A DNA stretch of 63,566 nt, the filler included, from Atractiella rhizophila (taxonomy: Eukaryota), in assembly GCA_021432655.1 (NCBI GenBank). It is 3 parts of 3 records of this genome, joined end to end, with 100 filler letters (N's around TTAATTAATTAA, not from the genome) between each part and the next. Parts side by side here need not be neighbours in the genome. Positions count along the whole stretch, not along the records: positions 61,427 to 63,566 come from MU271746.1; 2 more parts are not named here. One strand, given 5' to 3'. Both the position numbers and the translations under genes were made by a program. Shown here piece after piece: positions 1-63,566 of this stretch (position 1 is the stretch's first letter; each line of letters starts with the position of its first letter). The notes beneath the pieces are model-generated. The model searched no databases. It worked only from the letters and a program-made list of their open reading frames with translations, and was not told the DNA's origin.

Positions 1-3000
1 ACTCTTGAAGATATTGTTGACCTCGTCGGACTGCCCCAAATTTAATAGCAACCTACGTTTAGAACATCAAAACTTGCCCATGTTGGAATATTTTTCGCGG
101 AGTATATGCCCGTCAGAACGCTGCGACACACCACAGTGTTTCCAACCCATTCAATCAAGCCGCATTCTTCATTCAACGTCACCACAGAATAAGTCCTAAT
201 GTCTGCATAGACTCTCATCAGGGACACACGGTTCAACATCGACAGATGGAACCTACACAACCGCCTCTTTCTACTCTCAGCATCCTTTTTCAACAGCTTG
301 TTGATCATCGAATTGAACTCCATCAGGCGTGCGTCTTTCCTCAGGTCATCCTTCGGTTTGCACAAGAATGCATAGCTGTTTCCGTCGCTGCCTACAACTG
401 TGATACGCCGTGGCTTCTGGAGTGAGGACATAACGTCAACTTGATCGTCGAACCCTATATGCCACAAATGAGGACGAGAGTGCACGCAGTATGCTTCACC
501 TACTCTGAAAGGTGACAAGTTGCAGAGGGAAAGGTTTGTGCTCGGAAGCACCCGCACCAGCAGGAAGTGTCACCGTGAGAAGGTTCTGGAGCGGAATCAT
601 GAGCGAGGATGGAGCGCATTTATTTAGTTTGGAGAAGTGTTTCGCCATACTAAGCTTGGAACCGATCCTAGACACATCGTAGTCGCACAGATGGAGAAGC
701 CCGTCCACCATGCTGCGTCCTTCCAAGATGATGTTGCTAGCGAGAGAGACACCATATATCGGCCTCGATCGCGGATCGTCTTTGGTAGCGGCGCAGGAAG
801 CCTGTATGCTATTCATTCAGGCGGACTTCGAGAGTAGAAAAGTCTCAATCTTACACTCGTCTTCTGAAACAAATTGTCACACCGCTGTGCACGCTTGACA
901 GTTGTTGATTTGAGAGCCGAGGCGAGTCCCCAAAATGCCTGGTGGGGAAAGAGAAGAAATACTTTAACGAGCAACTTTTCCAAGATCTGATACAACTCCA
1001 CATTCTTGTGCAAGAGGCGGGAGACCAGTTGTGGAAAGACTGTCAACCACTGGGGCTCACGTTCATTAGGAAAGAGGAGAAAAGTCAAGAGAAAAGCTCG
1101 CCTGGTAGGTTGCAACTAGATCGACGTTATCCGCCATTACTTTATTTATTTTGAGAAAATAAATCCCCGCCGGACCATTTTGGGCATAGTCTTTCGCAGT
1201 TCTGACTCGGAGTCAGGTATCTCAATTAAGGACGGAAAGTGCTTGCTTTGTTTTATCCCTAGAAAGCTTGACCAGAGCAGGATCGTCTGCGTACGACATC
1301 CACATCGTCACTATTTTCGGCAAGGTCTGGTAAATAAACTTCGTCCCTTGTCGCAAAGCACTGGAAAATGCTTTGATGACCTGCCACGACGCGTCGCTGA
1401 CCAACGAATTGAGACGGGAGGTACCAGATCTCAACCACGCACTACTTGTTGAGCATTGTGCCCCTATTTCTAACGTCGTCGTAAAATTTTCCGAGGTAAA
1501 ACCATGTACTCTCCCACCTGAGCCATCTGTCAGAGAAAGCAGTTAGGAAGCAGGGAACGACGGGCTCTTGATCGACTTGTCTGGCTTGCTTCATAAACAA
1601 CACTATCTTGTTATCACCATAGCGCTCCGCCTCATCCATCCACCTAGCCCTCCGGAGCAGGCACTGCAGCAAAACTCAGAAGTTTGGTAGTAGTAGTGGG
1701 GGTGCAACACACCCGTGCGAGCAGCGATTTGTTGCTGAACGCTGGTTTGGAAGCGTTGCTGTCATCTAAAGCCACGTTCATAATTTGAATCGCTTGTGAT
1801 AGTTCGTTGTTCTGTCTCATGAACTTCGCCTTTTCAAAAAACACGAAGGGAGCCTTGCCTCTCTCTGCCTGTAATATGGCGGTGTAGGCGGTTTGGGTAT
1901 GACCTGCTTTTCTTGCTATTTTCGCACTTGAAATCCATAGATTGCTGATTTGTTTCGCTGACCAATCGGAAGTCGCAGAAAGATCGGATGTCCTACACAA
2001 ATCATTGGAATATGGGTAACAATTGTATATGAGCTTACTTGAGGTTGAAAGCAGTTCTTCGAAGACGCAGGATAGACTCTCGTGTCCGGAATGAAGTAGC
2101 CGCAGAGTCGAGTCGCTTAGCTAACAGCGGATGAACTCCAAAGGATCCCTCTCGTCCGATGGACGCACTCTCATTTCGACGTAGGTCAATTATGAGTTCA
2201 AGCTCATGAAGGAGGTGTAACTGCGTCACGGCATCGTAGACACGACGATAAGCGTTCGTCCCAGCTGCGAGAATGGGAGCAGCAAGAAGAGCCCGCGCTT
2301 CTTGCATGATAGACGCCATCTCGCTTCCCATCGCACGCAAAGCTTTGATTGTGTAGGCGAAAACCACCTCTGGAATATTGCAATCAAGATCATCTGGGAG
2401 ATCGTCCAGCTGCTTCCAGTCACCACTGAACAGATGTGTCTCGATCGTGTACGGGACTAGGGCTCTAGAGAACTCGGGGTGGTCTTGTAAAACGGCTCGG
2501 ATGTGCGTTTGAAGAGTGTCTACAACGAAATGAAGTAAGCGATGGCTGTTAGAGTACAAGATCTGCACTGACCATAGTGCCCAAGATTCCTAAGACATCG
2601 AAGGAGGCCTAACTGGCAGTTGAGATCATTTGGCGTCGATTGCAGTTGTACCTCCCAGCAGCTCTGAGCAGATGTCCACCTTCCCGTTGCTTCGTGTTGT
2701 CGAATTTGATGCTGCAGAGAGGGCGAGAGTATCAACGTCGATATCCCTTCCATGCCATCAGGTTCATCCAATTCGGCATAAATCTCGTGTAAATTTTCTA
2801 GGTGTTGCTGCACCTCTGGTTCGCTAAATGCAGCCTTTGGCAATTCTGATATTTTCATTTCGAAGCTCATGAGAGACCTTGCGTACGCCTTGCATTGGAA
2901 GGCAGCACGAGCCATCATGTCCAAGGGTACTTGTTCTATGATGCTGAGGATGATTGGAATCGTTTCAGAAGTTTCAAAAGCTTTGGACTTTCTGCTCTTC

Positions 3001-6000
3001 TTCCCCTGCCGTTGCTGTTCTTCTCGTTGGCGTCGAACATACAAACTCAAGTGATCCATTAGATCGAAGACGAGCTATGATGGCATTAGCATCTAACTGA
3101 GATGAAACTGAGGAAACAAACTTCTGCGCTTTGTAATTTGGTATGCAAATGACTGTGATCGCCTTGGACAAGCTGGTCCGCCAAAACTGCCTTTATTTCA
3201 CTGGAAATGTCGTCTCTATCTTCATTTGTGCCAGAAATCAGAACATGTTGGACAAGATGGGGCAAGAGCCTATGTGCTATAGCCACGTCTTGATTCTTGA
3301 CAACTTGAAGAAATGGCTCGAAGACCACTTTCGCGTTCTTGACTGTAACTCTGGACAAGAGAGAAATCGTCCACGTTTGCAACCATTCTTGGTAACTCAT
3401 TCGAGCTTTGTAGATAGGGCAAATGTGTTTGGGATAGTGAACGGCGGATCCGCATACTGGGAGGAGAGCAAGGAGGATACGGTCTCTTGCGCGTCCTTCG
3501 AAAGGGCGAAGAACCTGTCAGCAGCCTTCCGGTTCTGAGCAGTGCGACCGTTCTGCACTGCATCCACAAGGGAGGTTGTGAATTCGCACAACTTCGACAG
3601 CTGCTGGATGGCGTAGGCAACAAAGTTCTGATGCTTCGGATCGTTGAGAAGTCTGTACGAAGGGACCAGTGCCGACGACATGAGATGACACGCGAAGTCT
3701 GCCCTCTCATCCGTATCCTCGAAATTCTTGTGCAGAATGATGGGAGGAGGATCTTGAGGAAAGTCAACACGATCTGCGTCCACAGCCCCGAAAATGCCGA
3801 TGCACTCCAATGCAAGTCCTCGCACCTCTTCCTGATACTGACCACTAGACCTGATTGCGATATTCAAGAGTCCGCAAAGGATCTCCCCGACAATTGGATC
3901 GAAAGTATCTCCTGCAGTCCAGGACTGGATGTGATCCCTCTCCGACATGAGAAGACTTCGAAACTCTTTCGTAGCTTGCAAGCTCACAAGCTCGCTGTGA
4001 CTGAGCATCCTCCTAAGTAGATTCCTGGCAATCTCCCTCAAACCCGCCTTGTCCCGGGTCTTCAGATCCCTAAGCTTCTTCGTGATTTCTGACATCCCTT
4101 CGATGTGAATCCCAGAGAAATCGGCCACGTCGAATTTTGATTCTTCGAGCGAGTTGCCATGCAACAGCACGAGATGCTTGAGAATATCAATGGCTCGCTT
4201 TGTTTCCGATGGTAGAAAGGTTGGCCATTCTTTGATGAGAGCAGCTGTGATTTGCCCGACATAACCTCCTGCACACACTGTTAGGTTGTTGATCAATTAT
4301 CGGAAGAACTCACGAATCTGAACAACGGGAAGAGTTCTACAAAATACCAACCAAACATCGAGCACCAACAATCTAAGTGCCCCTTGCTCCATCCAGGACT
4401 CAAAAATAGACATGAGCTATCAAAGGTTATTCAGATTCATATTATACAGAAACGTGAAAGCGAACCTGTATCGAAATAACTGCGACAGATTGTCCCAGCA
4501 TCGTGATAAGCTCTCGCAAAGCCCTCAAAAGCTTCTTTCTGTCAGAAAGCGACTTTTTCCCTCTTCCATTCGCCAACAGATCCCCAATGCTCGTTACTAG
4601 GTGCAAGGACTGCGATTTGAGTAAGTCGTGTTCTTTCTTGGTCGGCGACAATATCATCGGCGCGATCTTCCCAAGTGCTTGCTTTGCCTGCCACATTCAA
4701 ACAGTCAATATCCGTCTATACATCAGCAAACCATCTCACCTTAGTAACCACATCAGCTTTTTCGTCCCCTAATTCCTGAACGAATGAAAGCACGAGTTCG
4801 AGATGACTGCCTCGGATGAAATTTTCGATTTTGACTGTCGGATCATCCAAAATGGCAAGCAACGTCTTCTTTCCCAATGCCAATTCATTCTTGTCGCCCA
4901 TGTACATCCGACAGATAATGTGGGCGCCATTCTCGACGCAGATCACTTGCGGAGCTCTCTTTACGCTCTTAGCAATACCAAGAACTTCGACCTTCATCCC
5001 CTTGGCAATCAGGTGCGGAAGAGTATACTTCATCGTCTGCTTGTGAAAGACCTCTTCTGGGCATTTGAGCACAGACAGGATCTTGGCGAGCACAACATTG
5101 TTCTGTTGGATGAGAGGGACCGCGAAGAGAGAGATTTCCTCGAAGAAGGGATGGAGAGCTTTAAAGGTGGTTTGACCGCGAGCCTGAGCGAGGACCAGCA
5201 ACTATATATCCATTCAGCCATCCGTCAGCCTATAGGAGAGGAAAAGAAGCAAAGCGCACCTTCTTCACAGCCAAATGGGACACAAACGCGTTCCCACCGC
5301 CCAAAAGTCGCACCATTGCAACTATTCCCAATCTCTCCAATACGCCTCGCGAGTCCGTCGTCACATTAGCGATGGTCAATAGAGCTAGTTCTCTAGTCAA
5401 TAAAGGACCAGAATGTGCCATTCCCTCCAATTTATCGACGAATGGCTTGAGCTCATTCTCAATCTCGTACTCTGCAATATCTTCTCCACCTTCTAGAACG
5501 AGTGAGCGCTTCTTCAAAAGCTCCGATATCACTGCCCTGTATCCCGTTCTCTGTTAGCATCGTTAATTTTGAAGGAAGACAGTAGAAGAGGATTACGAAG
5601 CCGCGAGGCCTATCTCCCTATCCTCTCCTTCCAATCCTGCCAGAGCGTTCCCCAACAATGGTGCGGGATGCATAGTCGCCGTCTTTTCATGTCTGATCAA
5701 CCTCGCACAAAGGTCGAAACAGAGCAACCTTTCCTCCCTTCCATTCTCCCTCCCCACACCTATACCAGCCGCGACCAAGTCCCCAATCATTTCCGTACAC
5801 CCTACCCACAACTCCTTCGCCTTCTCACTGCGCAAATCGCAGACCGAACAACGGGGCACGAAACCCTTCCCTCCCGCCTCGTCCTCCGCAGAAAGCGGCA
5901 GGAGACAGCTGTCGCCAGCGCACACGAGCGCTCTCACCGCCTTCCAATCCCTCACCGTCCCAACATCGCCTCCCAACCCCGACGCTGCCAACCTAGCCAA

Positions 6001-8111
6001 CAGCTGAGCGACCCTCCTCCGTCCACTTCCTCCCACTCCACTCTCCTCCAAGCCCGAAAGCTCCCACAACCGCGCAACCTGCTCCTTCGAATTCCAAGCC
6101 GATCCCGATGACTGCGGCGCCCTCCCTCCTTTGTTAGGTTTGGAAGAAGAACTCGCGGTCGCACTCCCAGGTTCGCCGTCCGTGTCGAGGTCCATTATCT
6201 CCCGCTTCCTCTTCTTCGACCTCGAGCCCACAATCTTTTCGGCACGACCCATCGATTCCTCTCTCGCTCTGTTCCATGTCTGCGTGAAGACATCCCATCC
6301 ATCGTTCTCGGTCGATGTGGTGGTGGACGACGGCAGCGGTAAACCGGAGGCAGGGCCGCGCAGGAGGTCGTCGTACGCTTGGAGAGATGTAGCGGGTAGG
6401 AGATGTGCTACGGGTTGACCGTTCGTTGACGGGAAGGAGAGGAGGAGGAGGGAGGTCCACCTTCGCGCAACTGAGAGGGAGTTTGCTTCCTCCTTCTTCT
6501 CCTGCTGCTTCTCCTCTCTCGTCTCGGAATCGAGCATGTCCTCGTCCTCCCCTTCGCCGTCGGATATTGATGGGGATGGGGTGACCAAGATGTCGACGAG
6601 GGTCGGACCCCAACTCTTGACATAAGCGAGCACCATCTCCCAACACCACCGCTCGCTCTTCTCCCCACTCCGATTCCGACTCCCAAGCATCTCTCCAATC
6701 AACATAGCGACTTCCCACCCTCCTCTCCCCTCCCTGACCTCATCCAAACACTTCGCAAACACCGGTTCCCACCACCTCCCTCCCCTTCCTCCAGCCCACA
6801 AACACCTGACGAACCGCACCTCTGCGCTCCTAGCACAAGTCAACAATTCCGGCAAGGCGGCATGGAGCACGGAATCCTTGTCGGCCCACCTTCCGGGCAG
6901 CTCGTGCGAGAGACGGTGGAGGAGGGAGAGGGCGGACAGAAGGGTGAGCTTGGCGTGCTCTTTGGAATGGAGCGAGAGGGAGAACGGGGCTAGGTCGATC
7001 GTGGGTCGTTGGAGCGAGATTACGTCGTCCCCGTGAGAGGTCGTGCGTTGGAAGGCGGCTGTGGTTGGTGTGGAGCTGTAGGAAGAGAAAAGGGTTAGCG
7101 TCGTTGGATACCTTCGAGGAGCGGTGGTGGTGAGCTCTGTTTTCTTCTATGTCAGTGTCTGTTTGTAGTGTTAGAGGAGAATGGTGACGAATGATAATAC
7201 TGCATGAACGGTGGAGAAATGTAAGAGTACAATGAAAAGGAGAAGGTAACTGAAGCGCAATAGAAGAACAAGGGACACTCGAGAGACGAACCGTGAATCA
7301 GGCTACAGATCTCCTCTACAATCTTGACAGCCAATCCATCTTCAGGTCGACTAGGGATGGAAGTAGAAGGCATGAACGTGTATTCAGCCTCCAAAGCCTT
7401 GAATACGCTGACAAACATGTCCTCCAGCGCACACTTCAAGGCCTTCTTCTGCTCCTCTCCATCTCCTGCCACCACCCCTTTCCGCTGCTCCGCTCCAGAC
7501 GTATTTATAGTTGTAGAGGTAGCTGTTGTTTGCGCAGAAAGCGAACCGAGAACGAGAGGAAGGTTGATAAGGATCTTTGGGACGATCCATATGGCGAAAC
7601 ACTCCTCTTCTCCCTCTTCTCCTTCCTCTCCCATTCCCGCATCCTGGTTTGCATCCTGTACGACGTTCTGAGAGGCAGGCATAGCAGCCTCGCGAAGGAT
7701 GGACGACGAATCCTCCTCTCCGCCCCTCCGCGGTTTGAGAAGCAAGACGTCCGGCCTCCTCGTCGCCTTATACCATCCCTCGACGATCTTCAGCGCCTCC
7801 ACCTTCCTCGCCACCTCCTCCCTCGTCCTCTCATCCAAGACCAAACTTTCCCTCCTCGCATGCGCATCCGAGAACGAAAACGGGGGCCGCGACGAAGTGG
7901 AAGGGGAGGGATGGAGGAGTGCGCCGAGGTCGGAGAGGGAGAAGGTGACGACGGCCTTGAGCGCGGTGACGAGGCGGGCGAGGGGCAGGCGGTAGGATGG
8001 CGCGTTGAGGACGGAGGAGGGGATGGGACGCTCCGGGAGGGTGATCGGCACGGAGAGCGTGCGGAGGGAGTCGAGCGCTGATTCGAACAGGATCTGGGTG
8101 GAAGACTGCAT
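1..8111 (-). CDS. MEC1: ATR/Mec1 (PIKK) checkpoint kinase, multi-exon, 3' end truncated by window edge
   Basis: Kinase motifs SSLQKPRRITVVGSDG..FLCKPKDDLRKDARLMEFNSMINKLL and IRTYSVVTLNEECGLIEWV. FAT-region motifs CKAYARSLM, IYAELDEPDGMEG, HEATGRWTSAQSCWE. A chain of minus-strand exons is separated by short GT-AG introns. ATG at 8111; the low-complexity 5' exons are less certain. Confidence 0.93.
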
Positions 8112-8285
8112 GTCGCTTTATTCCATGATTCGTTGTAATTCTCTCTGGATGGCCGTGTTTCTTCTATTTCTGTAATTCTGATGTTTCTGTTTCTGTAATT
8201 CTGATGTGTCGATGTTGGTTGTGGACGCGTGTCGGCGTCGCGGCAATACTCAACATCACCAAAAAAAGTTTACACGAATCCAAAC
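8112..8285. promoter_or_regulatory. Short divergent promoter between MEC1 and RML2
   Basis: Only ~175 nt separate the head-to-head ATGs. Contains an ACGCGT (MCB-like) site near 8225 and a duplicated TTTCTGTAATTCTGATG near 8167-8207. Confidence 0.55.
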
Positions 8286-9706
8286 ATGCGACTGCCACTC
8301 TCCCTCCCGCGCATTCCCCCACCAACGACATGTCGACACGCATCCACCCTCCGCCAGCCCAACAACTCCTCCACCAGCGGCGTGCCCATCAACCGCAAGG
8401 GGCTCAGTCCGCTCGTGCGCATCACACGCATCGGAGGCGTGACCATGAAGACCTGGAAGCCCATCACGCCGTCGATCCGGCACCAGAAGCGGGTGTACAA
8501 CCCCCACCTGTGGCAGGGCGAGCCGCTGCGTGCGCTCACGATACCGAAGAAGAGCACGGGCGGGAGGAACAATACGGGAAAGAATGTGACGAGGGGGAGG
8601 GGTGGCGGTCATAAGAGACGGATCAGGTTGGTGGACTTTTTTAGGAGGGAGGGAGGCGTGCAAGAGGTCTTGAGGATCGAATATGATCCTGGGAGGACCG
8701 CTCATATTGCTTTGTTGAAACATACGGAGACAAACCAGCTCTCGTACATCCTCGCTCCCGTGGGTTTGAGGGAGGGCGACAAGGTGCAGAGCTTTAGGGA
8801 TGGACTGCCAGAGGAGTTTTTGGCGGAGGAAGAGAGGGAGAGGATGAGGTTGGAGAGGGGAGAGCAGGACACGAACCTCTCACTCGAAGCGGAGGCTGAG
8901 GAGGCAGAACTCGGTTGGATGACAACTCCAGAAACGAATGAGGAGGCTCAAGCGCTCAGGGACGCGAAAGAGCGGTTAGGGATCGACATAGACGTTCCAT
9001 CCATCGATTCCGACATCATCACGCCCCCCACCACCACAACCACCGCAACGTCCACCTCCTCAACGACCCCGATTCCCAGTCAAAAAGAAAAAGAAAAGAA
9101 GCGGAAATCGACCCGCGTCCCGCTCCTCGACCTCGGTGCGCTGCGTACGCACGCCCTGCACCCAGGGAACGTTCTCCCCCTGAAATACATTCCGCTGGGC
9201 ACGCGCATCCACGCCATCTGTCTGCACGCTCGCGGCAAGGCGTCCCTGGCGCGCTCGGCCGGAGCGTACGCTGAGACGGTCTCTGGAGGCGAGGGAGAGT
9301 ATGTGCATGTCCGGTTGAGCAGCGGTGAGGTCAGGAAGGTCAAGGGCGATTGTTGTGCTACGATTGGAGAGGTTAGTAATCCGGATCATCGGTATGAGGT
9401 TTTGGGAAAGGCGGGAAGGGCGAGGTGGATGGGGAGGAGACCTAAGGTTAGAGGTGTGGCTATGAACAGGGTCGATCATCCTCTTGGTGGTACGCATTCC
9501 TTTTGTTCTCCTTCATCCTCAGAAAGATGATGTTAATTATTTTTGTTTGGATAGGTGGAAGAGGAAAGTCGAAATCGAACAAACACCCTCAGTCTGCCAA
9601 CGGCATCCTCAAGTTCACGCGGACGAGGAAGCCAGGAGGGAAGAGGGGCAACCAGCTCGTGGTCCAGGCGAGACCGAGGGGGAAAGAGAGGAGAGGACGC
9701 AAGTAG
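8286..9706 (+). CDS. RML2: Mitochondrial large ribosomal subunit protein uL2m
   Basis: uL2 motifs [73 protein letters not shown]. Arg/Ser-rich presequence. One intron at 9490-9554. Confidence 0.95.
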
Positions 9707-10540
9707 AACTTGGTGTAGGATTGCGGTCACTAATTATTATCCCTTTTTCGGTTCGCCCATGCTGGAAAGTGAACATAATTGCACGATTCTGCGTTTATGC
9801 ACTGAAACGGAGTGTGGCACTTGTTACCTCAACGTTGAGAAGCTCGAGATGCCAATTGGTCATGAAAGACAGTTTATACCCATGCTAGCTTAATTAACTA
9901 TATATTATTACCTTTGCCTTCCATGCACCAATTCGATTTCTATTCTTCAACGGCTCATATTTTGTTTCGGTGATGAGTTGGAAGGATAACCCTCGGTCTG
10001 ATATGATTCTCATGATGCATAGCGTCAGCGGCCAGCTTACTTGCTGTTCTACCTGCTGTTCTACCTCTATCGTTTCTTGCTCCGTCAGATGATGATTCCT
10101 ATCTCATCTGCCCTATCAACTTCAAGTAGCCGACCTAGCCTTCTGATCCTGTAAGAAAGTATTGCTCACCCAACATTGTCTGATTGATTGTTTGGATGAG
10201 CTGAACTTCTACTGATAACTATGAAGAATCAGCACACGTCTGCATGTATCGAATGCAGTGGACGAATTTTGTACCACAATAGCAAGGTGAGAGGTATTTC
10301 GAATGATATACACTTAATACTCGCTCCTCGCGCATATGTACATGATTTGGCTAAGGGGCACTCTATGACTATAAAGTGCAGTCCATCCAGATCCACTCTT
10401 ATACTGATTGAATAACCTCCTGCATTGCTTTCAGAGCCGATTTAGTCATGAGCGGGACCTTTCTCCCTTCATTACTGGCAGTTTTACGTATCGGAGGCGA
10501 GCAATTCGTTCACCAAATTCTCCAGGTCGAGCGCTCCAGC

Positions 10541-12084
10541 CTAAACCAACACCATATCAGCGATTTTCGCCGCAAGAACTGCAGGGGAAAAAACCTGTGA
10601 TTTGCCTTCTGCCTCTCGCTCTCGCTCTCGACCACATCGGTGCATTTTTAACGAGGACAATTTGATGCGCTTTCGTCGGATGTCTGACATATTATGTGGC
10701 TCGAAGACATTGAATCCAGGATGTGCATCGTCCGTCACTTGTACTTCCACCGCGACATCGTTCAAGTTGAAAAATTCCGTCAAGCGTTCCACAACCGCTT
10801 TGCCCTCTGCGAGGTCTGACTGTGTGCGAAAGTTTTTGTTTGAGACCAAGGAAACGAGGCGCAAAGACGGGAAGTGCTTCTCTTTGACCAAATTTCCGAG
10901 ATAATCTTCCCCTACGACCGTAACCGAGTTAAGGTAGTCTTCCCCAACAACAGCAGTAGGATCGGATAGCCATTCCTCCTGAGATCCGACTCGATGACTT
11001 ACTGAATGCAATCGATTGAGACCTTGAAATGCGGTGAGTCGAACAGATTCAAGGCTGGGCGGGAGTATGTTGAAGATGGACAGTTCGATTGCTTCGGAAT
11101 CAAACGCAAAAAATTTCAGGCGTTGAGCCGCTTTGAAACAGTTCTTCAAGCCTTCCTCGAAGACCGCAAAGTCTGGCTCAAGGGGAACACGTCTGACTAT
11201 CCCTCCTGCCTTCAGATGGCATTTCATGTGTAAAGGGAGATAGGAATCGAAATGTAAGTGAGTGAGATTCTGGAAGAGTGGCGCTAGGTCTTTGAGGTAT
11301 TTCGCTAGAAAGTATTTGTCTTCTTGAACCAGTGACAGTCGAGTCAAGTTCGTAAACTGGAGAGGCAAGGAAGAAAGAGCGGCATGCGGAAGAATTCCTT
11401 TGATGGCTAGGCTGCGTATCCGCGAAGTGAATGATCCAATCGGGACCAGAGGCACAGAATCGTCTCCGCCGTGGTAAAATGGGGAGCGATTAGAAGTGTC
11501 GTGCAAGGAAAACTCCTTCAACCGTTCGCAACGAGATAATATCTCATTGGCTTGTGAGGTAAAGCGTCCGAAATTCATGAGAGTGAGAAATTGTAAGTCT
11601 AAACCGCTAGACAGTACAACTGAAAGCACGGCGGTTAAGGCTGCGACCGAGTCACCAGAGTACGATGGCTGTAGTGGGTGAGGGAATTCGAGTTGAAGAT
11701 GTACAACATTGGGGAAAGCAAGAAATAATTCTGGTAGATTGCCAGCAATGTCGTCGCTAGCGGGCCACACCAAATCCTAAGGCTGCGAACGTATAGTCGA
11801 ACGCACGACTCTTCAAAACATTTGAGCAGGAGCAATCGTCCAGGACCATCTCTCTTCACTCTCAAACACCGAAAAATAACGTGTTGAGCTGGTCTAACCC
11901 ATGCGCGACATACTAGGGATAGTGGCTCCACTTCATCGAAGGAACGGTCACTGCGAGCAAAAATGATGGATACGATCCATTCGATGATTTCGTTTGGCAG
12001 TTTGTAAACGGGTGAAGACAGTCGCGAGCGTGAGGATGGCTGAGTATCACCGTCACGACATACTATAACAAGCAGTCGAATCAT
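10541..12084 (-). CDS. F-box domain protein with LRR-like C-terminus; apparent frameshift near 11770
   Basis: F-box motif KLPNEIIEWIV...LSLVCRAWVRPAQHVIF, followed in another frame by Leu-rich repeats (FPNVVHLQL, LQFLTL, FTNLTRLSL, LPPSLESVRL). Start codon uncertain. Confidence 0.7.
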
Positions 12085-12559
12085 GTAGGACCCACAGATG
12101 ATACCAAATCTTTCCCTCCTGATTCCCTGGCCATCGGAGATTGTCCTAAAGACATGTTGCAATAGTAATGGGAAGGGTCTGAACAAATGTTATTTCCTCG
12201 AAGGACAGCTTAAGTCAATACGAAGTCCTTTTAGGATCACCTCAGGAGAACCCGTAGAAAGTTTAGTCACCAGGTCGCTCAGTAAGGCAGTTAAGCGTGT
12301 CTCAGAGATAAGCCGTCAATTGTGTGTCACCATGTCACCCCTCACCTCACATCCTCCTAGTGGAGTACTAGCTCGACATCTGCATCAGCACTGATAAACA
12401 GGAGGAGTAACGGGGATAAGTTAACACCAGGACTCGCGCGCGAGGAGTTTGAGGATCTGAGGGCTTTGTGAATGTTCTTTGATATTGTGAATGCACTCTT
12501 AGTAGGTCTGCATTCTCGCCATCATGAGTACGGCGCGATTATCTATCAATATCGCACCA

Positions 12560-13372
12560 CTATCTAAAAAATACCAGACTAAAGAAGAGAACGAGTGGTG
12601 TTATTCGGCTAGGATGCAAGTTGATTCCTTTGTTCTCGTCCCCAAAAGCGCTGTAAGAGTGGGTAGGCGAAACAGTTCTCTTCGTTGTCATAACACCAAT
12701 TACCGTGCTTGATCGACTCGCCGTCAATGGGAGAATTGTCCGAGTCTGAGGTGTCGAAGGAGAGAAAGGAGGGATAGATGAACGAGAAGGCGACGTTCCT
12801 TCCTTCGCCTTTGTCGAGATAGGAACCTCTTTGCTTCCTCTAGTATTGCATTCAGCCAGTCTATGCATACAAGCAGGGATGAAACCGACTTCGAAGTAGC
12901 TTGTGTGATCTTGACCGACTGACCCGACGAAAGAGTGGACAAGAGTTTTGGATTGGCCGAAGGTGTGATCCGTGTTGCGTTAGGGCTCATGATGGCGAGA
13001 GGGCCACCAATGGCATAGATACTACTCTGCATGTTAGACACCTGTGAAGGACATTAGGAAGAGGTCTTACGTCTTATGGACCGTTGAATCAATCAACATG
13101 ACCAGATATCCCTTTCCTGGCACCATTCCAGTATCGTCGAAGGTAGATGGCACTTTCCACTTCATTTTGTGAGCCTTGACGTCCCGCGCCATGAGTATCG
13201 TCTCGTTCCAAGGAGTCGCCAGCATCACGTCCACAAGTAAAGGATCACCACGCTGTGGCTCAGTCCATGTGACACGATGGCCTCTGAGTGGGAGAGTCCA
13301 TTGGGTCGAGGCGTTTGGAATAGTGAGCTGAATGGATAAAACTGCCGGCAGGAGGAAGAGGAGAGATAACAT
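12560..13372 (-). CDS. Secreted Ser/Thr-rich, probably GPI-anchored cell-wall protein (Kre9/Knh1-like N-domain)
   Basis: Signal peptide MLSLLFLLPAVLS, a Trp-containing beta domain (IPNASTQW..VTWT..MKWKVP..GYLVML), an S/T/P-rich stalk and hydrophobic C-terminus ITPLVLFFSLVFFR. Two introns. Confidence 0.7.
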
Positions 13373-14112
13373 CACGATTCGATTTCCAGAGGCGGAGTGC
13401 AATTGGTCCGTCGAATCTCTAGCTCTCGAACATGTACTTATCGTTTACCAAAAAAGCTTCTCGGTACAGATGGCACAACCACAACGTGATATAGCCCATC
13501 AAAACAAAGAACTTAGAAAACGTTAAATGGATCATGAGATCATGAAGCATGGGATATGGCTACTCATTCTCCATGCTCCAGTTCATGCATCAAGCGCTAC
13601 AGTATTGTGAAGAACCCTCGATCATATGACAACTGAAATTCCTCACCGTCAAAATGGAAGCGTACTTCTTCAATTTGCTGGAGATTTCTCAGTCCAGGAG
13701 ATATGGAACTGATAATCCAATGCAACCTGGTACAAAAAGGCGATTCTAACTCTTGCTCGCCTGTGGAAGAATGTCATAAAGACTCTTCTAGGAAGGAATC
13801 ATTGATCGCAGCGGAGCCCGGTGAGAGCTGAATAGTACCAGCTCATGAATATCAATGTATCATGCCCCAAGCCACATCCAACCGTCCGGTACATCTTGGT
13901 ATCCAGTGAATCGCAAAAACAGAATACCTTCTGGCCAATTGAAGACTGCAGGATGGGTCTACCCTGTAACATACGCTTTCCCGCGCCTCCAGCTGATTTC
14001 GGGTCACCTAGAGGCTGACTTTCAGCATATTTGGTAATCAAGACACCAGAGCGGAAGCACTGTCGTTCGACACCGAGCGAGGCAACTTTTGCGCGGCCCA
14101 TCTCCTGTCTCC

Positions 14113-14118
14113 TATAAA
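14113..14118 (+). promoter_or_regulatory. Putative TATA box of GFA gene
   Basis: TATAAA 60 nt upstream of ATG 14173. Confidence 0.45.
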
Positions 14119-14172
14119 GCAGTCGCTTCCCCAAAACCTTTCGTGATCCATCATCACAAACTCAGAAATAAA

Positions 14173-14621
14173 ATGGGCGAAACATATACTGGACAATGCC
14201 ATTGCAAAACGTACACATATTCGTTTTCACTCCCCACGCCCATACCAGCCGATGCCAAAATAGTTTCATGCAACTGCAGCTACTGCACCATCGCCGGGCC
14301 ACTCTATCTGTAGGTATCCATTGGTTGAAATGACCCCCGCTGATGCATGTGCTGGGTAATTCCAGCCGTCTCCCCCCAAATAACCTAGCTATCACTTCCA
14401 ACAACTTCGAGTCCCTTTCCCGATACCAATACGCTAGCAAGAACAGCATTTTCTACTTTTGCCCAACATGTCATTCTCTTTTAATGGCTATAAGGATGGA
14501 TCCAGAGGAAGAGCGAGGGACTACCTTTGTCAATTTGAGAACAACAATCGGATTTGATCCGAAAGCCAAGGAGAACTTAGAAAAATACCTTCATTATGAT
14601 GGCTTTGCTATCCAAGCTTAA
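14173..14621 (+). CDS. GFA / CENP-V-like (Mss4-like) zinc-binding protein
   Basis: YTGQCHC...SCNCSYC in exon 1 and FYFCPTC...FVNLRT...YDG in exon 2, the typical GFA Cys pattern. One intron. Confidence 0.85.
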
Positions 14622-15219
14622 AAATGGTATGACTTTGATAACGTATATGAATTCTCTTACAAATATCGTAGAACACTTCTGTCTTGGGGAGAACTCGCCC
14701 AACAATCTTGTGAGAATAGAATCAGAAGCTCACAACAACAAGCTTCCTGCAATTTCATACTAAAAAACTACTACCTAAGCTATCCACAGTCCATACATCT
14801 TATTCTTTCAGAATGTCTTCACCAAGTGAGCCTAAGTTGGGGCTGAAATTTCATCATTAATATTCCGAACCTTAATGGCGCGCCAAAGTCTTGCAGAATA
14901 TCAATTACATGTCGCAATCCTCGACATGGCATGGCAAGCTGTTACAGGTGTTGCACAAAAGCGACATAGTGGCGTAGCGGTTAAAACAATTTGTCATGGA
15001 TTCTGCTGCAATGCTATCAGGACACACGAAACACGAAGGCATAAATCAATAGGCAAGCAAGAGGGAAGATGGAACAAGCAAAACAGGAAGAAATCAGAGA
15101 AAGGCGTCCAGGGAGTGGAACACAATACAGGACCACCAATCACGACGAGGTCATAAATGCATAATATTCATACACGAATATGAATCAAAGAAGTGTGCAA
15201 AAAGGTGAGTAGAAATAGC

Positions 15220-16500
15220 TCAAGCCTTTGCAGGAGAAGCTTTCTTCTTCGGAGCTGCCTTCTTCTTCGATGGCGCTTTGGTAGGCACATTGGTGCGATC
15301 CTTCGGTGCTGTAAAGAATTTAGTCTAGAGACTACAGAAGAGTAGTCAACGAACCTTTGCGAGCAGCGGCGGGTTTCTGCGATCAATGGTGTTAGTGGCA
15401 GCACAATCCAGAAGAGTGAGAAACCAACCTTGGAAGGAGCGAGGGAAGAAGTTGTTTTCTTCGCAGCAGGTTTCTTCGTCGTCTTCTTTGTTGCGGAAGC
15501 TACAGTTTTCTTCGCCGGCGCCTTCTTCACGGTAGCTTTCGTTGTGGCCTTCGTTGTGGCCTTCTTAACAGGGGCTTTCGCGGTGGCGGTCTTCTTTGCA
15601 GCAGGCTTTGCGGCAGGCTTCTTCGTGACCGTCTTGGCAGCAGAGGTGGGCTTCTTAGCGGCAGAGGTGGGCTTAACGTTCTACTCAAGCTGTCAGGTCA
15701 TAATGGGGAAACCAAATTAAGAATAGACAGACCTCCTTCCCGCCGGCAGAAGCCTTGGCAGCCTTCTTCACTTTTCCGGACGGACCTTTGGGGAGGGAGA
15801 AGACGCCATTTTCAACACCTCGCTCAATGGCAGCAGAGATATTGTGCGTGACAGTGTTATTGATAGGTATCTATGACGGGCATGAGGACGGCGAAACAAG
15901 ATAACTGCCGACGGACGCTGTACGTGTTCTCAATATATCTGACGCCACAGGTGAATATATCAGCATGGAAAGCTGCATGGATAATTGCAAGGCATACTTC
16001 TTGATAGCAGGCCTAGAAACACCAACTCGATTACCTCCTTCTTCCTGAGAGATACATTCCTGTTTCAATGTTCGTTAGTGAAGGTCGGTGACAAGGACAC
16101 CCTTTCCCACTTAAGGGCTGGGAGGATACCCACCAAAATCATATCCTACGCCCCATCAAAATGCGTCAGCAACAGAACAACACGTTTCCAGATGGAGGAG
16201 AAGGGGTGCACAATATCTGACGGTAACTAGAGAAAAAAGCTGCATTCTCTACACAAATAGAGATGATAAAAAAGCAAACAACAAATTCAACATCTCGGGC
16301 CTCTCTAGTTCAAAACGCGGGGGAAAATTGGTGGAAATAGCGCCTAGGATAAGGCAGCATACCTGATAAGGGGGATGGGAGGGAGCGGCTTTCTTGGAAG
16401 CGGGTTTGGACGACGTGGCTTTCTTTGTAGTGCTGGACTTGGTCTTTCCAGTCGCGGTTTTTCCGCTCGATTTCTTGGTGCTTGTTTTATCTGAAGCCAT
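15220..16500 (-). CDS. HHO1: Linker histone H1
   Basis: K/A/T-rich N- and C-terminal tails (KKPAAKK repeats). Globular-domain pieces SHPPYQ, GVSRPAIKKY, ISAAIERGVENGVFSLPKGPSGKVK. Many introns; TGA at 15220-15222. Confidence 0.92.
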
Positions 16501-16873
16501 TATTGCTAAGCTGTAGTTGGCAGGGTTGCTTCGCAAAAGATCGGAGTCGAAATGGAGAGTTGAAAATTGAGGCAAGGGAAATTTCTGCGTTCGTTGTTTG
16601 GAGGAGGGCGACCTTCTGAAGGGAAGTTGTTTTATACCTCCGCGCCCCTTAGGATTCGGTCTGAGGGGCTCTTCAAGTGTATCACGTGAGAAAATACGAT
16701 ATTGACACGCTACGGCCCACTTACGGTCATGCCAGGCGCTTCGGTACCGCGAGTCCGCCAGGAGCGTGGCCGCGAGATCTGTCAATTTTGTTCACTTCCA
16801 AAGAGTCTCAGGACAGTTATCACCCACAAAAGCAAGGATTTTAGCAACATTGGCATAAAAGTGTAAGGGGGAG

Positions 16874-18419
16874 ATGGAGACACCTTCAAGTCAACGAAGC
16901 TACATGCGCGCTGGAGACACAGTTGTGCTTCGCTTGCCATCAGGAACTCATAAGTCAGCGAAATTGATACCCAAAACGTGCGTTCTTCTTCTCTGGCTCT
17001 ACTCGACACTCAAGGATCACATAAGATTACAGGTCCATAAAGTTGGGAAAATTTGGGACTATTAACGACGCTTCAGACCTTATTGACCAGCCCTATGGTC
17101 TCACTTACGAAATCGAAGGGGATGGCAAACTCAGAGTTGTGCTCGACTATTCTCTCTCCGAGATTGGTGTGTCTTTTCAATACTAGGAGGAAGAACTACT
17201 GAGAGGAAACACAGAAATGACGGACGAGACGAACGAGGACATATCCGCCAATATCGGTGCTCAGACTCTGTCAACAGTGGATATTGAAACTTTCAAAAAG
17301 TTGGGAATGGATGCTCGCGTGCGCCGTGTACCTGCTCTTTATAAGTCCAATCTGACGTTTTAGCGAAGGAGATAATCCAGAAGCAGGTCGAACAGCATCA
17401 AGCATTCTCGTTAAAGACTGGCTTCTCTAAAGACAAATATATCAAGCGCAAGCAATCCAAGTGCGTGGTCTGTCTTCTGAGTACACGTCGTTTCTTAAGC
17501 CAGTGATCAGGTTTATGAAGATTTTTACTCCGGTCCAGCCGTCGTTGCACAATATTACCCAAAGCTTGTTCATCAAGAATCCACTCAAAACTCAGCTCTT
17601 GCGTCCAGACACTCTTTCTCAAATGCTTTCCTTTTCCGCTGTGCGACCTGGTTGTCGTACTCTCATATTCGACCAAATAGGTGGTCTTCTGATTGGCGCC
17701 GTGCTGGAACGGTTGGGCGGTCTGTTATCCATTATTTGTTGTTTGATGTGGACTCAAATCGAGGTTTTGCGTTGGGGCAGGCGAGGGCCTGGCCTTCTCG
17801 TTGACAGATAACGACAGTCCACCAGATACTAGCATTCTGAAGACGATGGGATTAAGCGACGAGGAGATGCGTGTATGGAAGAGCATGCATCTTCTTGGTC
17901 TCAACCCAGAATTCGATATTGATGGAGAGCTGGGTCCTCCCCCGCCTCCCCCACCGCCCCCTGCAGAGGGAGAAGAGAATAGAGGAGGAACAAAGGAGAA
18001 AATCAAAGACGTGAAACGCAGGGAGAGGAGGGAGAAGTTTGAAGATGCTCGTCAGGATCTTCAAAGTGGCGACTTTGACTCGTGTGTCCCTCTCTACATG
18101 CTCATTGTGTAGCTGATGGAGGGCCAGACTGCTGATCGTATCAACATACGAACCAACATCACTAATTAATCTGTTGTCTCCATTTCTCGCTGGATCAGCG
18201 TCGATCGCGATATATCATCCCCAAATCGAAGCATTGAAGAAATGTCACACCATGATGAAGTTCTCTAAGAACTTTGTGAACGAGCAGGTTACCGAGAGCT
18301 TCATCAAAGAGTGGCAGGTCTTGCCTGGCAGAACACATCCCCACGTCAGGGGTTATGGAGGAGGGATGAACGGCGGAGGTTTTATTCTCAGTGCGGTCAA
18401 AGTTCTTGGTGATGAATAA
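16874..18419 (+). CDS. TRM6: tRNA (adenine-58-N1)-methyltransferase non-catalytic subunit
   Basis: GDTVVLRLPSG, LIDQPYGLTYEI, LKTGFSKDKYIKRKQ, LRPDTLSQML, GGLLIGAVLERLGG, KEWQVLPGRTHP are all Gcd10/Trm6 motifs. Confidence 0.93.
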
Positions 18420-18529
18420 CGTTGCTCTGCGTTTTGTATGGAACCCTTCTTTGTCTTGTAATTACTATTCCCCATCACACGTCGCACTCTTGAGGTTGAG
18501 AGAAGTGAAGAAGTTTCTATTGCAATAAC

Positions 18530-20607
18530 TTAAGGAGTAGAACAGGGGGATAAGGACTTTTCAGCCATCAACTCCTTCTCCCTCTGCTTCATCCACAAAG
18601 CATCAGGAGTCCACTCTTCCCTCGCCCACTCTGGCAGCTCACTGCTGTAATCCCAATCGCGACAATAGTATCGCAATGCGTGCAGCCAGATGCACAACTG
18701 ATCTTGCCTCGGATCAGGAATCAACGGCACCCCGCACTCCATGCAATAATCGCCATTTGCGGCATCTGACGCCTGCATCCGCACCGAACTATCCCTAGAC
18801 GGAGTTGGTGGTCTTTCCTCGCCCACCTCAGGATCAGTCGGAGAAGGAGAACGAGAGAGCCTATCACCCTCCTTCGTCTCTTCCACAAACCGTCGCTTCT
18901 GCGCGAAGAGGCTCTCCTTGACTTCATCGCTTTTGAGAAACACAGCATCCTTCCACCTCCCCCAATTCTCCTCTTCGTCCCGCGTCTTCCTCAGCTCTGT
19001 GATCGCTCGGATACTTTGCTCATTCAGTCCAGACCCCGGAACGGTAGAACCCGATCCTAGGGGATCGAAGCCTGGCTTGGGAACAGACGGCTGCTCCGCA
19101 AATCGTTGTTCTTTCGCGCGAAGACGCTCGAGTTTGAGACGGATCTTCTCCTCCCGACGCTGTTTGTTGTTTTTCTGTTGAGTAGGGAAGACGAAGTTGT
19201 ATGCTATTCGATCTCGATCTTCTGTTCCATCCTCCTCCTGGGCCACTGCTTCTGCCTCTTGTCCATAAGCTTCTGTAGGTGTATTGACGCCAGTGGATTC
19301 TAGAGGTGTCGCAGAAACATCATCCACGACCTCTTGGGTTTCCTGCAGCATCATCTTCTCTAATCCTGCCGCCACCTTCTCTTGCTCCTCCACATCCGCG
19401 CTCTCTGGAGCATCAACATCCAAAGCCCTGGTCTTCGCCTCCAACGCATCCCTGAAAACTCCACCCCGGGCCTTGTCAGGTCCCCATGCCGTCGAATTGT
19501 TGTAGATGGGGTCGTTAGCGATTGGGTATCCGAGGTACTGGAGGTGCACCCGAATTTGATGTGTCCGTCCGGTGATAGGAAAGCAGTGGACTACACTCGT
19601 ATCGGTATCGGGGTGGTGGGAGAGTCGCTTGAAAATTGTCTTAGAGGGACGCCCCTGAGGATGCACGACGTTGATGCCGATTTGCTTGTCGATGGAGAGA
19701 AGTGGTTCTTCGCAGGTGATTTCCTCACTAAATCAGGATCAGCGAGTGTACCGAGAGAAATTGGTCAACAAACGTTGGAAAACAGCCAACAACTCTTGCA
19801 ACATATTCTTTTCGCACCTTCATTGCCTCTGTCTCAGCTGGATCTTCCTTGTGAGCCCTGTTGGTGTTCGGGTTGAAGTATTTCGCCAACTTTCGCCCAG
19901 CTTCCACGGTTGTGGCACACACCATCACACCACTGGTCAATCGGTCTAGTCGATTGCAGGTGCGAACGAGGGGAAAGTTGTGCTCATGACGCAATATGTG
20001 GAGCATGGTGTTGTGATGGTATCGCCCGGTAGAATGGATCTACAACGCCGCGCCTCAGGGAGTTGCAGAAGGAGAGGAAAACGAACGAACAGGCACGGAG
20101 CCCATCTTGTCCACAATCAGGATGCCTTTCTCCTCATCATGAGAAACGACTTTGACAGCGACGGCAGCTACAGGTGGCTCATGTCGATGCATGGCGTTTT
20201 CGATGTAATCTCCATTCTTGAGCACAGTATCTAAGCTCGCGGGCGTCTTCCCATTGAGCAGGACCTTGCCGGATAGGAGATGATGCTCGTAGTACGACTT
20301 TGAGCGGTCCCTGAATCACCAATCCTGCGATCGATGAGTGGACACTTGGAGGAAGGAGGAATTGACGGACCTGAACTCAGTGCTGAACACTTTTAAGATC
20401 GTTTTTCCGATCCATCGCTCCTTCACATAAGTGCGATAGATGAATCTTTCACGATTGTACACCTCAGGCTTCTGCTCGACCCGAAGAGTGAGAGGAAACT
20501 CACTCATATGGCTGGACTTTCCGTAAACCGTTTTCAAAGTAATAGACAGGCTTCTCCCAAGAATTTCCTACTTTATGTGTCTGGATGCTACCCTTTCTTT
20601 CAGCCAT
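18530..20607 (-). CDS. RluA-family pseudouridine synthase (Pus9/Rib2/RPUSD2-like, no deaminase domain)
   Basis: Reconstructed N-terminus MAERKGSIQTHKVGNSWEKPVYYFENGLRKVQPY|EFIYRTYVKERW. Motifs CNRLDRLTSG, PITGRTHQIRVHLQYLGYPIANDPIY, CMECG...IWLHALRY. Confidence 0.92.
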
Positions 20608-20957
20608 CGCTCGGATGAGCTCTTTCCCACAGTTTCTTGCCAGCGCTGCCACCAACTACTCTTGGTCGCCCCTTTGCTGCACAATCGCGTATCTACAGGC
20701 GTCAATAAAGATGTAATAGTTGTCCTTGTTCGTCCACAGTTTCCACAACTTTCGGTGGCAGCTTGAAAAGTTGAAAATGCGGAGCTCCACTCTGCTTCCA
20801 CTCCGACCTCGGCAAATGCCGCCGGATTTGCAAGGATTGCAACGGTGGCCACTTGATACTTCGCCGAAGAGGCTGGCCGCGAGCTGACGAGGCGAAAGAA
20901 CAAGCGAGCGAATAAAGAATGAATTCGTCCAAATTTTCGGGTTCCAAACGCCCGACC

Positions 20958-20966
20958 TATATAAAA
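20958..20966 (+). promoter_or_regulatory. Putative TATA box
   Basis: TATATAAAA upstream of the NAPE-PLD gene. Its position favours ATG 21085 over 20992. Confidence 0.45.
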
Positions 20967-20991
20967 GTGCGAGTTCCGCAAGCGAGAGCAT

Positions 20992-22414
20992 ATGATAAAG
21001 CAATCTGTCTTTCGAGGAATTCAGAAAGGCTCAGCTTATTTAAATCCCAAATCTGTCATTAGAAGAACCACTGTCTCTCTCGCCATGCCGTCGACCTCGT
21101 CCCCCATCACTTTTCCGGGCATCGCCAACACCGTTTCTTTAACTCCCATCAGCGCTCCCTCGCCTGCAGATTTGCTAGAGAAGAAGCATCACAACAAGGA
21201 TGGGAAGGGTTTTCATAACCCATGGCCGTCGTGGAATCCTCTACCATTCCGCCAAATGCTGGGTACCATTCTAGCGTAAGCTTTCACGGTTTTCAAGTGC
21301 ACCCAATGACGTGTGAGAAGGCGAACTGCGAGGGGGAAACAACCGTCAACCAAACCGCCTCATTACACCGTCGTCAAACCGACTTTTCTCAACGAACGTT
21401 TTCTCCCTTCGTCCTCCTCACTCCGCGCGACATGGATGGGTCATGCTGCCTACTTTCTCGAGTTCCCATCATCACTACGGGTCCTCTTCGATCCAGTTTT
21501 CACAGATCGCTGCTCGCCATCTTCATTCATGGGACCGAAGAGATACACACCTCTCCCAGCCAAAACTGCAGATATTCCCATCATTGACCTCGTCATCATT
21601 TCTCATTCGCATTACGACCATCTTTCACATCCAACCGTGGTGGAGATTGCGAAGAAGTTCCCTGACTGCCAATTCCTCGTCCCACTCGGAAACAAGGCGT
21701 GGTTTCAGAATTGTGGAATCAAGAATGTCTGTTTCTGACTTTAGTGTTTTGGTATTTTGAGTTGACGCTGGCACATTAGGTGACGGAAATGGATTGGTGG
21801 GAAACGAACGAGATCAAGATTGAGGTCTCAAAAAGCGCTCATGGAGAGGGTGGTGTGATTGAAGCCACAGTCGCCTGTTTACCAGCTCAGCACACGAGTG
21901 GAAGGACGGGATTCGACCGTGATCACACACTGTGGGCAAGTTGGAGCGTTGAAAGCGGAGGAAAAAAAGTCTGGTTCGGAGGGTTCGTTCCTCCATCTCC
22001 TTCCCTCACATGTAGCTCAAGTCTTTCTCCTATAGGGACACGGGCTATCGAGCAACCTGCGACATTCCCGAAGGCTCGTTCGTCTACGACCCAAAATATG
22101 ACCACCTCCCCGTCTGCCCGGTCTTCAAAGAGATTGGTAACCTTCGTGGCCCTTTCGACTTGGGACTTATCCCTATCGGCGCATACGACCCTCGCTTTCT
22201 CTTCTCCTCGATGCACGCGGACCCCTATGACGCGGTGAACATCTTCTTGGACACAAAGTGCGAAAAAGCGATGGGGATCCATTATGCCACCTGGGTTTTA
22301 ACGGAAGAAGAGATAACAGAACCACCGAAACTGTTGAAGGAGGCGTTGAAGTGGAAAGAGGTACCGGAGGAGAAGTTTGGAACTTGTGACATTGGAGGCA
22401 CAAGGGATTTCTGA
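20992..22414 (+). CDS. N-acyl-phosphatidylethanolamine phospholipase D (metallo-beta-lactamase fold, FMP30-like)
   Basis: [67 protein letters not shown]. Start is 20992 or 21085. Confidence 0.92.
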
Positions 22415-22804
22415 TTTTAGCATTGATAATAATTGCATGTTCGCCTTCGGCACTGCCCGAAACTTTCTATGTTGTTTTATACCACTTTAAAAATGTATTC
22501 CGCCCAATAAGATGCGAATTTAGCTTCCTGCAGTAGACGGAGCGCCTCAAAATAATAGCTGAACACCTTCTCTGCCTCCTCCGGCGTGCCCCAGAACTGC
22601 TAATTGGGTAGTAAAGGTGTCCATCCCAAAAAATCGGAAACGTGTCACGTGTCTCATTTGTCTTTATTTTCAACGCTGCCCTTGATATTACGGGGAAGGA
22701 AGTTGCAGGGAACAGTAGTACGGCCCGTTTAAGGACATTGTACGCTGTTGATTCGAATAAAGAAAAGGTCAACTACTCGGTCACAAGTTCGCTAGGTGTC
22801 CTCG

Positions 22805-25383
22805 ATGAATATTTGGCTTCGACGGTCATGCTGCTGCATCGCTAGTTACAGTTCGAGGAGGGCTCCTGGTCCTTTGCTTTCCTTTTCATTTGCAAGGTTC
22901 CAGTCGCGAGATAGCAGCAGCAAGGTGGCAGTGAAGCCTAAGGTATGTCGACTTAATTCTCTACTTGACCTGACTATTGAGACAATCTGTTAGGTATCCG
23001 ATATTTCTTCCTTTCCTCGATCTCGAATACGAAACTTCGCCATAATAGCGCATATAGATCATGGAAAATCTACTGTTCGCCCTTTGCCACACATAATAAG
23101 CATTCCCTGATTTGAAGAAGGACAGCTTGCGGATCGACTGTTAGAACTCACAGGAACGATTGAGAAATATGAAGAGGATGAGACGGGAGAGAAGGTCGCA
23201 AACAAGCAGGTGTTGGATAAGTTGAAAGTGGAGAGGGAGAGAGGCATTACTGTGAAGGCTCAAACAGCTAGGTGATCTCCATCTACGTAGCCTTCTGACT
23301 GTAATGTGCTTATTCATTATGTAGCATGTTTTATGAGCGTAATGGCGAGACCTACCTCCTCAACCTTCTGGATACGCCAGGTATGTCTTCTCCCCTCCTG
23401 GGCAAGCGTAAGGAGAATCGCTTATTCGGCAGGATGCAGGGCACGTAGACTTCTCCGCTGAGGTCATTCGATCCCTTCTTGCCTGCCAAGGTTGTCTCCT
23501 CCTCGTCGACTCTTCGCAGGGTGTCCAAGCTCAGACACTCTCTGTGCTCAATTATGCTCAAGAGCGTGCTCTCACCGTCATTCCCATCCTCAACAAGATA
23601 GACTTGCCTCACTCGTCCCCAGAAGAGGTAGAGGATCAGGTCTTGTCCATTCTACTTAAGGATGGGGATGCTGAGATTCAAAATGCGTTGAGAATAAGCG
23701 CAAAGACGGGACTGAACGTGGAGAGCGTTTTGGATGCCATTGTGGATCACATTCCTCCACCACTTGGGGAACATGCCGAGACATCAGTGGATGGAGATTC
23801 ATCGGGAGACTTGAGAGCTTTGGTATTTGACAGCTGGTTTGATGCCTACCGTGGAGTTGTCAGCTTGGTCGCCATCATCGGTGGCAGGCTTCAAAAAGGT
23901 ACATTCTTCCTTTCTATGCTTGCCCTTATGTTGTTCTAATGAGAGACAAGGTGATACGATTGTGTCGGCACACCTTGGGAAGAAGTACGAAGTGAACGAA
24001 GTTGGGTTCCTTCACCCAGACGAGGTGCCTTTATCCACAGGCTTGTCGACCGGGCAAGTGGGATACATCACCTGCAACATGAAGGACTCAATGGAATCCA
24101 TCCTTGGTGATACTTTCTATCACGTCGGAAAACCAGTGCCGCCAATTCAGAAGCTACAGGCCATGAAGCCCATGATTTACTCTGGGGTGTACCCAATGGA
24201 CGCTTCCGAGTTTCCAAAGCTCGAAGAAAGCATTAAACGTGTGCGTGTGACCCCGCCATCCTCCTTGTGCGTGAAATTGATAGATCTCCCTAGTTGACAT
24301 TGAACGATCGTAGCGTTTCCGTTCAGAAGGAGAGCTCTGCAGCCTTGGGACTTGGATTTCGGCTTGGCTTCCTCGGGAGCTTGCATAACGATGTGTTTCG
24401 ACAGAGACTGGAAGATGAGTATAATGCTGAGGTGATAATTACTCGTCCGTTTGTCCCCCTCAAGCGTAAGTGCTTTTCAGGTCTCTGTTTAGCACTGCGA
24501 GTTGATTTCACGACAAGTTGTGTCGAAGGATGGAGAGGAAAAGACCATACAATCTGCGCTGGAGTTTCCGGACCTTTTCGATATTCGACAAATGAAGATG
24601 GAAATTTTTGAGCCGCTCATCAAAGCGACGATCAATGTCCCAGACAATTACTTAGGTGTTGTAATGGAACTTCTACGTGTAAGTTTGTCTTGTCAGTTTC
24701 TGGTCTCAACCATTGTCTCATAGGCAAATCGTTGTACAACTTTGGACTACTCCTACCTGTCTACTTCGTCATCAGCTTCCCTCTCCAATACTGCTCTTCT
24801 TCAGATAATCAGCACTCTCCCTCTCTCCTCCATTGTCACCACCTTCCACTCTACACTTAAATCCCTAACTTCGGGTTTCGCATCGTTCGACTACGAAGAA
24901 GCTGGATGGGAAACTTCAGACCTCGGGCGATTAGAAATCTTAGTGAATGGACGGAAGGTGGATGAGTTGACCAGCGTGTGTCACAAGCTTGAAGCGGAGA
25001 GGGAGGGGAAGAGATGGACGGAAAGGATGAGGAAGATGGTGGATAGGCAGCAGTACGAGGTCGTGATTCAGGCTGCTTTCAGGGGTAAGATAGTGAGCAA
25101 GGAGCGGTAAGCCTTTCCTAGCTGCCAATTCTTGTCAGAGGTTTAAGTTGATGAATGCAAGGCTGGCGGCTATGAGGAAGGATGTCACATTAGGCGTAGG
25201 TGGTGGACATTACGACCGAAAGGTTCGTTAGTTCTATTCGGTTATTTGCTACCATCTAACAAAACGTTCTCATAGGCGAAAGTGCTCAACAAGCAAAAGG
25301 AAGGAAAGAAGAGGTTGAAGCGGATTGGCAATGTTGACATTTCGGCTGAGTCGTTTCATAAAATCCTTTCCACTCAAAATTAG
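22805..25383 (+). CDS. GUF1: Mitochondrial translation factor GUF1 (LepA/EF4 GTPase)
   Basis: [83 protein letters not shown]. Multiple introns; TAG at 25381-25383. Confidence 0.96.
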
Positions 25384-26092
25384 TTTATTAGAGCAGAAAG
25401 CCTTATAATCTTCGTATCACTGTAATACCAACCTTATTCTGCTGTGAATGTGGGAGTTCTAGTCATGCCTCTCTATGCTGAAAACATTCGAGGTCACTGG
25501 GCTCGGCTGCATGATGATTGTCAAACATTTGCAAGGAGTAGTCTGCGTTTGCACACTGGAAGAGAGATCAACCCGACAAATTCAACCCTGGTGCAAACAT
25601 GGTCATTTCCCTGGATACAAGTGAATGCCTTATGAAGCGGCGTCGGTGAGGGATTTGGACAGCAAACAGATCCAAAAGCACTTGAATCTGCTTGAAGTCG
25701 CTGGAGCAACTCAACTGACAAACCCATGTCCAACCAAATAGACTGCAACCTGACCTGGTAAACAGAATCTCTGGATGATCACTTCTTGCGGCTGACCTGT
25801 TATTGCTGCAAATGTTGCAATATTGTGTTGTGGCAGTGAGCGGCTAGGCCAGCTAGGTTGGGGACTTGGGCCATAAAATCCCGACCCTTCTTTAAGAACC
25901 TTCAGAAAGTTTTTCTGGCGAGCGAGATAAGATCGACCTGGCTGTCCAAAAACGACCAAACACCCTCTTAACATACATAGATGCAAACGATTTCGCACGA
26001 GTCCTCATGATACCCATTTGTTAACGACTCTATCTGTTTTTTTTTCACGCCTTCGCCCAATTCGAATCGGATTCCCTATACAACCTATAAAA

Positions 26093-29000
26093 ATGTCAAC
26101 TTTTGATTCTCAGTCCCCTACCGACGCGGCAGTCCCCCCTACGCCCCCACCTAGAAGAGCTTCAGCGTCCTGGAGAGCACTTTCGCTTCTTACTTACGTG
26201 ATTCTGCCGCCGAGGTGATAGTCTTTCTCTCTGATATGTTGTTCGATTTCCTCAATTATGTTGCCGATCTCCTCGACAGTTTCTGGCCTGGCCTTGATCA
26301 GGATGGGAAGTGGAACAACTCTGAATCGTCGGGCTCGAGCAGCACTACAACGCCAGGACGTAGCAAAACTTTGGATGTTGTCACCGAGGAAAGGGTGGCT
26401 CATAGAAGAGCTCTCAGTGATAGCGAGATCGTAACTAGATCAGCGCACATTCTCAGTGAGAGTTCCTTAGTTGCAGAACCGGAGGAAGAGGATACTACTG
26501 GGTCGATTGGGGTCTCAACTCCTCCTGCATCGCCGTTAGAAGCAACGAACTTTGTTCCGTTTCCAACTACTAGGGAGGATGATCAAGCAACTTCAGTTAA
26601 GCAGCAAAAGACTGTGTCTTTCGATCTCCCCGCCTCTGACAACACCCCAGCGCCTCCACCACCTACTCCCTCGAATACGGTGCTCGTTCGCACCCGTCCA
26701 CCACTCTCATCTGGTGGACGACCGCGGCCTACATCGCTCCCATCATTCCCTACTTCCGCTTCGCTTCTCATCAAGATTTCGTATCTGTTCTCATCGCCTT
26801 TTCGACGCAAAGTCACGCTTTCTCCAACCCCTCCAGCCTCTACTGCTGCAATCTCCTCAAGATTCGAGGCGGTCGGAAGCCCCCGTCGCATTGTTCCGGA
26901 AGAGGAAAGTGCGACGGCGGAAGCAATTACAGTTCTCCGGAGTCAATCTGCGACGACTCATGCACGTCACCCTCATCATTCAGACCGCCATCAATATCCC
27001 AATCCGATAAAGAGAGCGACCAGGGACCTCCTTCCCCTTCACTCAAAAGCATCGAAGTCCCAACGACACCAGTATCCCAGGCAGAAGAGTTGCCTGCTGT
27101 CCTATCAACATCGAGCACAGCCGTCGAAGCGCCCGAAACTCCTGAACTGGAACCTGTCATCCCCGAAGTTCCAGCAAACGATACTCCTTCTCCCATAAAC
27201 GACAGTCTTCCAACGAGCGATCCTTCTCCACCGAACGATAGTGTTCCAACAAGCGATCCTCCTCCAACCAGCGACACTCAAGTTCTTCCAACTACCTCTG
27301 AAGTCGAAATTGTTTCCGAGGAACCCAAACTCGTTCTCTTGAACAAAGGTCCCCTTGCCGCTGTGAAAATGATGGAAGTGGACTCGCGAACGCCGACACC
27401 TCATCTGCCAGGATGGTATCCTCCTACTCCGACACCTTTGCCACCGCACAAGAAGGAGAGGAAGAGCGGGGGAGGACGAGCTTCGACTCTGAACTGGTGT
27501 TGGACGATCTCGATGGGTATCGCAGGAGGAGCGATTATTTTGCCTCCGTTCCCAAGGAACCGGAAGCTGTGTTGGAAGACAATAAGGAGAATGTACCGAT
27601 TGCAGTAGAAGAGGAAAGTACCCCAAAGATGGAGAAGAGGGAAATGCCGGATCTCACGAAAGAGGAGGAATTAGTGTTGCCTGCTCCTGTTCTTGTTGAT
27701 GCTCCCGTCGTGAACGAGAAAACGAGCGAGGATTCAGCGAAGGATGCGGAAGAAGAGGAAGATGAGGAGAATGTCATAGCAGGAGAAGTTGGGAAGGTTG
27801 TGGAGGAAGAGGAAGAGAAGGTGCGTTGTTATCCCGCAGTTTCTTGTTCCTGATGCTGACTTCATGTAGGATGCGATACCTCCAGCAACTATCGAAGAAC
27901 CGTCGGCTCAGACCACTGAAACACCATCTATCATCCCTGTTCCAATCATCCCAGTCGAACGGGAGGATAGTTTAAAGGTGGAGACGATCGGTGTTCCTCT
28001 CTCCAGCTCCGACCAGGAGCATCCCTACTTACAATCTGCGAGCTCGACTACTGCCGCAGTTGAGGACCTGTCCTCTTCTACTACTGCGGTTGTAACTTCC
28101 CCAACTGAGCTTCAGGCGGAGTCAGAAATGAAAGATCAGGGTGACAATCACGTCATCCCTGTAGTCGCAGGGGCAGGGACTGCTGCTGCTGCAGGTGGTA
28201 CCTTTTATCTCGCCTCTAAAGGTCCTGGTGACTCCTCCCCAACCCACTCACGATCTGGAAGCAAAGTCTTGAAGAGCATTCTCCGTCCTTCCACTCCTAA
28301 TGGTTCTCGCGTGTCGCTGGAGAAGACGACACCGTCAAAGGTGAAGAGGGACACCGTTCCTGATGAAGACGGACACGGTTCACGAGCGAGTACTCCCGTG
28401 AAGGAGAGGGAGAGAAAGATCAGTCTACTAGGCAGGAAATTAAGCAAGAGGAATCCTAAGCAAGCACAGGAGGAGATGGCGGCCAAGAGGCAGACGTGGA
28501 TAGCTAATTATGTTGGGGTGCAGGGTGAGTCACTTTCCTGTTCGCAAGGGGTAAAATTAATGAGATGGGATGGCAGACCCTTCGAAGGAAGTCTTTCCAG
28601 CCTCTGAACAGCATCCTGATGTCGACGCCCCTCAACGTCGAAGAACTCTGTCCAAACGCCGACGTCCACTTTCCATGTCTGTCGTCTCTTCCTCTGATCA
28701 CGAGCATACATCGATTGGTACAACTGCTGGATCTACTATCTCACGAGGCATTTATTTCCCTTCTGGCTCGCTTACGCACGAACCACTCCTTGCCGATGAA
28801 GGTCAACAATCAGAAGGACGAGTGAGGAAGGACTCTATAAGTGGCAAGAGGAAGCTACACAAGCCTAGTCCGGCAGAGAAAGAGTGGAAGAGGACCATCA
28901 GCATCTCTAACGGTCTTCCGCACAATGATGAAGGCTATCAAAAGGTACCCAATAACAGGAGGTCCATTCTTGGACGTTCTCTTTCGATGTCCCTCCCATC

Positions 29001-29577
29001 CAAGGATGCGCCGACGAGTCCTTTACCTCCAATCCCGAGCACGAAACCCAAGACTCCATCTCCCGTTCTTCCCGTCGAAACGAATCTTGCTGAGTTGAAT
29101 TCATCTCAATCTCCTCAATCTCAGCCCAATGGAGCACCCGAAGCAATCACGCCTTCGGACTCAATGAAGAAGAGACCTCGATTCAAGTCGTTCCGTCGCA
29201 GTCTGTCGTCCTTTGGAGGTAGGCGTCCTTCGACATCTCCTGAGGATACACCAGTCACTCCCTATGTTCCTGCCAATCACGAATCTCCTGCTAGTTCTAG
29301 ACCTGGCACTGGGATCGGAGTATCCAACGTGGAGAGAGCGACCGGCTCCACGGCTTCTGCATCTAGGAGTGAGCATGAAACGAGAGAACAATACGAGGAA
29401 CCTGCAACTATAGAAGGGGGAGAGAAACCGAAGAGGAGACTAAGCAGACTTTTAGGGTCTCTCAGAAAGGGTGGGGATGGGGCAGACGGGGTGAAAAGGG
29501 AAAGGTCGAAGTTGAAGAAACAGACTACTTCAAAGCTTTCCACAGAGGTCGAAGTTCCAGTTGGAGCAGCGGCGTGA
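26093..29577 (+). CDS. Large low-complexity (S/P/T/E-rich) protein of unknown function, with apparent frameshifts
   Basis: Consecutive plus-strand ORFs (26215, 27090, 27413, 27978, 28570) with clear introns near 27821-27869 and 28524-28576. Frame changes near 26215, 26910 and 27330 lack obvious introns. Many RRxS basic motifs. Confidence 0.55.
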
Positions 29578-30183
29578 TGGATCGAATTTCTACCATACGG
29601 CGATTTTCAGTGTTTCTTAACAACCGAATCAATTTGGCGAGGCAAACAGATTTACGATTTTCTTACGATTTCATTTTGGATACGCGAACCTCATTCTTTC
29701 CACTCGAAGAAGAACAAGACTCCTCAACTAATGTTCCTTCCGTGCCTTTCCACTTCTTCGCAAAGCAGAGACCTTCATCCAATAGCATTTTGTTTTCCGT
29801 CCCGTCTTCCGTACTGCTGCAATTGTCATTCAATCTTCTTTTTCTCTTTTATCAGCTCTGCTTTTGAACATGTTCCATTTTCATCTCAATGTGTAGGCAC
29901 CAATGTGCCATGGGTACTGCAAAGAATAGAGCTGCTCATTCATCGAACGTTTATTCGCGAGCGGAAACTACAATGCATAATATAATCATCAACACGCTCA
30001 AGGTAGGACCTCTGGCGCCTCTGTACCAGAACATGCATCACGTCTATTCACTCTTCCCACCGTCTCCCGAAAGTGTAGACTTCTCTCGGCCCGTCAGCCT
30101 GAGATGCTCGCATCGACATCGACATCGATGTCGCGATAAAATTTAAAACTTTTGGATGAAGGCGATTGAAAGGAAGACTGAAC

Positions 30184-30651
30184 ATGATTGATTCGTACGA
30201 GCCCTTTGACCTTACATCTATCCGTGTGGTGATCTCAAACTTTGTATATTTTACCACCATTTACCCCAACTCGGGAGAGTCTCTCAGCTTCATAAGCCTG
30301 CTCAACGCAGAAGGAGTCTCCATAAAGGAGCAGAGAGCAGCAGAAGGTGAAGCGACAATATCAGTCTCCGAGCACGCCCCCGGAAACGTCGTCCGTCAGT
30401 TTCCGGTGAAACTGAGAGGAAACACAGTAGTTATAACCCCTGCTTTCCAGGTTTGCGTTGTTTTTATATTTCATGGCTGTTGCCACCACGGTGCTTTGAC
30501 TCAAGCGGCCACAAACACCGGTGATATTTACTCGCTCTACCGCGTTACTTTACACTCTACTCGCATCTTCGAAAGTGGCGAAAGGAGAATGGACCCTCAC
30601 AACATTGTGGGGAATGTCACGATATTGGAAGAGCAGGATTCGGATGGAGAG
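30184..30651 (+). CDS. Hypothetical protein, truncated by gap
   Basis: Open frame to the gap with a probable in-frame intron starting GTTTGC at 30451. No recognisable motif. Confidence 0.3.
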
Positions 30652-30751
30652 NNNNNNNNNNNNNNNNNNNNNNNNNNNNNNNNNNNNNNNNNNNNTTAAT
30701 TAATTAANNNNNNNNNNNNNNNNNNNNNNNNNNNNNNNNNNNNNNNNNNNN
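30652..30751. other. Assembly gap with artificial six-frame-stop spacer (N44-TTAATTAATTAA-N44)
   Basis: Exactly 44 N + TTAATTAATTAA + 44 N; identical construct at 61327-61426. Confidence 0.97.
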
Positions 30752-30842
30752 GCAATGAAGTATCCGAGTGTTTCATTATTCACTATACCCTATTTCATTT
30801 TACGTTTGTATGTATTATGTGCTCATGTGTGGAAAGACTAAC

Positions 30843-32104
30843 CTTGGAGACGGCTTCGCCAATAGATATTTCTGTCAAGTCAGTCTTGCCAGCAGACTGA
30901 GTCTCCTTAGGCAAGAGACGGAGCTTAATGTCTTTTACCTCCTCGAACCTAGGATGATCTTTCTTGTTCGGGTCTACGTAGTGTTCAATCTCAGCCATGA
31001 CAAACTCCCTGCCAAAGAGCAAGCCTTTATCAGCATCCATACACTCTTGGTTTTGAAGAAACGCACCGAACGCGGATAAGACCTTGTCGCGGAGCGATTT
31101 CATTGCGAAAGGATTTTCCAATCTGTGCAGATGCAAAAGGGAGTCGTCCATTGTTGAATTCTAGAAGACGATTGAAATTGATAAAATGTCCTTGAGCAGT
31201 TTCAGGTCGTAAGTAACTGTTTATTGGGAGTCAGGAAATTGAAGAGGTTAGGAAACACAAAATACTAACCCCTTGAGCTGTCCAGTAGGTCCAATCTGAG
31301 AGCTGAACATTAAATTGAACTCTCTTGGAGGGGTGAGGTCATTCTCTTCAGGACTTTTGATGTTGAACTTCAAGATGAGGGCGTGAAGTTCAGGTCCGCC
31401 ATAGTTGTCGATCTTGGCGAGGGTTTCCTCGTATTCTGTCACGACGTCATCGGCAAGTTTGACTGCGGTAGATTTAACGGCTTTCTTCTTCTTCTTCTTC
31501 TTGTCGTCCTCCTCATTAACCACCTCAGCCTCCTTTACCCCTCTCGCCTCCTTATCACCTTTCAGACGAGCCTCTAAGACCGCCTCCACCAAATGATCTG
31601 CACGGAATATCTCCCCCGTCTTGCTGTCCGTCACCATCCAGTCGGAGAACTTGTCGACATGTCCAGAGGTTTTGAGCACATCTTCAACGGTCATGACGGT
31701 GGATTCGACCTCAAGCATCTCCTCTTCAATGATAAAGTGATTTCGCCATGCTGACAGGATGTTTGCTTGCAAGGAAGCGCCGGGTGGCCCAAAATCATAA
31801 AATCCAGCGACACCTTCATAGACGAACCCTCACTCTCACTCCAAGTATTGCAGAGAGGTAGACATACCACCATAGATTTCAAACGCTGGGGCATAAAAAA
31901 ACCTTTTCAAAAGTAATTGTTCGAGTTGGGATCGATCGAATGGATGGGCAGTCTTGTTTATTGTGGAGGCCATTCTGCAAATTGGTTTGAAGCGAACACC
32001 TGCACATTTGGCGTCAAATCGGTGGGATAACAACAGGACATTGAAGAAAAGAAATACGTACTGGGTAATAGTACAGATCTTGCTCCGTTCACGAGAAATC
32101 TCAT
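30843..32104 (-). CDS. GRS1: Glycyl-tRNA synthetase (class II, alpha2 type), 5' half; 3' half lost in gap
   Basis: [80 protein letters not shown]. ATGs at 32104 (presequence exon) and 31973. Confidence 0.95.
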
Positions 32105-32287
32105 AAACCTTTGCTCAGTCCCTTTTGTTGAATCTCAATCGCTGATTTGTTCTGACTCAAGCGAGACCAAAGCAGTACAACTCCGCCCGGCATTTCTAAC
32201 GCGTCTCATGAGTCGTTGAAAGTAGAATCTGTGGCATGAGCGAGTGAGCTATTCTCCTTGATTCATACGCATTTTAACTGATATATT

Positions 32288-35258
32288 ATGACTAGCGAAC
32301 CGACGTCCTCTAATTTCATACGCGTTTCTGGAGTCCCCATTTCAAAGAAACATCAGCCCACCCTGTTCGCCATCTTCAAAGCCTCCCCGCCTGTGACCTT
32401 GCACCTGCCATCTTCAAAGCAAACACTTGACGCCAACACAACATTCACCTCCCTGCCCACAGAAAGCGAAAGCGTCCCATTCAATTACTCGCTTCCTCAG
32501 TCAGAGGTTTCAACACAAGGCGAGTCGCCTAGTTCCAGCTTGCTTAATATCGCCATCCCTCCCCTCGCACTAGAAACGCCGTCTCTCGGGTTGAAAAAGA
32601 CTGTGGAGTCGGAAAAATCTTTTGAGAACATGGGAGGCGCAGTCAATGTTGTTGTTAGCGACAGTGAGGAGGAGAAAGATCTCAATCTAACACCTATGCA
32701 AGCAGGAGGAGTGAAGACAAACGGTACGCTTTCCTTCTCCGTTGGTCTTTGGTTTGGGATGGCGATATAGAAACGGCTTGCATTCAGCGCTCAGAGTAAA
32801 GATGGCTTTGTCATCACTGAGTAGATTGTCACGGACCACGCCAAAGTCCTTGAGGAAGAGCCGAGAGGAATGTCAACCATCAGCAATTTTATCTATTCCT
32901 GCTGATACCTTCTTTAAGTGAAAGCATCCAATGTCTGACTATTCCTTAGAGTTCGGCAGCATCCTCACACCTTCCCCTTCACGAACTACCTCAATCACTC
33001 ATTTCCCCACCTCCGTCTCCATGAAAAACTCCGTTTCACTGCCTGTTCATCAGAAAGATCCGCCATCCACGATGTCCCTCTCGATTGGAGACTTGCCCTC
33101 TACCGCACCCGAAGGAATGTCCCCAGCTTCAGGCCTAGAAGGCCAGGATAAAACCGAAATATTTTCTTCTTCAACGTCTAAACCAGCAAGGAGGAAACCG
33201 AAACGCGCGCTAAACTTCAGCGGCGAACTGAAGACACCTCCCATAGTGACGGAAGAGACGCTGGTGCATCAAACAGTGCCGCAGAAGCGAAAAGCAAGAG
33301 CAAGGGAGGACGCTTTAAAGGATAATACTCCTGCTTTTCTGGATACAGGAAAGGGGAAGGAAAAGGAAAAGGGAAGGAAGGGAAGGACGACGAGTGTCTC
33401 CGCTCATGCCATGGTTGCATCCCTACAATTCGGTGAACTGGTGGATGGTGATAGTGAGGGAGGGCTGAAGAAGAAACGACGTTGCACAACTGACAACATC
33501 ACTCCAATCGTTCACACACAATCAGATCATCCGGAAAACCCTGCTAATTTAAATGATGCCGAAGAGGAAGACGAGCTAGCGTTACGTCCTGCTCCTGATT
33601 CGAGGAAAACGAGGAAGAAGCGGGTCGCGGAAGAAGAGGCGGATGCAGTGGAAGACGTGGTCCTTGTGGTGAAGAGGAAGAGAAAGAAGACGGACCTGAG
33701 TATATCTCATGATGACAGAGGGACCGTAGCAACCCATCAGCAAGATGGGCTGGATGAACTTGGTACGCAGTCGGAGGAACCACCAGTCGAAACCAAGGGA
33801 TCAAAGTCCTCTACAAAGAAATCTTTCGCCGTGACTGCTTCAGTAGAAGGCGAAGAGGGGGATTTCGCAGTGGAGGATTTTATCAACAACGCAGATTTTC
33901 CAGTGTTGGACAATTCAGAGGATGAAGATTGGAATCCCAAGAAACCAAATGACGAAGACGACGGATATGGACATGGCAAAAAGCGAAAGAAGCCACCAGC
34001 GAAGGGAAAGGAAACGAAGAAGAAAGGGAACCAAAAGGCAGGACAAAAGGAGCAGAGAAAGATTGCGAAGAAGAAACGTGAAGAGGTACCCGCCGGCGAA
34101 GCTGACATTGACCCGTCGAATCCCCATATCGATCCTACAGCGAACGATACCACTCAAGATCCCGACGACGGCTCCGCCTCATCCACTTCGAAGAGGTTCA
34201 AGGGAAAGCGTCCGGTCAAAGGTGCGAAACCACAATCTGCGGAGAGGGAAGACATTCCTTCCCTCCCTGACCCTGACGAATTGTCAAAGAAGAAGAGCAA
34301 GAAGGACAACGTGCCTGGGCCTAATAAATTGAAGAAGAAGAAGGAAGAGGCACAGGATTCCTCTGAGCTTGATGATGATGAGAACCAAGTCCTACAGATG
34401 GAGGAACCCCGACCGTCCATAGTCGATGAGGGGAATTGTGGTGTTGGACAAGACGAGGGGCTCGATGTGCAGGTTCCTGATGCTCGACTACAGGAGGAGG
34501 AAGAAGAGCCAACTCGCCTACCTTCTTCTAAGGAGGACAACTCTGGGAAGGAAAAAGCGGTCGACATGGTATGTCCTGGTTTAGTCTCAGAAGGAAAGGC
34601 CTAATACGGTCCCATCCAGCCTCAAGCCTCAACACTAGCCAGGAGTGGACTTTCAAAGCAAACGATGAGGGGAATTGTGGTGTTGGACAAGACGAGGGGC
34701 TCGATGCGCAGGTTCCTGACGCTCGACTACAGGAGGAGGAAGAAGAGCCAACTCGCCTACATTCTTCTAAGGAGGACAACTCTGGGAAGGAAAAAGCGGT
34801 CGACATGGTATGTCCTGGTTTAGTCTCAGAAGGAAAGGCTTAATACAGTCCCATCCAGCCTCAAGCCTCAACACCAGCCAAGAGCGGACTTTCAAAGCAA
34901 ACACAGTTAGCTGTAAATCCACAGCTCATTCCCAACAGTATGTTTTCTTTCGCTAGCTTCCCTCGTCAACTGAACCACAGGATCCCTGGCCTCCATTCTC
35001 GCATCTCATAATGCACGACTTGGGTCTCCAGCCAATCTTCGCCGTCCAGGGAAGACTATAACTCATCTCCATCGTGATATTAAGCCTCCACCGCCGAAGC
35101 CTCCTCTGCCGAAGGAGAAGAAGAAGAAGAAGAAAGATGACGATCGCGATTCCGATAAGTCCACCACTCCGGATTTTGAGGATTTCGACGAGTACGATTG
35201 GGCGGAGTGGAGAGAAAAACAGAAAAAAAAGGAGAAGGCAGCTTTGCGAAATGGCTGA
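32288..35258 (+). CDS. Lys/Glu-rich disordered nuclear-type protein of unknown function (copy A)
   Basis: ORFs 32288-32770 and 32931-34604 plus spliced terminal exons ending ...HLHRDIKPPPPKPPLPKEKKKKKKDDD...EWREKQKKKEKAALRNG* (TGA 35256-35258). Many NLS-like basic clusters. Confidence 0.65.
34424..34901 (+). repeat. 239-bp tandem duplication (exon end + intron + exon start) within copy A
   Basis: CGATGAGGGGAATTGTGG... begins at both 34424 and 34663; only one unit is present in copy B. Confidence 0.95.
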
Positions 35259-35987
35259 ATGTCCTTTTGGGCTGACAATGGAAGGAAGGCCAAAGTAAGA
35301 AGCTCTCAATCTGTCTCAATCTGTTTCGATTTTCGATTGCTGTTGGTGCTCTTGTTGTGGGTCTGACTGGGCTGTGTCTTTGTAGACTTTCACGTCCCCG
35401 TCAACTCGACGGTGTCCTGTGTTGTAACATGAATTTGATGCCTCAACGTTTCAACCGTGACCTCTTGATTCCTTTGCCAATTTCTTCGCCCCTTCTCTTC
35501 CGAATAATTCCTTGTGGCTTCATGACCCACCTGCGTACGTACCCGCGGTGCTCCATTTCATTTGTGAGAACAACCTTTCTCAAAGTCTCAGAGAAGATAT
35601 CCATTATGACTGAATTGTGACAGTGGAGGCGGAGCCAGTCGGCCTGATTGATCGAACTATGTTCCGATGTTGTGGGCCTATCTCCTGCAGTAGGAGGCAT
35701 GGATTATCTGCAGTCGGTTCATGGCAATCTTCTTCGTTACGTTTACATTGCCTGAAATGAGTGTTGGCGCATCTCGATACAGCCTAGGAACTTCGAGTGC
35801 CATATCAATGCGTCACGTCATATCCTCCTCGGGTTCGTACAATGGTTCCAAATGCAGCCCCCATTCCCAGAATCTCCCTGCAACATATAACATAAACGAT
35901 TTCCTCCTCCTGCTGTCCAACTCTTCCTCTGATTTAACAGCTCCCATCATCTTTCTCTTGCGTCCGTTCTTCAACAAAATCACGAGC

Positions 35988-36683
35988 ATGTCTTTCCTCC
36001 TCCTCTTCACTTTGGTTCTTTCAACCGTCGCATTTCACTGGAAACCTGGTTGGTCACTGCCCTCCCAAAGTAGAACTTTGACTGATATCTGAAGTGATAG
36101 GATCCACCTGCACGGCCAACACACCTTGTACATATTCATACCAGGTCGAATCAGGAGTAGAGAAGACAAAAGTGGAAGCAAACTGTGCGCCAAATGGATA
36201 CGTCCGTATTTCTTTGTCCTTCAAGCCATTGTGGTCCCATACTGATGCAATATTCGCTCACAAGTGTGCAGATAACGGCGCGAAGTGTTCGGTTCGCTTC
36301 ACCCATGATTTGATTAGGAAAGTCTGGCTGATAAGATAGAAACTAGAATGATAGCCAGTGCTTTGGATGGTGTGGTCCAGACGGATTTTGTGGTGGCGAA
36401 GGTGCTTTATGCAACAGTCGGGATGAATTCCAACACACTCCTGTGAGTACTCATTGGCCACAACATTTCATGGTCCTTAATCATAGGTTATATTTACTAA
36501 CCCCGGTTCGTGGCTTAGATCCATTGGGAATACACGTGCGCTCCTGGACTTGAATGCTCCACGACGGATATGGTGATTGGAGTTTGTCAAAATCCGCGAG
36601 CTGTCAAAGTGGCAATGCAAGAGGAGGAGGTGGACGATGGCCGGCTCTTCGATGATTTTGGTTCTGAATCGTTTGATGGATAG
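35988..36683 (+). CDS. Small secreted cysteine-rich protein (copy A, C-terminus shortened)
   Basis: Spliced: MSFLLLFTLVLSTVAFHWKP|GSTCTANTPCTYSYQVESGVEKTKVEANCAPNGY|CADNGAKCS|NDSQCFGWCGPDGFCGGEGALCNSRDEFQHTP|IHWEYTCAPGLECSTTDMVIGVCQNP... Four GT-AG introns, 12 Cys. Confidence 0.75.
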
Positions 36684-37630
36684 GGAGCCTAAAAAGCGAG
36701 ATCGGAGTGGGACTCTGAAAAAGAAAAGCTCGAAAAAGAGACTGTAATCCGAGGCTGGTTTAACTTTAGATATTTGTTCACTTACTAGCATTACTACACA
36801 GGTTGTTCGAAGCATCTCCTTCAAATGTTCAATACAACTTCATTCTCCGTATTAGCTTTAGAGTCGTTGCAATGATTTGTGATTACATTGGTTTCAGCAT
36901 TGCAAGCGGAGTACTTGGAAGTAACGCACCTATTTCGGAGAGTGGGCGTTAGCCTGCAACAGACGACATCCCTCGGTGCACATCTTCGAAGAGCGCGAGA
37001 TTGTGAGAAACCAACTCAAGTCGTATAATCAAGCCCACCGCTTGTGCGGTCACATGACTCTGTGTGCCACAAGCTTTTGACCAACCAGCTAACCGTTCCA
37101 ATATCTCCTTCTTTTTCTTCTTAGCAGCTTTCGAGATCGTATAACAATGTGTGTAAATGGGCATGATATCCCAGCAATTTTTCCCGTTCATCGGCCCCTA
37201 GCCTGATATGGCTTGCAGGGACTGGTGCTCCTTTCGCTTCAAGGTTTCTCGTTGAGATGCTTCTGAGGAAGATTTTAGATTTACAGGAGGTGCTCTGTCG
37301 GCAGGATGTCGATGAGCACGAGAGGGTAACTTGAACTTGTCCACCTTCCGAGTTCCCATTCTTCTGTCCCAAACGTGTGTCAGATGTACAAAAGATGAGC
37401 GAAAGTGTGCTGTCGTTGTCGTTGTCGAAAAGTCTGACGCGATGGAGTTTCTGAATGTGCTCAACCAATGCACAAGTCTGTTGATAAGCCTATGCAGAGG
37501 GCTTCAAGCTGTAGTCGAGTAGTATGCCACGTCCTCATTGTTGCGGTCCAGCGAAGTGTTTCCACTTCTCAGGATGTCATGCATGTCATGAACGACTATT
37601 GTTTATTTGTCATGAGATTATCTAGAAACA

Positions 37631-37655
37631 NNNNNNNNNNNNNNNNNNNNNNNNN
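37631..37655. other. 25-N assembly gap at the junction of the duplicate copies
   Basis: 25 N exactly between the end of copy A and the start of copy B. Confidence 0.97.
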
Positions 37656-39968
37656 AGGAGGAGTGGAGACAAACGGTACGCTTTCCTTCTCCGTTGGTTT
37701 TTGGTTTGGGATGGCGATATAGAAACGGCTTTGCATTCAGCGCTCAGAGTAAAGATGGCTTTGTCATCACTGAGTAGATTGTCACGGACCACGCCAAAGT
37801 CCTTGAGGAAGAGCCGAGAGGAATGTCAACCATCAGCAATTTTATCTATTCCTGCTGATACCTTCTTTAAGTGAAAGCATCCAATGTCTGACTATTCCTT
37901 AGAGTTCGGCAGCATCCTCACACCTTCCCCTTCACGAACTACCTCAATCACTCATTTCCCCACCTCCGTCTCCATGAAAAACTCCGTTTCACTGCCTGTT
38001 CATCAGAAAGATCCGCCATCCACGATGTCCCTCTCGATTGGAGACTTGCCCTCTACCGCACCCGAAGGAATGTCCCCAGCTTCAGGCCTAGAAGGCCAGG
38101 ATAAAACCGAAATATTTTCTTCTTCAACGTCTAAACCAGCAAGGAGGAAACCGAAACGCGCGCTAAACTTCAGCGGCGAACTGAAGACACCTCCCATAGT
38201 GACGGAAGAGACGCTGGTGCATCAAAACACCGCAGAAGCGAAAAGCAAGAGCAAGGGAGGACGCTTTAAAGGATAATACTCCTGCTTTTCTGGATACAGG
38301 AAAGGGGAAGGAAAAGGAAAAGAAGGGAAGGACGACGAGTGTCTCCGCTCACGCCATGGTTGCATCCCTACAATTCGGTGAACTGGTGGATGGTGATAGT
38401 GAGGGAGGGCTGAAGAAGAAACGACGTCGTACAACTGACAACATCACTCCAATCGTTCACACACAATCAGATCCTCCGGAAAACCCTGCTAATTTAAATG
38501 ATGCCGAAGAGGAAGACGAGCTAGCGTTACGTCCTGCTCCTGATTCGAGGAAAAAGAGGAAGAAGCGGGTCGCGGAAGAAGAGGCGGATGCAGTGGAAGA
38601 CGTGGTCCTTGTGGTGAAGAGGAAGAGAAAGAAGACGGACCTGAGTATATCTCATGATGACAGAGGGATCGTAGCAACCCAGCAGCAAGATGGGCTGGAT
38701 GAACCTGCTGAGGGTACGCAGTTGGAGGAACCACCAGTCGAGACTAAGAGATCAAAGTCCTCTACAAAGAAATCTTTCGCCGTGCCTGCTTCAGTAGAAG
38801 GCGAAGAGGGGGATTTCGCAGTAGAGGATTTTACCAACAACGCAGATTTTCCAGTGTTGGACAATTCGGAGGATGAAGATTGGAATCCCAAGAAACCAAA
38901 TGACGAAGACGACGGATATGGACATGGCAAAAAGCGAAAGAAGCCACCAGCGAAGGGAAAGGAAAGAAGAAGAAAGGGAACCAAAAGGCAGGACAGAAGG
39001 AGCAGAGAAAGACTGCGAAGAAGAAAAGTGAAGAGGTACCCACCGGTGAAGATGACATTGACCCGTCGAATCCCCATATCGATCCTACACCGAACGATAC
39101 CACTCAAGATCCTGACGACGGCTCCGCCTCATCCACTTCGAAGAGGTTCAAGGGAAGGCGTCCTGTCAAAGGTGCGGAACCACAATCTGCGGAGAGGGAA
39201 GACATTCCCTCCCTCCCTGACCCTGACGAATTGTCAAAGAAGAAGAGCAGAAGGACAACGTGCCTGGGCCTAATAAATTGAAGAAGAAGAAGGAAGAGGC
39301 ACAGGATTCCTCTGAGCTTGATGATGATGAGAACCAAGTCCTACAGATGGAGGAACCCCGACCGTCCATAGTCGATGAGGGGAATTGTGGTGTTGGACAA
39401 GACGAGGGGCTCGATGCGCAGGTTCCTGACGCTCGACTACAGGAGGAGGAAGAAGAGCCAACTCGCCTACATTCTTCTAAGGAGGACAACTCTGGGAAGG
39501 AAAAAGCGGTCGACATGGTATGTCCTGGTTTAGTCTCAGAAGGAAAGGCTTAATACAGTCCCATCCAGCCTCAAGCCTCAACACCAGCCAGGAGCGGACT
39601 TTCAAAGCAAACACAGTTAGCTGTAAATCCACAGCTCATTCCCAACAGTATGTTTTCTTTCGCTAGCTTCCCTCGTCAACTGAACCACAGGATCCCTGGC
39701 CTCCATTCTCGCATCTCATAATGCACGACTTGGGTCTCCAGCCAATCTTCGCCGTCCAGGGAAGACTATAACTCATCTCCATCGTGATATTAAGCCTCCA
39801 CCGCCGAAGCCTCCTCTGCCGAAGGAGAAGAAGAAGAAGAAGAAAGATGACGATCGCGATTCCGATAAGTCCACCACTCCGGATTTTGAGGATTTCGACG
39901 AGTACGATTGGGCGGAGTGGAGGGAAAAACAGAAAAAAAAGGAGAAGGCAGCTTTGCGAAATGGCTGA
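37656..39968 (+). pseudogene. Frameshifted, 5'-truncated copy B of the Lys/Glu-rich gene (pseudogene or error-containing allele)
   Basis: Frameshifting indels relative to copy A near 38227, 38965 and 39249. Confidence 0.6.
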
Positions 39969-40726
39969 ATGTCCTTTTGGGCTGACAATGGAAGGAAGGC
40001 CAAAGTAAGAAGCTCTCAATCTGTCTCAATCTGTTTCGATTTTCGATTGCTGTTGGTGCTCTTGTTGTGGGTCTGACTGGGCTGTGTCTTTGAGACTTTC
40101 ACGTCCCCGTCAACTCGACGGTGTCCTGTGTTGTAACATGAATTTGATGCCTCAACGTTTCAACCGTGACCTCTTGATTCCTTTGCCAATTTCTTCGCCC
40201 CTTCTCTTCCGAATAATTCCTTGTGGCTTCATGACCCACCTGCGTACGTACCCGCGGTGCTCCATTTCATTTGTGAGAACAACCTTTCTCAAAGTCTCAG
40301 AGAAGATATCCATTATGACTGAATTGTGACAGTGGAGGCGGAGCCAGTCGGCCTGATTGATCGAACTATGTTCCGATGTTGTGGGCCTATCTCCTGCAGT
40401 AGGAGGCATGGATTATCTGCAGTCGGTTCATGGCAATCTTCTTCGTTACGTTTACATTGCCTGAAATGAGTGTTGGCGCATCTCGATACAGCCTAGGAGC
40501 TTCGAGTGCATCCTTGGAAAAGCGCACAGACATATCAATGCGTCACGTCATATCCTCCTCGGGTTCGTACAAAGGTTCCAAATGCAGCCCCCATTCCCAG
40601 AATCTCCCTGCAACATATAACATAAACGATTTCCTCCTCCTGCTGTCCAACTCTTCCTCTGATTTAACAGCTCCCATCATCTTTCTCTTGCGTCCGTTCT
40701 TCACCGTTCTTCACAAAATCACGAGC

Positions 40727-41488
40727 ATGTCTTTCCTCCTCCTCTTCACTTTGGTTCTTTCAACCGTCGCATTTCACTGGAAACCTGGTTGGTCACTGCC
40801 CTCCCAACGTAGAACTTTGACTGATATCTGAAGTGATAGGGTCCACCTGCACGGCCAACACACCTTGTACATATTCATACCAGGTCGAATCAGGAGTAGA
40901 GAAGACAAAAGTGGAAGCAAACTGTGCGCCAAATGGATATGTCCGTATTTCTTTGTCCTTCAAGCTATTGTAGACTCGAACTGAGGCAACATTCGCTCGC
41001 AAGTGTGCAGATAACGGCGCGAAGTGTTCGGTTCGCTTCACTCCTGATTTGATCGGGAAAGTCTGGCTGATAAAATAGAAACTAGAATGATAGCCAATGC
41101 TTTGGATGGTGTGGTCCAGACGGATTTTGTGGTGGCGAAGGTGCCTTATGCAATAGTCGGAATGAGTTCCAACACACTCCTGTGAGTACTCATTGGCCAC
41201 AACATTTCATGGTCCTTAATCATAGGTTATATTTACTAACCCCGGTTCGTGGTTTAGATCCATTGGGAATACACCTGCGCTCCTGGACTCGAATGCTCCA
41301 CGACGGATATGGTGATTGGAGTTTGTCAAAATCCCCGCGCTCTCAAAGTGACAATGCAAGAGGAGGAGGTGGACAATGGCCGGCTCTTCGATGATTTTGG
41401 TTCTGAATCGTTGGATAAGGATAGGGAGCCTGAAAAGCGAGATGGGAGAGGCACGCTGAAAAAGAAAAGCTTGAAAAAGAGACTGTAA
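40727..41488 (+). CDS. Small secreted cysteine-rich protein (copy B, apparently intact)
   Basis: Same exon structure as 35988-36683. Last exon reads ...SLDKDREPEKRDGRGTLKKKSLKKRL* (TAA 41486-41488). Confidence 0.75.
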
Positions 41489-42585
41489 TCCGAGGCTGGT
41501 TTAACTTTAGACATTTGTTCACTTACTAGCATTACTACGCAGGTTGTTCGAAGCATCTCCTTCAAATGTTCAATACAACTTCATTCTCCGTATTAGCTTT
41601 AGAGTCGTTGCAATGATTCGTGATTACATCGGTTTCAGCATTGCAAGCGGAGTACATGGAAGTAAAAGCACCTATTTCGGACAGGGGGCGCTAACCTGTA
41701 ACAGACGACATCCCTCGGTGCACATCTTACTTCGAAGAGCACGAGATTGTGAGAAGCAACTCAAGTCGTATAATCTCAAGCCCACCGCTGTGCGGTCACA
41801 TGACTCTGTGTGCCACAAGCTTTTGACCAACCAGCTAACCGTTCCAATATCTCCTTCTTTTTCTTCTTAGCCGCTTTCGAGATCGTATAACAATGGATGT
41901 AAATGGGAATGATATCCCAGCATTTTTTCCCGTTCATCGGCCCCTAGCCTGATATGGCTTGCAGGGACCTTTCGCTTCAAGGTTTCTCGCTGAGATGCTT
42001 CTGAGGAGGATTTTAGATTTACAGGAGGTGCTCTGTCGGCAGGATGTCGATGAGCAGGAGAGGGTACCTTGAACTTGTCCACCTTCCGAGTTCCCATTCT
42101 TCTGTCCCAAACGTGTGTCAGATGTACAAAAAGATGAGCGAACGTGTGCTGTCGTTGTCGTTGTCGAAAAGTCTGACGCGATGGAGTTCCTGAATGTGCT
42201 CAACCAATGCGCAAGTCCGTTGATAAGCCTATGCAGAGGGCTTCAAGCTGCAGTGGAGTGGTATGCCACGGCCTCATTGTTGCGGTCCAGCGAAGTGTTT
42301 CCACTTCTCAGGATGTCATGCATGTCATGAACGACTATTGTTTATTTGTCATGAGATTATCTAGAAACAGATAGTAACGACGGTAATGAATCGTTAGATC
42401 TCTCTGCCATGTCTTTTGTTTGGTCCTCATATCTCCTGTCGTTGAATGATGCACGTAAAGTAGGCCGATGATGGAGCCAAGTCGCAAGGTTTGCGCACTT
42501 TCAAGGCTTACGTCTGTCAGGCCGTAACGGAGGAAGTATGATGCGACGACAAGACAGTAAAATGGAGACTCGGGCTCTTTTGTCC

Positions 42586-42592
42586 TATAAAA
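42586..42592 (+). promoter_or_regulatory. Putative TATA box of chitin deacetylase gene
   Basis: TATAAAA ~115 nt upstream of ATG 42700. Confidence 0.45.
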
Positions 42593-42699
42593 TGCCTAGA
42601 TCCTGCTCGCTCAATCCTTCGTTCACAGAACATTTGTTAGGCTACTTACCAAATATCTCCTGTAAACTCTCGTTGCCACCTTAACAGTCATTACATGCT

Positions 42700-44385
42700 A
42701 TGTTGCTCTTCCTCCTTCCTTCCATTTTTGACCTCGTCAAAGCGGCCGCCAGCTCCGATCCGTGTCAGGCATCTCCTCCATCTTTCATCACTGAGATACA
42801 ACCCTTCTATCCAACCCTAGGAAACCTAGCGCAAATTGTCGCTGGAGACGACGAAGCCAACTCGCTCTTCCAGAAAATCATCGGTGATATGAGATGGGGG
42901 GATGTGTTCAACGGCGGAGTCAAACAAAAAGGAACTTACACCAAAAATGGTGCAGGCGATTTCCCAGATGTGACGTGGGTATTGCTCGTTCATGTGCGAC
43001 GCACAATGTTGAACTTTGGGGAACAGATACGATTATGTGCAAGATCCGTGAGTGCTTCGTGGTGCATTTCAGATATCAGCTGACGGTTGCGGGAAGTGAT
43101 TGCTGGTGGACTAAGAGGTCAATACCTCCTTAATAAATTCTAGCGTCGCTGATGGAGGGGTTCTAGTCAATGTATCACCCCAAAGCGAAAGTTTCTTCCT
43201 CCAGATTATTCCGCTTGTCCAGAGCCGCTAACGTGGTGCGTCATCTCTACCCCTCGTATCAAACCTCGATCCGTTGTTCAGTTCTTGTGGTATAGGGGTC
43301 TCAACTTTGATGATGGGCCGTCCTGCCAGAATGAACTGCTCTACGATTTTCTGGCGAAGCAAAGCCCGCCGATCAAAGCCTCACTCTTTTACATTGGGTC
43401 AAACATCCTTACCTTTCCGCTTAGTGCTCAGAAAGGGGTGGCGCAAGGCCATGAGGTTTGCGTTCGTATGTCTTCCTGAGCCTGGAGTTGATTTGAGTCG
43501 GAATCGTTAACAATATTTGTTCCAGACACATGGTCACATCCAGCGTTGACTTCACTTTCAAACGAGGAGCTTTTTGCTGAGCTCTATTACACCAAAAAGC
43601 TCATCCACGCTGTATCTGGTTTGACAACGACCTGTTTCCGACCACCGTACGGTGTGCTCTCCCGTTTGCGTATTGAGTTACTCAATTCTGACCTGCAACC
43701 GAAGGCGATATCGATGATAGAGTGAGAACGATGGCTTGGGCTTTAGGAATGCGCACTCATCTATGGAACTTGGATACAAATGATGGAGAGCTTGGTGATG
43801 GCGCTACCCTTGCTGAGATTCGAGCGAATTACAAGAAGATCGTGAGCGCTGCATCCAGCGAGACTGGAACTGTCGTTCTCAATCATGAATATCCGAACGC
43901 AATGAACGAGGTTCGTTCTTCCTTTCTCCAAGTCCTCCAGATTTTCTTTCCCCCTGAGTTACTGATCAAGATGAGAATAGTTCCTGCACCAATTCCCAAC
44001 CATTTCAAGCCATTACAAATACTTCATGCCCATCAGTTCCTGCTACAACGACACAACACCTTATCTCGAGTCTAACGTTACACTTTCCGACTATTCCACG
44101 TACGTTTCGGGCAAAACAAGTGGAAATGCTCAGGTGCCTTATTTCACGAAACAGAAAATCACGTTTCTGTCTTGGGACGAGGAGCAGGAATCTACTGATC
44201 TCAATCCTCCGAATCCCAGTAACACAACTGCGGTCCCTTCTGAGCCTGCCACCGCCTCAACGGCGCAAAAGACCGCCGCCAATAAGCCAGACGGCGACAA
44301 GAATGGAGCTGAAAGTTTCTCCCCTTCCCTTGCGACTAGTTTCGCAGGATTGCTATTTGCGTCGTCAATGTTCGTTCAATGGTGA
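42700..44385 (+). CDS. Chitin deacetylase (CE4/NodB), probably GPI-anchored
   Basis: Signal peptide; DCWWT..C..P..CPEP..W; motifs FDDGP, HTWSH, RPPYGDIDDRVR, LNHE. S/T/A-rich stalk and hydrophobic C-terminus. Confidence 0.92.
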
Positions 44386-44649
44386 TGTTGGTAACAAAAT
44401 GGACCCTTTGGACATGGACTCAACATTGTTTCCATCAAATATTACGGTGTAACCGTGTCAGTTTGCAATACTCTACGCGTGTAAACAGGCCAACTCTGCA
44501 AAGTGACTATAGACTATGACAGAGATGCAATTCAAGAGGATAAAGTACAATACAAGTAAATAACAATTGCGAGCGATGAGCACTTCAACAAGCACGAAAA
44601 ACTAAACAACGATGTCAATAAGACGATATGACGATTGACGATCTCTGGG

Positions 44650-46789
44650 TTACTCCTTCTTGCGCGTGAGTTTAATCTTCACATCTCCAATCCCGAAAGC
44701 AGTTCCATAGTTTTTATCGACCCACGCTGTACCAACATCATTAATTCAGTGCAGAATTCAACTTAAGGTGCTAACCTGGCCAGACCCCAACGCCATCGAA
44801 TCCCACACCTTCTTCTTTGGCAGGCAACCCAATGAACTCATATTCATAGTCTTCGAGTAGAGAACGGAGAAACAAATCCGCAGCTGTGCCCTTAAAAATC
44901 TTCTCTCCCTATTCCCAAGAACCATAATCAGCGCATGATGGGCAAACAGACGTCAAAGGGCATACAGGACAAACGTGTTCTCCTTTTCCAAACTGGAAGA
45001 AAGTCCCATTCCTGATCAGATCAATGGCACGCTGTCCATCATCTGCCTCCAAGAATCTTTCAGGCCTGAACTTATCTGGCTCATCAAAATACAAGGGATT
45101 GTGATGGGTAGCTGCAGCGGGAGAAGAGGTAATGGCCGTTCCAGGAGGGATCTTGTATCCCTCCACTTCGATCCAACGGCGCTTGTTCGTGAGCCTGAGT
45201 GAGTTCAAGAATCCGTAAAGTCGACCCGTCTCTCGAATACATGCCTCGATGTAAGGTTTTCGTTCTCCAATAGCAGGGTGAGCAGCGATATCCTCTTTCC
45301 ACTTTGAAGCGATAGGGCTCTTTGAGTCCTTTGCGTGAAGGAGCATCCAAGATAACGTCGGTGTAGTGTTGGCCCAAAGAGCGAAGATGAGGATGAGGAA
45401 TAGTCCAGGGAGAGCATCGACGGCTTCCTTTCCCTCCTTCTGCCTAATGATAAAGGCCATCAAGTCATGTCTCCTTTCCCCTCCTTCCTCTCCCTCCTCG
45501 AGCAACGCATCAATCTCATCCTTCAGCAAAACTCTCAGTCTCCTCACAGCCCCGTTCACTCTCTTCCCTCCTTCAAAGACGTCCCAGGCCCAGACGGGGA
45601 CGCAACGGATTCTCCAATCCAATGGTCCTTCGACAAAGTCGTAGCAAAGCTTGATGAGCTCCTGTTGATGTTTTGCAACAAAGGCAGGTCCAAACATGAC
45701 ATGACAAGCATGATGGAAGACGAGTGTGCTGGTGCTCTCGAAGATGGGGACCCCTTCTGGATGGCCGGCCCAGGTGTCAAAGTGGGATTTGGCGAGTCCA
45801 GCCATGGAAGAGAGATATCCGTTCACGCGTCCTGGTCCCAGCAGGCCAGAGCGGACGTAACGTGTAATATGACTGTGAAACCAGTGGCCGTCCTTGTAGT
45901 CTATCACTGAAGGAATGGTCAGTTAAACCCAAAGGAGGGTCAAAGAAACTTGGAATTTCGAGCCAGCTCCGGCTACTCTTGGACACTGTGATAGCGACAT
46001 GTTTTGAGTAGTCGTCATATGAACCTCCTTTATCCCAGCATGGACACATGGAGGGCATCCAACACGATAGTAGTAGACTATCCTGTCATGGAAGGAAATA
46101 CAATGACTCCTGTGCTGTTCCAATACTGCCAGGAAAGCAAAGCATGCTAGATGTTCAAGCATGCTATACCTTTCTACACCAGCCAGAGGCAAGAGTTCCA
46201 TTGTTAAAGTCGCACTTCAAGATAGTTCACATCGTAAGATGGGTCAAGCAACGCGACTCTCAATTTCGGACAAATCATTCTTGTCACTCTGTGCATGTAA
46301 GCTATTGTTATCGACATAGAAAAGATGTCGATGGACGTTCTCTCCGTTACTCGCAAGTGATTCTCAATTTCAGAATCTCACTGAGAAACGTTGTAGGAGT
46401 GGCCAGGCCAATAATATAAAACCCTAACCCACTTCACTCAAAAAAGAAGCTTACGTACCCTTTTGCACCTCCTTCCCCAACACTAATGCAACATATTGAA
46501 CAAAGCTAGCTTCATCCTCTTTACAATTTGCGACGTCAACTACTCCATCGAGCTTCATGAAGAAGATGAATCTGAAGAAGAGTAAATCGAGCTGGAACAC
46601 TGGTCCGAGTTCCTTCTCCGTCCTCTGCAAGAAGCCAATCGGGTCAGTCGCATATGCGATCATGGCGTCGTAGCGACCGCGCAGAGAAATTCCGCCTGCG
46701 AGAGGGATGGACCGAGAAATGGGACCCAGGCGGAGGTAGAGCTTGTAGATGAGGAAAGAGAGGAGAGTCACTGTCACCGTGAGCCACAT
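44650..46789 (-). CDS. Cytochrome P450 with atypical I-helix (CYP7/CYP51-clan-like)
   Basis: N-terminal TM anchor, EXXR (ETGR), FRPERF and heme motif FGKGEHVCP|GEK. I-helix reads FALWANTTPT. Introns include a 552-nt one at 45907-46458. Confidence 0.92.
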
Positions 46790-47770
46790 CTTGAATGTGT
46801 TCGATTCGGTCGATTTTGAGATAGTCTAAAGTCTCGTTAGATGGCAGAGCTGGGGAGCTGTGGTGGTTTGAGGTGCACATGTTGTTACTTGTTATTGTTG
46901 TGAAGGGAAGAAGTTGGAAGTTGAGGGTCTTTGTTCTCCTTTCCGAATCAGTGGTACGATCGGTACCTTTTCCATTGTGCCGGCTCAGAAATCCAGCAGC
47001 AAATAAAACGACGATCCAGCACCTTGACAGCTCCCCTCGCGTTCAGCGTTCACTTGTGGTCTTGTATATAGGGCCGTCGAGGCATTGCGAAGGAAAGAAA
47101 CTGGGGATTTTCAGGAGAAAGGGAGGTTGTGACTGAGTCGGTAGGGTCAGCGTGAGTTCTTTCCAGCATTTCTGAGCATGGAGGGGCTGTTGCACTGTTC
47201 TTGACAAGAAGGGTACAATGTAACTGCAAATCATACCTGTAAAAGTCTGGTTAGGAGGGAAATTGGAAATGTAACCTTTCACTGACATTGTCATCTCCAT
47301 GTTGAGTTTGTGACCCAAAGATATCAAACAGAATTGAACAGTAACATGCAAGGAAGGATATTACTTTCATGAATGTGTCAGGGGATATGTGGCAACCTGA
47401 CTTACGAGCACAGTAGATGTTGGGGGATGAACGCCACTTGACGTCAAGTTCTGCTTTCAAAGAGCTGGCAACTTAATGATTCGAGGAGCGTCTGGCTGCC
47501 ATAGAAGTGACAGAGATTCTGGAGCTTCGATTGTTGTTAGGATAATGTACAAGATGGCGCGCATGTGGCCCCGAAATGTCAAGGTGTGGTTGTCTAAAGC
47601 CGCCTTGGTTGTACTTGTCCTTTTCGATCGCATTTACCGCAAATATATGATACAATGATATCTTCAGCTCCAACGAGCATAGATTGCGTACTTATAGACT
47701 CTTATTGTGCTTCATTACCCGTGAGGTCAATTATTTACGCACTTTGTTGGATTAGGCACGCGATAAAAGA

Positions 47771-48950
47771 ATGTACGATCCCAATTCCGCACTCTACGAT
47801 CATTACTACGTGCCCGCGCACGGTATGGGATCAACATCGACCTCCAACATACCGCACGATCCCTATGCTCACTCTGGCACAAGTTCATCAACGATGATGA
47901 GCTATTCGCACACACAACAAACACACGCCACCACCTCTTCCGTCTCACTTCCACCTGCTCCCTCGCTTGCAGCTCCTTCATTTCAACAACAGTTGAAAGA
48001 TGAAGAGCACGACGCTCCACTCGGCGGAAGGAGCGCCTCTACACTTGCATTCACGAAACGAAGGAACTGGTCCACTCGTCTTTTCTCCGCCCTTCCTGTC
48101 ACGTTATTGCTCGTCCATTCATCAGGAAAGATAATGTTCAGCAGCGCGTCTGCGACTGGAGCAGGTGGCGGCGGCGATTTCGTCGAAATGCTTCATCCTG
48201 GGGACAGAGAGCGCATACGTTCCCTGCTTCGGGGAAATTCGAAATGGGAGGAAATAGTCCGCCTCGCTTCTCCTCCGCCCACTGGGGCAGGGGGACAAGT
48301 GGTGGAGGTTTCATTTAAGAAGGTGGAGGGGGTGGATGGGGTATGGATTGGACGGGTTTGGGTTGATACGGTTACGGCTGGGAGGGAGAGTAGGATGGAG
48401 GACTTCCTCTCCCTCAAATTGGAGAATGAGGAGCTCAAAAATAAGTTGGAAAAGCTTAGAGAGGAGATGGACGGACGGGCTGGGGAGGGAGGGATCGAGG
48501 ATACTCTCGTTCCGACAAATCTTCAGATGGGGCATCAACGTGAGCTTTCCATTCTCAATTCACTTTCTCCGTGTTAACGCAGCCGTGCTAGCTCTCCATC
48601 CCTCTCACTTCTCCCTTCCAATTCAAGCCTACCCGACACCGCTAAACCATTCTTCCTTCCCATCTACCGCCTTCTCCAATAGCACCACCACCTTCTCTTC
48701 TCTCCCTTCTCAGTCCCAACAACCCTCTCAGCAGCAGCAACTAGCGCCGCCTCTACATACTACTCAGCAACCGCCACCGGCGATACCGACGAAAGGAAGA
48801 CGAAAGAAGCCAAAGGACCATGTCTGTCATGAATGCGGAACGACGGAGTCTCCGGAATGGAGGAGGGGACCTAAAGGCGCCAAAACGTTATGCAATGCTT
48901 GCGGATTGAGGTGGGGGAAAGAGGAGAAAAAGGGGAAGGGAGCGAAGTAG
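47771..48950 (+). CDS. White-collar-2-like PAS + GATA zinc-finger transcription factor
   Basis: [11 protein letters not shown]-like [18 protein letters not shown], coiled coil [16 protein letters not shown] finger [30 protein letters not shown]. One intron near 48540-48582. Confidence 0.85.
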
Positions 48951-49363
48951 ACATGATGCACAGATGTAACAATATTTCTTGTACTCGTAACCGTGTCATC
49001 AAAATATTATCACATTCTCATGTTCCTACATACATGCTGGAATTTTCCTTGCACTGCGCGTCAGCTTCATCAATATCAGCCAGCAGCCGAGTTAACTAAG
49101 TTATCAGCAGGCAGTTTCCCCTCCAGTTTCCCTCTCAGTTGGTATTTTTCAAGATGCTCCTAGCCATTCTTGCATTCAAGCATAGACCTTTCCTTGATGC
49201 TGAACGGGTAGTGAAACAAAACTACGGTGTTAGTCGGGACATTCTAAAGGACTTTGACGTGGCTTGCCCGGTCAGCCTCTGTCATTCTTTCTCTGGTTCT
49301 GTTGCCTCTTTTTTTTTATCTCTGCAGCTCACGCAAACTTACGCCATCTGGAAAAAGTCAGTA

Positions 49364-50145
49364 ATGAGCATCAAATCAACTCTCATCGCCAGGGTGTCCG
49401 ATGGTCTGTCCTTTCCTTCCCCTCAGAGATATCCCTTTGAGTAGCTAATAACGAATGTCTATGCAGGACTGCCACTTTCCGCCTCGGTCGACGAGCAGGA
49501 AGACGCCTCCTTGACTGAGTACAAGTCCCAAGCGAAGCTCATAATCCGTCGCCTCAATTCTCAGTCAGAGGACAAGTGTTCGATCGACTCCGGTAACGGG
49601 GTCATCCAGTCCGTGTTTCCCTCTCTCCTTCCATCGAACATGGTAGTGACTCTCGTTCAAACTGGTACAGCTACCTGATAAGCGAAGGAATCGTCTACCT
49701 TCTCATTTCGAGCAAATCCTATCCTCGAAAGCTGTCCTTCTCCTACCTCGACGAGCTCTCCAAAGAATTCGCACGCTCATACGGCTCGGAACCGCTCCGT
49801 GTAACCCGTCCCTACGCCTTCGTGAAATTTGACACGTTCATTCAGCGGACGAAGAAGCTGTACGAAGATTCCCGGACGTCCACAGCCGCCAAATCCAACC
49901 TCGACACGTTGAACGAGGAGCTGAATGAGATTTCGAATATCATGTCGAAGAATATTCAGGACATTTTGTATCGTGGTGACAGTTTGGATAAGATGAGCTC
50001 TCTCAGTAGCAGCTTGAGAGACGAGAGCTTGAAGTATAGGAAACATGCGAAGGATATCAATTTCCAGGCTTGGTTGAGGAAATGGGCTCCTGTCGCTTTC
50101 TTCGGTTTCTTTTTCTTCATTTTCATACTCTACAGATTCTGGTAG
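49364..50145 (+). CDS. SEC22: Longin R-SNARE Sec22
   Basis: STLIARVSD|GLPLSASVD, KSYPRKLSFSYLDELSKEF, RPYAFVKFDTFIQRTKKLYED, IMSKNIQDILYRGDSLDKM, C-terminal TM segment. Confidence 0.96.
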
Positions 50146-50294
50146 CTCGTTGTTCCCCCTCGTAATGCATTCTCCTTCATCTTCATACTCAAAAGAAACT
50201 GCCAACATCACGTGAACGCCACCTTTGACTCAACTTCTACATCCAATCGAAAGAAAGAAGCAGGAACAGTGCGTTAGCAAATCAACAACATCTC

Positions 50295-52319
50295 ATGTCC
50301 TCCCGCTCTCGTACCACGCGGTACTCCGTCCCCTCAACCTCCTCAGGAAGGCATTCCTACAGTCCAGCGCAGCCGTCTCCTCTCTCAGGAAATGCTCGAC
50401 CGCGTCAATCCTTGCCTGCTCGTCCGCCGCCCAACGCTCCTTTCCGGCCAAAGGACTCTGGACAGCGCATCGAAAAGGTTGTTGAGGAGGCAGAGCGCTC
50501 GGACGATGATGATGACGAGGACGAGGAGGTTGGATCGGGCTTGGTGAGAAGGAGCAAGAGTAGGAGGCAATCGATTGTTAGTGCTGGTGGTGGAGAGGGA
50601 AAGAAGTGGAGGGTGAAGGAGACGCGTTTAAGGAGGAGGAGGGTGTGGGATGGGTACGCGTTATACTTTCATCCTTCCTTATGTCGTTGCATGTAATGGG
50701 AAGACTGTTGACTGTTTTTGTCTTGTGTTTTTGGATACCAAGAGTGCTCGATTTCGTCGCGCGTGTCGAGGGTTGGATAGACATGTTCCCCAGCGAAGGA
50801 TGGGGATCTCCGTGCGTCTTCCCATCCATTCTGTCACGCCGTACTCAATCATATCAATCAAAGCACCGGCGTAGCTCTCCACCTTCTCAGCTTGTTCATC
50901 TTCTATCCACATTCAAAAGCGACCCGGACAGACCTCTCCGGTTTGAGCGCAGATGCAAGGCTCAAGATTTTGAGAGCGGCCTCAAGAAGGGAAGGTGGCA
51001 CTTGGGCACAGTGGGTACTGCCTTTCCTCCTTCGGCACTTTACTCGAGCTGATCCAGTTGTGCCATTCCATCCCTTGAAGTTGTGGATGCTTATGCTCCT
51101 CACTGTGGCTATAGTTAATGCGCTGAGATACACGACGAAGAAGCGCGTCTACAGCTTATACACTCGATCTGTGAGTTTCCACAGAGTTTTGAAAGATGGA
51201 AGAAGGATAAAAACTTGGTGGAAAGGAACGTTTAAACAGCCCAAGCGTCAGATATAGGAAGTACACGCGGAAGGAGCTGTCAGCGAATGAAGGCAGCATT
51301 TCATTTCGGAAGAGGTTCTGGTAGGTTGCCAATTCAACTTTTTACTCCTACGTTGGCTAAACCATGGGCTGTCGCGGATGATGTAAAGGACATGGTTTCT
51401 TGAAGAGATTGTGGGATATCAGCCTAACATCTCCCGTCACGAAGACGAAGACGTGATTTTAGTTCAACAACTGCACATCTGGGATCCCGATGAGTTCAAC
51501 TTGCATCTCTTCCGGTGTGCTTCCCTTCTCCATTTCTCCACTTGTCAATTCCATCCTCTGTCCAGAAGGACGAGATGCTAATGTACTATTTTTGGGCGAA
51601 GTTTTTATTCTCCCCCCGTTCCTATCCTCTACTTCCTCCTCGAGCAAGGGAATGTATTCATCGTCATGTTCGCCATAGCCATCATCAGCTTCCTCGTTCG
51701 TCCTTTCTCTCTCCTCACCTGAGCTCACGTTCTCATAACTCACATGTGTCGTAGACCTCTTCCCTCATCAAACTTTATGATCAACAGGCGAAAGACAAAC
51801 TCTTGGTGCACACGGAGGTGCTGCAAGAATACAACGACCGCGTACGTTTCTTAATCCTCTCGCTCCTCCCACTCATCTCTGTTGTTCTCTCAACAGTTTG
51901 TCTACCCTCACGTCTTCCCCGTCAAGCGAGACGCACAAACACAGACGGAAACTACTGAAGCGTTCGAAATTCCAGAACCAGAAGAAGGTGTACATCCCTC
52001 TCCGTTCTTATCCATGCTTGGTAGCAGTAGCAATGGATTATCGAGCTTAGGTGGGGGTGGTGGAGGTGGAAGGAAGAGTTATTCCCCTGCGAGAACGGGC
52101 AGGACTTGGAACTGGGGGAAAGAAGGAAGGGAAGACAAAGCATGTATTAGACCGACATGCAGTAAATCATGTTCATATACACATAACATGGGTGAGAGAG
52201 ATAGGGAGAAACAGAGGCGGAAAAGAGTATTAAAGCGGCTTGGAAGGCAGGTCGGAAGGAAGGATTCCAAATCGCTTTTTGATGGTCACCTGAATGGGTC
52301 AGCGTCAGTTCTCAAGTAA
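50295..52319 (+). CDS. Nuclear rim protein Nur1/Mug154-like (DUF2418)
   Basis: TM segments then NALRYTTKKRVYSL, LHIWDPDEFNLHLF, KDKLLVHTEVLQEYND.FVYPHVFPVKRDAQTQT. True 3' end uncertain (52150 or 52319). Confidence 0.75.
52230..52289 (-). CDS. NOP10: H/ACA snoRNP subunit Nop10, last exon only (rest in adjacent gap)
   Basis: After branch site GCTGAC and acceptor CAG, the exon encodes VTIKKRFGILPSDLPSKPL*, matching the Nop10 C-terminus (RVTLKKRFGL...). Confidence 0.75.
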   Translation of the reverse strand: MTIKKRFGILPSDLPSKPL

Positions 52320-52344
52320 ATTGAAGGGGAACGATAGAAGAAGC

Positions 52345-52369
52345 NNNNNNNNNNNNNNNNNNNNNNNNN
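52345..52369. other. 25-N assembly gap
   Basis: 25 N; interrupts the NOP10 gene. Confidence 0.97.
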
Positions 52370-53001
52370 TACACGACTATTTTACTCACGTCCTCTAAAC
52401 GATGGAGGGATGTACCGGCATGAAGTTGAGCGGTGCTGCGCTGTCTGGCGTACTAACCTTTGGTGTCCTAGTTCTAACCACCATGGGTTTTGGCTTCACG
52501 GAAGCTTGTAAGCGTGGAATATGGGGGAAATCGCTCTGCGAGGAGCGCCTGGTCGTGTACGAAACCTGATAAAAGGGAATCCTAACTCGGAACTTTTACA
52601 TTGCGCGGTAGTTTATAAAATTTACGGATTTGACAATTCTGAACTTGGGAAATGCTCTATATCTGGAAGTCGCAAAATAACAGGAGAGAATAGTTGGTCA
52701 TCCTTGAGCTTCTGAAGCCGAAGTAATAGTTTCAATACTACGTCTCGGGGCGACGTCAAAGTGTCTCCTATGTTTCGGAAACAGTCATAAAAGTTTGGAA
52801 CCGCGACCCTTTAGGGTAAGGCAGAGGACTTGACTTGACTCGACTTACGCAATGGTTGAAAGTTTGGATTTCACGGAACACCGCAGCCTCTTTCGTGAAT
52901 AGGAACAAGTAGGCGTCGTTTCGTTTTTTGAAACAAAGCGGCTAAGTAGCTCGACCATAGGGAACGAAGAAGCTCAGTCGTACGTAGAGATGATGATGGA
53001 G

Positions 53002-55205
53002 CTACGAGTTCCGTTGGCTCACATGTGGGAGTTCTTCCAGTGGGGACTGCCCTTCGAGTGCTTCAGGCGTGTAGGTCCAAGCAGGACGGAGGGGTGGAAA
53101 AGCGATGATTGATAAGATAGTCGAGCAAAAAGAGGGCTGCTGTTCAAGTCATCTGTAGCGCATCGAAGAAGAGAGCAAGGGGAAGTTAAATGAAACTCTT
53201 GACATCACAAAGGAGATGATACTGCTGAGGTGACGAACCTCGTTCGAACAGGCAGGGTTGCATACGACCCATTCGCTCCAATCTAACCAGTCGATCAAGC
53301 TTCTGAGCTCTGCCTTCCACCGTTGTACCACACTATCAACACTTTTCGCTCCTGAGGCTGACTCTGCTGCTCCTTCAGCGAGGATGAGAGATACAACCCT
53401 ACAAATCTCTCTAGCTACCGTGTCTACAGATTTTCGAATAAAACGATCCGTCTCCGTCTCCCCATCGGATGGAAGGTGGCTGGTATGAGCCTCTGCACAC
53501 AGCTTCCAAATAGGTAGAACCCAAGTCTTGTTTGCCGCATCACTGCTGGTGGGGAGTAAAGTAACATATGGCGCAAGGTTGACGTGAGCTTGCAAGACCG
53601 TGAGGTTGTAGCGCGTCTGATTGTCTGGCAAACTTTCAGAATTTGCGAAAAGGATGTGCTCCAACACTTTCAGGCGACGGGAATAGCGATCGTGCACTCC
53701 CCTGACCACGTTTCGCCAGTCGACGCTGTTGGAGGCACTCCAGGCTGAGCCCCATGACGCCTGTTCGAATAGTAAGATATCTTGTGCAGAGAGGTCAATC
53801 AATCGATGATCCATCCTCTTCTGCCCTCTGCGTGTCTCGATAAGAGATGGAAACCGCTTCGTGTCGTAAAAGGAGACGAGGTGGGAGAGGAACAAATCAA
53901 AATGCTCGTTCCCGGGATAGTGATTGTGTCGAGAGCCAGCATTGATAGTTTCAAACCCATACCAGCGAGGCCACGAGCCGCCAGGCGGAAAGTCTGGAAT
54001 AGGAATGGGATCGAGTGTATCTTCGTCCCGAGGCGGAGGAGGAAGTGACTTTCCAGGCTTTTCCGGTTCTTTTGGATGTTCTGGTCGTCCTGGCCCTCCT
54101 GGAGGGGGAGGTCCTCTGGGTCGGTCTCGCACAACCCATGGGAGACGCTGCCAATTGACGATCCTGAACGAATCTGATGTTGGATCGCAAATCATTACTT
54201 CACTGGAAAACGAGACAGGCTGTCAGTTTCTTGTTTGATTCTGTGGGGAGACCGCGACGTACAAATCCATTTCCATCCTGCCTTTTCATCACCATGTTAC
54301 TCAACAAATCGAAGAAAGTACGTGCCGAACAAATGCCTCAACTTTCCACTTCTCACCCCAGGAACACAAATCCTGTAATCTTCGCTGTTCATCAAAAAAC
54401 CGATCAGACTGTATTTCACCCCAAGCGACCAGGTCCTGAGTGTCCTACTTGCACAGATGAATTGGGATAGTAATGAGGTTGACGCTGCAAGACAACACGA
54501 ACCATGCTTCCGTAAGGCATCTTTGCAGCAGACGATCCATCGAAATAAAGTATACGAACTGGACGTTCTAGAGAGATTGTGAGGTGCCATCCCAATCTTG
54601 CGAAACCGGTCGAATGCTCTGAACCACAAAACATCTCAGCAAACCACGTGTGTGACATGAGAAGCAGCAAGAAGGCACGAACCAGGTGAAAAAGCGAACC
54701 ACTCCGGACCAGTAGGCTTTGTGGTGTTTGGCGCCCCTGGAAGATACGTGAGCAACCGCCATCAAGAATGAGAAAATAGCATGCACCATGGTAGAGGAGT
54801 GTACCTGGTTTCAGGACACCTGTGGCCTCTCAGTTGACAGGAACCTTTCGCTAACGAGAAACACGAACCAGGCACAATATTGTGTCCTTATAAGAAAGAT
54901 TTGTGAGATCCTTTCCGCCCTCTATTAGCAGGTACAAGCTTACCATTTCGTAAACGCGTGTTCCCCCAGTGTTGTAATAAGTTTGAAATGGTATCGAAGG
55001 CGAAAGCAGAGGTGTCGTCTTCAGGAGGATGACTGGTGAGATCAGCGATGTCCCAACGTGCTTCAAAGCCTGATTCGATAACTGCATCTGACAAGGCTGC
55101 GGGATGCAGTGGAGTCGATTCAGGCGGGGTTTCAGATAAGAACTTGAAGGGTTGCTGGGGAGGGAGCGAGAGGGCTGGGAGGAAGAAGGAAAACCATAAC
55201 AACAT
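53002..55205 (-). CDS. Secreted uncharacterised fungal protein
   Basis: Signal peptide MLLWFSFFLPALSL. Conserved-looking blocks NLLQHWGNTRLRNG, GTLLYHG, RILYFDGSSAAKM, VMICD, LIDWLDWSEWVVCNPAC. Multiple introns; 3' end uncertain. Confidence 0.7.
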
Positions 55206-55554
55206 GATGCCAGTGGTCGAAATCGCGAAAGGATAATCAACTTGATGCCTGCCCGACGGCGAAGGTGGCGGACGAGGAGTATCGAAACTCGACGCGGCGT
55301 CGTTTATCTAGACTCTCGACTTTTTACCTGCGCCGCGTCCATGTTCAATTCTTCGTTTTTCACACGGTCCTTCGGACTTACAAATGAACAGGCCTCTGGG
55401 AAAGGAATGGGAGTGGATTAAGACCTTGATTACCGAGAGACTGATACCAGTAATAGATAATGAGCAGGAGAGTGATTGCAAAATCTATGCTACACGACAA
55501 GCTAGTTCATGAAATATCCACGAAATGCCATGCAAATGCAAACCGACAGGACTA

Positions 55555-58500
55555 TCACAGATGGGGCACAAATTCTTTCCCGTCCAGAACGGGTTTGCTA
55601 GCCGGTGCCAGCTCCAGTGTCTTCTTGAACTCCTTCAAATCCTCCACCTTTTCGAGCTCTGGAAGAGCCGAATATTTATCCTTCAACCCTGCTATCAGCT
55701 TCTCGATCTCTTCCCTCCTTTGTCCATCCTTTTCCAAAAGGAACGAACGCATCTCTTCCATGGTTGGCCGTCCATTCATAAAGGTCTCGAACTCGCTCTC
55801 CATTCCTTGGAGGGAAAGTGTCTTCTTCACGTGGTCCAATTCGGACGGCGGGAAAGCCTGGGATTGGATATGGAAAGAAATCTTGGCTCGAGTTTTGGAG
55901 GAATGGTGAACGTAGGTCATGAAGGCATCAATGATATCCTTCTTCGTCAGAGTGCGCAAGTGTTCCGCTTCCTTTTGGCCTAAGTTGCCCATTCGTTAGT
56001 AAGGGAACAAAGAAGGAGGGTAAGAGAAAGAGAAAAGGAGACTAACGAAGAGGGAAGTCGTAGTAACCACTCTGAATCTGTTGCCAAAACCTCGCGGTCT
56101 CTTGATACATATTCTTGTCTTCTTCAAGCAGTCGATTTACTACGCTCATCTTCTGATTTTCAAACTCCCCCTCTTCCATCTTTTCCAAGAAATTCTTCAT
56201 ATAATCTAAGAAAGCGTCAACTCTCTCTTCGAGATACTGTGTCGGCTTCTCGCTCTGGACTAGGATCGTCAAGCCTACAAAGCCGATTGCTCGTACCCGC
56301 CCAACTCCTACTGAATATCCAAGTTGTTCTTCTGTTCTGAGCACTTGGAAGACAGGCTCAGACATGATCTGGTCGAGGAGCATGATTCGACAGTTGATAC
56401 CAATGTCCTTGATGTCACCTGCATACATAAAGTAATCCAGGCAGCTGTTGCTTTCGCGAGGATTATTTGCTGGTTCGCGGTAAATTAGGCTCTTCCCTAA
56501 AGCCATAGATTCCAGTTAGCCTGATGGTGTAGACACAATGTGAAGGCATACCGCTTGGAAGCTGAAGTGCACGTGGATGAACAAGCTCTTCCTCTGTCAA
56601 TGCTGCGCACCGTAATGCGTCTTCCACTATCGAATTGATGGCCACAGCTTCGTCCCTCAGCACATTGCCATGTACTATTGACTCGACATGCATGCGTTCG
56701 AGAAGATGAGGGATAAAGGTTTGGACCTGATCGGGAGTGAGGTCTAGCATCACCAATGAGTGAACAAGAAGTAAAACCAATGAGGAGGCGAACCTCGCAG
56801 TGCATCAAGGCTCTCGTCAGGCTTATATGCCACGGCTTCAAGAATGTATCCACGGCAATGAGACTTAGCCTGCGTTCGCGGCTCCTCCAATTTGACGTTC
56901 TCAAACCAACGAACATACTGCCCAACAGAACTATTAGCACATCTATGAGGAACCCTGACTACGAATTACCTGATCCTTGATAAGTTCAAACCGGGTTGCA
57001 TCGACTGTAAAATTAGTGAACGTATCAAAGATACGCTTGATGAGCACTGGTAGTTTGTCGTGATATCCTTCAACCGAAAACAAGATAGCATCTCCCATAC
57101 CTCCCGCAGAGATACCGTAGGTGAGACCAGCGAGAGTAGCATCGTAAGAATATTCGGTGAGAGAATCCTTGACGAGCTCAGTGAACAACATGGTGCGAAC
57201 AAAATTGTCGGCTGTAGAATTGACCGATGGACTGAGGATTTCGTTCCTCAGTGCATCGCAACTCAGTGCGGGAGAAGGACGCACGATCGCAGAAGGAAGA
57301 AACAGTTAACTTTGGGTATCCACCATCGATCATCCTTCTTGAACCATAGCCGACTCGTCGGAGTTTGGCGTATGCATATGGGTTTTCGGGTGAACTGTGG
57401 CATTGATCAGCGACATCTGTTTGGAAAAATCCGATATTTACCTCTTTCACCGGTATCTTATCCTTTACATTGAGATCTGATGGTATAAACTCATTCGGTG
57501 CCGGGAGACTAAGGTCTTCAGCAGCACTAGTGACCTGGAACAAGCGCACAGATTGAGCAAAGGAATCCTCAAGGTGAAAGTCTCTTACCTTTCCTAGATC
57601 AAGCTTACGAATTGCGTACTCTGTCCCATACCACGTCTCCTTTTGGTCAAACGCGACGCCATCGACAGGCTCCTTCGCACCGACCGTCACACGACAGTTC
57701 TCGGGCGTGAGGTGGGTAAGCGCCTCGTTGATCACATTCGGTTCATAATTCCGTAGGAGGGAAGATCCGCTTAGAATCCATTCCGGAGGGTAAGGCTGGA
57801 GCATTTCTTCCGCCATTCCCGTAACGTAGCTCATCGGTGCAGACTTTTCCATGTACTTGAACCCCATCTCGGAGAGCATTTGGTACTCTTTGAAAGCCCA
57901 TTCGGGAGGCGTGCTCTTCTTGAGCAGATTGATATAGTCGAAGATGGCTTTGGTAACTTCTAAGTAGTTTTCTGTGCTTGATGGATCAACCGAAGTTATT
58001 TGGTGAAGCAAGAATATCCTGACCTAACCCTTCCTTTGTAAGATCTACTTGAACTTTGAAGAATTCGAAACCGATCGATTTCTGTCCTGGACCGGCAGAT
58101 AACGCATTCGCCCAACCTTTGTTCTTGAGATAGGACAGCAGGGAGCCTTTGCCTTCGTGTCCAATGAAATGTCCAATAAATTGGGCTGGCTATCCCGACG
58201 CATAAGTCACGGAAATTTGTCACACAATGAGGGATACGCACCTTTTCTCTGAATAGATGGGTTTGATCTTGAAAAGGGAATGTGATGTCTAGCATCCGAA
58301 TGTCTCGGACCGTCTTGACGTAGATGAGTGTTCCTAGCTGATCTTTCGTATATGGTCGACTATCATAGATGGTCTCTGCATAATTCTTATTCGGAACGTC
58401 CCAAAAATCTCGAACCACCAATTTAGTAAGCTCATCCAGAGACTCTGATTTGCGGATTCAGTCAGCAAATATTTTTCGGCATCAGATTGACATACCTTTT

Positions 58501-60088
58501 CCTAGAACAACCAGTTTCATGAGATTGGCAGAATAATGTTCCTTCCACCACTCCAACAACCTTTCACGAACATCGATCCCCTTCTCCTTCGGCGTATCCC
58601 TGAGTGTCTTCAAGTTACCCGTTCCGAACTTCCAAAAGGGATGATTCGGATCAGCGGTGTGTTTATCAAGTTGATACATCCTCCAACCGTCGTTTTGGAC
58701 GTTTTTCGCGTGTTCCGATTCGATGGCGTTCAATTCACGATCGCAGCAAGATTCGAGGAAGAGCGGCGCCGAAAAGAATTGCGAGAATCGTGAGAGCGCG
58801 CCGGAGAGAGCGGGTGGGTGCACGTCGAAGAAGTAGTTGGTGCTGTCGCCAGCCGTGTAGGCATTTGAGACGCCGGAATTCGCGGACAGAAACTAAATGG
58901 AAAGGTCTTGTTAGTTTATCTGAGCAGCGCCACTCGAGACATCGCCAAAAGAAATGTCTGATATATAATTCATGAATACATGAGAGAATCGCGGAGAGCA
59001 TAAGCAAGAAGATAATCGCCGGTCAGGGCTATGAAAAATCAGGCACTTTGCAAGTGGATTAACAATGGATTCTCAGCCAAGTTCTGGTCTGAACCGAGTG
59101 AAAGCACGAGAAGTTATGATCGTCTTGATTTTTGCAATATGAGTATGAAGCATCTTTGGTGCTCGCGTAATCATCAACCCCACACCATCTTAAAAGGGAA
59201 AAACAAAATTATTTCTTCCCATTCATCGCAAAATGGTGGGTTGATTGACACCGTCTATTGTGTGTTACTCCAATAAAATTTTCTCAACATCACAAAATCC
59301 TGACATAATTCGCCAGTAGGGTAGTTCAAACAGAAAAATCCTGAATGCGCCATTTTCTCATTGTGGCGCCTAGCGGTTTCTGAGATGTGCAGACTGATTG
59401 ACGACGTCTGATTTCTTTTGTAAACGAATCAACTCCTTCAAGACTTCGCTGATGCCAGGCCAACGGCACAAGCAGGATCCAGAGGCACACGACACACTTC
59501 TCTGACAAAACGACCTCCTTCAAATTACGAAAAGTGAAAACACACCTCAGTATACTCGTTCTCCTTACTCCAACCCTTACTACCCATAAAGCTCAAATGT
59601 TCGACATAATGCGCCAACCCCATCAGCTCCAACGGATCCTCCAAATTTCCCACCCTTACAGTAACAGCAGCAGCGCTCTTATCCGTCTCTTTATCACTGA
59701 TCAGCAGAGCCTGCAGGCCATTCTCGAGCGTGATCAGGCGGTAGGAACGGTCGTCGTTTGCGCTCCTTTCGATGTGTTGGGTGAACACGGCTACGTTCTG
59801 AGGAGGAGGGATCGGGAGCGGAGGGAGGTTAGCGGGTCTAGGACAGGGCGGAGCCGGATCAAACATCTGATGGTTCCATGTGGGCGGTAGACGAGAGAAG
59901 GGAGTGCCAGGGAGGACGATGGGGGAAGGAGTGGGAGTGGCGGCGGTGGCGAGTTTGCGCGTCTGGGTCGCCATGTGGATGCTCGCAAGTGGGAGCGTTG
60001 GGAGTGGACGCAGGGAAGGGGCTGGACGTAGGTGTCTGATGCGCAAGGAAGGAGCAAGGTGGTGGAGCAGCCGGGAGCGCATCAGCAT
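55555..60088 (-). CDS. STE23: Insulysin / Ste23 family M16A zinc metallopeptidase
   Basis: DDRSYRLITLENGL, GLAHYVEHLSFMGS (inverted HXXEH), KFGTGNLKTL, HYSANLMKLVV, HFIGHEGKGSLLSYLK, LTEYSYDATLAGL, LRTEEQLGYSV. Confidence 0.95.
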
Positions 60089-60314
60089 TGGGCAGAGGAA
60101 ACAAAGAAAGAATGCCTTTCCTTTGTTCGGGATCCGGATTTACAGTTCGACGGCCGGGAGGGCGGATTTCTAGGAGCCGAATGCAGCGGTCGGAAGCTTT
60201 AGTTAGCTTTCTAGTTGCATTCTCTGCAACTTCGATCTCTTTTGCCTCAACCACTCAAACCACTCAAACAGAGGTCAAACAGAGGATAGTCTGCTGTCCC
60301 TCAAACCACGAGAG

Positions 60315-61199
60315 ATGTCGGGTGATTTGACTCTCGACAATCTCCACGAAACAGACTTCGCCTTCTCCCTCGACAACCTCGAGTCCCTCAACTCTGGTCT
60401 GCTCTCCCTCGTACAATACCATCCTCAAGCCACTCCATCTCAGATCGAAAAGGCCGAACTCATCTTCCATCGCCGGTGGAAGAAGTCTAGGCTTTCAGGT
60501 GGTGGCAAACCTGCTGCAGGCTCTGTTTCAGGTGCGAGTGCGGCTATACCCAACCTCAATAGTTCTGCAGGGAGTGGTGTTGGTAGTGGAAGTGGGATTG
60601 GAAACGGAAACGTCAATGGAGGCCAAGATGTGAAAGTGAAGAAGGAGTGCTCAGATGTTCTGCCCACCCCGAGCACAACCACAGGTGGGGATGGTGGAGT
60701 CCCTCCTGTCGATTCTCTTCCAAGCACCTCAAGAGCGCACCATCCCGTGCCTTCTCCACCCCCTGAACTAATTGCGCCTCCCGCTCCCGCTCCTGCTCCA
60801 ACTCTAGCCCCAGCGGCACCACCTCAACCACCACCCCCGGCGCAGACCTCCGAACCTGCCGGCGCACGCTCCTCCATCGCTCCGCCACCTCGACGGCGCT
60901 CTACTTCCCGCTCTCGTTCGCGTTCGCGATCAAGATCACGATCGAGGAGTCCTCGTCGTTCGTACTCGTACTCGCCAGCATACAGCCGTCGCTATTCTGG
61001 CGGAGGGAGACATCGCTCCATCTCTCCGCGACCTTACAGGCGCACACCGCCGAGGGGCAGTCCGAGAGGCAGGAGCAGGAGTAGGAGTAGGAGTCCGGTT
61101 CGGAGTGTTGAAACTGAGGTTCATCTGAGGTTCATCAGAGTGACAGAACGAAGAAAAGATCAGCATTGCATGAACGTTGGTGAGGAGTCACCTACCTGA
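60315..61199 (+). CDS. Pro-rich / RS-repeat protein, 5' part (probably truncated near gap)
   Basis: ORF with a helical N-terminus, G/S and P-rich linker and RSRSRSRSRSP repeats. It runs into a repeat patch at 61114. Confidence 0.6.
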   Translation: MSGDLTLDNLHETDFAFSLDNLESLNSGLLSLVQYHPQATPSQIEKAELIFHRRWKKSRLSGGGKPAAGSVSGASAAIPNLNSSAGSGVGSGSGIGNGNVNGGQDVKVKKECSDVLPTPSTTTGGDGGVPPVDSLPSTSRAHHPVPSPPPELIAPPAPAPAPTLAPAAPPQPPPPAQTSEPAGARSSIAPPPRRRSTSRSRSRSRSRSRSRSPRRSYSYSPAYSRRYSGGGRHRSISPRPYRRTPPRGSPRGRSRSRSRSPVRSVETEVHLRFIRVTERRKDQHCMNVGEESPT

Positions 61200-61242
61200 G
61201 GTTCATCAGAGTGACAGAACGAAGAAAAGATGAACCTCAGAT
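61114..61242. repeat. Mixed direct/inverted repeat patch
   Basis: CTGAGGTTCAT x2 (61114, 61125); 36-bp direct repeat at 61125-61160 and 61196-61231; inverted copy GATGAACCTCAGAT at 61229-61242. Confidence 0.85.
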
Positions 61243-61326
61243 AGCTGAAAAACAGACTAAACTACGGGAGCGGGCGGAACTGACACCAGATGCGATAGCC
61301 AGCTCAAAAGGGCAGAAAGAAAGTAA

Positions 61327-61426
61327 NNNNNNNNNNNNNNNNNNNNNNNNNNNNNNNNNNNNNNNNNNNNTTAATTAATTAANNNNNNNNNNNNNNNNNN
61401 NNNNNNNNNNNNNNNNNNNNNNNNNN
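61327..61426. other. Assembly gap with artificial N44-TTAATTAATTAA-N44 spacer
   Basis: Same construct as 30652-30751. Confidence 0.97.
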
Positions 61427-61891
61427 GGATGCTCTAACCATTCCACAATAAAAGGTCGACACAAAACAAATTGTGTTGATGTCACCATATTGCAACAATG
61501 CATCAAGGCAGGCTGTGAATAGACGAGCATTATTGCTGCGCAAGACAGCTGACAATTGCTCTAAAATCAACTATCGACCAAACTCGACGGTGTCATGTTT
61601 ATTAGGCATAGGTACATGGAAATATGCTCCAAACTCGCCATGTTCCGTAGGTAAAAAGGTTCGAGAAGGAAGGCAGATGTTGCAGAACCGATCACATTAC
61701 TTTAAAATCGATTTTTTGTCCACGAGTTCAATCAAACTGGCAGAGACGCTCGATGTCTGCAGTAGTAAGGAGGAACCGCAAGAGATCTCACGTCTCCTCC
61801 ACCTGTTGCGTGACAAAAAGTGTCTCCCCAGTTCTCCGTTGCCAATATTCACCGGACACCCAAATCACGCCAGACCAAATAAAAAGCGCAC

Positions 61892-62072
61892 CATTAAGAA
61901 CAGCATCCAGCTCCTTAAGGTCTCCCAGGGTCTTCATTAAATTTGAAGGGAAAGCATCCACGACTGCAGCGAATCTATGTACGAGTCGAATTATGTCCGG
62001 CGCGTTTGGATCTTGAGGGAGTTGGAATTGCTCCAGCTTGCTCGCCTTGTGTTTTTGCTTGTCGCTAGTCAT
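61892..62072 (-). CDS. ING-family (Pho23/Yng-like) chromatin protein, first exon only
   Basis: FAAVVDAFPSNLMKTLGDLKELDAVLN resembles the ING N-terminal helix (LE.LP.EL.R.L..LRELD). A GT donor follows; the rest was not found before the gap. Confidence 0.5.
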
Positions 62073-62402
62073 TTTAAGTGAGTTTCTGCTGTTCCTGTGC
62101 TGCTCCTAAGCTGAACCTGATGCTCGCGGGTGGAACAAGGCTCGCTTGGTGATGTTTGTGCCCCAGATTCCGCAGCAAGCCTAAGCGAGAATTTCAACGA
62201 CAGCAATCCTTGCGTTCCTTATTGGAGGGGCGATTTTAACGCGATAAGGCTGGTTTTAAAGGGTTTACATGATACAGAAGCTTCAAAATGATCTGTACGT
62301 TTTTTCCCCTTTTTTTCTACTTTTCACATTAGGAAATGGGACAGTTTCAGCAGCATCAACAGTAGTATCAGCATCATCACCAGTGGTTCTATCCCTACCT
62401 CT

Positions 62403-63566
62403 ATGTCCACCACCGATCCAACCAACACCACCACCAATGTTCAAGATGAGCCCGCAAACGGACTGCTCCAAGATGGTGACGTTACTGACGATGGAGCGCT
62501 CGATGACGTGAGGGTCAATCCCCTCGCGTCGCGAGTGTTGGAAGTCCCTAAAAAGGGCAGGGGAGTGTTTGCTCGTCAAGCACTGAAGAAAGGAACTGTG
62601 GTGGAGCTCGCACCCGTTCTCGTCTTCTCAAAGGACGCCTATCAAAAGATGGAGGCCGATGACAATCTCCTCAAAGACTACGTCTTCAGCTGGGGAAAGA
62701 TGGGAGAGATGGCTCTTTCCCTGGGACTAGGTGCGTTCTTTCTTGTTTTGTGATGAGATGGCTGAAAAGTGATGAAGGGAGTCTGTTTAACCACGACACG
62801 TCGCCTAATGTCACCTATGAGCTGCTCAGAGAGAAGAAGGTCATTCGATACACAACATGTAAAGATGTAGACAAAGGGGAAGAATTATGTATTTTCTACG
62901 GAGCACACGTCAACTACGATCCGGCACCGCGCCAAGATGTTGATAATCCGAAGGACGCCGGCTTGCTGGACTTTGGAGATTTAGAAAGTCTCATCCAAGC
63001 GTCCAGTTCAAACTTTCGAGAACAGTCGAATGAGGTGTTCGCTCCGGGAGAGACAAATGATGATTTGGTCCTGTTCGAGTCTATGCCATTCCAAAAGATT
63101 AGCCAATTCTCAGATGTTGATCCACCATTGTCATTAGGTAGACCTTTCTCTCTTTCTCGCTTTATTGTGCTAAAGGTGGCGTAGTGGAATTCTGGGCCAT
63201 CGATATTCCGCCCCCTCTAACACCTGAAGCGTTCAAGCTCACCCGAAGTCGCCCTTTCGCCCTTTCTGCCCCGTCGAGTGTTGAAGGTGAATACGAATCG
63301 GCTTCACCATTTGCTCACTTGAAGCGAGTGCGCAAGAACGAAAGCGCCAACACAGTTTCCATCCTCCTACACCCGTGCACTACAGATCGTTCTATCGTGG
63401 AAGAAACCATCAGTGCTTCTCCTCTCGTAGGAAATTCGGTATATAAGCTAAAAGTGCCAGCTGCACCTGCTAGAAGCAAGGAACAGTGGGTGGATTGGGG
63501 AAAAATTTGGCCAATGGGCTTTCTCGATAGAAAGAGAGAAAGGGATAGGACCTTCGGTTGGAAGAG
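62403..63566 (+). CDS. SET-domain methyltransferase fused to Tad3/ADAT3-like tRNA deaminase subunit N-domain (3' end beyond window)
   Basis: SET motifs KGRGVFA, LGLGSLFNH..SPNV, GEELCIFYG. After in-frame introns 62731-62777 and 63138-63184 comes FAHLKRVRK...KVPAAPARSKEQWVDWGKIWPMGF, which matches Tad3 N-terminal motifs. No stop codon between the domains. Confidence 0.8.

Follow-up and report, generated by a model that had tools for sequence, protein, structure and literature searches.

The locus at the end of this stretch of Atractiella rhizophila DNA raises the question whether a SET-type methyltransferase domain is truly encoded in one protein with Tad3, the non-catalytic partner of the tRNA deaminase Tad2, and, if so, what the SET domain would act upon. 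Tad2/Tad3 makes inosine-34, which is required in eukaryotes for the decoding of many codons. The regulation of this activity is, to our knowledge, poorly understood. The window, that is, the whole stretch of DNA analysed, is 63,566 nucleotides long, and the frame in question occupies its last part. A sequence-only reading had proposed that a compact SET domain and the Tad3/ADAT3 N-terminal domain are encoded in one spliced frame. The locus very probably represents the first two-thirds, counted from the 5' end, of a real fungal SET-Tad3 gene that is transcribed, an ortholog of a fusion that is general in Basidiomycota.

Gene structure and transcripts

The spliced frame on the + strand, as read from open reading frames and splice sites, runs from the ATG at 62403 to the window end (63566) through 356 codons and 0 stops. 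It requires two introns, each GT..AG and 47 nt in length (Table 1). All the motifs named in the sequence-only reading lie in this one frame and now have coordinates: GRGVFA at 62556-62573, SLFNH at 62780-62794, EELCIFYG at 62879-62902, HLKRVRK at 63316-63336, and the VP..WP motif VPAAPARSKEQWVDWGKIWPMGF at 63454-63522. A public gene model of 557 aa, P0001, begins at the ATG equivalent to 62403 and is identical to the translated frame at 345 of the 356 aligned residues (97%), differing at the other 11. Another ATG in the 5' exon, at 62269, is in frame with the main ORF after removal of the 5' intron and would add 28 codons; an in-frame stop lies upstream of it at 62257. The 5' exon begins in Table 1 at 62208, which is a contig end and not an established transcript start.

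Table 1. Features of the SET-Tad3 locus and its neighbour (positions in the window)
Feature	Positions	Strand	Evidence
Divergent neighbour gene, first coding exon, ATG 62072	61788..62136	-	ORF table; X2 contig cover 62000-62136
5' exon	62208..62294	+	X1 contig 62208-62294 joined to 62345-62458
5' intron, 50 nt, GT..AG	62295..62344	+	Joint 62294->62345 in contigs of X1, X7, X19 (3/4 runs)
Exon: annotated start ATG 62403, low-complexity N-terminal tail, SET N-terminal half	62345..62730	+	Pfam SET positions 1-43
Intron within SET domain, 47 nt, GT..AG, phase 1	62731..62777	+	X19 contig joint, 129 letters on shorter side
Single exon, residues 110-229: SET C-terminal half, linker, first Tad3 N-domain residues	62778..63137	+	Pfam, family profile
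Intron near start of Tad3 N-domain, 47 nt, GT..AG, phase 1	63138..63184	+	Contigs X1, X2, X19 (3/4 runs), 109-163 letters on shorter side
Exon: Tad3/ADAT3 N-terminal domain, open at window end	63185..63566	+	98% identity to P0001 over 126 aa

The two introns of the frame differ in what they interrupt. The first splits the SET domain, and its two flanking exons match complementary halves of the Pfam SET family (PF00856): positions 1-43 in the first exon at 22.7 bits and positions 64-105 in the second at 30.2 bits, against a cut-off of 22.4. Removal of this intron is needed, since only then do the two half-matches fit together. The second intron lies within the Tad3 N-domain, whose homology begins at about 63083, inside the preceding exon. 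Since the same exon also encodes the C-terminal half of SET, the two parts meet inside one uninterrupted stretch of coding sequence.

Contigs assembled from four public runs carry all three splice joints. The joint 63137/63185, which connects the two parts of the Tad3 N-domain, is found in three of the four runs and the joint 62730/62778 in one of the four, the remaining runs having no cover there. Contigs of X19 tile 62345-63566 with no gap. X2 and X7 are recorded as RNA, which for X1 is a guess, while the type of X19 is not on record; moreover, tiling by contigs is not equivalent to a single molecule. Stretches without contig cover in X1, X2 and X7 carry no evidential weight. With these qualifications, the connecting splice is present in RNA contigs and both introns of the frame are seen removed, which bears out the proposal that SET and Tad3 share one frame. 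Differences in single letters between contigs and the window, A>G and others, are read as strain differences and not as editing, there being no matched DNA run. Some runs are labelled as root or soil, but these labels have a narrow basis, small shares of words, and no inference about habitat is drawn.

A fused frame could also arise as an artefact of annotation or read-through, if a Set7-like gene and a separate TAD3 were placed head to tail. Two features of the window would suit such an arrangement. Retention of the second intron would end the frame at the TAG at 63182-63184 (ORF table), yielding a SET-only protein, and a Met codon at 63083 (residue 212) coincides with the onset of Tad3 homology. 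Against the first stand the in-frame joint in three of the four runs and the finding of no retention of the intron at 63138-63184 among the contig pieces listed; the exon shared by the two parts also speaks against two separate genes. An internal start at Met 63083 was considered and rejected as a conserved feature, although it may operate in this species: only 1 of 29 orthologs has the residue, and the linker lacks Met altogether in 6 of them. Since contigs are silent on transcript starts, ends and isoform ratios, and since the types of X1 and X19 are uncertain, the gene may in addition give rise to a stand-alone Tad3 from an internal promoter, or to SET alone by early polyadenylation.

SET, linker and Tad3

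The SET domain spans residues ~41-151. In the full-length model P0001 the Pfam SET match rises to 56.1 bits (E 5.5e-15, profile positions 1-105). The best PDB sequence match of the SET part is 5h6z_A, S. pombe Set7, with an E-value of 6e-24 for the single protein and 7.9e-48 for the family profile. The Foldseek comparison with the same structure gives a TM-score of 0.81 and an rmsd of 1.9 over 112 columns with 39% identity, in agreement with the compact, Set7-type enzyme recognized in the sequence-only reading. Both proteins have the same minimal SET fold without the pre-SET and post-SET Cys clusters (5h6z/5ww0; match over residues 41-159) and have in common the stretches GRGVFA, LGLGS.FNHD..PNV and EELCI.YG. 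They differ in context: Set7 stands alone as a chain of 169 residues, and the SET domain here is fused to Tad3 in one frame. The compact core is also common to PBCV-1 vSET (1n3j, 3kma) and other minimal SET proteins. vSET matches at E 1e-12 with the single protein and 1.9e-16 with the profile, at a TM-score of 0.81; it is a viral stand-alone protein and is more distant than Set7 from the SET domain here.

In SET enzymes, the GxG stretch, the Asn-His pair and the Tyr of the ELxF/IxY motif bind S-adenosylmethionine (SAM) or catalyse methyl transfer. The corresponding residues R53, G54, N114, H115, E145, L146 and Y150 show no variation among the 29 fused orthologs. Because these catalytic motifs are kept throughout, the SET domain probably functions as a SAM-dependent lysine methyltransferase, as far as can be judged from its sequence.

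A linker of ~50-60 residues separates SET from the Tad3 N-domain. In the AF2 model, residues 151-211 have pLDDT values mostly below 50, including the whole of 151-185 and 199-211, and the pTM of 0.47 gives no confident fixed arrangement of the domains. The SET domain probably sits on a flexible tether, to go by this model. The linker motif DDGWGGL, common in relatives, is degenerate in the protein here.

Taken alone, the Tad3 exon of the window is difficult to classify. It gives no Pfam family match, and its best PDB match, chain 8aw3_3 ('Deaminase, putative'), is weak (E 0.019); this chain groups with named ADAT3 chains in PDB sequence and profile searches. The Tad3 identity of the segment follows from the near-identical P0001 and from the match of the family profile to ADAT3 chains, which takes in N-domain and deaminase together at E 4.5e-36. 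The profile ranks ADAT3 (9hmm_B, 4.5e-36) and yeast TAD3 (7bv5_C, 1.5e-26) ahead of TadA chains (3.8e-16 or weaker), ADAT2 (3dh1_A, 1.1e-7) and yeast TAD2 (7e-5). On these scores, the Tad3 part is closer to ADAT3/Tad3 than to ADAT2/TadA.

The alignments agree with this assignment in detail. ADAT3 chains align to the profile in one stretch from chain residue 24-38 onward; for mouse ADAT3, residues 24-306 align to profile positions 242-550, again with N-domain and deaminase in one piece. Mouse residue 27 onward pairs from the LPF.K.T stretch (residues 212-218 here), and the mouse HLKRVRP and VPARP..WP pair with the HLKRVRK and VP..WP motifs. The top six Foldseek matches are all ADAT3 chains aligned over ~350 columns, and the alignments to 7nz7_B and 7bv5_D have about this length. 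H274, L275, V320, P321, W338 and P339 are invariant in all 29 fused orthologs. The downstream segment is thus the Tad3/ADAT3 N-domain that had been proposed, on the combined PDB, profile and Foldseek matches.

The window ends, at base 63566, before the deaminase domain, which is read in P0001 only. There, the protein continues into a pseudo-catalytic deaminase domain with His-x-Phe in place of His-Ala-Glu and with PCxxC kept; a C-terminal domain of this kind had been predicted from the window, and it is present in this 97%-identical model. The zinc ligands H424 and PCxxC are conserved (H424, E494, P495, C496 and C499 in 29 of 29 orthologs). Glu is found at the catalytic position in none of the 29, the residue being Ala in 20, Val in 4, Ile in 3, Cys in 1 and Phe in 1, the single Phe being that of P0001. 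The Pfam deaminase matches of P0001 remain below the cut-offs, at 21 bits against 25 for dCMP_cyt_deam_1 and 22.9 against 27 for MafB19-deam. The Tad3/ADAT3 proteins of yeast, mouse and Trypanosoma brucei (7bv5, 7nz7/7nz8/9hmm, 8aw3) share HLKRVR, VP..WP and PCxxC and have likewise lost the Glu of HAE. Compared with them, the protein here has ~210 extra N-terminal residues, made up of SET and linker, and, inside the deaminase domain, an insertion (residues 447-480) that is disordered in the AF2 model.

Distribution of the fusion

The sequence-only reading had allowed for similar fusions in other basidiomycete annotations, and they exist. Of the 31 named basidiomycete relatives, 30 have SET; they represent Pucciniomycotina, Agaricomycotina (Kwoniella among them) and Ustilaginomycotina, and the one without it is P0032 of Pleurotus pulmonarius (846 aa). 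That reading fell short in confining the record to annotations. The SET-Tad3 fusion of basidiomycetes, e.g. Cryptococcus CNBC2910, is in print together with the same functional hypotheses, according to the available part of the paper (Iyer, Zhang, Rogozin & Aravind 2011, NAR 39:9473). The fusion has been known since 2011, and the locus here is another ortholog of it. The additions made here are modest: the assignment of SET to the Set7 type, the connecting splice in RNA contigs, the exon shared by the two parts, and the lack of a conserved internal start codon for Tad3. Literature searches found no functional study of the fusion, and the sequence-only reading had known of none.

The relatives preserve one architecture, an N-terminal SET followed by the Tad3 N-domain and a Glu-less deaminase. 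The 28 named fused proteins have 31-41% full-length identity to the protein here and have the invariant SET and Tad3 residues in common with it. NCBI names for them include 'tRNA-specific adenosine deaminase subunit tad3 [Rhodotorula toruloides]' and 'SET domain-containing cytidine deaminase-like protein [Phanerochaete sordida]'. At 557 aa, P0001 is shorter than most of them (462-839 aa in the alignment). PF00856 is carried by 31 of the 47 matches to the Tad3 part. All the named fungal matches are basidiomycetes, the best being Microbotryomycetes with 35-41% identity. In the Tad3 part, identity to the closest named relatives is no higher than ~36-41%, which points to a distinct lineage, probably within Pucciniomycotina. 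A structure-row cluster of the ESM Atlas with 61 members, among which Basidiomycota is the commonest phylum, shows SET in 100% and dCMP_cyt_deam_1 in 87%. Feature neighbours from the same atlas (small viral and bacterial SET proteins, 0.93, 140-150 shared features) were below the reliable level and were discarded.

A few named basidiomycetes have short SET-only models, namely Serendipita indica (156 aa), Hohenbuehelia grisea (179 aa) and, as a partial model, Plicaturopsis crispa (113 aa). These three may reflect either genes divided in annotation or proteins that truly stand alone, and their existence would fit a head-to-tail pair of genes. The fused order in 30 of 31 named basidiomycete proteins from three subphyla speaks against that arrangement, as do the transcript and exon evidence above, and an artefactual fusion is very improbable. 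Among short SET-bearing ORF fragments, 13 of 35 continue into the start of the Tad3 N-domain, as judged by eye. A search for stand-alone Set7-like proteins below 306 aa returned 54 candidates and 35 matches, mostly ORF fragments ending at introns, and it missed S. pombe Set7 itself; with so few candidates and so many intron-broken fragments, it says little on the distribution of stand-alone forms.

Possible roles of the tethered SET domain

A single mRNA frame encodes, from N- to C-terminus, a low-complexity tail, a Set7-type SET domain, a disordered linker and an ADAT3-type N-domain, and in the full-length model P0001 it runs on into a deaminase domain that keeps the zinc ligands and lacks the catalytic Glu. 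From here a working model may be put forward. The established behaviour of Tad2/Tad3 suggests that the Tad3 part would pair with a separately encoded, catalytic Tad2, and that its N-domain would position the tRNA for A34-to-I34 deamination. The tether would keep SET beside the deaminase complex, where the likeliest targets would be lysines in its subunits, for example in the basic C-terminal tail of Tad2, or in proteins with which the complex comes into contact. That the SET target lies in the neighbourhood of the deaminase complex is a plausible but tentative proposal.

The chief competing proposal is a histone target, for instance H3K37. S. pombe Set7 is reportedly an H3K37 methyltransferase, to go by the titles of its PDB entry and of a 2019 paper by Shen et al. 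In this alternative the fusion is real, but SET would retain a Set7-like chromatin role independent of tRNA editing, and the joining to Tad3 would serve co-expression or nuclear delivery. The closeness of Set7, which at 39% identity over 112 columns and TM 0.81 is the nearest solved relative, is consistent with such a role, and neither the disordered linker nor the pTM of 0.47 suggests a fixed interface between SET and Tad3. Yet the occurrence of the fusion in all three subphyla and the conserved linker motif in many orthologs point to a functional link and not to a neutral accident. A chromatin role that has nothing to do with editing is somewhat unlikely. One survey of fungal SET proteins places S. 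pombe SET7 in 'Cluster 3, Group 19' (J Fungi 2022, PMC9692433); the words 'deaminase' and 'tRNA' have 0 occurrences in its main text. The available part of the Set202 preprint (PMC13596356) makes no mention of Tad3 or deaminase.

A coupling of SET methylation to I34 editing is pure conjecture. In its specific form, the tethered SET would methylate a lysine of the editing machinery (in the C-terminal tail of Tad2, in Tad3 or in a translation factor) and thereby tune I34 in basidiomycetes. This reading is permitted by the SET motifs invariant in 29 of 29 orthologs, by the presence of the fusion in three subphyla and by the flexible tether; it is nevertheless unlikely as it stands. Should it hold, the stand-alone Set7 of fission yeast would, by 'Rosetta-stone' logic, also have an unrecognised non-histone target in tRNA or translation biology.

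The SET domain might, alternatively, have been kept for a task other than catalysis, such as dimerisation or the binding of tRNA or of proteins. Tad3 offers a precedent within the same protein, being itself a pseudo-enzyme in which Glu is absent from 29 of 29 orthologs, but the invariance of the GxG stretch, the Asn-His pair and the ELxIxY Tyr in the same 29 would be unexpected for a scaffold, and this option is improbable. A further target, an amine of a modified base close to the wobble position of the tRNA instead of a protein lysine, was proposed in print (in the available part of Iyer et al. 2011, NAR 39:9473) and would suit a tether that puts SET beside the tRNA-binding N-domain, but no such base is known and the idea has very little likelihood.

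A whole fungal phylum keeps a seemingly active lysine methyltransferase, predicted as such from conserved residues, fused to the non-catalytic Tad3, which would imply either that editing is subject to a level of regulation not yet explored or that Tad3 has another task besides.

On its far side, the SET-Tad3 promoter region is bounded by the divergent neighbour gene on the - strand (Table 1). The neighbour ORF 61788-62072 (-) has no Pfam match at E <= 1 beyond two chance-level matches; by eye, it resembles the N-terminus of an ING-type protein.

Structure of the SET-Tad3 gene

The SET and Tad3 motifs quoted in the sequence-only reading were all found in a single spliced frame (Table), which runs for 356 codons with no stops and is still open where the window ends. 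The reading of exon 1 loses sense at 62731, the start of GTGCGT. The Pfam SET model (cut-off 22.4 bits) matches exon 1 over profile positions 1-43 with 22.7 bits and exon 2 over positions 64-105 with 30.2 bits; these are two halves of a single domain split by intron 1. The third exon, which holds the Tad3 piece in the window, gave no Pfam family match.

Table. Features of the SET-Tad3 gene and its divergent neighbour (window positions)
Feature	Position	Strand	Remarks
Divergent neighbour gene	61788-62136	-	first coding exon starts 62072; RNA cover up to 62136
5' intron joint	62294->62345		50 nt, GT..AG; in X1, X7, X19; not in the sequence-only reading
Start ATG of main frame	62403	+	then Thr/Asp-rich tail
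GRGVFA motif	62556-62573	+	SET N-half, exon 1
Intron 1	62731-62777	+	47 nt, GT..AG, phase 1
Intron 1 joint	62730->62778		in X19 only
SLFNH motif	62780-62794	+	in frame after intron 1 removal
EELCIFYG motif	62879-62902	+	in frame after intron 1 removal
Intron 2	63138-63184	+	47 nt, GT..AG, phase 1
Intron 2 joint	63137->63185		in X1, X2, X19
HLKRVRK motif	63316-63336	+	in frame after intron 2 removal
VP..KEQW..WP..F stretch	63454-63522	+	in frame after intron 2 removal

A search with 62250-63566 retrieved 20 public sequencing runs, and four selected for containing this stretch (X1, X2, X7, X19) were examined, all as assembled contigs. X2 and X7 are RNA on record, X1 is RNA by guess, and the kind of X19 is not on record. 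Both introns predicted from the sequence are spliced in these contigs. Any of the four runs lacking a given joint has zero cover at that place, and no intron retention was seen among the matches listed for them. The X19 contigs overlap one another across 62345-63566, a tiling that does not amount to one molecule, and contigs are blind to where the RNA starts and ends.

When the 5' intron (62295-62344) is removed, an ATG at 62269, with a purine at -3 and an upstream in-frame stop at 62257, comes into frame with the ATG at 62403. A start there would add 28 Ser/Ile-rich codons that are missing from the public 557-aa model. An X1 contig extends back to 62208; thus the 62269 ATG is present in some transcripts.

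Identity of the two parts

The third exon, used as a query against longer proteins, gave one match among 654 candidates: P0001, a public gene model of 557 aa, which is 98% identical across all 126 residues and carries a precomputed PF00856 (SET) match. Aligned gap-free, P0001 and the spliced translation of the window agree at 345 of 356 positions, and P0001 has exactly the same two splice joints. Past the window end it continues into a deaminase domain with a conserved His (424) and the PCxxC zinc site, HEPCIYC. Active deaminases have Ala-Glu after the conserved His; in P0001 the sequence is His-Ser-Phe, as anticipated for a pseudo-catalytic C-terminal domain. At the lost-Glu position this lineage has Phe (426 of P0001); the 28 other fused orthologs have Ala, Val, Ile or Cys there, preceded by His-Ala. 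The proposed profile check succeeded for SET (56.1 bits on P0001) and fell short for the deaminase, dCMP_cyt_deam_1 (21 bits) and MafB19-deam (22.9 bits) both being under their curated cut-offs.

Comparison with PDB sequences and structures bears out both the Set7-type assignment of the SET domain and the assignment of the Tad3 N-domain. The SET part (residues 41-159) best matches 5h6z_A, "SET domain-containing protein 7" (E 6e-24), titled in the PDB [quoted passage not shown], followed by PBCV-1 vSET (1e-12). The C-terminal two-thirds best matches ADAT3-type chains: 8aw3_3 (2.8e-15), mouse ADAT3 (9hmm_B, 2.6e-13; 7nz7_B, 7.4e-13) and yeast TAD3 7bv5_C (1.8e-9). Here the N-domain appears as weak second stretches, with HLKRVRK opposite mouse HLKRVRP and VPAAPARSKEQW..WP opposite VPARPPLTRSQF..WP. 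A profile from A1, an alignment of 29 fused orthologs, matches Set7 at 7.9e-48 and mouse ADAT3 at 4.5e-36, the latter in one stretch (profile 242-550 to chain residues about 27-306) that spans the N-domain and deaminase together; yeast TAD3 (1.5e-26), ADAT2 (1.1e-7) and yeast TAD2 (7e-5) score lower.

The AlphaFold2 model of P0001, made with A1 (mean pLDDT 67.6, pTM 0.47), is well predicted for SET (about 41-150), the N-domain (about 225-345) and the deaminase (about 355-545); residues 447-480 form a disordered insert in the deaminase, and the linker (151-211) lies mostly at pLDDT <50. Foldseek places ADAT3 chains at the top of the PDB matches (7nz7_B, 3e-16; yeast 7bv5_D, 3.4e-16; ~350 columns each) and 5h6z_A next (TM 0.81, rmsd 1.9, 39% identity, 112 columns). 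A single frame encodes a SET domain of the Set7 type, then a disordered linker, then a Tad3 whose active site is dead.

Conservation of the fusion

Four points argue that the fusion is real rather than a modelling accident. First, Tad3 homology begins before intron 2: its opening stretch, LPF.K.T (residues 212-218, from 63083), shares an unbroken exon with the C-half of SET, so that the two parts are physically joined regardless of splicing. Second, the in-frame joint is present in RNA contigs. Third, the fused order is conserved: among 47 proteins matching the Tad3 part (query residues 215-557; searched lengths 306-975), 31 carry PF00856, including 30 of the 31 from named basidiomycetes. Fourth, there is no conserved internal start; one of the 29 orthologs has Met at residue 212, and in six the linker lacks Met altogether. 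Some evidence for an accident comes from SET-only models in Serendipita indica (156 aa), Hohenbuehelia grisea (179 aa) and Plicaturopsis crispa (113 aa, partial).

The fused genera include Rhodotorula, Microbotryum, Sporobolomyces, Rhodosporidiobolus, Infundibulicybe, Phanerochaete, Panus, Trametopsis, Lentinula, Pleurotus, Boletus, Kwoniella, Ustilago and Melanopsichium. SET is absent from four named animal ADAT3 proteins and from 11 further matches on Logan/ENA contigs (up to 93.6 kb; seven on contigs <3 kb); four of these 11, when aligned, begin within the N-domain, as expected of exon-limited ORF calls. Of 35 short ORF fragments with SET, 13 continue, judging by eye, into the Tad3 N-domain start, and several of these break off past PLET/PLEL, resembling the PPLSL just before intron 2 (ends unaligned). 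Some relatives are unusually long: P0031 and P0032 (Pleurotus, 942 and 846 aa), P0016 (839 aa) and P0035 (Kwoniella, 834 aa); the Kwoniella linker has about 259 residues. P0032, from Pleurotus pulmonarius, is the only named basidiomycete model without PF00856 and starts with unrelated sequence, so merging or wrong joining of gene models probably accounts for the long relatives.

The observation is confirmed and the identification was correct. Similar fusions do exist in basidiomycete annotations, for example [quoted passage not shown] (712 aa, with PF00856) and [quoted passage not shown]. Of the 61 members of one ESM Atlas cluster, whose commonest phylum is Basidiomycota, 100% carry SET and 87% carry dCMP_cyt_deam_1. 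Neither the architecture nor the functional hypothesis of the sequence-only reading is new: Iyer et al. (2011, NAR 39:9473) already describe SET-Tad3 and propose that it methylates RNA-editing proteins or makes a modified base as yet unknown. Among the listed papers that could be judged, only that one treats the fusion. No functional study was found there, which is no proof of absence as most subscription journals lie outside the coverage; in the accessible main text of a 2022 fungal SET survey (PMC9692433) the words "deaminase" and "tRNA" never occur. The window's gene is one more unremarkable ortholog of this fusion, which has been in print since 2011 and is widespread in annotations.

Possible function and the neighbouring region

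In work on the structures 7nz7 and 8aw3, the N-domain of Tad3 is reported to position the tRNA. In A34-to-I34 editing it is established that Tad3 partners Tad2 as the non-catalytic subunit, as Iyer et al. (2011) also state. The SET residues R53, G54, N114, H115, E145, L146 and Y150 are invariant in all 29 fused orthologs, whose overall identity is only 31-41%, a pattern of an enzyme under selection; on this residue conservation the SET domain is probably an active methyltransferase. The flexible linker would keep it at high local concentration by the Tad2/Tad3-tRNA complex, and this proximity makes lysines of Tad2, Tad3 or bound partners the most economical targets, a tentative assignment. The main rival, rather unlikely, is that the target is a histone, as for S. 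pombe Set7, the closest solved SET relative, which reportedly methylates H3K37. A role for SET as a scaffold is improbable given the invariant residues, and a role in base methylation very improbable.

About 20 residues after SET, many fused orthologs share an acidic-Gly-Trp motif, DDGWGGL, in an otherwise variable linker. This could be a post-SET element or docking site; in this lineage (P0001 residues 165-180; window 62954-62983) it is degenerate, DAGLLDFGDL.

No more than about 72 bases separate the known transcript ends of the SET-Tad3 gene and its divergent neighbour, a spacing suggestive of one bidirectional promoter for both. The neighbour peptide matched nothing meaningful in Pfam; by eye it resembles the N-terminus of an ING-type protein. 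Just upstream of this gene, an N run at about 61380-61430 (X in ORF translations), overlapping the joining filler, was read as an assembly gap; the window holds 226 N in total. Contigs of the four runs, X2 and X7 among them, match the window at 95-99% and so originate in the same or closely related strains. Several runs holding parts of this stretch (X2, X7, X9-X11, X17) are labelled root or soil metatranscriptomes, with small label word shares, which hints weakly at such samples as a habitat of the organism or its close relatives. G+C is 0.55-0.57 at 6001-10000 and 0.44-0.52 elsewhere in the window.
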